Source: a virus
Lineage: Duplodnaviria; Caudoviricetes
IMG/VR virus record: IMGVR_UViG_3300037722_000238
Span: 1 to 38,096 of that record
DNA: 38,096 nt
Strand: one strand, 5' to 3'
A model generated the notes under the pieces. The model was not told the origin of the DNA. It searched no databases and saw only the letters and a list, made by a program, of their open reading frames with translations. Positions within the stretch are counted from its first letter, which is position 1. Every line of letters starts with the position of its first letter. Positions 1 to 38,096 of the stretch are shown in pieces. Both the position numbers and the translations under genes were made by a program.

Positions 1-127
1 GGTCCAGGGAGGGTGGATTATATCGTCACTTCGCATCGCTCTCGTCTCCTTCATCGGAGCCTCCCAGCCACTGGTTCACGTCTATCAGCATCCCGAGCAG
101 CACCGCCCGTACCTTCGGATCATGACC
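1..127. repeat. 127-bp exact direct repeat, copy 1 (copy 2 at 36859-36985)
   Basis: ggtccagggagggtgg...ggatcatgacc is identical in both places; the next base differs (t vs g). Confidence 0.95.
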
Positions 128-358
128 TGAGCCGGCACAAGACGGACAGCGCACCTTGTACCCACAGGAACCGCCATCAGGAGTAGGACACGAGTCATCA
201 TGCTCGCCGCTCCCACCGCAACCCTCGCACGCCAGCAGGATCGGGAACAGTTCGTCGGCCATGGACCGAAGATCAGCGTCGGTAACCAGCGGCAGCACGT
301 CCGCCTCGCCCTTACAGCAGATGTCGTGGCACGCTTCACGCAGGTCTTGTCGTCTCAT
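26..358 (-). CDS. Small protein with DnaJ-type CxxCxGxG zinc-finger motifs, allele A
   Basis: CEGCGGSG and CPSCAGSG; paralogous to 36884-37207 with an identical C-terminus. Confidence 0.75.
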   Translation of the reverse strand: MRRQDLREACHDICCKGEADVLPLVTDADLRSMADELFPILLACEGCGGSGEHDDSCPTPDGGSCGYKVRCPSCAGSGHDPKVRAVLLGMLIDVNQWLGGSDEGDESDAK

Positions 359-495
359 CGTCCCTCACCCTCGAACTCGGCTTTCAGCCGCTCATAGTCC
401 TCCTGCCGGATCGGACCATCGGGCAACGGCCCATGCTTCTGCACCGCCCACTGAACGAACTCTGGGTAGCGCAACGCCAAATCTCGCCAAGTCAT
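355..495 (-). CDS. Hypothetical protein, 46 aa (MTWRDLALRYPEF...EFEGEGR)
   Basis: Translated manually; ATGA overlaps with both neighbours; below the ORF-track cutoff. Confidence 0.7.
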   Translation of the reverse strand: MTWRDLALRYPEFVQWAVQKHGPLPDGPIRQEDYERLKAEFEGEGR

Positions 496-677
496 CTCTT
501 CCCCTCACCCTCTACAGCCAGTACATACCGCACGCCGCCAATCTCCACCGTCTCACCGTCGAGCAGAGCGAACAGGGCATCTATGCCTGTTGCCACCAGC
601 GCCTCAACCAGATCGCCGGGCGCTCCGAGATTCAGACGGGCCTCTTTCAGGTCCTGCACCGACGGGTAGACCCTCAT
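492..677 (-). CDS. Hypothetical protein (ends AVEGEGKR)
   Basis: ATGA-coupled to both neighbours. Confidence 0.75.
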   Translation of the reverse strand: MRVYPSVQDLKEARLNLGAPGDLVEALVATGIDALFALLDGETVEIGGVRYVLAVEGEGKR

Positions 678-970
678 TTCCCCTCACCCTCTACAGGAAC
701 CAACACACGCCGCACGCGTTTGCACGCATCGCGATACAGCGGCAGCCCCTTCCGATCGCAGTGCCACTCTCCGTCGCCAATGACATCGCGCCACATAGCA
801 CTTTCATGGCTCTCACACCACCAGACGCGGGGAGCGTCCATGGCCGCGTCGAGTAAATCGCACCACTCGTTGAAAGTGTCTGCTATCTCGTCCCCCCACG
901 GTCCGGTGTCGATGAACCAAGTGCTGAACGCGAATCGCGCTTCTCTCAGTCGGTCCAGATTGACGCTCAT
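674..970 (-). CDS. Hypothetical protein (MSVNLDR...DAPRVWWCE...VPVEGEGK)
   Basis: ATGA-coupled; C-terminal half related to 37434-37700. Confidence 0.75.
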   Translation of the reverse strand: MSVNLDRLREARFAFSTWFIDTGPWGDEIADTFNEWCDLLDAAMDAPRVWWCESHESAMWRDVIGDGEWHCDRKGLPLYRDACKRVRRVLVPVEGEGK

Positions 971-1194
971 GCTTCACCCTCGGCTCGCGCGGCGAAGAAC
1001 TCGTACGTCTCCGACCACTCGTCGCCAGTCACATCCTCTGGGAGCATCCCCGTCGCCGCCTCACAGATCCGCTCGTAGTCGTACTCACCGAAGTCGCCCA
1101 GGTTCTCCCACCCCTCCTCTGCCCACGCTTCAACGGCATGACGTATCAGCCATCTCGCCGCCACGTCCAAATGCCGGTCCAGGTTCACGCTCAT
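967..1194 (-). CDS. Hypothetical acidic protein (MSVNLDRHLD...AEGEA)
   Basis: Start placed at ATG 1194, overlapping the upstream stop and following a GAGGAG RBS. Confidence 0.7.
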   Translation of the reverse strand: MSVNLDRHLDVAARWLIRHAVEAWAEEGWENLGDFGEYDYERICEAATGMLPEDVTGDEWSETYEFFAARAEGEA

Positions 1195-1832
1195 GCTGTC
1201 TCCTCGCTTTTCACAGCGCCCGGCAACGCCGTACCGCACGCTTCACAATGGGATTTGACGATGCGACGGCCGCCACGAACGAACCTCCACGCCGGCACCT
1301 CCACACCCCTCGCCGCACAGCCGCGGATCCCGCATTTCAGTTTCGGAGGCTGCTCATCGCCGACAGCCCGCCGCCACTCCCGCTGCTTCGCCGCCTCAAA
1401 CGCCTGCACCGCCCCATCCAGGCTCTTACGCAAATCCCTCGCCGCACGCCGTGCCCCCGCAGTCGATGCTCCCGGCTGCGGATAGTCGTTGCGGCGGCGA
1501 ACCGTCGGACGGCCATCAGTCCCACCGACCGCAGCACCCGTCAGGGCATGTTCCACATCATGCGCATCCAACAAGGCTCGCGCGACGGACTCGAGGCGGG
1601 TGAAGTCGGCGGTGTTCTTCTCCATCCGTTCCGTCACTACCACAGCACGAGTCGCGCGCAACTCCGCCTCCAGATCGGTGATGTCGTCACGGGCCTTCTG
1701 CAACTGGACCGCCAGCGAAGGCCCAGACAGGCCGGAAGGATGATGATCGATGCAATGCTTCGACTTCGATTTCGGGTTGCCTGACGGGTCCCAGGAGGGA
1801 CGGCGGCAGTCTTTCTCCACGCAGACGCTCAC
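1191..1832 (-). CDS. Hypothetical protein with coiled coil and Cys/His zinc-binding motifs
   Basis: GTG start overlaps the upstream TGA; CxxxxC and CxxC motifs; 3' end duplicated at 37897-38096. Confidence 0.7.
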   Translation of the reverse strand: MSVCVEKDCRRPSWDPSGNPKSKSKHCIDHHPSGLSGPSLAVQLQKARDDITDLEAELRATRAVVVTERMEKNTADFTRLESVARALLDAHDVEHALTGAAVGGTDGRPTVRRRNDYPQPGASTAGARRAARDLRKSLDGAVQAFEAAKQREWRRAVGDEQPPKLKCGIRGCAARGVEVPAWRFVRGGRRIVKSHCEACGTALPGAVKSEETA

Positions 1833-2152
1833 GCTTCCCTCGCTTCGAGGCCGATCTCCGCGGCCTCTTTGGGCCACCATCCCTCAAGGCGCCACGCTGG
1901 CGGCGGGTCATGCCAGATGCGACGATGGGGCCGCCCGTTGATGCGGAGTTTCCGTTGGCGAGCCCGATCTGACAGCGGCTCGTGATGCAGTGATGACCAG
2001 ATCCGCGAATACCCTTCCGCTGACACCTCACGTCGATCCAACTCGACCGTCGACACATGAACCAGCCCGTCCGTCGTGTAGATCATCACTTCGGTCTCGT
2101 CGAACCGTCCCGGCAGGCATTCGAGGAGTTCACGCAGTTCGGCAACGGTCAT
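1829..2152 (-). CDS. Hypothetical protein (MTVAELRELL...EAREA)
   Basis: Coupled to neighbours; MTVAEL N-terminus is common in small phage proteins. Confidence 0.65.
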   Translation of the reverse strand: MTVAELRELLECLPGRFDETEVMIYTTDGLVHVSTVELDRREVSAEGYSRIWSSLHHEPLSDRARQRKLRINGRPHRRIWHDPPPAWRLEGWWPKEAAEIGLEAREA

Positions 2153-2171
2153 GCTTCCCTCGCTTCATCGA
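2149..2171. repeat. 23-bp exact direct repeat (copy at 2805-2827; 17/18-bp partial copy at 1829-1846)
   Basis: tcatgcttccctcgcttcatcga; three consecutive genes all end in EAREA. Confidence 0.95.
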
Positions 2172-2808
2172 GGTACCGCCACTCGATCCGGGTCACTTCA
2201 GTGTCGTAGGTGACGTGAAACCGACGGATGAAAAACAAGACGAAGGTCATGTGATTCCAGTCGTCAGGGAACCCCTCCCGGATCACGTCGTCGTCGGTGA
2301 TAGCGTCGAGGCGCTCCCGGCGAACATCAACCACTTCAACGTCGCAGATCCGGACGATCGGCTCACCCGGTTTACGGCCCCGCACCTTCCGACACAGGGT
2401 CAGCCGGTCGCCGGGTGTGAGGAACTTCCAGCCGAGACGACGGGTCACGGTTTTGCGGCGGTCGCGGACGGCCTGTTCGGTGAGTGCGACAGACATCAGA
2501 CGGCTCATCTGGCACTCCATGTCGGCGCATTCGGCGGGGACCCCGACGTGAGGCGCCTCCCCGTGCTCTCCCACAAAAGTGCACACGACCTCGTGGGGGA
2601 TCGACTGGTCAGGGCGGAAGTGGAATCGCTCGGTGAAGCCCCCAATGCCCGGCCTGATCGTCCGTTCCCCGCAGATCACGTCGACGGGTCGGCGTGGCCG
2701 GTAGGTGAGTTCAACGCCGTTCTCGTCACAGCGCATCCGCTCGTTCACCCTGAGCCATCGGTACAGGGCGTTCGGGTAGGCGTCATGCAGCCAAGATCCG
2801 TCGTTCAT
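2149..2808 (-). CDS. ASCH/PUA-like domain protein with an extra N-terminal region
   Basis: C-terminal half MSVALTEQAVRDRRKTVTRRLGW...PGD...VVDVRRERLDAITDDDVIREGF fits the ASCH motif pattern. Confidence 0.75.
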   Translation of the reverse strand: MNDGSWLHDAYPNALYRWLRVNERMRCDENGVELTYRPRRPVDVICGERTIRPGIGGFTERFHFRPDQSIPHEVVCTFVGEHGEAPHVGVPAECADMECQMSRLMSVALTEQAVRDRRKTVTRRLGWKFLTPGDRLTLCRKVRGRKPGEPIVRICDVEVVDVRRERLDAITDDDVIREGFPDDWNHMTFVLFFIRRFHVTYDTEVTRIEWRYLDEAREA

Positions 2809-3539
2809 GCTTCCCTCGCTTCATCGATGGGACGTCCGATCCCCTCCAACAGCTCCAGGACGTTCGCCGGTGCTCGGCTACGTTTCATCGCCTCATTCCG
2901 CACCTCAGGGGACTTCATCAGCCCCCGGATGTAGCCCTCCCGGTTTCGCACTGGGAAACCGTCCTCTCGGATGCGACGGTCTGCGATCTCCTCAGCGACA
3001 GTCCGGACGGTCCGGTCGAATTCGGCATTCCCCCCCTGGACCCCCCCTATGCCGTTCTCAACAGGATCAGAGGAACCCGCGTCTTGGGGTACGGGAACGG
3101 GTACGGGGTAATCCGAACTTCGGTTCTGGTTCGTGTCGTGTTCGGTCCGAACATCTGCCGAACGAGGCTTCTTCTTCGCTCGCACCTTCGCCATCCGTTC
3201 GCGCGCTTCGGCCCGCTCGGCGTCCTTCTGCTTCCGGGTCGGCTGATAGTCGGCGTAGTCGTGTATCTGCCATCCGTCCGAGGGCTGAGGGCACCGGTTG
3301 CAGTCATGGCCGGGACAGTGCATCAGCTCGACGTCGACGAGGGTCCTAACAAGTGATTGCCGCTTCTTAGGGCCGAACTCAGATCCGATCCGGCTCAAGG
3401 CCACAGCAGGGATGTGCCCATCCGTCTCTCCCCTGTTGGCGAACGCCAACGCCCGAAGGAGGAGCCACATGGCCTCATGGCCGGCGGCCATGACTTTCGG
3501 ATGCTCATCGAAGCGATCATCGATCCTCACCCAAGCCAT
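2805..3539 (-). CDS. Phage replication initiator protein (actinophage RepA-like)
   Basis: N-terminus MAWVRIDDRFDEHPKV...TDGHIP...GWQIHDYADYQPT...R..ARERMA, low-complexity linker and PVPVPVP are typical of actinophage initiators; TGATG overlap with the upstream gene. Confidence 0.8.
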   Translation of the reverse strand: MAWVRIDDRFDEHPKVMAAGHEAMWLLLRALAFANRGETDGHIPAVALSRIGSEFGPKKRQSLVRTLVDVELMHCPGHDCNRCPQPSDGWQIHDYADYQPTRKQKDAERAEARERMAKVRAKKKPRSADVRTEHDTNQNRSSDYPVPVPVPQDAGSSDPVENGIGGVQGGNAEFDRTVRTVAEEIADRRIREDGFPVRNREGYIRGLMKSPEVRNEAMKRSRAPANVLELLEGIGRPIDEAREA

Positions 3540-4207
3540 CAGACCATCGCCTCCTGCACACCCCTGCCCAACAGGATCTCGACCGGCCGGGGGTCGTGTC
3601 GCCACGACGGGAGATCGAGCCGTTGGCGTCGTGTCTCGTCAACGTGACATGGACGGCAGAGGGTCTCGAGGTTCTCCAGGTGGTGGTGACAGCCGTTGCC
3701 GTAGCCGCGGCCTTCGCGTGGGACGATGTGGTTGACCTCCAGCTCATGCTTACCCGGCTGTTGCCACCATGGTCGGGGCCGTCTGTGCTCGGACCGGACG
3801 AGCGCCTTGACCGAATCAGGCAGCCGGTCCGTTGTGGTGCGGATCCGGTTGTAGCGTCGTGAGTCAGCAGCCCACTCCCGCAGGGGCAGGAGGTCCGTCG
3901 GGTCCAGGAGGCCGAGCGCGATAGCCCAATCCTCCTCGCTGGTCGGCGGCGGGTCGAGGTCAAGGTCGTGGTGCTGGATCGTCAGCACCGAATGCGGAAC
4001 ATCGGACCAGCCCACATGGCCGCATCGCACGCACGTCCAGCCGTCACGGCGGAGGGCCGCGGGACGCGCCACCCCCCACGCGTGGTGCCGCCAGTACGTG
4101 TCGGAGCATTCATCGCTGCACCACTTGATCCGGCGCCCCTCCAACTCGGTTCCGCATAGCAGACACGTCCGGGCCTTCGGGCTGCCCTTCACCATCGGGC
4201 AGATCAC
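3539..4207 (-). CDS. HNH endonuclease with N-terminal zinc motif and a long internal insertion
   Basis: CLLCG..WCSDEC; ALRRDGWTCVRCG ... LEVNHIVP...HHLENLETLCRPCH. Confidence 0.85.
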   Translation of the reverse strand: MICPMVKGSPKARTCLLCGTELEGRRIKWCSDECSDTYWRHHAWGVARPAALRRDGWTCVRCGHVGWSDVPHSVLTIQHHDLDLDPPPTSEEDWAIALGLLDPTDLLPLREWAADSRRYNRIRTTTDRLPDSVKALVRSEHRRPRPWWQQPGKHELEVNHIVPREGRGYGNGCHHHLENLETLCRPCHVDETRRQRLDLPSWRHDPRPVEILLGRGVQEAMV

Positions 4208-4665
4208 GCGTCCCCCTTCCGGACGATCTGCCAGCCAGCCGTGTCCAGGTCGTAAAGCAGGGCACGCGACGTGTCGCGCGTGTCAAACGACCAATCGCCG
4301 GGCCAGTTGAACCAGCCGTCCAGCCACTCTCCGATCGTCACCTCAGGGAGGACCATCTCCCAGGCTCCTCCGGCAACGGCGAGGCAGCCGACCAGGTAGG
4401 CGACCGGGTCCATGATCGGGTTGATCCCGTCGCGGGCCAGCTCAGAGGCGTGCTCCACGCCCCCTACCTGCTCGCATATCGCTGCGAGAGCTTCTGACGT
4501 GACCCGAGATCGACGCTGACCACTGTTCCGGCCGTCAGGGACCACACGAACCTTCCGGCCGTCAGGGAAGGCGACCAGATGCGCCGTCTCCTGCCCGTCA
4601 CGCTCCGAATGCAACGTGTACGGGCCGAACGTGCGAAGACTACGGGCATCGGTCTTCCAAGTCAT
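4204..4665 (-). CDS. Hypothetical protein
   Basis: Start placed at MTWKTD (ATGA overlap). Confidence 0.65.
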   Translation of the reverse strand: MTWKTDARSLRTFGPYTLHSERDGQETAHLVAFPDGRKVRVVPDGRNSGQRRSRVTSEALAAICEQVGGVEHASELARDGINPIMDPVAYLVGCLAVAGGAWEMVLPEVTIGEWLDGWFNWPGDWSFDTRDTSRALLYDLDTAGWQIVRKGDA

Positions 4666-4793
4666 CGGTCGCCCCACACAATGACAGCCATGAGAAAGCA
4701 GCCGTAAATAGTGGAAGCCACGTTGCCGGTAATCGAGCCGATAATCGCAAGCACCCCGCCGCAAACCACCACCACTTTGGCACTCCGTTTCAT
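4662..4793 (-). CDS. Small membrane protein, 43 aa
   Basis: Manual translation MKRSAKVVVVCGGVLAIIGSITGNVASTIYGCFLMAVIVWGDR; GGAGG RBS; ATGA overlaps. Confidence 0.6.
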   Translation of the reverse strand: MKRSAKVVVVCGGVLAIIGSITGNVASTIYGCFLMAVIVWGDR

Positions 4794-4939
4794 GCGGCCT
4801 CCTCGCGCGGGACAAGCTCATACCAGCCGCAGCGACCCGTATGCGCCCATCCCTTCAACAGATGCTTCTCGGGGTTGAAGTCGGCGTCCTGTATCCATTT
4901 CCGGTCCCAGTCCTGGCAGACCCACACGACCTCGTTCAC
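4790..4939 (-). CDS. Hypothetical protein, 49 aa
   Basis: Manual translation MNEVVWVCQDWDRKW...VPREEAA; GTGA overlap. Confidence 0.6.
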   Translation of the reverse strand: MNEVVWVCQDWDRKWIQDADFNPEKHLLKGWAHTGRCGWYELVPREEAA

Positions 4940-5379
4940 GCCGACCCTCCCCATTCTTCGACGAGCGCCTCAACCACCGCGTACAAATCCCTCTTGGCGA
5001 TGATCAGCAGCTCGTCAGAACCGTCAGGGACCGCGGCGAACACGAACGGACGCAGGTCTCCTATCGCCCGGTGAGCGTCGGACTGGTTACGTGCCGCCAC
5101 ATACCTGGTGGCGATGGGCTTCACTTGGGCGCCGGACTTGACTTCGACCCGGACTCGAGCTCTCCATGCTTCCTCGTTGCCTTCCCGGCTTTTGAACTGT
5201 TCCGGGGCGAGCCGCAACGCAGTGCGGGCCTGCCGCTGCCCCGCCTTCCCCCTCCGCGAGTTCCGGCTGTTCCGGCATGGCCAGCAGACACAGTCCTTTC
5301 GCGCCTTCCCCGTGTCCGGGCAGATGCGACGGTTACGGGACGTGGCCCTCTCGATCTGACTTTCCTTCGACAGGTCCAT
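4936..5379 (-). CDS. Putative PD-(D/E)XK nuclease, Hjc-type Holliday junction resolvase-like
   Basis: NSRRGKAGQR..A and VEVKSG resemble Hjc-like phage resolvases; located in the recombination/replication module; first catalytic Asp not obvious. Confidence 0.5.
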   Translation of the reverse strand: MDLSKESQIERATSRNRRICPDTGKARKDCVCWPCRNSRNSRRGKAGQRQARTALRLAPEQFKSREGNEEAWRARVRVEVKSGAQVKPIATRYVAARNQSDAHRAIGDLRPFVFAAVPDGSDELLIIAKRDLYAVVEALVEEWGGSA

Positions 5380-5621
5380 CAGGCGCCCCGCTTCCGCCAC
5401 TGGTCAGCCTCCGGGCAGGTCACGAAATGGGCGAGACGATCCCCGGTCCCATCCGACACGACCACCGCCACCGGCTCACCCAACAAGTCCGCATCGATCC
5501 GGATGTTCCCGTTCGGGCTTGGCTTCTCGTTGACCGGTATCGGCTTGCCCCGGGACGACCGGTACCATTGGATGCGGGCCCCGCAGGTTCGGCTACGGCA
5601 GTAGGTGACAGGGACGGTCAT
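5379..5621 (-). CDS. Small zinc-ribbon-like phage protein
   Basis: CRSRTCGARIQW...GKPIPVN..P...GN...HFVTCP, a motif pattern common in phage early regions. Confidence 0.7.
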   Translation of the reverse strand: MTVPVTYCRSRTCGARIQWYRSSRGKPIPVNEKPSPNGNIRIDADLLGEPVAVVVSDGTGDRLAHFVTCPEADQWRKRGA

Positions 5622-5899
5622 GCAGCCACCATCCGCATCTCCAACAACGCCAGACAGACACCCCGCAGCTCCGGATTGTGCGGCAAAGACTTGTTCACCC
5701 GGCGCACCCCGTAGCCGATCGTCGTCTCCGTCCACGGGAACCGGCGGGCCAGTTCCTTAATCTGGATGCCCTGCCAGCAGTGCAAATACCAGAACAAGAC
5801 CTGACGGGCATCAGTCTCCGGATGGCCGTTACGGACGGTCAGGATGCGGTCGGGGGTCGTCTGGTACAGGTCGGCGAGAATGTTGAGCGGGTCCATCAT
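5618..5899 (-). CDS. Stand-alone DnaA C-terminal (domain IV)-like HTH protein
   Basis: ARQVLFWYLH..QGIQIKELARRF..TETTIGYGVRRV parallels the DnaA domain IV pattern RQIAMYL..ELT..SL.EIG..F..RDHTTV.HA.RKI. Confidence 0.65.
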   Translation of the reverse strand: MMDPLNILADLYQTTPDRILTVRNGHPETDARQVLFWYLHCWQGIQIKELARRFPWTETTIGYGVRRVNKSLPHNPELRGVCLALLEMRMVAA

Positions 5900-6084
5900 T
5901 GGTCCCACCATGCGACCGCATCCCACAAGGCGCGACGCTTAGCACGGCGGGTCCACCACGGCCCCGAAATACCGAGCACCCGATCCAACCGGAGCGTCGA
6001 CCACACTTCGAGGAGCCACCAATACGGGTAGGTGAGCCGGTCCAACCAGACAGCACCGGTCGCCGTAGTGCGTTCGTCGACCAT
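5896..6084 (-). CDS. Hypothetical Trp-rich protein
   Basis: Coupled to neighbours. Confidence 0.6.
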   Translation of the reverse strand: MVDERTTATGAVWLDRLTYPYWWLLEVWSTLRLDRVLGISGPWWTRRAKRRALWDAVAWWDQ

Positions 6085-6779
6085 CAGAACGGCGCCTCGT
6101 CCGGTCCCGCCTGGACCCGTTCAGCGAGATGCTTCTTGATCGTCTGGCAGTCCTCTTCAGACAGCGGGTTCTCGAGGCCGAGGGTGCGCATCGCCTCTGT
6201 CACATAGGCGCGTACCGCGTCGAGATCCCCGCCGACCAGCGACGCCACATAGGTGCGGAGCTCTTCGACGTGGGCGGTAGCCTGAGGTTGTGGACGGGAT
6301 ACGTCGGGTGATTGGCCGTCCGGGTCGTCCCCACCCGAGCCGATCTGTAGGAGTTCGGTGAGAAGATATTTGAACGCCATTTGGACGGCCTTCGATGTCG
6401 CCTTGTCGCCGTAGTCGATCGCCTCACCGACCATCGACGCTCCCACTTCGCCGCCTTCGGAGTGGCCGATCAGATAGTCCACGTAGGCCACAGCCCGGAA
6501 TCCGTCGGTTCCCTTCGATGACTTCACTGGCTCAAAGTCCACTCGTTGGACGCGCGGGGCGATCGCCAGGCCGTGCTTCCCGAACAGCTTGCGGCTCTGC
6601 GCCGTGATGTCGTCGATGCTGCGAAAGTCGAAGCCTTGCTGTGTGTTGCGGGACGCCTTCTCGATGCCCGGCAATTCGGCCATCACCGCGGCGATCGCCT
6701 CCCACACACGCCCGCTATTCGGACCGGCGACACTCCAAGTGATGTCGCTCGTTGTTGTGTCGACCGTCGTATCGACCAT
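6084..6779 (-). CDS. erf: ERF-family single-strand annealing protein
   Basis: AIAAVMAELPGIEK..RNTQQGFDFRSIDD...GEAIDYGDKATSKAVQMAFKYLL...DDPDG is the ERF signature. Confidence 0.85.
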   Translation of the reverse strand: MVDTTVDTTTSDITWSVAGPNSGRVWEAIAAVMAELPGIEKASRNTQQGFDFRSIDDITAQSRKLFGKHGLAIAPRVQRVDFEPVKSSKGTDGFRAVAYVDYLIGHSEGGEVGASMVGEAIDYGDKATSKAVQMAFKYLLTELLQIGSGGDDPDGQSPDVSRPQPQATAHVEELRTYVASLVGGDLDAVRAYVTEAMRTLGLENPLSEEDCQTIKKHLAERVQAGPDEAPF

Positions 6780-7300
6780 CAGGACACCTTCCTCATCGTC
6801 TCACCGTCGTTGAGTGCCTGGAGAAACTTCGGCGCCTTGTCGACGGGGATCCGCTCTACTGTCGGGTCGCCCGTCTCCCATTCGAGGAACGTGTCCTCGA
6901 CGGTTGCCACTTCGACGCCCCGCTGCTCACACACCGCCTTCAATCCGCCACGTCGTAGCGTGGTGGATCGGGTGACGGGGACAACGTGATGCCAGTCCGC
7001 ACCGAGCCAGCCGATCAGACCGTCAGGGTCGACCACACGTTGAGAGTTCTTCGGCCGGTACCGGTAGACGACGTCACCGACCCGGGCGGCGCCACCCTCC
7101 CCGAGGAGTCGGGCGACCGCCGCCTCAGTCTGACCCTTCAACCGGTCCACTGTCTGACGGAGCACCAGCAGTTGGCCGAGCAGGCCGTCCAGATCGTCGA
7201 GGGTCATGTCGTCGAGGTCTGCCAACGCCGGGAAGTCTTCGTCCCACATGGCCGACGAGTAGGCGTCGCGTACCAGTTCGAACAGTTGTTCGGTGGTCAC
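6779..7300 (-). CDS. Hypothetical protein in the recombination module
   Basis: 173-aa ORF coupled to erf; N-terminal helical region. Confidence 0.7.
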   Translation of the reverse strand: MTTEQLFELVRDAYSSAMWDEDFPALADLDDMTLDDLDGLLGQLLVLRQTVDRLKGQTEAAVARLLGEGGAARVGDVVYRYRPKNSQRVVDPDGLIGWLGADWHHVVPVTRSTTLRRGGLKAVCEQRGVEVATVEDTFLEWETGDPTVERIPVDKAPKFLQALNDGETMRKVS

Positions 7301-7566
7301 GGGGCACGCTCCATGGCACGTTCCCGGCCAGCGTCGGCTTCGAGGTCCGCACCGAACGGTGCCTCGGCGTACTCCGACGGAGCGTCGAGACTGTCGATGA
7401 TGTGTCCGGCCTCTTCGGCGGTCCGGTCGTAGCCGAGGGAGAGGGCGAGCCGTTGGACGAGGACGGCCAGGTCGCGGAGCGGATCGTCCGTATGGCAGCT
7501 CACGCGGATACCTCGATCAGTTCGACCATAAGGGCCATCCCAGTTACCGGCTGGTCGCTTCACCAC
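7297..7566 (-). CDS. Hypothetical protein
   Basis: Overlaps both neighbours in the operon. Confidence 0.6.
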   Translation of the reverse strand: MVKRPAGNWDGPYGRTDRGIRVSCHTDDPLRDLAVLVQRLALSLGYDRTAEEAGHIIDSLDAPSEYAEAPFGADLEADAGRERAMERAP

Positions 7567-7790
7567 CGGAGAACCTCCTCGGCGACCGTCTCCACAGCCA
7601 TCGTGTGGGTGCGGACGATCGCCCCGTTCTTCATCTGCACTTTGATCGCCTTGACCGTGCCGATCAGGGTGAACGCGAGACGCTCGTCACGGAGTAGCGC
7701 CCGGTCGATGAGTGCGGTACCGGAGAACGTGACGGCGGTCAGGTCCGCGATCTCCCCGTCGACTTGGGCTTCGGGTATCCGGTTCATCAT
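7560..7790 (-). CDS. Hypothetical protein
   Basis: TGATG coupling with the upstream gene. Confidence 0.65.
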   Translation of the reverse strand: MMNRIPEAQVDGEIADLTAVTFSGTALIDRALLRDERLAFTLIGTVKAIKVQMKNGAIVRTHTMAVETVAEEVLRW

Positions 7791-7963
7791 CAGGCCCTCA
7801 CCGGCACGAACCGGCGACCCCGGTCCGCTCCCATTTCGACGGTCGTATGGGCGGACCGTTCACAAACCGGGCAGACCTCGATCCGGTTCTCAGACGCCGA
7901 ATAGGCTCGGCCCACCTGATATGGGGCACCCGGAGGGGTGTCCCGGTCGACAGTGAATCGCAT
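7790..7963 (-). CDS. Small protein with CPVC motif
   Basis: ATG 7963 preceded by a GGAAGGA RBS. Confidence 0.6.
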   Translation of the reverse strand: MRFTVDRDTPPGAPYQVGRAYSASENRIEVCPVCERSAHTTVEMGADRGRRFVPVRA

Positions 7964-7983
7964 GTATTGTTCCTTCCGTATCG

Positions 7984-8130
7984 GCGGCATCGGCGTTCCT
8001 AACGGGGGGTCGATGCCGCTGGTTTCAGTTGTGCTTGGGGAGAGACCAGGGCTGTGGTTGCCAGGATCCGGTCAGCCCGGCCTCTCCCCTCCCGACCGTG
8101 GGTGGAGGTTCTGCCGGTCGGGAAACCTCC
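7984..8130 (-). ncRNA. Highly structured intergenic RNA element (two hairpins plus a pseudoknot or switch)
   Basis: Complementary segments 7984-7992/8011-8019; 8037-8044/8082-8089 with inner GGGCTG/CAGCCC; 8090-8098/8115-8123 and 8104-8110/8124-8130. Confidence 0.45.
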
Positions 8131-8154
8131 TGTCGCGTTCCGCCAGAAGCCAGG

Positions 8155-8676
8155 TCATCGGAAGACCTTCTCGGGTGAGGACCCGTCAGCGAGCGGCTTC
8201 AGGTTGTAGACCTCGCCGGTCGGCAGGATCGGGGTCAGGGATAGGTCAAGGAACAGCCGGACATGGCCAACCCCGGGATACCTGCGTTGCTCCAACACGT
8301 CGATTGAGAGGACCGACGCAGGCGGTTCAAGCCACGCCTTCTTCCAGTCGGTTGGCCAGGCAAGCTTCGCCCACTCGCGGATCTCCGAGTCGGTGGGCGC
8401 CTCGATGCCGACCTGCCAGCCGGCCGGGTCGAGCTTCTGGTGCGACAACGACAGGTGGAAGCACCGTTCATATTCGCTGTTCCGCCACCAGCCCGACGAG
8501 TGGTAGCCGACGTCGTAGGTGTAGATCACACAGATCGGCCGGTCGGGCTCGAGAAGACTGTTGGTGATCATCCGGTGCCGCTGGTGGATGTCCTGCTGAC
8601 CCTTCCACGGGTACTTGACGGCGAGCCGCTTCAGATCAATGAGAGCGCGACGCACGGCGTTGGTTTGGAAGGTCAT
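8155..8676 (-). CDS. Hypothetical phage protein
   Basis: 173-aa ORF with a globular-looking motif DVGYHSSGWWRNSEYERCFHLSLS. Confidence 0.75.
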   Translation of the reverse strand: MTFQTNAVRRALIDLKRLAVKYPWKGQQDIHQRHRMITNSLLEPDRPICVIYTYDVGYHSSGWWRNSEYERCFHLSLSHQKLDPAGWQVGIEAPTDSEIREWAKLAWPTDWKKAWLEPPASVLSIDVLEQRRYPGVGHVRLFLDLSLTPILPTGEVYNLKPLADGSSPEKVFR

Positions 8677-8828
8677 CGGTCACGCTCGGCCAGTTCGTCG
8701 ACATCGTCGAAGTCGTCGGCGTACGGGTCGATCAGCGCCTTCAAGAACACGGGGCCTAGGTAGAAGACGAGCCAGCAGACGACCAGGACGAGGCCGACGA
8801 TCTGCATGTCGGTGGAGAGACGGTTCAT
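8673..8828 (-). CDS. Small membrane protein with acidic tail, 51 aa
   Basis: Manual translation; IVGLVLVVCWLVFYLGPVFL hydrophobic segment; ATGA overlaps. Confidence 0.6.
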   Translation of the reverse strand: MNRLSTDMQIVGLVLVVCWLVFYLGPVFLKALIDPYADDFDDVDELAERDR

Positions 8829-8896
8829 CGGTGGGCTCCGTGGTTGGCGACGAGGATCACGGCGACCACAGTCAGATAGAGCAGCAGCCAGATCAT
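8825..8896 (-). CDS. Very small membrane peptide, 23 aa (MIWLLLYLTVVAVILVANHGAHR)
   Basis: Exactly fills the gap with ATGA overlaps on both sides. Confidence 0.5.
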   Translation of the reverse strand: MIWLLLYLTVVAVILVANHGAHR

Positions 8897-9204
8897 GCGT
8901 CCACCTGGCCTACGACATGGTCCAGCAGCTTTGCCACCCGTTGCCGTTCGATGCGGAGAGCTTCCGTGAGGACGCCGTTATCGCAGGTGTGCTTCCCGAG
9001 AGCGACGCCAATCGCCTCGTATAAAGCGTGGAGGGCCTCCCCGGGAAGAACCAGCCACGGATCGGTCAAAGAAGCACCCTCATCTGGTGGTTCGATCAGC
9101 TCCACGAGCTGGGGAAGGGCGACCGCGCCATCGACCATCAGATGAACGGCGTATTGGCCGTCAAAGAAACGATGCTCGACCGCGGCTCGTGTGCGGGCAG
9201 TCAT
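8893..9204 (-). CDS. Hypothetical protein
   Basis: Start MTARTR with ATGA overlap. Confidence 0.65.
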   Translation of the reverse strand: MTARTRAAVEHRFFDGQYAVHLMVDGAVALPQLVELIEPPDEGASLTDPWLVLPGEALHALYEAIGVALGKHTCDNGVLTEALRIERQRVAKLLDHVVGQVDA

Positions 9205-9554
9205 GTGAGTCCCCGTTCGTATCGTTCGCGGGCGAGGAGCGCGTCGAACTGGTCGCGGTGAAGGTCGCGCAGGGCGTGGAGGGCAGCGCTGTACGCGGCG
9301 ACGTAGGCCCTGTTCGCCTTGCCGCCATCTCGAGCCCGTGACCGGGCGGTCGCCTTTCGCTGGTACTCGCGGAACGCCTCGTCGCCCATCTCCCCCCGTT
9401 TGCGAGCCTGCCAAGCCAGAGCGCTGGTCTGGCCGCACGCATTGCAACGGGACCCCCGGCCATCCTTTTTGGTCTTGTTCCGTGGGAACTCCGAGAGTGG
9501 TTTCGTCTCGTCGCATCCGTTGCAATGCTTGGTCGCCAGGTCGAGCGCGGTCAT
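9201..9554 (-). CDS. Zinc-finger protein resembling the N-terminal domain of endonuclease VII/HNH-type proteins, without a nuclease domain
   Basis: KHCNGCDETKPLSEF.R.KTKKDGR.SRCNAC. Confidence 0.7.
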   Translation of the reverse strand: MTALDLATKHCNGCDETKPLSEFPRNKTKKDGRGSRCNACGQTSALAWQARKRGEMGDEAFREYQRKATARSRARDGGKANRAYVAAYSAALHALRDLHRDQFDALLARERYERGLT

Positions 9555-9703
9555 GTGAACACCAGCCGTCCGAACGTGGCCAGCCAGCCGACAGCGAACA
9601 CGAGGATGACGGTCCGCCAGTCGGCTGCCGGGAAGTCGAAGGCGACGCCCGCGTTCACCCAGACGCCGGGAATGTCGGTCTGCTCCCAGACAGTGCGGAT
9701 CAT
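9551..9703 (-). CDS. Small membrane protein
   Basis: C-terminal hydrophobic segment; ATGA overlaps. Confidence 0.55.
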   Translation of the reverse strand: MIRTVWEQTDIPGVWVNAGVAFDFPAADWRTVILVFAVGWLATFGRLVFT

Positions 9704-9846
9704 CGGTTCCTCCGTCGCGATGCCTTCTGCATGTCGCGGCGACGCTTCCGACGGGCGCGGGTCAGGGAGTGCCATTCGTCCTGATCGATCTGATCGAGGA
9801 TCTTCCGGCGGGCTCGGAGACGTTCCTGCACGTTCATGCGGGTCAT
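9700..9846 (-). CDS. Small basic protein (ends RRDMQKASRRRNR)
   Basis: ATGA overlaps; Arg-rich C-terminus. Confidence 0.6.
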   Translation of the reverse strand: MTRMNVQERLRARRKILDQIDQDEWHSLTRARRKRRRDMQKASRRRNR

Positions 9847-10037
9847 CGCGCGGCCTGCCGTTCGAGCCGTTCCACTTCTTCCCGACGCTCGCGCAGCCAC
9901 AGCCGTGCGGCGGTCCGGTTCGGGAACGTGCCGAGATGCACCTCCCGGTCGCCGCTACGTGTCGGCCCGCACAGCAGCACTTCTTCGTCGGGGCCGATCG
10001 GCCAGCCCGAAGCTGAGAAGAGACGGAAGATCCTCAT
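9843..10037 (-). CDS. Hypothetical protein
   Basis: ATGA-coupled. Confidence 0.6.
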   Translation of the reverse strand: MRIFRLFSASGWPIGPDEEVLLCGPTRSGDREVHLGTFPNRTAARLWLRERREEVERLERQAAR

Positions 10038-10351
10038 CGGACGACCTGACGGTCTGAGGGTGGAAGCCCCGGCATCGGAGTGTCACAGTTCCGGCATGCG
10101 ACCATCCCGCCCACATCGAAGAGGCGGGTGCCGCAGGAACAGTGGGTGCGGACGGGCGGTTCGGCGTGGACGATCCGCACCTTCAGCGCCAACGCAACCT
10201 GCACCATGTCACGGTCCGCGTACCGTCTCGTCTCGGTTCCGCAATGAACGAACGAGTAGTCCATCGAGTCCTGGTTGGCGATCAACGTCAGCTCCGTCGA
10301 ATCAATGACGGCGTCAGTGCAGATCAGGCAGGGGACTCTCACATCAACCAT
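10034..10351 (-). CDS. Cys-rich hypothetical protein
   Basis: CLIC, CSCG and CRNC motifs. Confidence 0.65.
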   Translation of the reverse strand: MVDVRVPCLICTDAVIDSTELTLIANQDSMDYSFVHCGTETRRYADRDMVQVALALKVRIVHAEPPVRTHCSCGTRLFDVGGMVACRNCDTPMPGLPPSDRQVVR

Positions 10352-10427
10352 GGGAGGCTCCGGGCGAGACGCCGGTCAGCCCGCCATTCGGACAGGCGGA
10401 CGAGCAGATCGATCCGGTACAAGAAGC

Positions 10428-10652
10428 TCACGCGGCACCGCCTGGGATCTCCCCGATCCTGCGGGCCTTGCGTATCTGCCGGTCGGACATCTCGAACCAG
10501 CAGTATTTAAGGAAGACGGCACCTGCCATCAAGGGGCCACACCGAACGTACCTGCCGCACTCGCAGATCCCGATCGCTCCCGTGTTGCTGTAGTCAGGCG
10601 TCTCCTCCATGTGCTCGCTGTGTCGGTGTGGGCGGTAGACAATCTGAGTCAT
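10428..10652 (-). CDS. Hypothetical protein (CECG motif)
   Basis: Start MTQIVY with ATGA overlap. Confidence 0.6.
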   Translation of the reverse strand: MTQIVYRPHRHSEHMEETPDYSNTGAIGICECGRYVRCGPLMAGAVFLKYCWFEMSDRQIRKARRIGEIPGGAA

Positions 10653-10888
10653 GCCGCCCTCCATCCACCCGCGAGCGCCAGCCTCGCCTGCCGTCCAATG
10701 TGGTCGAGCTTCGACCATTCGCCTCGGCTGTTCTCCGCGGCGGCGTACCGCATCGCCCTGCCGCCGAGAACATGGGCGTTCCTCCAAGCCCTCGACGCGT
10801 ATCCGGCCGGGGTCAGGGTTCCTGATTCGAGGTAGTGCCCGCAGTTCGGATCGGCCTGGCCCCAGTCGGCACAGAAGATGCAGGTCAT
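10649..10888 (-). CDS. Hypothetical protein
   Basis: Start MTCIFC overlaps the Cro stop. Confidence 0.6.
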   Translation of the reverse strand: MTCIFCADWGQADPNCGHYLESGTLTPAGYASRAWRNAHVLGGRAMRYAAAENSRGEWSKLDHIGRQARLALAGGWRAA

Positions 10889-11106
10889 GCGACGGCCTCG
10901 AGCGCCGCTTCGTGCCAGCGGCGGATCGTGTCGCGGCCTACCTCGACGGCGCCGTCGGTGATCTCTGCGATTGCGTCTGCGATGTCCTTCCAGGAGGCCG
11001 GTGGGTCTTCGTCTCGTTTGTCTGCGATGAAGGAGAGGATGGGGTAGCCGGGTCCTCTGGTTCTGAAGATGACGTCGGCCATGTCCCGTTGCGATGTTCC
11101 AGCCAT
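10885..11106 (-). CDS. Cro-like HTH regulator, first gene of the early lytic operon
   Basis: SWKDIADAIAEITDGAVEVGRDTIRRW HTH; divergent from the repressor. Confidence 0.75.
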   Translation of the reverse strand: MAGTSQRDMADVIFRTRGPGYPILSFIADKRDEDPPASWKDIADAIAEITDGAVEVGRDTIRRWHEAALEAVA

Positions 11107-11114
11107 GGGAATGC

Positions 11115-11143
11115 ACCGTAATGCGCAAGCGACGCACTGTCAA
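11115..11143 (-). promoter_or_regulatory. Sigma70/SigA-type early lytic promoter, probably leaderless
   Basis: TTGACA-17 bp-TACGGT, 8 nt before the Cro ATG, with no SD sequence. Confidence 0.7.
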
Positions 11144-11197
11144 GCATCTTGCTCGTGACTGACGAGACCGCTTGACACGTGGTGCGCAAGGTGCGTA
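11122..11197. promoter_or_regulatory. Two putative operators TGCGCAAGnnnCGYA (11122-11136, 11183-11197)
   Basis: TGCG-N7-CGCA and TGCG-N7-CGTA, each lying in the -35/-10 spacer of one of the divergent promoters. Confidence 0.6.
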
Positions 11198-11201
11198 TAT
11201 T
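11172..11201 (+). promoter_or_regulatory. Sigma70/SigA-type repressor promoter
   Basis: TTGACA-18 bp-TATATT upstream of a GAGAGGA RBS and ATG 11239. Confidence 0.7.
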
Positions 11202-11238
11202 CCACATTGCCACGTAGCATCGAGCAGAGAGGAACGCC

Positions 11239-11706
11239 ATGAAACGGGAAGGCATACCGGGGAACCCCGAAGTAGCGCGGCGGGTCAAAATGGCCCGAGC
11301 GGGCGCAAGCATGAGCCAGACAGAACTCGCCGTGCAGTGTGCGAGCATCCTGAACCACAATGGGATCAGCCGCAGCATCATCAGCCGCGTCGAATCGGCC
11401 GACCGCGACGCTGAGGGCCGCCTGCTAGCTGCCATCGCCCTCGCCACCGGCACCGACTACAACTGGCTCAACGAGCCGATCCATCAGATCGTCGCCGTCG
11501 AGAAGGAGGCACAGAGTCTTCGCGACCTGAGTGCAGATAAGCCGCTTTATCTGAATTCCTACCCCGCCCCGCTCCCCCGCGACCACCCCGACAACGCCCT
11601 CGTCACAGCCGGATGGCTCCAACGTGACGACATGATGCACCTACCGAATCCAGACTACTGGACCGGTCTACAAGCCGAAACACTCCCCATCAAGGTGGCG
11701 GTATGA
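11239..11706 (+). CDS. Immunity repressor (XRE-family HTH) with long C-terminal tail
   Basis: RVKMARAGASMSQTELA...ISRSIISRVESADR...LAAIALATGTDYNWL; divergent from Cro and upstream of the integrase. Confidence 0.85.
   Translation: MKREGIPGNPEVARRVKMARAGASMSQTELAVQCASILNHNGISRSIISRVESADRDAEGRLLAAIALATGTDYNWLNEPIHQIVAVEKEAQSLRDLSADKPLYLNSYPAPLPRDHPDNALVTAGWLQRDDMMHLPNPDYWTGLQAETLPIKVAV
11530..11557 (+). other. dif-like recombination site (candidate attP core) inside the repressor gene
   Basis: AGTGCAGATAA-GCCGCT-TTATCTGAATT has 11-6-11 architecture; each arm matches E. coli dif (GGTGCGCATAA-TGTATA-TTATGTTAAAT) at 8/11; perfect CAGATAA/TTATCTG inverted repeat. Confidence 0.65.
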
Positions 11707-11885
11707 CCGCCAGCATCTACCGCATCAACGGCGTCGAATACAAGATCGAACAGCAGGGCCGCATCTGGGAGGTCTACGCCGACTGCGACTGTGCGCTCGG
11801 TCCGCACTGGCATCTCCTGGTGCGCACACGGACACGGAACACAGCCGAAACCCACATCAGATTGCCAGCAAAGGTCCCCGCCTGA
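11703..11885 (+). CDS. Small hypothetical protein between repressor and integrase
   Basis: ATGA-coupled to the repressor. Confidence 0.65.
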   Translation: MTASIYRINGVEYKIEQQGRIWEVYADCDCALGPHWHLLVRTRTRNTAETHIRLPAKVPA

Positions 11886-11929
11886 ACGGGTACGCGGATC
11901 TAGTACCAGAGGCCCATCGACTCGACTAC

Positions 11930-12757
11930 ATGTCGGTTCATCCTGTGTGGATGGGGGAATACCGGAATTTCCTGATCGCCCACACCCGCACCGACAACAC
12001 GATCCGCAACTACGAGATGCGACTGCGCCAAGCGGAAGCCTGGTGCGACCAGCGGGGGCTACATCTCGCCACCCTCAACGCCGAAACGATGAAGGAGATG
12101 GCCGAGGCGTTCCACAAGTCCCACACGGTTCGCGGCCAGTTGAGGTCCGCCCTCAAATACTTCTATCGGATGAAGGGGATCGACGCACCCCTCGGCGCGA
12201 TCCCAGTCCCCACCCAGCCGCAGGGAAGGAGCAGAGCACTCGAACGCGAACGGGCGACACTCCTGCACAAGACGGCCCGATACTGGGTGCCGGAAGGGAC
12301 CGCCGTCATGTTCGGGCTTTACCTCGGGTTGAGGGTCACAGAGATAGCGTCGGCGCAGTGGTCCCGCTTCGATCGGGAGATGAGCTGGTACACGGCGATC
12401 GGCAAAGGCGACCGGACACGGGAACTACCCGTCCATCCGACGCTCCTTGATGACCTTCGGTATGTTCGACGGCGCGGCGACTTCGTTTTTCCCGGTCACG
12501 CCGGACGGGTCCATGTCACTCAGGGCACCGTCTGGAAGTGGTGTATGAAGGTGGCGGAGGAAGCGGGGATACCGCGGATCACCACTCATGAGCTTCGGCA
12601 CACGGCTATCACAGAGGTCTACGATCGGACCGGTGATTTACTCGCGGCGCAAGCATTCGCGGGACATACGAGACCGGACACGACGAAACGTTACACCCGG
12701 AAGAACGTGACCCGCCTGGTAAACGCTGTCTACGCCATCAATTACGAGGATGAGTGA
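11930..12757 (+). CDS. int: XerC/XerD-like tyrosine recombinase (integrase) lacking an arm-binding domain
   Basis: 275 aa; GLRVTEI (R), GKGDRTR (K), HELRH (HxxR), AFAGH (H), TTKRY (Y); N-terminal core-binding domain with NTIRNY. Confidence 0.92.
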   Translation: MSVHPVWMGEYRNFLIAHTRTDNTIRNYEMRLRQAEAWCDQRGLHLATLNAETMKEMAEAFHKSHTVRGQLRSALKYFYRMKGIDAPLGAIPVPTQPQGRSRALERERATLLHKTARYWVPEGTAVMFGLYLGLRVTEIASAQWSRFDREMSWYTAIGKGDRTRELPVHPTLLDDLRYVRRRGDFVFPGHAGRVHVTQGTVWKWCMKVAEEAGIPRITTHELRHTAITEVYDRTGDLLAAQAFAGHTRPDTTKRYTRKNVTRLVNAVYAINYEDE

Positions 12758-13656
12758 GACGGTTCCTTCTAGCCTTCGTCGTCATCCTTCTCGGATGCTG
12801 GCATGTGTCCGGAGGGTCAGACGACTTCCGTATGGACGCCCTCGTCGCCCGTCAAATGGTTCTCGGGGAGTCCCCGCATGTCCCCGTCTCTGAACTTGGT
12901 GGGACTCTGGACGTGGCCGCGTTCCGCACCCCGATTGCTATAGCCCTGTCTGTCCCGTTCGTCTGGTTCACAGACACACAGTTAGTGCCGATGGCGGCGG
13001 TGTTCGTCGCGCTGACTGGGGCACTGTTTCTCCGAGTGTTGAACCGGCCGTGGTGGTGGGGGGCGCTCATCGTCGTGTGGCCGTTCTCCGAGGTGGACCG
13101 ACATGGCAAGGCCACGTTCCTCGTCGGAGCCCTACTGATCGGGGCAGCTCTGCTTCGACCGAAGTGGGCGGGGTTGTGTCTCGCCTTGGCGGTCGGGCTG
13201 CGACTGTGGCCTGCCGTTGTGGCGGTCGGGTTCCTCATGTCGGGACGATGGCGTACTGCGGTGTGGTCTGCGGGCTGGTTCGCCGGTCTATCCACCCTGA
13301 TTGTCGCTACGACGACGGTGAGCGTTGAGGGGACAGTGACGGCGTTGTCTCAGGACGTCGGGTATGTGGACGGGTTCAATCTGGCACCGTTGCGGAACGC
13401 CCCTTCTTATGTGCTGCCGGTGGGTGTGGTCCTTTTCGCTTGGTGGGCGTGGGGGAAGGATTGGCGGCGGGCGTTCCGCTGGTCAGTGCCGGTGGGGCTG
13501 CTGCTGTCTCCGCTGGTGTATGCGGCTTCGCTTCCAGTGTTGGCGGTGGCAATAGGAAAAGCCCCCCGATTCTCCCGAAGGAAAACCGAGGGGCCAAGGG
13601 AAGACCTACCCCGTATGTACTCGCAGGAACGGCTCAGCCCTCACGATCCAGGCTAG
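12754..13656 (+). CDS. Multi-pass membrane glycosyltransferase, GT87/DUF2029-like (GT-C fold)
   Basis: DDF..ALVARQMVLGESP, F.TP.AIALSVPF, P..EVDRHGK, AGLCLALAVGLRLWP and NLAP motifs plus many hydrophobic helices; GTGA overlap with int. Confidence 0.6.
   Translation: MRRFLLAFVVILLGCWHVSGGSDDFRMDALVARQMVLGESPHVPVSELGGTLDVAAFRTPIAIALSVPFVWFTDTQLVPMAAVFVALTGALFLRVLNRPWWWGALIVVWPFSEVDRHGKATFLVGALLIGAALLRPKWAGLCLALAVGLRLWPAVVAVGFLMSGRWRTAVWSAGWFAGLSTLIVATTTVSVEGTVTALSQDVGYVDGFNLAPLRNAPSYVLPVGVVLFAWWAWGKDWRRAFRWSVPVGLLLSPLVYAASLPVLAVAIGKAPRFSRRKTEGPREDLPRMYSQERLSPHDPG
13557..13594 (-). terminator. Intrinsic terminator of the late operon
   Basis: Minus strand GCCCCUCGGUUUUCC-UUCG-GGAGAAUCGGGGGGC-UUUU: 15-bp stem (G-U pairs valid only on this strand), UUCG tetraloop, U-tract. 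Confidence 0.85.
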
Positions 13657-13757
13657 CCGGGTGGGTCGTCACCACCCCACAAGCGTGGCAACAGTACGAG
13701 CAGAGAGATCACGACGATCACGGTGCCGCCGATCAGCCACGGAAGCCAGGCGTACAT
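13653..13757 (-). CDS. Small single-TM protein, 34 aa (MYAWLPWLIGGTVIVVISLLVLLPRLWGGDDPPG)
   Basis: Manual translation; strong AGGAGGT RBS. Confidence 0.6.
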   Translation of the reverse strand: MYAWLPWLIGGTVIVVISLLVLLPRLWGGDDPPG

Positions 13758-13822
13758 GCCGCACCTCCTGTCGGATAGTCGGTTATCAACCGACATCGGA
13801 TAGTCGACTGCGAACAGCTCAC

Positions 13823-15004
13823 TCATGTGAGCGCCCGGTGAAGGAACTCCATCAGCCGTTCGTCCGACACGGTGGCGTCAGGCATCGACGAGTCCGAGAC
13901 GATCCCCTTCTCTTTCGCCCACTGCCACGACTGGCGGAAGTGCGGTTCGAGACCGGCTGGCCACAGGTCCGCACCGGTGGCCAGCTCGCGGAGCAGCTGC
14001 TCGAGCCGTTCGCCGTAGGTGGCTGATGGTGCCCATTTGCCGCCGAGGCTGCGGACTGTGGTGGCGGTACCGGCCAGCCAGGGGAAGTGGCGGGGGTCGA
14101 TCGCGCCGGGTGTGACCTTCGAGGCGTAGAGGCGGAGGTGTTCGGCGTGGGCGATGATCCCGTGCCGGTCGGTGGGGAACCGGGCGTGAGAGTCAGGGTC
14201 GTTGTCTGCGCCGGTCGGTTCGGTGACTTTGAGCCCGCACCAGTTGTGATGGCCCGGTGTGACCGCCCGGCCGAACCGGCCGCCACCTGTCTCCCAGAAC
14301 GCCTGTACGACCCCGACTTCGGGGCGTACCCCGTAGACGGGGAACACGTCGTAGTAGATGGAGGTCACGTCGACGAAGATCTGGGCGGAGCCTTTCCCGG
14401 AGGCCCACATGACGGCGTCCGCGGCCGTGGTGTTCGCCTGTCCCATGATCGGCTCACCGGCCGGGACGCTGCCGAGACGCCGGTTCGCCCGCACATACTC
14501 CATGACCCCGGGCCCGGGGCATTGGGTGGCGGTGCCGGTGCCCTGCTGGGCGATCTCCTGATGGCCGATCAGGACCAACTCTCGCCCTTGGTTCTGTTCG
14601 AAGTCGAGACGCATCTCCCCGACGGACCGTTTCATCGGCTCAGACATGGGCTGGGTGCCGCCGAGGATCAGGAGGATCGCCTGGGTCTCCAAGTTCTCCG
14701 CCACCCCGTCACGGTCGTAGTCGCCTTTGTGCGCGGCCAACGATGACCAGCCGCGCAGCCGGTAGGTTGTGCCGGAATGGCCGACGGCGAACCCGTAGCC
14801 GATGCCTGTCGCCCAGCCGTTCCCCTCGATATGCCATTTCTCGATGGCCCGCAGCGCCGCCTTCTCGAAGGACACACCCTTGTCATAGTTCGAGATGGGC
14901 CCGCCGTTGTAGTGGAGGGCGACACGCTCGCGGGGTGTGCCGATGGGTGCCCGGTCGTCGTATGGGAGGCGTGCGCCCCATTCGGCGGGTGAGACGACTG
15001 TCAT
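13823..15004 (-). CDS. Endolysin: Amidase_2/PGRP domain + GH73-like glucosaminidase + SLH-like C-terminus
   Basis: VSPAEWGAR, VALHY, WHIEGNGW..IGYGF, LIGHQE, TQCPG (amidase); QAFWETGGGRF, NWCGLK, LGGKWAPSATYGE (GH73-like); WQWAKEKGIVS..PDATVS.ERLMEFLHR (SLH-like); start at ATG 15004 by TGATG overlap. Confidence 0.85.
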   Translation of the reverse strand: MTVVSPAEWGARLPYDDRAPIGTPRERVALHYNGGPISNYDKGVSFEKAALRAIEKWHIEGNGWATGIGYGFAVGHSGTTYRLRGWSSLAAHKGDYDRDGVAENLETQAILLILGGTQPMSEPMKRSVGEMRLDFEQNQGRELVLIGHQEIAQQGTGTATQCPGPGVMEYVRANRRLGSVPAGEPIMGQANTTAADAVMWASGKGSAQIFVDVTSIYYDVFPVYGVRPEVGVVQAFWETGGGRFGRAVTPGHHNWCGLKVTEPTGADNDPDSHARFPTDRHGIIAHAEHLRLYASKVTPGAIDPRHFPWLAGTATTVRSLGGKWAPSATYGERLEQLLRELATGADLWPAGLEPHFRQSWQWAKEKGIVSDSSMPDATVSDERLMEFLHRALT

Positions 15005-15267
15005 CAGACGCCCATCGGTTCGGTCTTCTTCGTCGCCTGCGCGAACAGGGCGGACGTGCCGGTGATGAAGATCGCCGCTGACATGCGTTCCGTCCACGAC
15101 CCCGAGTCGAGGGTCACGACGTCGGGCAGGTAGGTGGCGGCGTAGCCGAGGCCGAGGGCGCCGAGGTTGACGAGGTCCCCGTCGAGGCGGGGCAGCCATT
15201 TGCGGAGCTTGTCGATGACCAGTTTCACGCCGGTCGAGACGATGACGATTCCAGTGAGCATCTCCAT
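15004..15267 (-). CDS. Putative holin
   Basis: 87 aa, 2-3 hydrophobic segments, basic C-terminus, directly upstream of the endolysin; AGGAGG RBS. Confidence 0.7.
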   Translation of the reverse strand: MEMLTGIVIVSTGVKLVIDKLRKWLPRLDGDLVNLGALGLGYAATYLPDVVTLDSGSWTERMSAAIFITGTSALFAQATKKTEPMGV

Positions 15268-15314
15268 GATGGAGCCTCCTTCGTTGCGTACGGGTGCGCG
15301 CGATCGCGCGCATG

Positions 15315-15707
15315 TCAGACGGCGGTGCCGTCGATGTCGTCCGAGTCGGGCAGGTCGTCGTGGCGGCGGTTTGCGACTCCGGCACGTTCGAGGCTGATCC
15401 GGAGGGCACGTTCGCTGTCGTACTTCTCCTGCAGTTCCGCCTCGCGGATGCGGGCGTCGACCAGGTCGGTTTCGAGATCCGTCACCCGATCGACGAGGGC
15501 CTTCTGGATGGTGGCTGCGGATTCGCGTTCGTGGCGGGCGGCCTTGAGGATCATTCGGAGGGCGAGCAGTCCGGAACCGAGGATCACCGAGCCGCCGATG
15601 ATCCGGTCGATGTCCGACACTGCGGACGCTTGGGCGACGACGACGACGCCTGCACCGATGAGACCGTTGGATACGAGCTGGCCGACCTTCACGGCGACGG
15701 TCAGCAT
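15315..15707 (-). CDS. Membrane protein with coiled coil (lysis cassette accessory)
   Basis: N-terminal TM segments followed by a heptad-rich helix. Confidence 0.65.
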   Translation of the reverse strand: MLTVAVKVGQLVSNGLIGAGVVVVAQASAVSDIDRIIGGSVILGSGLLALRMILKAARHERESAATIQKALVDRVTDLETDLVDARIREAELQEKYDSERALRISLERAGVANRRHDDLPDSDDIDGTAV

Positions 15708-15713
15708 GGGAAG

Positions 15714-15809
15714 TCAGGGGGCATCGAGTGTCTCCTGGCCTTTTAGGGCGTGCCGGTTGAGGCCGAAGCCGATGAAGCCGACGACGTTGAGGGCTATCTG
15801 CCAGTCCAT
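15714..15809 (-). CDS. Possible small peptide, 31 aa (MDWQIALNVVGFIGFGL...)
   Basis: AAAGGAG RBS; fills the gap. Confidence 0.45.
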   Translation of the reverse strand: MDWQIALNVVGFIGFGLNRHALKGQETLDAP

Positions 15810-15875
15810 GTTCGGCTCCTTTCAGACGCGGGCAGCCAAGGGGCCTTTCGCATGGTTTTCGCGATCTGGACGCTC

Positions 15876-17852
15876 TCAGGCGAGTTTGATGATGGGACCG
15901 AACGTGGCGATCCCGTCGGCCGCCGTGTTATCAACCGACCAGCAGACACCGACATGGGTGGGGGTCATCGTCTTCGTCACATCCGCGATGCCGACGGTTG
16001 TCCACGAGATCCCGTCGGGGGAGAGTTCTTTGCGGAACGTGTTCGCCGCCTGATAGGTGAGACGCAGCCACAACCATGGGAGCGGGCTTGCCCGGTAGGT
16101 GAACAGTGTCGACACGGTCCCCATGGCTGTCAGGGTGCCGTGCCGGGTGTAGACCCGCGTGTTGCCCTCGTTGGAGTGTTGCTGAATGTGCGCTGCCACC
16201 CCGTTCGCGGCGGAAGTGGTGCCGTCCGTGAAGATCACCCCGGCGTCGCCGATACCGGCGTTCCCCACATAGCGGACCGGGACAGCGAACGAATCGCCTG
16301 TACTGAACGTGTGTGCGGCGAGCAGACAGTTGAAGTCCTGGGCTGACTGACCGGAGAACAGGACCGACAGCACACCGGTTTTCTCGGTGAGCGTCTCTGA
16401 ACCGGACACGGTGACGGTGGTCATCCCCGCCGAGACTGTCCCGTCCCATTGGATGTCGGCGGCGTCGGCGCTGTCGGTCTTGTCATACGCATAGTCCGGC
16501 GCTCCACCGCCACCACCGGCAGCCCATTTGACCCCTTCAGTCTGCGCCGAGTCAGCGGTGAGAACCGTGTCGTTCGCCCCGGCACCGATCCGCACCCACG
16601 ACGTGCCGTTGTAGACGGCCAGATCCCCGGCGGTGGTCCCGGACGGCAGCGAACCCGACCCAGTGTCGTCGTCATCGGGAACCCAGTTCGACCCGTCCCA
16701 CTTCAACACCTGCCCGGTAGTGGGAGCGTCGGTGGTCGTGTCCACATCCGATAGGTCGTCTACCGAATGGGCATGCCCCGACGTTGCAAGGCCTGCTTCC
16801 GCGGCGGTCTGGTTGATGAACTCGGATGTTCCCGTGTCATAGGCGACCACCTCGTTATCGGCCGGGGTGCCGGTGATTGTCACATCCGTGAGATCGTCCA
16901 GCGCGGCGGAGGTGGCGGGAAGGTCTGCGAGTGTGATCGACTTCTTCGCGTTCGACGCCTCCGAATCCTCAATGACCAGAAAGTCGGCAGAAACGGGGGT
17001 GGCCTTGGCGGTGATCGCCGCGATCTCACCGGCCACATTGTCGTGGATCGCGTCAGCGTCATTGTGCGCCAGGTCGGTGATGTCCGCTTCCACGTGTGTG
17101 TGATCCCCGGTGGCAAGGTCGGGCGTGCCCAGCGCGGCGACAGCGACCGTCACCACGACGAACGCCGCGTTGGACGAGGTGAAGGGGTCCGGGTCCTCAA
17201 CGTCGGTGTCTGCCACTCGTTTGTACGCCAGGAACCCGGTGGTGTCGCCCGGTCCCGTCTTCCGTTGCACCAGCAGCTCGTAGTCGGCCGTGTCGGAGAT
17301 TTCGGCGTTGGCGGAGGCGTCGTGACCGCCACCGAACACGTACACGTCGTAGGTGCTCACACCATGCGACATGGTCACTTGTGGCGGATTCGGAGTGCTC
17401 GACTTGGCAGAGAACGCAGAGAAGTCCGGGGTGAACGTACTGAAATCCAACCCGGAATGCACCCACGCGATCGACACCGCGAACTGGGCGACCGACGCCA
17501 ACGGCACATCAACAGTGGCACCCTCCGACCCGTCCATGACCCGCCAGAACACCGCCCCATCCTCGGCGTCGGAGGAGACCCCCCCGACTTCCCACCCGGA
17601 CGGGGTTTGGATATCCGCCGCGTTGGTGTCAGCGCAGGTGACACCCAACACCACCAAGTGACCCGCCAAGTAGGTGGGCAGGTCCGCCACCAGCGGATTC
17701 GTAGACGGCTTGTCCTCGTTAGCACCGAACGTGGTCGAGGTCACATCAGTGCGGGACGCCTGCCCGCCCTCAGTCGGCGGACGGACAGTCCGGTTCGATT
17801 TCACCCTGCGGGGCGTCTTCCCGAGACGCCCATACATGCCAGGACTAGGCAT
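15876..17852 (-). CDS. Tail fibre / receptor-binding protein
   Basis: Last large tail gene; HTHVEADITDL, LDDLTDV/VDDLSDV repeats, GQVLKWDGSNWVP, TTAGDL..Y...RIG.G..DTVLTADS...GVKWA; beta-rich C-terminal domain. Confidence 0.8.
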   Translation of the reverse strand: MPSPGMYGRLGKTPRRVKSNRTVRPPTEGGQASRTDVTSTTFGANEDKPSTNPLVADLPTYLAGHLVVLGVTCADTNAADIQTPSGWEVGGVSSDAEDGAVFWRVMDGSEGATVDVPLASVAQFAVSIAWVHSGLDFSTFTPDFSAFSAKSSTPNPPQVTMSHGVSTYDVYVFGGGHDASANAEISDTADYELLVQRKTGPGDTTGFLAYKRVADTDVEDPDPFTSSNAAFVVVTVAVAALGTPDLATGDHTHVEADITDLAHNDADAIHDNVAGEIAAITAKATPVSADFLVIEDSEASNAKKSITLADLPATSAALDDLTDVTITGTPADNEVVAYDTGTSEFINQTAAEAGLATSGHAHSVDDLSDVDTTTDAPTTGQVLKWDGSNWVPDDDDTGSGSLPSGTTAGDLAVYNGTSWVRIGAGANDTVLTADSAQTEGVKWAAGGGGGAPDYAYDKTDSADAADIQWDGTVSAGMTTVTVSGSETLTEKTGVLSVLFSGQSAQDFNCLLAAHTFSTGDSFAVPVRYVGNAGIGDAGVIFTDGTTSAANGVAAHIQQHSNEGNTRVYTRHGTLTAMGTVSTLFTYRASPLPWLWLRLTYQAANTFRKELSPDGISWTTVGIADVTKTMTPTHVGVCWSVDNTAADGIATFGPIIKLA

Positions 17853-18964
17853 TAGACCTCCCAAGCCACATACGGGGTCAACCGGGTGTAGACAGCGTCG
17901 GAATCCCGGTACAGGACATCCATCCCACGGCGAAGCTTCGTCACATACTCGGTCAACTGGAGCAGCACCAGCCCCATGTACCGGCCCCGATGCCACCGCT
18001 TGTTCGCCTCGTCCACCACCGACGGCGGGGCGTACACGCCAAGATGATCCCCCACCCGGATGATCCCGTTCGACAGTTCCCACTGCAACGCTTCGAACTC
18101 GATCTCGATTTCGGCGTCGTACTGGTCGAGCATCGAATCGAAGTAGGTGTCCACGTCGATCGACTGGTCGGTTGGAGGCTGGGACACTTCGACGTTGATG
18201 ACCGCCTGATTCCCGTGCAGGTCCTTCTCTGCGATCGTGGCACGGTCTTTGAAGGCGATGATCTGGCGGGACCCGTCGAAGTTCACACCGACCAGGATCA
18301 CCCTCGTCGCATGATTCCAGGCGTTGAGCCGGGACGTGAACCGGACCGCCTCCACCCCTTTCAACAGGGGATCATCGCCCCAGCCTTCCGGGGTGAGCAC
18401 ATGGGTGATCGCAGCGAGGGTCGTCTTGTTCACCTCGTCACGGGTCGCGAGACACGCATCCAGCATGCCGTCCGGGTCCACCCTCCACGCCAGGTTGAGG
18501 GCTTCGGTGACGGTACGCAACGCGTCGAGTGACGTGTCCGCTTCTTCGAAGTTCCCGCCCGGCCACGCCGCCACCCCTGTCGTGGTGATCGTCCCTGGTG
18601 GGATGGCAGGCGGGAGAATCCCGCCGCTGGCGATCGGGGCGAGGATCTCGTCGACAGTGGTAGCCGTCGTATACGTCGTGTTCTGGGCGAGTACCGCGTC
18701 TGCCAGCCAGCGGACCAGGCCGGGACCCCGAATGTTGTATGTGTTCCGTTCCGTCAGCCGTTCCTTCTCGAGGACGATCCCCGTGTATCGGGCGTTGCCG
18801 AGAATGTCAGCGTCGGAATGCTTGGAAGGTGAGAGAAGCTGTCCGGGCATGACCACGATGTGGCCCCGCCGGACGATCTTGGCGAGTACCGCTTCCGGGG
18901 TCAGGTCCAGTCGGAGGGGAACAGTGAACCGGCCCGGATCTTCGACCCGCTCATGGAGCGGCAT
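17852..18964 (-). CDS. Minor tail protein (hub/Tal-like position)
   Basis: 370 aa; position in the tail module. Confidence 0.7.
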   Translation of the reverse strand: MPLHERVEDPGRFTVPLRLDLTPEAVLAKIVRRGHIVVMPGQLLSPSKHSDADILGNARYTGIVLEKERLTERNTYNIRGPGLVRWLADAVLAQNTTYTTATTVDEILAPIASGGILPPAIPPGTITTTGVAAWPGGNFEEADTSLDALRTVTEALNLAWRVDPDGMLDACLATRDEVNKTTLAAITHVLTPEGWGDDPLLKGVEAVRFTSRLNAWNHATRVILVGVNFDGSRQIIAFKDRATIAEKDLHGNQAVINVEVSQPPTDQSIDVDTYFDSMLDQYDAEIEIEFEALQWELSNGIIRVGDHLGVYAPPSVVDEANKRWHRGRYMGLVLLQLTEYVTKLRRGMDVLYRDSDAVYTRLTPYVAWEV

Positions 18965-19151
18965 CAGGTTTCCTCACCTCCACCCCACACAGCCGGGTCC
19001 CGTTCCGGATCCCCCGACCTTTCCACTTCCCGGACCGGATCCAGATGCCCTCGTCGGTGCCGCCCCTTTCGAAATGCCGGACCCGGAACTTCTCGATGTG
19101 AGCTTCGATCTTCTCCTGAGAACTGTCGGGCAGGTCGATGATGGTTCTCAT
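18951..19151 (-). CDS. Small hypothetical protein between minor tail genes (MRTIIDLPD...)
   Basis: ATGA overlap with the upstream gene; fills the gap. Confidence 0.55.
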   Translation of the reverse strand: MRTIIDLPDSSQEKIEAHIEKFRVRHFERGGTDEGIWIRSGKWKGRGIRNGTRLCGVEVRKPDAAP

Positions 19152-20407
19152 CGTCTCATCGACCTTGTGATCTCCCACAGCCACGCCGACGCCTGCAACA
19201 TGACCGCCCCCGTGTCGTCGTTTGCGGCCGCCGCCGACCCGCCGTCTTCGATGCCGAGCACGAACGCGATTTCTTTGGTGGCCGGCCAGTCCAAACCGCC
19301 GTTGGTGGTGTCGACCGCGGAATGTTCCCATCCGCCGAGAAACCAGCGGTTCCCGTCGGCGTCGTTGGCTGAGTCTTCGACGGCCATGTTCCCTGACGCC
19401 CCGGCCGGTGTGATCGCGGTGGCCGCGTCGGTGGTCTCCCGGTCCACTGACCATGTGACGGCGTTGCCAGTCCATGCGAACCGGAGGATGAAGAACGGCA
19501 TGCCCCGTCGGGCGATGATCTCCAGGTAGTGCAGAAACGAGGTGGGGTCGGCTTCGTCGGCGTCGCGGGTGATACTGAAGATGGACACCTCGGGCGTATT
19601 GTAAACAATCGACGGATAGTTCCAGGCGGGGATCGCCGTTGTCGACGCGAACTTGATCTTGAATCCGTACGGGGTTTGATCGACCGAATGTTGCAGGTTG
19701 AGGACCCCGTCGTTCACCCCGTCGGCGAACAGGTCGACGATCCCGGTCGAGATCTTCCATGAGGTGAGGTCTTCGGGGGCGTCCAGCCCGGTCCGGGTCT
19801 TACCGCCGAGCGTGATCTTGGTGGCAGCCTTGTAATAGTCGGCGGGGGCAACCGACCAGGTGGGGGCGAGCGTCTTGTCGACGTCTTTGAACACCCGGAT
19901 GGTCCCGTCGACTGTCGCCCGGTCGAACGCTGTCGGGGTCCCGGCGTCGGAGATGGCGTGTGCCCCGGCTGGAGGCGCCCACGTGAAGTCGACTTCGGAT
20001 TCGATCAGCCCGTAATCGTTGTCGATCAGTAATCCTTGGATGGCCGACTCGAACTTGACCGCCCCCGTCGATCCGGTCTCCTCGACTGTCAGATCGAACG
20101 GGATGTTGTTGGCTGCGGCATCCGCGAACGACTCGTCCGAAATGTCGATGTCGACGTCGGACAGGGTGTAAAACCGGTCGCCGCCGGCGTACTCGGAGAA
20201 GGTGAGCGCGACCGCCTGGCCGATCATCTGGGTCATCTCGTTGGTGAGCGCCTCAATGTCGGCTTTGGTGGCGCTCACCGCCTCACCACGGATGCGATGC
20301 CGGATGCGGCGGCCGTCAGCGGAGATGCGCCACGCTTTGATGAACTCGAGGGTGACGTGGGTGGTGTCGCCTGCCGCGCCGATCCGTCCGAAAGTGAAGG
20401 TTGCCAT
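19148..20407 (-). CDS. Minor tail protein (distal-tail position)
   Basis: 419 aa, immediately after the tape measure gene. Confidence 0.7.
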   Translation of the reverse strand: MATFTFGRIGAAGDTTHVTLEFIKAWRISADGRRIRHRIRGEAVSATKADIEALTNEMTQMIGQAVALTFSEYAGGDRFYTLSDVDIDISDESFADAAANNIPFDLTVEETGSTGAVKFESAIQGLLIDNDYGLIESEVDFTWAPPAGAHAISDAGTPTAFDRATVDGTIRVFKDVDKTLAPTWSVAPADYYKAATKITLGGKTRTGLDAPEDLTSWKISTGIVDLFADGVNDGVLNLQHSVDQTPYGFKIKFASTTAIPAWNYPSIVYNTPEVSIFSITRDADEADPTSFLHYLEIIARRGMPFFILRFAWTGNAVTWSVDRETTDAATAITPAGASGNMAVEDSANDADGNRWFLGGWEHSAVDTTNGGLDWPATKEIAFVLGIEDGGSAAAANDDTGAVMLQASAWLWEITRSMRR

Positions 20408-22638
20408 CAGTCGATGACCTCCTGTCCGATGCGGATCAGCTCCCGTTCCAGGTCACGGATTGGCAGCACCCGGCCTTCGCTGGTGACGAACACGCCGAGC
20501 GTGCGGAGCGCAGAGTCGTATTCGCGGACGTCGTCGATGAGGAACCGGAACAGCTCATGTTGCAGGCCGGACCGTTCGATCATCGCGTTGAGAGCGTCGA
20601 CGGTCGGACCGGAGATCGTGTCGGCCAGGTCCTTCGACACGGCGTCCAGTTCGGCTTCGGCGACGAGCACATCGATAGCCGCCGCCTCCCGGTCCCGGTC
20701 GGTTGCCGTCTTGTCCTTCGACACTTCGACCAGCCGATCCTGTGCTTGGGAGGCGCGCTGCTCTGCCAACGCCCGGGCCAGCACCGGGTCGGTGAGGGCA
20801 AGCTGTTCCCGCGCAAAGTTCCGGATGGTCTCCGAAGCGAACGCGAGACGCCGGTTGAACTCTGTGGTGTCCGGTGCGGGGACCACGCCGGGCGGGGCGA
20901 ACCGGGAGAACACCCGGTTGAGCTCTTCCTGCTCCTGAGCTTGGAGCGTCGTCATGAAAATGGACTGTTCTTGAGCGTTGCGGTACCGGCCGTACGTGCT
21001 GGTCGCGTCTTCGGTGGCGTCGATCGAGTCCCGGATCGTGTCGATGAGCCGCGGCCACCGGCCGGGCGACAGCACATCCTCGACTTGGATGTTGAGTTCG
21101 CCCATGCCGGGATTCAGTTTCTGTGAGAGGGCGCTGCCGAGCTTGTTGGAGGCGGCTTCGGCGGCGAGCAGCCCTGCGGTGGTAGCGACGATGGGGGCGA
21201 CGGCGGCAGCGAAAGCGGCGGCGGAGGCTCCCGCGGTGGTGGCGGACGCCCGGAGCGCAGCGATCGACTGGGATTGTGCGGCCTGGCGTGCGGTCAGACC
21301 GGCGACCGCCCCACCGGCTGCCGCTCCGACACCACCGACCGCGCCTGCTGCCCCAGCCCCTGCCCCGGCGATCCCGGCGGCCGCCTGAGCAGCCCCGGCA
21401 CCGGCGGCGGCGACCTTGATGGCGTTCCACGCGGTAGCCAACTTCCCCAGAATGACGAGTACCGGACCGACCGCGGCGAGCAGCAGCCCGAAGTTGATGA
21501 TCTCCTGCTTATGGGCGGGGGACATTTCCCGGAACGCCCTCGCTACCCCCGCGACCGCCTGGGCTACATCGGCGAGGGCGGGGAGAACCTCGGCGCCGAG
21601 GTCGGTGCCCGCCACCTTGAGTTCGTTGACCGCCTGCTTCAGCCGGAAGGCGGGCGACTCGTTCAACTGTTCCCATGCTTTGTCGACGAGCCCGACCGAG
21701 TCGGCGACCCCGCCCATAACCGAGTCGACGATGGAGGCGTCCTGGGCGAGGACGTTCATCACACCCCGGAACGCCCGGACGTTAGGGATCACTTTGACGA
21801 GGGCTTCTTCGTTGTCGCCGAGCGCACCGTCGAGGAGCCGCATCACGTCGATGAGACCGCCCGGCTGGGCTGCGATCTCCCGCAGGTCGCTCATCGACAG
21901 ACCGGCGTCTGACAGGACGCGGGACGCTTCGGCCCCCGGCTTGAGCAACGACGTCAAGATCGCGCCGAGCGACGTGGACGCTTCTGATGCGTCGAGACCG
22001 GTCCGGGACATGACCGCCAACGCGCCCGCCACCTGCTCGAACCCGATCCCCATCGCCGAGGCGGTGGGGAGGAGCTTGCCGATGACCGGGGCCAGTGACG
22101 CCGCTTCGAGCTTTCCTTCGCGGACGGCGGCGGTGAGAATGTCAGTAGCGCGGGCGGCAGTCAGGTTCTCAGCACCGTATGCGTTGACCGCTGATGTGAC
22201 CGCGTCCGCGACGGTGACCGTCTCACCGAGACCGAAAGCCGCCGCTTTGGCGGACGCTTCGAGGACGTCCATCGCTGCCTGACCCCGGAAACCGGCAGAG
22301 GTGACCTGGAACAGCGCCTCGGCGAGCCCGGAAGCAGATTGGGCGGTCTCCGCGGCCAGCCCGGCCACCTCGCTTCGCCATGCGTTGACCTGTTCGGAGG
22401 CGACACCGACGAGGGTGACGATCTTTGTCATCGACGTGTCGAACTCGGCGGCGGCCCGGCCGGCCAGCGTGAACCCGGCGACAATCGGAAGGGTCAGGTT
22501 CCGGGTGAAGTCCTTCCCGGTCTTCTGAAGTTTCTCGCCGAGAGCCTGGGTGTCCCTGGTGGCGGACTGGAACGCCTGGCTGAGTTGAGTGGCGTCCCCG
22601 ATGACGGAGACGCGCACGATTGAGCTACGTCGCGCCAT
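20407..22638 (-). CDS. Tape measure protein (TP901-family core)
   Basis: Ala-rich 743 aa; LTLPIVAG..AAAEFDTSMTKI, ALFQVTSAG, ATDILTAAVREGK. Confidence 0.92.
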   Translation of the reverse strand: MARRSSIVRVSVIGDATQLSQAFQSATRDTQALGEKLQKTGKDFTRNLTLPIVAGFTLAGRAAAEFDTSMTKIVTLVGVASEQVNAWRSEVAGLAAETAQSASGLAEALFQVTSAGFRGQAAMDVLEASAKAAAFGLGETVTVADAVTSAVNAYGAENLTAARATDILTAAVREGKLEAASLAPVIGKLLPTASAMGIGFEQVAGALAVMSRTGLDASEASTSLGAILTSLLKPGAEASRVLSDAGLSMSDLREIAAQPGGLIDVMRLLDGALGDNEEALVKVIPNVRAFRGVMNVLAQDASIVDSVMGGVADSVGLVDKAWEQLNESPAFRLKQAVNELKVAGTDLGAEVLPALADVAQAVAGVARAFREMSPAHKQEIINFGLLLAAVGPVLVILGKLATAWNAIKVAAAGAGAAQAAAGIAGAGAGAAGAVGGVGAAAGGAVAGLTARQAAQSQSIAALRASATTAGASAAAFAAAVAPIVATTAGLLAAEAASNKLGSALSQKLNPGMGELNIQVEDVLSPGRWPRLIDTIRDSIDATEDATSTYGRYRNAQEQSIFMTTLQAQEQEELNRVFSRFAPPGVVPAPDTTEFNRRLAFASETIRNFAREQLALTDPVLARALAEQRASQAQDRLVEVSKDKTATDRDREAAAIDVLVAEAELDAVSKDLADTISGPTVDALNAMIERSGLQHELFRFLIDDVREYDSALRTLGVFVTSEGRVLPIRDLERELIRIGQEVID

Positions 22639-22770
22639 CGGGGTACTCCTTCAGGTCTTCGAGGTACCGGGCAAAGTCAGCGCCGGTGAGCGTCCAGAAC
22701 TCGGACGGTTGCATCCGGTAGACACGCGAAAAGACCGGCAGCCATCTGGCTAGCCGGTCTCGGTAGGGTC
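22625..22770 (-). CDS. Frameshift extension of the tail assembly chaperone (gpGT-like)
   Basis: -1 frame reads PYRDRLARWLPVFSRVYRMQPSEFWTLTGADFARYLEDLKEYPDGAT*; overlaps the chaperone 3' end; P.EFW.LT motif is typical of gpT segments. Confidence 0.65.
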
Positions 22771-23034
22771 CAGCCCCGTCTCAGCGTCACTGGCTTCTTC
22801 GGTGATGAAGTCGACGTCCACCTGGTCGATGTCAACGTCTGGGTAGCGGCTGCGGACTTTCGCTGCGATCACCGCCAGGATCGTCGTCGGCCGGGCCACC
22901 TGCTCGTTGACGAACTCGTCCCATTCGGCGTTCCCGATTTCCTTCTGCACGGCGACGGACTCGCGGAGGGTGAGGTTGTCGAATGAGATGTCCACCTCTT
23001 CGGTGTTGCCGTCGATCTCGACCTTTACTTTCAT
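22750..23034 (-). CDS. Tail assembly chaperone (gpG-like)
   Basis: Acidic 94 aa ending in DPTETG, upstream of the tape measure gene. Confidence 0.75.
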   Translation of the reverse strand: MKVKVEIDGNTEEVDISFDNLTLRESVAVQKEIGNAEWDEFVNEQVARPTTILAVIAAKVRSRYPDVDIDQVDVDFITEEASDAETGLDPTETG

Positions 23035-23414
23035 CTGATCTCCCTGTTCCACACCCGGTCGATAAGCCGGTCGGTCTCTCTGAAATAGATGTCCACCACC
23101 GTCTCCTCCTTGGCGGCGAGCGCGTCGGTGAGGAACGTTTGCGGTGCGATGTTCCGGGCGGGCCACCCCCAATGGATCGGACGGGCGTACCGGATGCGGG
23201 CGCCACCGGCAGCGACTGTCCCTGCCCGCTGGCTACCCAACGCCCGGATCGAGTCGGCCAGTTGACGAGTCAGGACCGGCGCGTTCGGACGGGCGGACCG
23301 GGCGACCGGCTCAGCCGCCTTCCGATGGATGGCCTTCTGTTCGGCCCGGTACTCTTTCGGGACCGCCCGCAACGCCCGGTTGAGTTCCCGGAGCCCCTCG
23401 ACTCGGACGGTCAC
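23031..23414 (-). CDS. HK97 gp10-like tail component
   Basis: VRVEGLRELNRALR...APVLT..LADSIR...YARPIHWGWP...PQTFLTDAL. Confidence 0.8.
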   Translation of the reverse strand: MTVRVEGLRELNRALRAVPKEYRAEQKAIHRKAAEPVARSARPNAPVLTRQLADSIRALGSQRAGTVAAGGARIRYARPIHWGWPARNIAPQTFLTDALAAKEETVVDIYFRETDRLIDRVWNREIR

Positions 23415-24391
23415 ACTGAGGTGGTCGTGTTCTGCAGTTCGATCGTCACCGCATCCAACGACGCATGGTCCAGGCCGATGCCGGGCACGTTCACATACAC
23501 CAGTTCGGTGTCCGACACGGTCGGCGTGTCACCGGTGAAATGGAAGTTGTTGACGGTGATCCGGAAGATGTACGTCTGTACGTCTTCGATGACCGGCCCG
23601 ATGAACTCGAGCTCCAACTTCAGATCAGTGTCGGCGGTGAACGGCGTGTGGAAGTCCGTCAGGTTCTGGAATTCGACGTCGAGGGCGGCGGTGATCGAGT
23701 CGAGCGGACGGTTGATCTGCTCAGCTTTGATGCCCGATCCGCCCAGGAACCGGCGTTCGGTGCGCAGGTTGTTGGCGATCTTCAGCGACGGGACCGACCG
23801 GACCGACGCCAGCAGCACGTCATCCTTGTACACGCCGCCCTCCGAGTAGGCGAAGATGGTCGGGTCGGGGGCGGTGTAGGTGGCGAGGGCGGTGCCGGTG
23901 GTTTCGTTCCACGCGTCGATCCCCCAGTCCACCATGAGCAGTTCGTCGGCGCCGATCTTGAAGTCGGCGGAGACGACCTTGCATCCGTTGTAGGTGAACG
24001 GGCGGACCGTCCCACCCGAATCCTCGATGCCTTTCTGGATGGTCATCGACAGGCCGGAGAGCGACCCGGGGCTGAACTTGTGGAGGAACACGGTGGGGGC
24101 GCCAACATCGTCCGGCTGGGAGGTCACCACGGTGCCGAGGAGCATCTCGTAGAACTTCTCGTATCCAATGTAGGGGACTTCGGATGTGATGGTGCCGCCC
24201 GCCCCACGGGACGTTTCCCGACGGCCGGTACCGCCGTACCGGCGGCCGGCGGCGATTCCCCGGCTGTCCTGATAGTTGATGCCGAGCCGCAGGTTTTCGG
24301 ACACGAACTCGACGGACTCGGTGACCGTCACCGGCGTGCCGACAGCCACGGTCTCTTCGGCGTACATCAGCTGATGGTTTACGGAACCCAT
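23411..24391 (-). CDS. Major tail (tube) protein
   Basis: 326 aa; EET..GTPVTVT..VEFVSENL and FTYNGCKV motifs; position. Confidence 0.8.
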   Translation of the reverse strand: MGSVNHQLMYAEETVAVGTPVTVTESVEFVSENLRLGINYQDSRGIAAGRRYGGTGRRETSRGAGGTITSEVPYIGYEKFYEMLLGTVVTSQPDDVGAPTVFLHKFSPGSLSGLSMTIQKGIEDSGGTVRPFTYNGCKVVSADFKIGADELLMVDWGIDAWNETTGTALATYTAPDPTIFAYSEGGVYKDDVLLASVRSVPSLKIANNLRTERRFLGGSGIKAEQINRPLDSITAALDVEFQNLTDFHTPFTADTDLKLELEFIGPVIEDVQTYIFRITVNNFHFTGDTPTVSDTELVYVNVPGIGLDHASLDAVTIELQNTTTSV

Positions 24392-24406
24392 TGGATCCTC
24401 CGGGGG

Positions 24407-24880
24407 TTAGGGGACTCGAACGGAAACGTCGATGTTGAAGTCGGTGACCACAGCCCACCCATCCTCAGTCCGATATGGGGTGTGGTTCCCTTCGGCCACA
24501 ATCGACCGGAGGGTTTGACTGCCGACGGCGGGCGGGTCGTCACGGATCTCCTCGATCACATGGTCAAGGAGATCCTGGGCGCGGGTCATGGCCGCGGCGA
24601 ACGTCGCTGAGGACTCAGACGCCTTACCGGAGGACTTCACTTGCAGCCGCCCCGGTACGATGAAGTCGTCGTTGCGGCGGCCAGAGCCGAACGCCGCATG
24701 CTCCTGAGTGAAACGGATGGGGTCGTCCGGTCGGACAAGGAAGATCGCTTCGTCGAGCGCGCTGACCCCTTCGCCGACGATGTAGACGCCCACATCGGCG
24801 AAGTCGGCGTCTGCGGCAACCCGGGTGGCCAGCTGGTCGCGTAGCGCGGTGATAAACGCGCCGGCCGTGTTCCCGGCCAT
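24407..24880 (-). CDS. Tail terminator / completion protein
   Basis: Position between adaptor and tail tube; size. Confidence 0.6.
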   Translation of the reverse strand: MAGNTAGAFITALRDQLATRVAADADFADVGVYIVGEGVSALDEAIFLVRPDDPIRFTQEHAAFGSGRRNDDFIVPGRLQVKSSGKASESSATFAAAMTRAQDLLDHVIEEIRDDPPAVGSQTLRSIVAEGNHTPYRTEDGWAVVTDFNIDVSVRVP

Positions 24881-25482
24881 CAGACAGCTCCGAGAATGAC
24901 ACGCTGAAAGTCGTGGATTCGTTCGAGGACCCGCAGCTCTGACGACGAGATCCGGACTGCGCCATCAGGGCCGAATCCGGCGACACCAAACGGGGCGTCT
25001 TTCCGCTTCCACGATTCGGCGGCCAGCTCCAGACACACCTGTGTGACGTCGACCGGGACTGCCGCCCACCCCCATTGGGCGGTGATCTGGGCTCTCGCCC
25101 GGCGTCCTCCGGTTGGGAAGGTTTCGTCGTCGATGGCGGTGATCCACCACCAGGGCCATCCTGGCGGCGGGTCGAGCGGTTCGGTCTGATAGTCGTCGGA
25201 CGCCCAGGTGGTGTCGTAGGTGCCGTCGGCGGTCGTGTCTGTTTTCACCACCAGCCCGGTGGTGGTGTGAAAGTCGGGGACGTCCAACTCGTATGGGTCG
25301 TCGGCCCGGAACGTCTTGGCGGTCGCCGAGCCGGTGTCGTAGAAGATCCGCCCGGCGTACTTGTCGATTTTCCGGGAGGCCGATTCGACAGCCCTTTCCA
25401 GATCGTCGTCGTGGGCGGTGCCGGAGACCTCCACGAAATCTTTCAGACTGGCGAGAGTGGCGTATCCCTGATTGATGGCCAT
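24880..25482 (-). CDS. Head-tail adaptor (gp6-like connector)
   Basis: YATLASLKDF...DDDLERAVESASRKIDKYAGRIF...WGWAAVPVDVTQVCL...KRKDAPFGVAG. Confidence 0.85.
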   Translation of the reverse strand: MAINQGYATLASLKDFVEVSGTAHDDDLERAVESASRKIDKYAGRIFYDTGSATAKTFRADDPYELDVPDFHTTTGLVVKTDTTADGTYDTTWASDDYQTEPLDPPPGWPWWWITAIDDETFPTGGRRARAQITAQWGWAAVPVDVTQVCLELAAESWKRKDAPFGVAGFGPDGAVRISSSELRVLERIHDFQRVILGAV

Positions 25483-25704
25483 CTACTTGGCGTCCTTGGC
25501 GTCGCCCTCATGGACCTCCGAGATGAGGTGATGACGCTGCCAGCGGCCGTTCCCGACCTTGACGTCATAGGCGAGCCGCGACACCGTCTTGTACGCCAGA
25601 CGGACCGCCCCCAGCCGGCAGCAGGTGGCAGCCATGCGAACCCGGGCTTTCGTCGAGAGCGGTATGCGACCTAGCACGGTGACCGTCACGGTTCGCTGGG
25701 CCAT
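25483..25704 (-). CDS. Hypothetical protein
   Basis: Coupled in the late operon. Confidence 0.55.
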   Translation of the reverse strand: MAQRTVTVTVLGRIPLSTKARVRMAATCCRLGAVRLAYKTVSRLAYDVKVGNGRWQRHHLISEVHEGDAKDAK

Positions 25705-25898
25705 CAGTCACCCTTCTCGGCTTGCTTCTTGGCCGCCGGCTTCTTGGCAGAACTGATGCCAAGGTCGTCCATCACGTCCGATAAGAGATGTTCTCGTCCT
25801 TCGACGATCGGATCGTCGGAACGGATCAGAGTCCCGGCTCTGATGTGGCGATCGCCTACTGTGATCGATGCGCGGACGCGTAGGGGTCGTACCGTCAT
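25704..25898 (-). CDS. Small head-associated hypothetical protein
   Basis: AGTLIRSDDPIVEGREHLL motif is typical of small post-capsid genes in actinophages; GAAGGGAG RBS. Confidence 0.65.
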   Translation of the reverse strand: MTVRPLRVRASITVGDRHIRAGTLIRSDDPIVEGREHLLSDVMDDLGISSAKKPAAKKQAEKGD

Positions 25899-25938
25899 GA
25901 GGATGCTCCCTTCTCTTGGGTTGGGTCCCCGTTGCCGG

Positions 25939-26205
25939 TTATTCGTGTTCGACGGTGACTTCGGCGGTGGTGACGGTGACGTGTATGCCGTCGGCGCAGA
26001 GCGCCCCGTCCGGGTCGGCGGCAGTCCACGTGACGGTGTCGCCTGTCGGTGCTCTGAGCGTTGCGACGATCGTCCCGCCTGATCCGCCACGTCGGACTAC
26101 TGCCACCCCGGCGGCGCCGGAGCCGGTGACGGCCAACGATTTGAGGATGGCCGATTCGGTGGTGATGTCGTCGGTGGCGGTGACGTGGGTGAGGGTCGAC
26201 GCCAT
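25939..26205 (-). CDS. Small beta-rich virion protein
   Basis: GAGGAG RBS; late operon. Confidence 0.65.
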   Translation of the reverse strand: MASTLTHVTATDDITTESAILKSLAVTGSGAAGVAVVRRGGSGGTIVATLRAPTGDTVTWTAADPDGALCADGIHVTVTTAEVTVEHE

Positions 26206-26208
26206 CGG

Positions 26209-26592
26209 TCACTCCTCCTCGTCGTCGTCTGCTGGAGGGGCGTCGGCGGCGGGGGCCGGCTGGGCGTCTCTAAGTGCCGCCCTGATGACCGCCACCTTCG
26301 CTTTCTTGTCCACGTCGACGCCACGTTCGGCGGCGAGGGCGAGCAGCTGCTTCTTGTTGAGCCCGTCCAGGTCGTCGCTGTCGTCTGCTGGGGGGCTGGT
26401 GGTGGCGTCGGCGAGCGCCTGCTTGGCGGCTTCGACTGTCGCCTTCTTCTCGTCGTTGACCGGGTCGAGGATTCCCGGCGAGTCCCGGTTCACGAGCGCC
26501 GCGAAGTCGTCTTCGAGTTCGACGACGGAGCCGGCGGTGAGAACACCGAGACTGGACCGGTAGTCCCACCCGACCGTGTAGTACTGGGGCAT
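26209..26592 (-). CDS. Protein with C-terminal Rho-N/HeH-like motif
   Basis: DLDGLNKKQLLALAAERGVDVDKKAKVAVIRAAL; AGGAGGAG RBS before MPQYY. Confidence 0.7.
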   Translation of the reverse strand: MPQYYTVGWDYRSSLGVLTAGSVVELEDDFAALVNRDSPGILDPVNDEKKATVEAAKQALADATTSPPADDSDDLDGLNKKQLLALAAERGVDVDKKAKVAVIRAALRDAQPAPAADAPPADDDEEE

Positions 26593-26608
26593 GATTCTTG
26601 TCTCCTCC

Positions 26609-27046
26609 TTAGGTCGTCGTGCGGTTGCGTCGTGCTGCCGTACGTGCTGCCGTACAGGCTCTGCACTGACGGCGCCCGTCTGGCCGCCAACGCGTGTTCG
26701 CCGTGTCGAAGGCATGACCTCGTTGGCAGTGCGTCGCAGCGCGAGCTTTCGCCGCCGCCACATACATCCCGCCACCGCGACGGGAGTTCTCGCCTTGTGT
26801 CACCGGCTCCATGTGAAATGGGTTCACGCAGGAACGGTTCCCGCACAGGTGATCGATGGTCAGCCCTGCCGGTATGGGGGCGCGGACAAGTTCGTACAGG
26901 ACCCTATGGGCGCGCAATAGCTTGCGACCTCCTGGGGCCTTGATCACGCCGTAGCCTTTGGAGTCCAGCGCGGCTTGCCACTCCCAGCAGCCGCCACCAT
27001 CGAGTCGGAACTTCCGGTGAAGACGCTCGTGGAGCGTCGTTCTCAC
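26609..27046 (-). CDS. Free-standing HNH endonuclease (homing-type) in the head module
   Basis: GCWEWQA..DSKGYG...RAHRVLYEL...IDHLCGNRSCVNPFHMEPVTQGEN, plus C-terminal THCQRGH...RQCRAC. Confidence 0.9.
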   Translation of the reverse strand: MRTTLHERLHRKFRLDGGGCWEWQAALDSKGYGVIKAPGGRKLLRAHRVLYELVRAPIPAGLTIDHLCGNRSCVNPFHMEPVTQGENSRRGGGMYVAAAKARAATHCQRGHAFDTANTRWRPDGRRQCRACTAARTAARRNRTTT

Positions 27047-27384
27047 GAAGAGGCTCCCACCATCCCGTACCAGCTGGTGCCGTCGCACCAGAGGATGGCG
27101 GCTTCGTTCTGGGTGGGTGTGACGATCGTGTCGGTGCCATCGTTTTCGATGGTGATGATCTCCGCTGCGTCCGCTTCGTTCGAGATCGTCACGAACGCAC
27201 CCTTGGATGCGGCTTCGGCGGGGAGGGTGACTGTTCGGGCCGACCCGCCCGGGTCGAACGCGAACCCCTGGTACTGGTCGATCTCGTCGACAGTGATCGT
27301 GCGGGCACCGGTGAGCGTCTCGAGCGGCTTCTGGGGGAAGCGGGACGATGACGTCTGCGAGTTGATGCCGATTACTTCACGCAT
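27043..27384 (-). CDS. Probable capsid decoration/cement protein
   Basis: Directly after the major capsid gene; beta-rich DPGGSARTVTLP...CDGTSWYG; AAAGGAG RBS. Confidence 0.6.
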   Translation of the reverse strand: MREVIGINSQTSSSRFPQKPLETLTGARTITVDEIDQYQGFAFDPGGSARTVTLPAEAASKGAFVTISNEADAAEIITIENDGTDTIVTPTQNEAAILWCDGTSWYGMVGASS

Positions 27385-27408
27385 GATGAGTTCTCCTTTC
27401 GGTTGATA

Positions 27409-27448
27409 CGCAGTCCATCCCGCGCGATACCGCGCGGGATGGACTGCG
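27409..27448. terminator. Perfect 18-bp inverted repeat after the capsid gene (attenuator or mRNA stabiliser)
   Basis: cgcagtccatcccgcgcg-atac-cgcgcgggatggactgcg; no U-tract. Confidence 0.65.
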
Positions 27449-27459
27449 ATCAGATCGCT

Positions 27460-28980
27460 TTATAAGGCGACGTTGTAGGCGACGGCGGCCGCTTCGATGC
27501 CGGAGGCGGCGCCGGTCGGTGAGTACCGGCCGAACCCGAGTCGCAGCGACCAGACCAGACGGGTCTGATCTGTGCCGGTCAGCCGTTCCACTTCGAAGCG
27601 GAGACGCCGGCGGACACCGGTCACGAATCCGGTCCGGTTGAACGCCACCACCTGGCCGAGCGTGTTGTTCGACCCGGTCGTCGACACCTTCCCGTCGGCT
27701 TCCGTCTTGGACAGGCGGATCGAGCTGATCAGCGGGTGCATTCCGATCCGGCCCTGCTGGCCGGTGAGGACTGTTGCCCTGTCGCCCATCTTGTCGACGG
27801 TGATCACCTCGTCGAGGAGGGCGATCCGGTCGCCGGTTTCCGGGTCGGAGACGTACACGAGATCCTCGGCCTCGTCCGGGTGACCCCAGTCGTGGTCGTA
27901 GGTGGTGTCCAACAGCAGTCCCCGCAGGTCGAGCAGCTTCCGGTAGGTGATCGGACCGGCCACGTCGTCGCCGTTGCCGGTGTTGTCGACCAGCGCCGCA
28001 TGACGGATCCCGTCGAACGCCAAATAGTGCTTGGTGTCGGCCGGGTCGGCGTCGTCCAGGTTGATGTTCCCGGTGCCGGCGTTGGTGGTGTCACCGTTCA
28101 GCACGAGACTGTCCGAATGTAACGCCACCGACCGGGCCGCCTGGGCTTGGAGGAACGGCACGTACGGGATGATCGAGTCCTCTTCCATCTCACCGGAGAA
28201 CATCTGGTGGATGACGAACTTCTTGGCGTCGACCTGCACCCGCTCCGACCCGGTCTTCACCGTGTCGTAGTTCGAACTGTTGTTCGCAGTGGATTCCCCG
28301 ACGAACAGCATCTCAGGGACGCCCGCCTCGACCGGCAGGTACGCGGTCGCATCGGTCATGTCGAACTGGCGGATCAGGGAGAACACCCTGGCACGGGCCT
28401 GGGCGCCCCGCCACAACTCCGAAATGTACTGGGCTCCGACCAGTTCGAGACCGAACCCGGTTTCGGCGGTGTCCATCGCCCCGTACACCTGACCGATCGA
28501 CGACATGGCCCGCCGGTAGCCGGCCTCGTCGAGGATGCCCTTGGAGCGCATCTCTTCAACATGTCGTTCGTCGTCTGCCCGGGCGATCGTCGCTGGCACA
28601 TGCCGGGTTTCGGACACTGCCGCGACCGCGTTCCGGAGCTCTTCGGACGGGCCCTCCTTGGACCGTCCTGACCGTTGGGCGGCTTCGAGGACATCGTGTG
28701 TGAATTCGATGTCGGCGACCGTCATGCCCTTCCGGTGGTATTTCGACCCGGCCAGCTTGTCGTCTCCGCGGCCGTGCTTCAGCTTCGAGATGATCTCGGT
28801 GCCGTCGTCGTCTTCGAGGAACGCTTTGACGGCGTCCTTGATCTGCTCGGCTGAGGGGATGGCGTTGCGAGCCTCCGCCAGTTCCTCCTTGGAGGCGAGA
28901 CCGGCGGTCTTCTCGTCGATGGTGGCGGACAGGCGCTGGGCGACTTCGGCGGCCAGCGTGTCCACGTTGCTATCCGACAT
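27460..28980 (-). CDS. Major capsid protein (HK97 fold) with N-terminal scaffold/delta region
   Basis: 506 aa from MSDSNV (AAAGGAG RBS); AMDTAETGFGLELV, FVGE, SGEMEEDSII, LNGD, AFDGIR motifs. Confidence 0.9.
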   Translation of the reverse strand: MSDSNVDTLAAEVAQRLSATIDEKTAGLASKEELAEARNAIPSAEQIKDAVKAFLEDDDGTEIISKLKHGRGDDKLAGSKYHRKGMTVADIEFTHDVLEAAQRSGRSKEGPSEELRNAVAAVSETRHVPATIARADDERHVEEMRSKGILDEAGYRRAMSSIGQVYGAMDTAETGFGLELVGAQYISELWRGAQARARVFSLIRQFDMTDATAYLPVEAGVPEMLFVGESTANNSSNYDTVKTGSERVQVDAKKFVIHQMFSGEMEEDSIIPYVPFLQAQAARSVALHSDSLVLNGDTTNAGTGNINLDDADPADTKHYLAFDGIRHAALVDNTGNGDDVAGPITYRKLLDLRGLLLDTTYDHDWGHPDEAEDLVYVSDPETGDRIALLDEVITVDKMGDRATVLTGQQGRIGMHPLISSIRLSKTEADGKVSTTGSNNTLGQVVAFNRTGFVTGVRRRLRFEVERLTGTDQTRLVWSLRLGFGRYSPTGAASGIEAAAVAYNVAL

Positions 28981-29059
28981 GGGAGTACTCCTTTTCTCGT
29001 CGGATCGGTGGTTGGCCGCTGGACGGCGGCCAGCGCCCCTTGTCGGGGGCACACTTGGT

Positions 29060-29992
29060 TCAGAGGTGCTTGAGGAGCGCCTCGTAGAGGTCGGATTCGG
29101 GGGCGGCGGCAGCCGGTTCGACAGCGGGAACGGCGGCCGCGGTGAGGGGCCTCGATTGGCTTGCACCGGCGAGTTCGGAGATCACCTGGTTGAGGGTGGC
29201 GACCCGGTCGGCCATCCCTTCGGTGACAGCGTTCTCAGCGGTGACCATCCGACCCTCCCCGAACCCGGCGCGGACGGAGGCGACGGAGGTGCGTCGGCCG
29301 CGGGCGACATCGGTGACGAACATGTCGTAGTAGGTGTCGATCATCTTCTGGAACGCGGCGCGGGCTTCGTCGCCGAGCGGTTCGAACGGGTTGCCTTCCG
29401 TCTTGAACCGGCCGGCCGAGATGAGAGTGGTGGTGACGCCGAGCTTGTCGTCGAACCGGGACCAGTCTTCGTGGGCGGACCACACTCCGATCGATCCGAC
29501 CTGGCCTGACGGGGTGACGACCAGCTCGTCGGCTTGGGCTGCCAGCCAGTAGGCGGCGGACGCTGCCTCCGTGTTCGCCACCGCGGTGACCGGTTTGGTC
29601 GTGTTGCGGATCTGCTCGGCGGTTTCCGGTACGAGATCGACGAGACCGCCCGGTGACGACACGTCGAGGACGATCGACCCGACCTGGCTGTCCCGGTCCG
29701 CTTCGGCGAGGGCTGATCCGAACCGTTGCAGCGACGTGCCCCCGGACATTTCTGTGAACAGGTTGGCCCTGGGGAAGATCGACCCCCAGATGGGGATGAT
29801 GGCTACCGCGCCGGACTGGCGGGGCGCCCTACGGGCAGCCTCCGCGGCCTTGAACTGTTCGGCCATTTCCCGATCGGAGAACGGTTCGCCGTGGGCCCGG
29901 TCGGCGAGAATGTCGAGGATCGCACCGAGCGCGGCCGGACGGATCGCCCACGGGTTTTCGAGCACATACTGGATGACCCGTTCGTACTTCAT
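29060..29992 (-). CDS. Prohead protease, S49 (SppA/ClpP-like) family
   Basis: IVLDVSSPGG, AASAAYWLAAQAD, VGSIGV, FGEGRMV...GMADRV. Confidence 0.9.
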   Translation of the reverse strand: MKYERVIQYVLENPWAIRPAALGAILDILADRAHGEPFSDREMAEQFKAAEAARRAPRQSGAVAIIPIWGSIFPRANLFTEMSGGTSLQRFGSALAEADRDSQVGSIVLDVSSPGGLVDLVPETAEQIRNTTKPVTAVANTEAASAAYWLAAQADELVVTPSGQVGSIGVWSAHEDWSRFDDKLGVTTTLISAGRFKTEGNPFEPLGDEARAAFQKMIDTYYDMFVTDVARGRRTSVASVRAGFGEGRMVTAENAVTEGMADRVATLNQVISELAGASQSRPLTAAAVPAVEPAAAAPESDLYEALLKHL

Positions 29993-30006
29993 CGGAGCTC
30001 CTTCCG

Positions 30007-30519
30007 TCACGACTGGTCGGCGAATGTGATCGCGTCGGACACTGCGATCGAGCCGCCCGCCAGAACGACAACGAGGTAGTAGGTGTCGACGCCCGGGTCG
30101 GTCAGGTCGATGTCGAGGTCGATGTCGCCGTCAGCTTCGGACTGGAGGATCCAGCAGGTGTCGGTGACGAGTTCGGCGATGATCGCCCCGTCGGTTCCGA
30201 TGGTCACGTCGGTGGGGGCTGACCCTTCGATGCCGAGGCCGGCCGAGTCGGCTGAAAGGAACGCTACGACCACGGCCGGTGCGCTCAGCGGGTCACCTGC
30301 CGCGTCGTTGAGTTGGATGGCCACGTTGATCGTGTCGGCGGTTTCGTCGCCGATGGTGAAGGCGGCTGCGACCGCCCCCCCGTTGAGGACGTTGGCGAGG
30401 GCATGAAGCGAGTTGTGGTCGGCTTCGTGGTTCTCCCAGACGTAACGGTCGACGACGGCACCCGCCAGATGCGTGCTGTGGGATGGTTCGGCACGGTCGG
30501 TTTCAAGAGGCCAGCTCAT
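30007..30519 (-). CDS. Acidic beta-rich probable virion protein between portal and protease
   Basis: 170 aa; FTIGDETADTINVAIQLND...SEADGDIDL. Confidence 0.65.
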   Translation of the reverse strand: MSWPLETDRAEPSHSTHLAGAVVDRYVWENHEADHNSLHALANVLNGGAVAAAFTIGDETADTINVAIQLNDAAGDPLSAPAVVVAFLSADSAGLGIEGSAPTDVTIGTDGAIIAELVTDTCWILQSEADGDIDLDIDLTDPGVDTYYLVVVLAGGSIAVSDAITFADQS

Positions 30520-30555
30520 AGTGTCACTCCCATCTCTCTTCGGGTCTGACGTGGA

Positions 30556-31935
30556 TCAGTGATGCCCATTGCTTGACCCTCCGTGGCCTGCGTCGGCCAG
30601 TTCGGCGGTGACGAGGCGGGCGATCAGGTCCGCCTGGTTCATGTCCCGGGCCGCCTCACTGTTGTCGGCACCGTTGGTGGCCTGGTTGGCGGCGACGGGC
30701 CCGTCCGGGCCGTCGACCGGTGCCTTGTTAACGGGCGCCCACCAGACGTCGCCCCACGGGACGGACGGCATGCCCTTCGACTTGCGCCATTCGTTGATCA
30801 GGAGGCTGCCACCGTCGATCTGTTGACGTTCCCGCGTCCACACGGCGGTGGCAGCCTCCTGCAGGGCGGGGATGGTGGTGAAGTCCCAGGCCAGATGGTT
30901 CACTTTGCGGCGGCCACCGAACATGGGCAGCAGCTGTTCTTCGAGGTCGGAGGCGTAGAAGTTCCCTTCGGGGACGCCGGTGTGCTCCCAGAAGATCCGC
31001 TGATACTCGCGGACGTTGGCGAGGGTCGGATCCTGATGGTCGAAGACGAGCGGCGGCGGCACCCCGTACGCCCGGCATACCTGCCGGAACGTGAGGGACA
31101 GGCCGGCTGAGAACTCGGCGTCCTTGGGGGTGACACCCATCGACTGGATGGCCGCTTCGAACCTGAGGATCGCCCACCGGTGCGCCTTGTCCGATCCGGT
31201 GAACCGTCGGACGAGGAGCCGCTCGAGGTCGTCTACCTGTTCGGAGGAGAACTGGACTTTGTCTTTGGCGGGTGCGATGACCCCGCCCAGCTGCATCCCC
31301 TGGGAGAACAGTTTCTTGTTGGACTGCATCGACGACGAGGCGACGTCGGCGGCGAGTCGGGCGGCGCCGAGCGGTGACAGTCCGGCGTACTGGTCGATCG
31401 GGTTCGGATAGCGGAACCAGACGATCTCGTCGGGCCGGAACGGGACCCGTTCCCCGGTGGCGGACTCGTAGATGAACCCGGCCAGCCACCGGTCCCGGTC
31501 CGGTACCGGATGCAGCTGGGGTGATTTCAGCCACCAGATCTCGCGGGGGGTGCCGTTCTTGTCACGGTTGACCGCCCACGGGCATTCACCCCACACGCCC
31601 ATCGACAGTTCCGTCTGTCGCATGAGCCGGGCGAACGTCCAATGCTCGTTGACCTTGTGCAGCAGGTCGATCTCGGCGCCGGCGGTGATCTCGGTCTTTT
31701 CGGATCCGCGCCGGTCGTATCCGAGGAGTGGCAGCGACCCGAACTGGCGGGCCCGGAAGTTCGCCACCGAGTAGATCTCGTTGGAGGTGGCCAGATAGTT
31801 GCCGTATTCGACCGGTCCGAACTCGTCGCGGTGGCCATGTTCGGATTCCCAGTCGGCCAGGTGGTTCGGGACCGGATAGCCGGGGCCTTTGCCGAGGATC
31901 TGGGCCCGGTTGATGATCTGGTCGAGGATCGTCAT
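30556..31935 (-). CDS. Portal protein (HK97 family)
   Basis: EIVWFRYPNP...GLSPLGAA, MGVTPKDAEF, VCRAYGVPP, INEWRK..GMPSVPWGD. Confidence 0.92.
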   Translation of the reverse strand: MTILDQIINRAQILGKGPGYPVPNHLADWESEHGHRDEFGPVEYGNYLATSNEIYSVANFRARQFGSLPLLGYDRRGSEKTEITAGAEIDLLHKVNEHWTFARLMRQTELSMGVWGECPWAVNRDKNGTPREIWWLKSPQLHPVPDRDRWLAGFIYESATGERVPFRPDEIVWFRYPNPIDQYAGLSPLGAARLAADVASSSMQSNKKLFSQGMQLGGVIAPAKDKVQFSSEQVDDLERLLVRRFTGSDKAHRWAILRFEAAIQSMGVTPKDAEFSAGLSLTFRQVCRAYGVPPPLVFDHQDPTLANVREYQRIFWEHTGVPEGNFYASDLEEQLLPMFGGRRKVNHLAWDFTTIPALQEAATAVWTRERQQIDGGSLLINEWRKSKGMPSVPWGDVWWAPVNKAPVDGPDGPVAANQATNGADNSEAARDMNQADLIARLVTAELADAGHGGSSNGHH

Positions 31936-32135
31936 ACGCTGATCCTTTTCCTGTTGACCGGCGGATGCATCTCGAACGGGGTTCGCAGAATGTACGAGCC
32001 GGTGGTGGCGTCCCATCGGAGCGGGAGGAAGCACCGGTCGCAGCACCGGCCGTATTTGGCGTCGAACACTGGGGTGTGGGTTCCGTACCGGTCGTGTAGC
32101 CAGCGTCGCAGGCCCCTCCAGTGACGTCCGAGCAT
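31932..32135 (-). CDS. Hypothetical protein
   Basis: TGATG and ATGA overlaps. Confidence 0.55.
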   Translation of the reverse strand: MLGRHWRGLRRWLHDRYGTHTPVFDAKYGRCCDRCFLPLRWDATTGSYILRTPFEMHPPVNRKRISV

Positions 32136-32344
32136 CAGTGGCGGGCGCCTCGGCCGGTCTGGTATCCGAGTGTGAGGCCGGCCCACGCCCACACGCCGGC
32201 GACGAACAACGCCCGGACAACAAACCCGACGGCCGCTCCGGCCAGCCAGAACGGGATGGTGACCGCTCCGATAAGAACCCGGCGTGGTTCGACGGTGGCG
32301 GTTTTCTGTTCGACGTAGTCGACGAGGTGAGCGACAGCGGTCAT
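32135..32344 (-). CDS. Small membrane protein
   Basis: Hydrophobic segments; typical of genes between TerL and portal; AAAGGA RBS. Confidence 0.6.
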   Translation of the reverse strand: MTAVAHLVDYVEQKTATVEPRRVLIGAVTIPFWLAGAAVGFVVRALFVAGVWAWAGLTLGYQTGRGARH

Positions 32345-32360
32345 GGGGCGGGGGTCCTTT

Positions 32361-34058
32361 CTAGACGGCGAGGTCACCGTCGATGGTCACGATCTGGTCT
32401 CGTTCGCGGGTGGCGGCAGCGACGGCGTTGACGAGGGCGGAGATACCGTCGATCTTGTCCGCCGACTTCTTCTTGTCGGCTGCGATGTTCCCGTTGGCAT
32501 CCGAGCGGAGGACAGCGTTGAGTGCCATCCATCGGAGCACCGGATGCCCGCCATGGTTGAGGTCGCCGGCGCCGACCATCCGCTCGAGCTCTTTGGTCGG
32601 CGAGTTGAGCTTGGCGATCGACTGGGACAGCGGCCAGACGGTCATGCCCTTTTCCATCAGATGGGAGATCAGCTGCGTCGAGTTCCACGGGTCGTAGGCG
32701 GCTTCGATCACGTTGAACGTCGAGGCGTCCTTCTCCGCTTGGGTTTCGATGGCGTCATAGTGGGTCATGTCGCCTTCGGTGATGGTCAGCCGCCCGGCCC
32801 GTTCCCAGGCGATCAGCTGGTTGCGGATCGGTGCCCGCCGGTCGACCGCCTCGGCCGGAACGAAGATCCTCGGTAGCACCTTCCACCGGCCGCCGTCCGG
32901 GTCCCCCTCGACCGGTGGGAACAGAAGCAGCCACACAGCGAAGTCCGACACGTTCGACAGGTCGATACCGGCGTAACAGTCCCGCCCTTTCAACTCGGCC
33001 TCGTCGACCATGCCGAGACCCTTGTCCCACTGGCGGGGAGTGAACCATTTCCCTTCGATCCGCATCCGCAGGTTCAGATGCAACCGGCAGAACGTCGGGA
33101 AGTAGGAGGGGGTTTCCCGCGCCTTGTTCGCCTCCTTGCGGAGATACTCGACCGACACGGTCTTCCCGTATCCGGGGTTCGCCTTCTTCCAGGTGGCCTC
33201 AACGAACGGGTCGTCGTCTTTCGACGCCGCCCAGATCACCCCATAGTGGGTGGCGTCGGTCACGGATCCGTCCGCCAGCTTCCGGGTGTAGTTGTGCTTC
33301 TCCCCGTAGATCGTCGTGTCGTCACCGTCGTCGGATGTGGTGATGAAGATGACCAGCGGCTGCGCCCGGGAGCCTGTGCCGGTTTCGATGGCGTCGACCA
33401 GACCCCGGGACTTGTGCACGTGGATCTCGTCGATGACCGCACCCGAAGGGTTCAGCCCGTGGGCGGCTTCCGCAACCTTCGAGAGGACACGGAAGATGCT
33501 GCCTGTCGACGGATACCGGATGACTTCGCGGAGCGGATCGATCCGATCGCGCAGCGCCGGCGACGCCATCGCCATCTTCAACGCTTCCCCGAAGACGATC
33601 CCCGCCTGCGGTTTCGTGGTGGCAGCCGCATACACTTCGGCGCCCGGCTCGGAATCCGCTGACAGCAGCACCAGTCCCAGACCGGACGACATCGTCGACT
33701 TGCCGTTCTTGCGGGGCACCTCGATCCAGGCGGTGCGGATGACCCGCAGCCCCTGCGGGAACTCGACGGTCGGTGGATGCTTCCATCCGAAGATCGGGGC
33801 GATCACCCAGAGGATCTGCCATGGGTCCGGTACGAACGGGGTCCGCGCCCACCGGCCCTTCGTATGCTTCAGATTTGACAGCGCCTTCAGTACCCGGTCA
33901 ACAGCGTCCGGGTCGAACCATGCGCCCTCCACCTTGCGGACGGTCGGAGTCCACACGGCCGGCCGGGCAGCGACCGCCTCCTCGAGCTGTTCTTTCGTGA
34001 GCCAACGGTCGAGCGCCTTGCGGGGGACCGGAAGCTCAGTCGAACGGCGAGTCGCCAT
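32361..34058 (-). CDS. terL: Terminase large subunit (Terminase_1 / HK97-like)
   Basis: Walker A VPRKNGKST, Walker B AVIDEIH, GIDLS, DKIDGISAL. Confidence 0.96.
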   Translation of the reverse strand: MATRRSTELPVPRKALDRWLTKEQLEEAVAARPAVWTPTVRKVEGAWFDPDAVDRVLKALSNLKHTKGRWARTPFVPDPWQILWVIAPIFGWKHPPTVEFPQGLRVIRTAWIEVPRKNGKSTMSSGLGLVLLSADSEPGAEVYAAATTKPQAGIVFGEALKMAMASPALRDRIDPLREVIRYPSTGSIFRVLSKVAEAAHGLNPSGAVIDEIHVHKSRGLVDAIETGTGSRAQPLVIFITTSDDGDDTTIYGEKHNYTRKLADGSVTDATHYGVIWAASKDDDPFVEATWKKANPGYGKTVSVEYLRKEANKARETPSYFPTFCRLHLNLRMRIEGKWFTPRQWDKGLGMVDEAELKGRDCYAGIDLSNVSDFAVWLLLFPPVEGDPDGGRWKVLPRIFVPAEAVDRRAPIRNQLIAWERAGRLTITEGDMTHYDAIETQAEKDASTFNVIEAAYDPWNSTQLISHLMEKGMTVWPLSQSIAKLNSPTKELERMVGAGDLNHGGHPVLRWMALNAVLRSDANGNIAADKKKSADKIDGISALVNAVAAATRERDQIVTIDGDLAV

Positions 34059-34539
34059 CGGGCCCGCCGGCTGCGTTCATCGCATCCCGCGCCACCGGTG
34101 ACAGTCCCAGCTGACCGACATAGAACTTGAGCTGGGTGCGGAGCTGATTCGCCACCGTCGACGACGGGTTCTTCATCGCTCCCCGCTCGCCCCACTGCCA
34201 GATCCCCTGGGTCGACAGATCCCGGACCGTCTCCTGCAGCTGCGACCACATCAGGCAATAGTCGACGAGCACCGTCCTATCAACCGAAGCGAGAATCCCC
34301 TGGGAGTCCAACACCGGCACCACACGCCGCCACTCATCACGAGCCCACCCCCGCATCCGCCCGTTCGCGTCCGCATGGGTGCCGTTCGTGACCGGAAACC
34401 AGGCACGCCAGTCCGGCTCGCCGGGCGCCTCCGGCGTCAGCCGCAACCCGCCCTCGAGATCCTGCTTCGAACGCTTCCCCGGGTTCCCCTCGCGGACGAC
34501 CTGAAGGTTGGGCCGACGGGCAGGTCCAGGCTTGGCCAT
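34036..34539 (-). CDS. terS: Terminase small subunit (P27 family)
   Basis: GNPGKR, EWRRVVPVL, LVDYC, KNP, QLGLSPVAR. Confidence 0.92.
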   Translation of the reverse strand: MAKPGPARRPNLQVVREGNPGKRSKQDLEGGLRLTPEAPGEPDWRAWFPVTNGTHADANGRMRGWARDEWRRVVPVLDSQGILASVDRTVLVDYCLMWSQLQETVRDLSTQGIWQWGERGAMKNPSSTVANQLRTQLKFYVGQLGLSPVARDAMNAAGGPDGDSPFD

Positions 34540-34560
34540 CAGGCACCTCCGCTCATTCGA

Positions 34561-34974
34561 TCAAACGTCCGGCGCCACGCGAAAGGGTAGAGCGGGGTCG
34601 TCGGGTGGTTCGGCGGTTTCTGATTTGGAGGGGGCTATCCCCCTGGGGTGTCCCCCTGGGGTGTGTCCGGTGCCGAGTTGGGCGTTGAGGCTGCGGCAGA
34701 TGACTGTCCAGCCGTCTTGGAGGGTTCCGCCGTGGGCTCGGGGGTTGAGGTGGTGGACTGTGAGGTCTGGGGTGGGGTGTGGGGGGTGGTCCCGGTCTGG
34801 GATGCCGGCACAGATGTTGCCGACGCGGGTACGCCAGTCGTTGAGGATCGCCCGTCTCTGTCGTTCGTCTGGGTGGTCGCGGGGGGACGGTTTACGGTAC
34901 GGGTGGCTGCGGCAGCGGCCTCCGGTGGCGAGCCGTCCGCAGACAACACACGGTCGGGGTGGGAGGCTGGGCAT
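34561..34974 (-). CDS. Terminase-associated HNH protein (HK97 gp74-like)
   Basis: PRPCVVCG..GRCRSH, DLTVHHLNPRAHGG...VICRSLNA; directly upstream of terS; GAGGAGG RBS. Confidence 0.75.
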   Translation of the reverse strand: MPSLPPRPCVVCGRLATGGRCRSHPYRKPSPRDHPDERQRRAILNDWRTRVGNICAGIPDRDHPPHPTPDLTVHHLNPRAHGGTLQDGWTVICRSLNAQLGTGHTPGGHPRGIAPSKSETAEPPDDPALPFRVAPDV

Positions 34975-35237
34975 CGGTGGTGGCCTCCTCTTATGGGTGG
35001 TCTCGACACCTTGTTGAGGGTGGAGTCCGGCCACTGTTCAGGCAAACTACACGATCCGGGGGCAACCTCCAAGCATTCATTGGCGTTGAAGGCTCTCGGC
35101 GAACGCAGCTCGGCGAACGCTCCCGCCAGCGACGTGGAATGGACATCGATCCGAAGATCACTGTCGGATTCGTGCTCGCCGATTGTCCGAGCCATGTTGC
35201 GGCGTGCCACCTGTAGTTCGACTCGGTACTCGTACAT
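34635..35237 (-). CDS. Hypothetical protein; only the 5' part (about 35000-35237) is likely genuine
   Basis: Good RBS and start adjacent to the upstream stop, but the 3' part overlaps the HNH gene by 340 nt. Confidence 0.4.
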   Translation of the reverse strand: MYEYRVELQVARRNMARTIGEHESDSDLRIDVHSTSLAGAFAELRSPRAFNANECLEVAPGSCSLPEQWPDSTLNKVSRPPIRGGHHRCPASHPDRVLSADGSPPEAAAAATRTVNRPPATTQTNDRDGRSSTTGVPASATSVPASQTGTTPHTPPQTSQSTTSTPEPTAEPSKTAGQSSAAASTPNSAPDTPQGDTPGG

Positions 35238-35528
35238 CTAGTCCTCCTCCTCAGGTTTGCCGAGCCACCACCAGTCCTGAACCATCTCAGCGATATTCAC
35301 ATCCCAGGTCACCCGACGAGTGCCAGGATGTTCGGCGAGGTGAACCGGGTCACGGTCGGCAGCCCATCCCACAACAGACCACCCGTGATGGTCGAGGTCC
35401 ATGACGAACCCGGTGAGGGGGGCGGCGGCGAACCGGCGGAATGGCCAGCCGAGATCGACTCGTTGGTCGCCTGCGAGTTCACTGGAGTAAGGCAGGAAGT
35501 AGCCGGTTTCTTTGACGACGACAGCCAT
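35238..35528 (-). CDS. Hypothetical protein
   Basis: TAG-ATG adjacent junctions. Confidence 0.7.
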   Translation of the reverse strand: MAVVVKETGYFLPYSSELAGDQRVDLGWPFRRFAAAPLTGFVMDLDHHGWSVVGWAADRDPVHLAEHPGTRRVTWDVNIAEMVQDWWWLGKPEEED

Positions 35529-35906
35529 CTAGGAGTCTCCCCGTTCGTCGGCCGCAATCGACAGAATCACCGAAATCGGAACGTCCACAAATTCCGGATC
35601 GAGGCGTCCATCAACGTCTGTCGTGTACCAATCCCACGGGACCCCGTTCACGGTCTCCGCACGGATCGGATTGTGGACGGTACCGACTTCGTAGACTTCG
35701 ATGGGGGTGGTGATGTGGGGTAGGACATGTTCGCGGACGACGCGGACGAGAACTCGATGCTCGAAACCAAGAGGGTCTGAGTCATAGTCGTCATCGGGAC
35801 ACTTGCCGTTCAGCCATTCGTCGAGAACGTCTTCCAGCATGTCGCCGTCGCCAAATCCCCACTTGCTGAGCAATCCCGCTGTCGGGAATCTGATGTAGCC
35901 GGCCAT
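35529..35906 (-). CDS. Hypothetical protein (LLSKWGFGDGD...TVHNPIRA)
   Basis: Flanked by the 17-bp direct repeat gccatctaggagtctcc (35524-35540, 35902-35918). Confidence 0.75.
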   Translation of the reverse strand: MAGYIRFPTAGLLSKWGFGDGDMLEDVLDEWLNGKCPDDDYDSDPLGFEHRVLVRVVREHVLPHITTPIEVYEVGTVHNPIRAETVNGVPWDWYTTDVDGRLDPEFVDVPISVILSIAADERGDS

Positions 35907-36179
35907 CTAGGAGTCTCCTTCCAGCAACGACTTCGGGATGACGTACACGTCGATCTCGTCCGGGTCGTCAGTCGGGTACACGCACGGGGACAGCCCGTTC
36001 TGAACCCATCCGCCCTTCACCCCGTCTTTCGGTTCGTCCCCGTCGAACAGAAGCGTCCTGAGAGCTTCCGCGTCGGACAGGACACGACCGCCATCGCACG
36101 GCAAATGGGGCTTCACCCCCGAAGGGTTGACCAGATGCCACTCCCATCGTCCGTGCTTGCAGGCTTCACGCAGGGGCAT
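35907..36179 (-). CDS. Hypothetical protein (MPLREACKHGR...)
   Basis: Shares its first 11 aa with the upstream gene. Confidence 0.7.
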   Translation of the reverse strand: MPLREACKHGRWEWHLVNPSGVKPHLPCDGGRVLSDAEALRTLLFDGDEPKDGVKGGWVQNGLSPCVYPTDDPDEIDVYVIPKSLLEGDS

Positions 36180-36190
36180 CAGAACCTCCC
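36146..36190. repeat. 45-bp exact direct repeat (copy at 36505-36549)
   Basis: atcgtccgtgcttgcaggcttcacgcaggggcatcagaacctccc = RBS plus the first 11 codons. Confidence 0.95.
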
Positions 36191-36538
36191 CCGTTCATGT
36201 GGCAACTCGGGCAACAAGTCGGGACGATGCGCCAGATCAGGAAGGCCAGCAGCAGGCAGCCTCAGATCAGCCGCGAGCGCCTCAAACCCGCGCCGTTCCG
36301 CCTCGTCCGCGTACGCTTCCAGGGCCACCCTCGCGATCGGATCATGTGTCGGGTCGAGCACGAAGTACCAGCAGTCGTCGTGCTTCCCGTTCGGGTCGTT
36401 GCGGCGGCGCACTTCGTACTTGGCGTACACGCCACGGTCCTTATCGGGGTCACGCCCGCCAGGGCAGGTCATGCCCGCAGCTCCACCAACCCAATGCGAT
36501 TCGTATCGTCCGTGCTTGCAGGCTTCACGCAGGGGCAT
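36179..36538 (-). CDS. Hypothetical phage protein (MPLREACKHGR module + GVYAKYEV...YFVLDPTHDP.ARVAL domain)
   Basis: C-terminal motif pattern seen in small phage proteins. Confidence 0.75.
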   Translation of the reverse strand: MPLREACKHGRYESHWVGGAAGMTCPGGRDPDKDRGVYAKYEVRRRNDPNGKHDDCWYFVLDPTHDPIARVALEAYADEAERRGFEALAADLRLPAAGLPDLAHRPDLLPELPHERGRF

Positions 36539-36629
36539 CAGAACCTCCCGGTGTCGGGGTTGGGATCGGGGTCGTTGGTCCCGTCTTGTTTATATGCGCG
36601 CCGCAGAAGCAGATTGCTTGTTCACTCAT
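36525..36629 (-). CDS. Possible small peptide, 34 aa (MSEQAICFCG...)
   Basis: Starts at a GGAGGCTCCGATG junction repeat. Confidence 0.45.
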   Translation of the reverse strand: MSEQAICFCGAHINKTGPTTPIPTPTPGGSDAPA

Positions 36630-36912
36630 CGGAGCCTCCTGAGTGCTTCCGCGTTGGAGAGGCGCCCTTGAACATGAAGTCGTACGCCCAGTCCTGGGTG
36701 TAGCCGCAGTCACGACAGACCCACCCCGACACTGTGGCAACGAGAATCCCGAAGTCACCCCACTTGTACCAATGTGGGCTCTTAGTGCGTCGCCGACAGG
36801 TGAAGGGGTGGACGATGCCGCATCGCTGCCGCTCGTTCAACGCACGAACCTGTGTGGGGGTCCAGGGAGGGTGGATTATATCGTCACTTCGCATCGCTCT
36901 CGTCTCCTTCAT
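36622..36912 (-). CDS. Hypothetical zinc-binding protein (HPFTC...GWVCRDCGYTQDWA)
   Basis: Flanked by the 14-bp direct repeat tcatcggagcctcc (36626-36639, 36909-36922). Confidence 0.75.
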   Translation of the reverse strand: MKETRAMRSDDIIHPPWTPTQVRALNERQRCGIVHPFTCRRRTKSPHWYKWGDFGILVATVSGWVCRDCGYTQDWAYDFMFKGASPTRKHSGGSDE

Positions 36913-37207
36913 CGGAGCCTCCCAGCCACTGGTTCACGTCTATCAGCATCCCGAGCAGCACCGCCCGTACCTTCGGATCATGACCGGAGCCTTTGCAGGA
37001 CGGGCAGTCCCACGGGGACTCTGCCCCGCCAGCGGTCGCAACGACGCTGTCGTCCTCCCCACTTCCCTCACACTCCCCGCACTGGACGATGATCGGTGCC
37101 AGTTCGTCGGCCATGGACCGAATGTCGGCGTCAGTCGGAGTGCGGTAGCTCCGTGGGTAGTCGTCGTGGTCCCTCGACGCCACTACTTGCAGGTCTGCTC
37201 GTCTCAT
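36884..37207 (-). CDS. DnaJ-type zinc-finger small protein, allele B
   Basis: CGECEGSG, CPSCKGSG; paralogue of 26-358. Confidence 0.75.
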   Translation of the reverse strand: MRRADLQVVASRDHDDYPRSYRTPTDADIRSMADELAPIIVQCGECEGSGEDDSVVATAGGAESPWDCPSCKGSGHDPKVRAVLLGMLIDVNQWLGGSDEGDESDAK

Positions 37208-37437
37208 CGTTCCTCGCCCTCTACAGGAATCCAACACTCGTTGATGTACGCCACCACTTCGTCGGCGTTGTACCCGAACGCATCCCGGTACTCGCCGTCC
37301 CTCTCGGCCAGTAGCCACCATCCGCCCTCACGTCCCGACATCTCAACCATCTGGCCTATCGGCGTCCATTGCATCTCGCGTACCCGGAACCCTTTGGACT
37401 TTGCTGCGGCTTCAATCTGACGACGTTGACGACTCAC
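37204..37437 (-). CDS. Hypothetical protein (ends IPVEGEER)
   Basis: GTGA/ATGA overlaps. Confidence 0.7.
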   Translation of the reverse strand: MSRQRRQIEAAAKSKGFRVREMQWTPIGQMVEMSGREGGWWLLAERDGEYRDAFGYNADEVVAYINECWIPVEGEER

Positions 37438-37700
37438 GTTTCGCCTCCCTCTACAGGAACCAACACAACCCACCCGCAGTCGAAAATCCGTTGGCATTCG
37501 TGAGCGCCCCATGGTTCTGATGGCTCAACACGACTCGCGCGGCGTTCGGCTTCACACCACCAGACGCGGGGAGCGTCCAATACGGCCTGTGTTGCCCGAA
37601 AGATCGGATCTGACGGCCGTAGCTGCGGCCAGGTAGCTCGGGGGTCTAGTGAGCCGAGGTACTCATCGTGCTCTTCTTTCAGTAGGCGTATGTTGATCAC
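37434..37700 (-). CDS. Hypothetical protein (DAPRVWWCE...VPVEGGET)
   Basis: GTG start overlaps the upstream stop; C-terminus related to 674-970. Confidence 0.7.
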   Translation of the reverse strand: MINIRLLKEEHDEYLGSLDPRATWPQLRPSDPIFRATQAVLDAPRVWWCEAERRASRVEPSEPWGAHECQRIFDCGWVVLVPVEGGET

Positions 37701-37900
37701 GGCAACTCCATTGGTAGTTCTCCCGATTCCAGCGCCTCGAACGCCAGAGCCTTCAGCCGAGTCGGAACCACCACATTTTCCAGCACGACCGGGATCGTCT
37801 CGGTAGTTATCGGCTGGTTCTCGGCGTCGAACTTTGCTTGGATGGCCCGCAGCCTGCGCAGGCGTCGCTGAGCTTCCATTCGGCCTGCGTCGACGCTCAT
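37697..37900 (-). CDS. Hypothetical protein (MSVDAGR...)
   Basis: Same junction (gaggagacagcatgagcgt) as gene 967-1194 but an unrelated body. Confidence 0.7.
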   Translation of the reverse strand: MSVDAGRMEAQRRLRRLRAIQAKFDAENQPITTETIPVVLENVVVPTRLKALAFEALESGELPMELP

Positions 37901-38096
37901 GCTGTCTCCTCGCTCTTCTCCGCACCCGTCAACGCCGTACCGCACGCCTCACAATGGGATTTCACGATGCGACGGCCTCCACGAACAAACCGCCACGCCG
38001 GCACCTCCACACCCCTCGCCGCACAGCCGCGGATCCCGCATTTCAGTTTCGGAGGCTGCTCATCGCCGACAGCCCGCCGCCACTCCCGCTGCTTCG
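37897..38096 (-). CDS. 3' fragment of a second allele of gene 1191-1832 (cut by the window end)
   Basis: Near-identical to 1191-1390; last 104 bp identical. Confidence 0.8.
   Translation of the reverse strand, partial: KQREWRRAVGDEQPPKLKCGIRGCAARGVEVPAWRFVRGGRRIVKSHCEACGTALTGAEKSEETA

Follow-up and report, generated by a model that had tools for sequence, protein, structure and literature searches.

In the phages BPs, Brujita and Charlie, the attP site lies inside the repressor gene, and integration removes a repressor tail with an ssrA-like end (Broussard and Hatfull 2013, PMC3694055; Villanueva 2015, PMC4557955). The same accounts describe a divergent cro-like gene and a repressor followed by an arm-less integrase. 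The known switches BPs, MabB and CyranoPS use tRNA cores of 35-40 bp, which belong to the tRNA's 3′ half where this was checked. The MabB prophages of M. abscessus (PMC9934374) and corynephage CyranoPS (bioRxiv 10.64898/2026.10.29.762952) share with the locus described here an attP in the repressor, a tRNA target and an arm-less integrase, but, as described there, their cores are 40 bp and 35 bp long, respectively. The 3′ ends of tRNA genes are also used by bifidoprophages (PMC6109161). Integration at the 5′ part of tRNA genes is known and was described as much rarer than at the 3′ part (Zhao and Williams 2002, as cited in PMC6563490 and PMC1635311); in the sections of the two citing papers that deal with such elements, these are not tied to a repressor switch or a tRNA-derived stop codon. 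Arm-less phage integrases have been described as a subgroup (bioRxiv 10.1101/542381).

The DNA analyzed here, called the window, is a whole viral record of 38,096 bases. It comes from a temperate tailed phage and contains genes for a terminase, portal, head protease, tape measure and endolysin. No tRNA genes were found over its entire length. The features of the repressor–integrase module are given in Table 1. As in BPs, Brujita and Charlie, a repressor is followed by a co-oriented arm-less tyrosine integrase and preceded by a divergent gene, whose cro role is positional only; here, an extra ORF intervenes between repressor and integrase. The divergent gene product had no match in Pfam or PHROG. 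Its closest Atlas clusters are unnamed small proteins, many of them viral, and a homolog is located near the repressor end of the prophage contig G004:C20. With this intervening ORF, the claim of the preliminary description that no excisionase is evident is tentative. Directly 3′ of the integrase, a GT87 membrane glycosyltransferase is encoded (12754-13656, + strand), which may modify the host surface in lysogens.

Table 1. Coordinates of the features of the repressor–integrase module and the attP site in the window.
Feature	Position	Strand	Remarks
73-aa gene	10885..11106	-	divergent; putatively cro-like from its position
Promoter-like site of the repressor operon	11172..11201	+	11/12 match to sigma-70 consensus; consensus match only
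XRE-type HTH repressor	11239..11706	+	155 aa, predicted to be 103 aa in the prophage; tail of 52 aa ends VAV
attP left arm	11530..11540	+	putative integrase-binding arm; the 28-mer tops the family matrix built without this site
attP core GCCGCT	11541..11546	+	same hexamer as tRNA-Thr(TGT) nt 1-6 in G112 and G369 (host genomes)
attP right arm	11547..11557	+	mimic of tRNA nt 7-17
60-aa ORF between repressor and integrase	11703..11885	+	missing in most relatives
Arm-less tyrosine integrase	11930..12757	+	start probably 11951

The recombinase was examined by domain search and alignment. It consists of a core-binding domain, which begins at residue 11, and a catalytic domain. The residues R135, K159, H220, R223, H246 and Y255 are invariant among 42 aligned relatives. 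This agrees with the earlier claim that all catalytic residues are present and that an arm-binding domain is absent. The start at 11951 would probably give a protein of 268 aa. The integrase scored 77.5 bits against a curated cut-off of 335 bits for XerC and 65 bits against 330 bits for XerD, both far below, and judged on these cut-offs it is neither XerC nor XerD. The BPs-type integrase, as described in PMC3694055, has a C-terminal proteolysis tag, whereas the C-terminus of the window integrase is acidic, ends in YEDE and has no ssrA-like tag. An AA end was observed in some relatives. Nearly all integrase relatives from named genomes belong to Actinomycetota, and because most come from Acidimicrobiia bins, this class is the presumed host group. 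Some relatives are longer (P0024, P0039, P0048 and P0052; 386-444 aa), and three of these have extra N-terminal sequence resembling a second core-binding domain.

The preliminary description had drawn attention to an AT-rich 11-6-11 site in the repressor gene. The position of this 28-mer (11530-11557, repressor codons 98-107) was confirmed, as was the hydrophobic tail that follows it. The site has a GC content of 39%, compared with 62% in the gene. Each arm is indeed identical to the dif site of E. coli MG1655 at 8 of 11 positions, as read from its sequence record; none of the six spacer positions is identical to the dif centre. No other site in the window, and none in 10 pair-shuffles, has both arms at least 8/11 identical to dif. 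The reported 9/11 symmetry of the arms is correct but common, with ten such 11-6-11 palindromes in the window. A perfect 11-6-11 inverted repeat is located at 27415-27442, 3′ of the capsid gene, and is probably a terminator.

An alignment of 42 integrases was used to fetch 218 loci, and 116 sequences, including the window, were found to hold a close relative. In 53 of the 116, a co-oriented HTH gene ends less than 600 bases upstream of the integrase; an HTH profile was built from 38 of them. The HTH proteins of the relatives have a common short peptide motif after the HTH domain, followed by a short tail. At the DNA level, the motif corresponds to an 11-6-11 site whose arms are conserved and whose GC-rich spacer varies. 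In a frame-blind scan that used the arms only and from which similar sites were held out, the best site fell into a single reading frame in 42 of 46 distinct repressor loci. Conservation across repressor homologs, proposed earlier as a check of the site, was found for the arms and the frame, with a spacer that varies. Holding out entire spacer classes left the site at the top rank in 31 of 47 loci and at the second rank in another 11. The window 28-mer ranks first of 76,138 positions under a matrix made from the other 47 family sites, and the same result was obtained with the arms alone. Of 46 repressor tails, 25 end in AA, 9 in VA and 5, including that of the window, in AV, and these ends resemble the ssrA-type tags of BPs-type repressors. 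The repressor head encoded in 11239-11706 is nearly identical to those of L002 and L003, which are joined to different tails and cores; this suggests module exchange between phages at attP. Single-sequence locus searches of viral contigs with the window integrase and repressor gave no match.

The spacers were compared with the 5′ ends of 79 ARAGORN-called tRNA genes from host-class genomes and loci, with 35 different starting hexamers among them. The spacer equals nt 1-6 of an Acidimicrobiia tRNA in 47 of the 48 distinct sites and for 11 of the 12 spacer types. Among 2726 hexamers used in this register as a control, only 44 (1.6%) equal a tRNA start. Since the hexamer of the window joined the tRNA set via a targeted search, the independent figure is 46/47. 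The count of 47/48 leaves out five loci without a placeable motif (L013, L010, L012, L071 and L153), one of which (L013) was later found in register. The tRNA types indicated by the spacers are Val (25 of 48 sites) and Asn (14), the remainder being Lys, Thr, Arg, Ala or Val/Lys. The right arm resembles nt 7-17 of the tRNA, except that a sense codon replaces the TAG present at tRNA nt 8-10. In the window, this place is occupied by repressor codon 104 (TAT, 11548-11550). The T-loop motif was found in 0/48 family sites, which argues against a long core copying the tRNA 3′ half; the repressor of phiGD34-2, in contrast, contains a tRNA 3′ half in antisense. An antisense match of the site to tRNA 5′ ends was also considered and rejected, as the match runs in the sense direction. 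In the repressor gene at L012:3833-4204, the start of a tRNA-Phe is copied almost perfectly, in a frame that departs from the family rule; this repressor would need another stop.

Integrated relatives were found. In the 39.5-kb prophage G001:C1 (39,642 bases), homologs of the terminase and tape measure lie between the two ends. At one end, host DNA is followed by the core, an orphan tail ending in AA, and the integrase. At the other end, the repressor runs into a complete tRNA-Asn and stops on its nt 8-10 (TAG). The two ends have only tRNA nt -1 to 6 in common. The viral record G002 has the same two ends, with a repressor split at tRNA-Asn and the tail and integrase opposite. Its tRNA-Asn (L308:273-345) lacks three bases of the 5′ acceptor strand, with the frame kept; either a deletion or a fault in the assembly may explain this. 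Of 36 positions compared in the host-side flank of G002, 34 agree with the leader of the native tRNA-Asn in G180; the other end matches the G180 tRNA-Asn and the DNA beyond it. G180 thus represents the empty site. Both ends of the contig G004:C20 lie within a core identical to a further tRNA-Asn start; one end carries the repressor head and the other the tail and integrase. A further attL-like end, behind a -10-like box, was found in L066. In these relatives, the crossover is at the tRNA start, the repressor is ended by the TAG of the tRNA, the tRNA remains whole, and the tail and integrase come to lie behind the host leader. The preliminary description had suggested an attP inside the repressor, used by an arm-less integrase, with loss of the hydrophobic tail on integration, and G001, G002 and G004 are split exactly at this site. 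It had also suggested integration at dif or a dif-like site, and this part is not supported, as the relatives sit at tRNA-Asn. All integrated cases found are at tRNA-Asn and none at tRNA-Thr, and an integrated copy of the window phage was not among them. When 401 genomes of the class were searched with a junction pattern, 14 tRNA starts were obtained, and a repressor lies upstream only in the known G001 case. Three junction patterns gave no match in viral contigs.

Integrases of the same clade were also observed in other settings. In the non-phage elements L061, L065, L073, L074 and L075, which lack the repressor layout, a tRNA-Asn, -Gln or -Phe start faces the element; their second ends were searched for and not found. 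In L161, L173, L193, L205 and L226, clade integrases lie downstream of a co-oriented tRNA. Host ORFs in L219 and L346, which we take to resemble LAGLIDADG endonucleases, also read in frame into the TAG of tRNA-Asn.

It is hardly credible that the site is a relic or a chance palindrome at which the phage does not recombine. The number of equally symmetric palindromes in the window would fit this explanation, as would the contigs of 8 runs, where only the unsplit form and no junction at the core was present among the junctions listed. It is contradicted by the first rank under the independent family matrix, by the intact catalytic residues of the integrase, and by the relatives split at this same site.

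In the case of the window itself, the core GCCGCT begins a tRNA-Thr(TGT) gene in G112 and G369, with a -10-like box just upstream in each. Such a start is uncommon: one true tRNA was found in 251 class genomes and two in 81 genomes of the G112 family. Because it was found by a targeted search, the tRNA-Thr match of the window is partly circular. Five of six distinct tRNA-start candidates with this hexamer were rejected since they are not tRNAs. None of 401 genomes contained the exact 14-mer that has T at position 7 of the tRNA. The rarity of the matching tRNA-Thr in the sample would be expected if the core served another six-base target, either a tRNA of another kind that begins with this hexamer in a host outside the sample or a site that is not a tRNA. 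The closest integrase relatives (70-73% identity), which are not tied to DNA, also leave room for such a target. We nevertheless consider it very unlikely, as the only true tRNAs found with this start are Thr(TGT), and the spacer of the relative L005 is the other common Thr(TGT) start.

The target proposed in the preliminary description was the host dif site or a dif-like site. IMEX elements, e.g., CTXphi, integrate at dif, borrow the host XerCD, and match the dif core. The window site is similar to theirs in its 11-6-11 structure and Xer-like arms, which resemble XerC and XerD boxes, but the phage encodes its own integrase, and the core matches a tRNA start rather than a dif centre. Host genomes were searched with a pattern that we assumed for dif, and the resulting sites are dif-like by pattern match alone. 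They were found in 50 of 121 genomes (57 rows) and in 44 of 131 genomes (45 rows) of two overlapping samples. The second sample includes two unpublished genomes, on which no claim rests. The spacer of the window was present in none of the 57 and none of the 45 rows in either orientation.

The proposal that this family member was retargeted to host dif, or uses host XerC/XerD at its attP, gains from the arms of the site. Among the 48 sites, only this one has both arms 8/11 identical to E. coli dif, and its dif-arm score of 25.7 is an outlier (the next is 14.6; real sites score 31-40). The arms agree better with those of host dif-like sites (6-9 and 7-9 of 11 positions) than with the tRNA-Thr D-arm (6-7 of 11). 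Furthermore, host dif-like spacers vary widely in Acidimicrobiia. However, none of those in the two samples is that of the window, while the family spacers follow tRNA nt 1-6. With the tRNA-type family matrix, too, the site takes the first rank, and it keeps the family frame. In a quick tree, the window integrase is placed within a group of relatives whose cores are of the Asn and Lys types, separate from an outgroup taken to be chromosomal and Xer-like. None of the relatives was found at dif, and the G001 prophage and the G001 dif-like site are on different contigs. Retargeting to dif is thus quite unlikely, and the likeness of the arms to dif likely reflects Xer-like DNA recognition.

We conclude that the window very probably encodes an integration-dependent immunity switch, in which the phage's own arm-less integrase would join the six-base core in the repressor to the first six bases of a host tRNA, probably the tRNA-Thr(TGT) of an Acidimicrobiia host. 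The integrase is predicted to recombine the GCCGCT core with the start of this gene. After integration, the 155-aa repressor would be replaced by the 103-aa form, with nt 8-10 of the tRNA (TAG) serving as the stop. The lost tail may be a ClpXP-type degron, in which case only the repressor form made in the prophage would be stable. A TAnnnT box upstream of the core is present in no more than 15 of the 47 sites, and a replacement promoter conserved in the family is therefore not evident. For this reason, we suppose that the tRNA in the prophage would be transcribed from the phage repressor promoter at 11172-11201. At the other prophage end, the host tRNA promoter would face the integrase. No strong hairpin was detected between attL and the integrase in three relatives or before the integrase of the window. 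The conserved D-stem region provides the right arm; exchanging the six-base core would therefore likely suffice to send the phage to a different tRNA.

RNase P cleaves immediately 5′ of tRNA nt 1. The repressor message would therefore lose its stop codon, and on this basis lysogeny might be wired into host tRNA metabolism. One transcript would be both repressor mRNA and pre-tRNA, the removal of the repressor stop by RNase P would lead to tmRNA tagging, and the host tRNA promoter would drive the integrase. We regard this scheme as possible but tentative. If it were true, the growth state would set induction, and with an essential tRNA under the repressor promoter the cell would depend on prophage transcription.

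The proposed switch differs from the BPs type, as presented in PMC3694055, in that about 6-8 bp at the start of the tRNA form the shared core and the repressor reads into the tRNA in sense, with nt 8-10 as the stop. In the account of CyranoPS (bioRxiv 10.64898/2026.10.29.762952), the integrase loses its promoter, whereas the window integrase would face that of the host tRNA. Fionnbharth and the cluster L phages, as reported in PMC10865867, are similar in the very short common core at a tRNA gene, but there the tRNA is broken and replaced by a phage tRNA, and an arm domain is part of the integrase; the tRNA here remains whole, and the window carries no tRNA. In the literature searched, with subscription journals and supplements outside it, neither a repressor that stops on tRNA nt 8-10 nor this Acidimicrobiia clade was found to be described. 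This variant of integration-dependent immunity, targeting tRNA starts, is likely new, though such a literature result is no proof of novelty.

Programs that detect prophages by long repeated tRNA 3′ ends would probably overlook sites of this kind. With the promoter swap, an answer that can be tested is available for a question raised for the BPs type (PMC3694055, in the part that treats it), i.e., how the integrase is expressed and excision triggered without an excisionase. A small integrase that is retargeted through the core alone could serve as a tool for actinobacteria. Changes of six bases appear to have given access to at least five types of tRNA, as judged from the spacer matches (Val, Asn, Lys, Thr, Arg, Ala). 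This phage clade appears to use a highly conserved stretch of tRNA both as an integrase-binding arm and as the stop codon that switches the repressor on.
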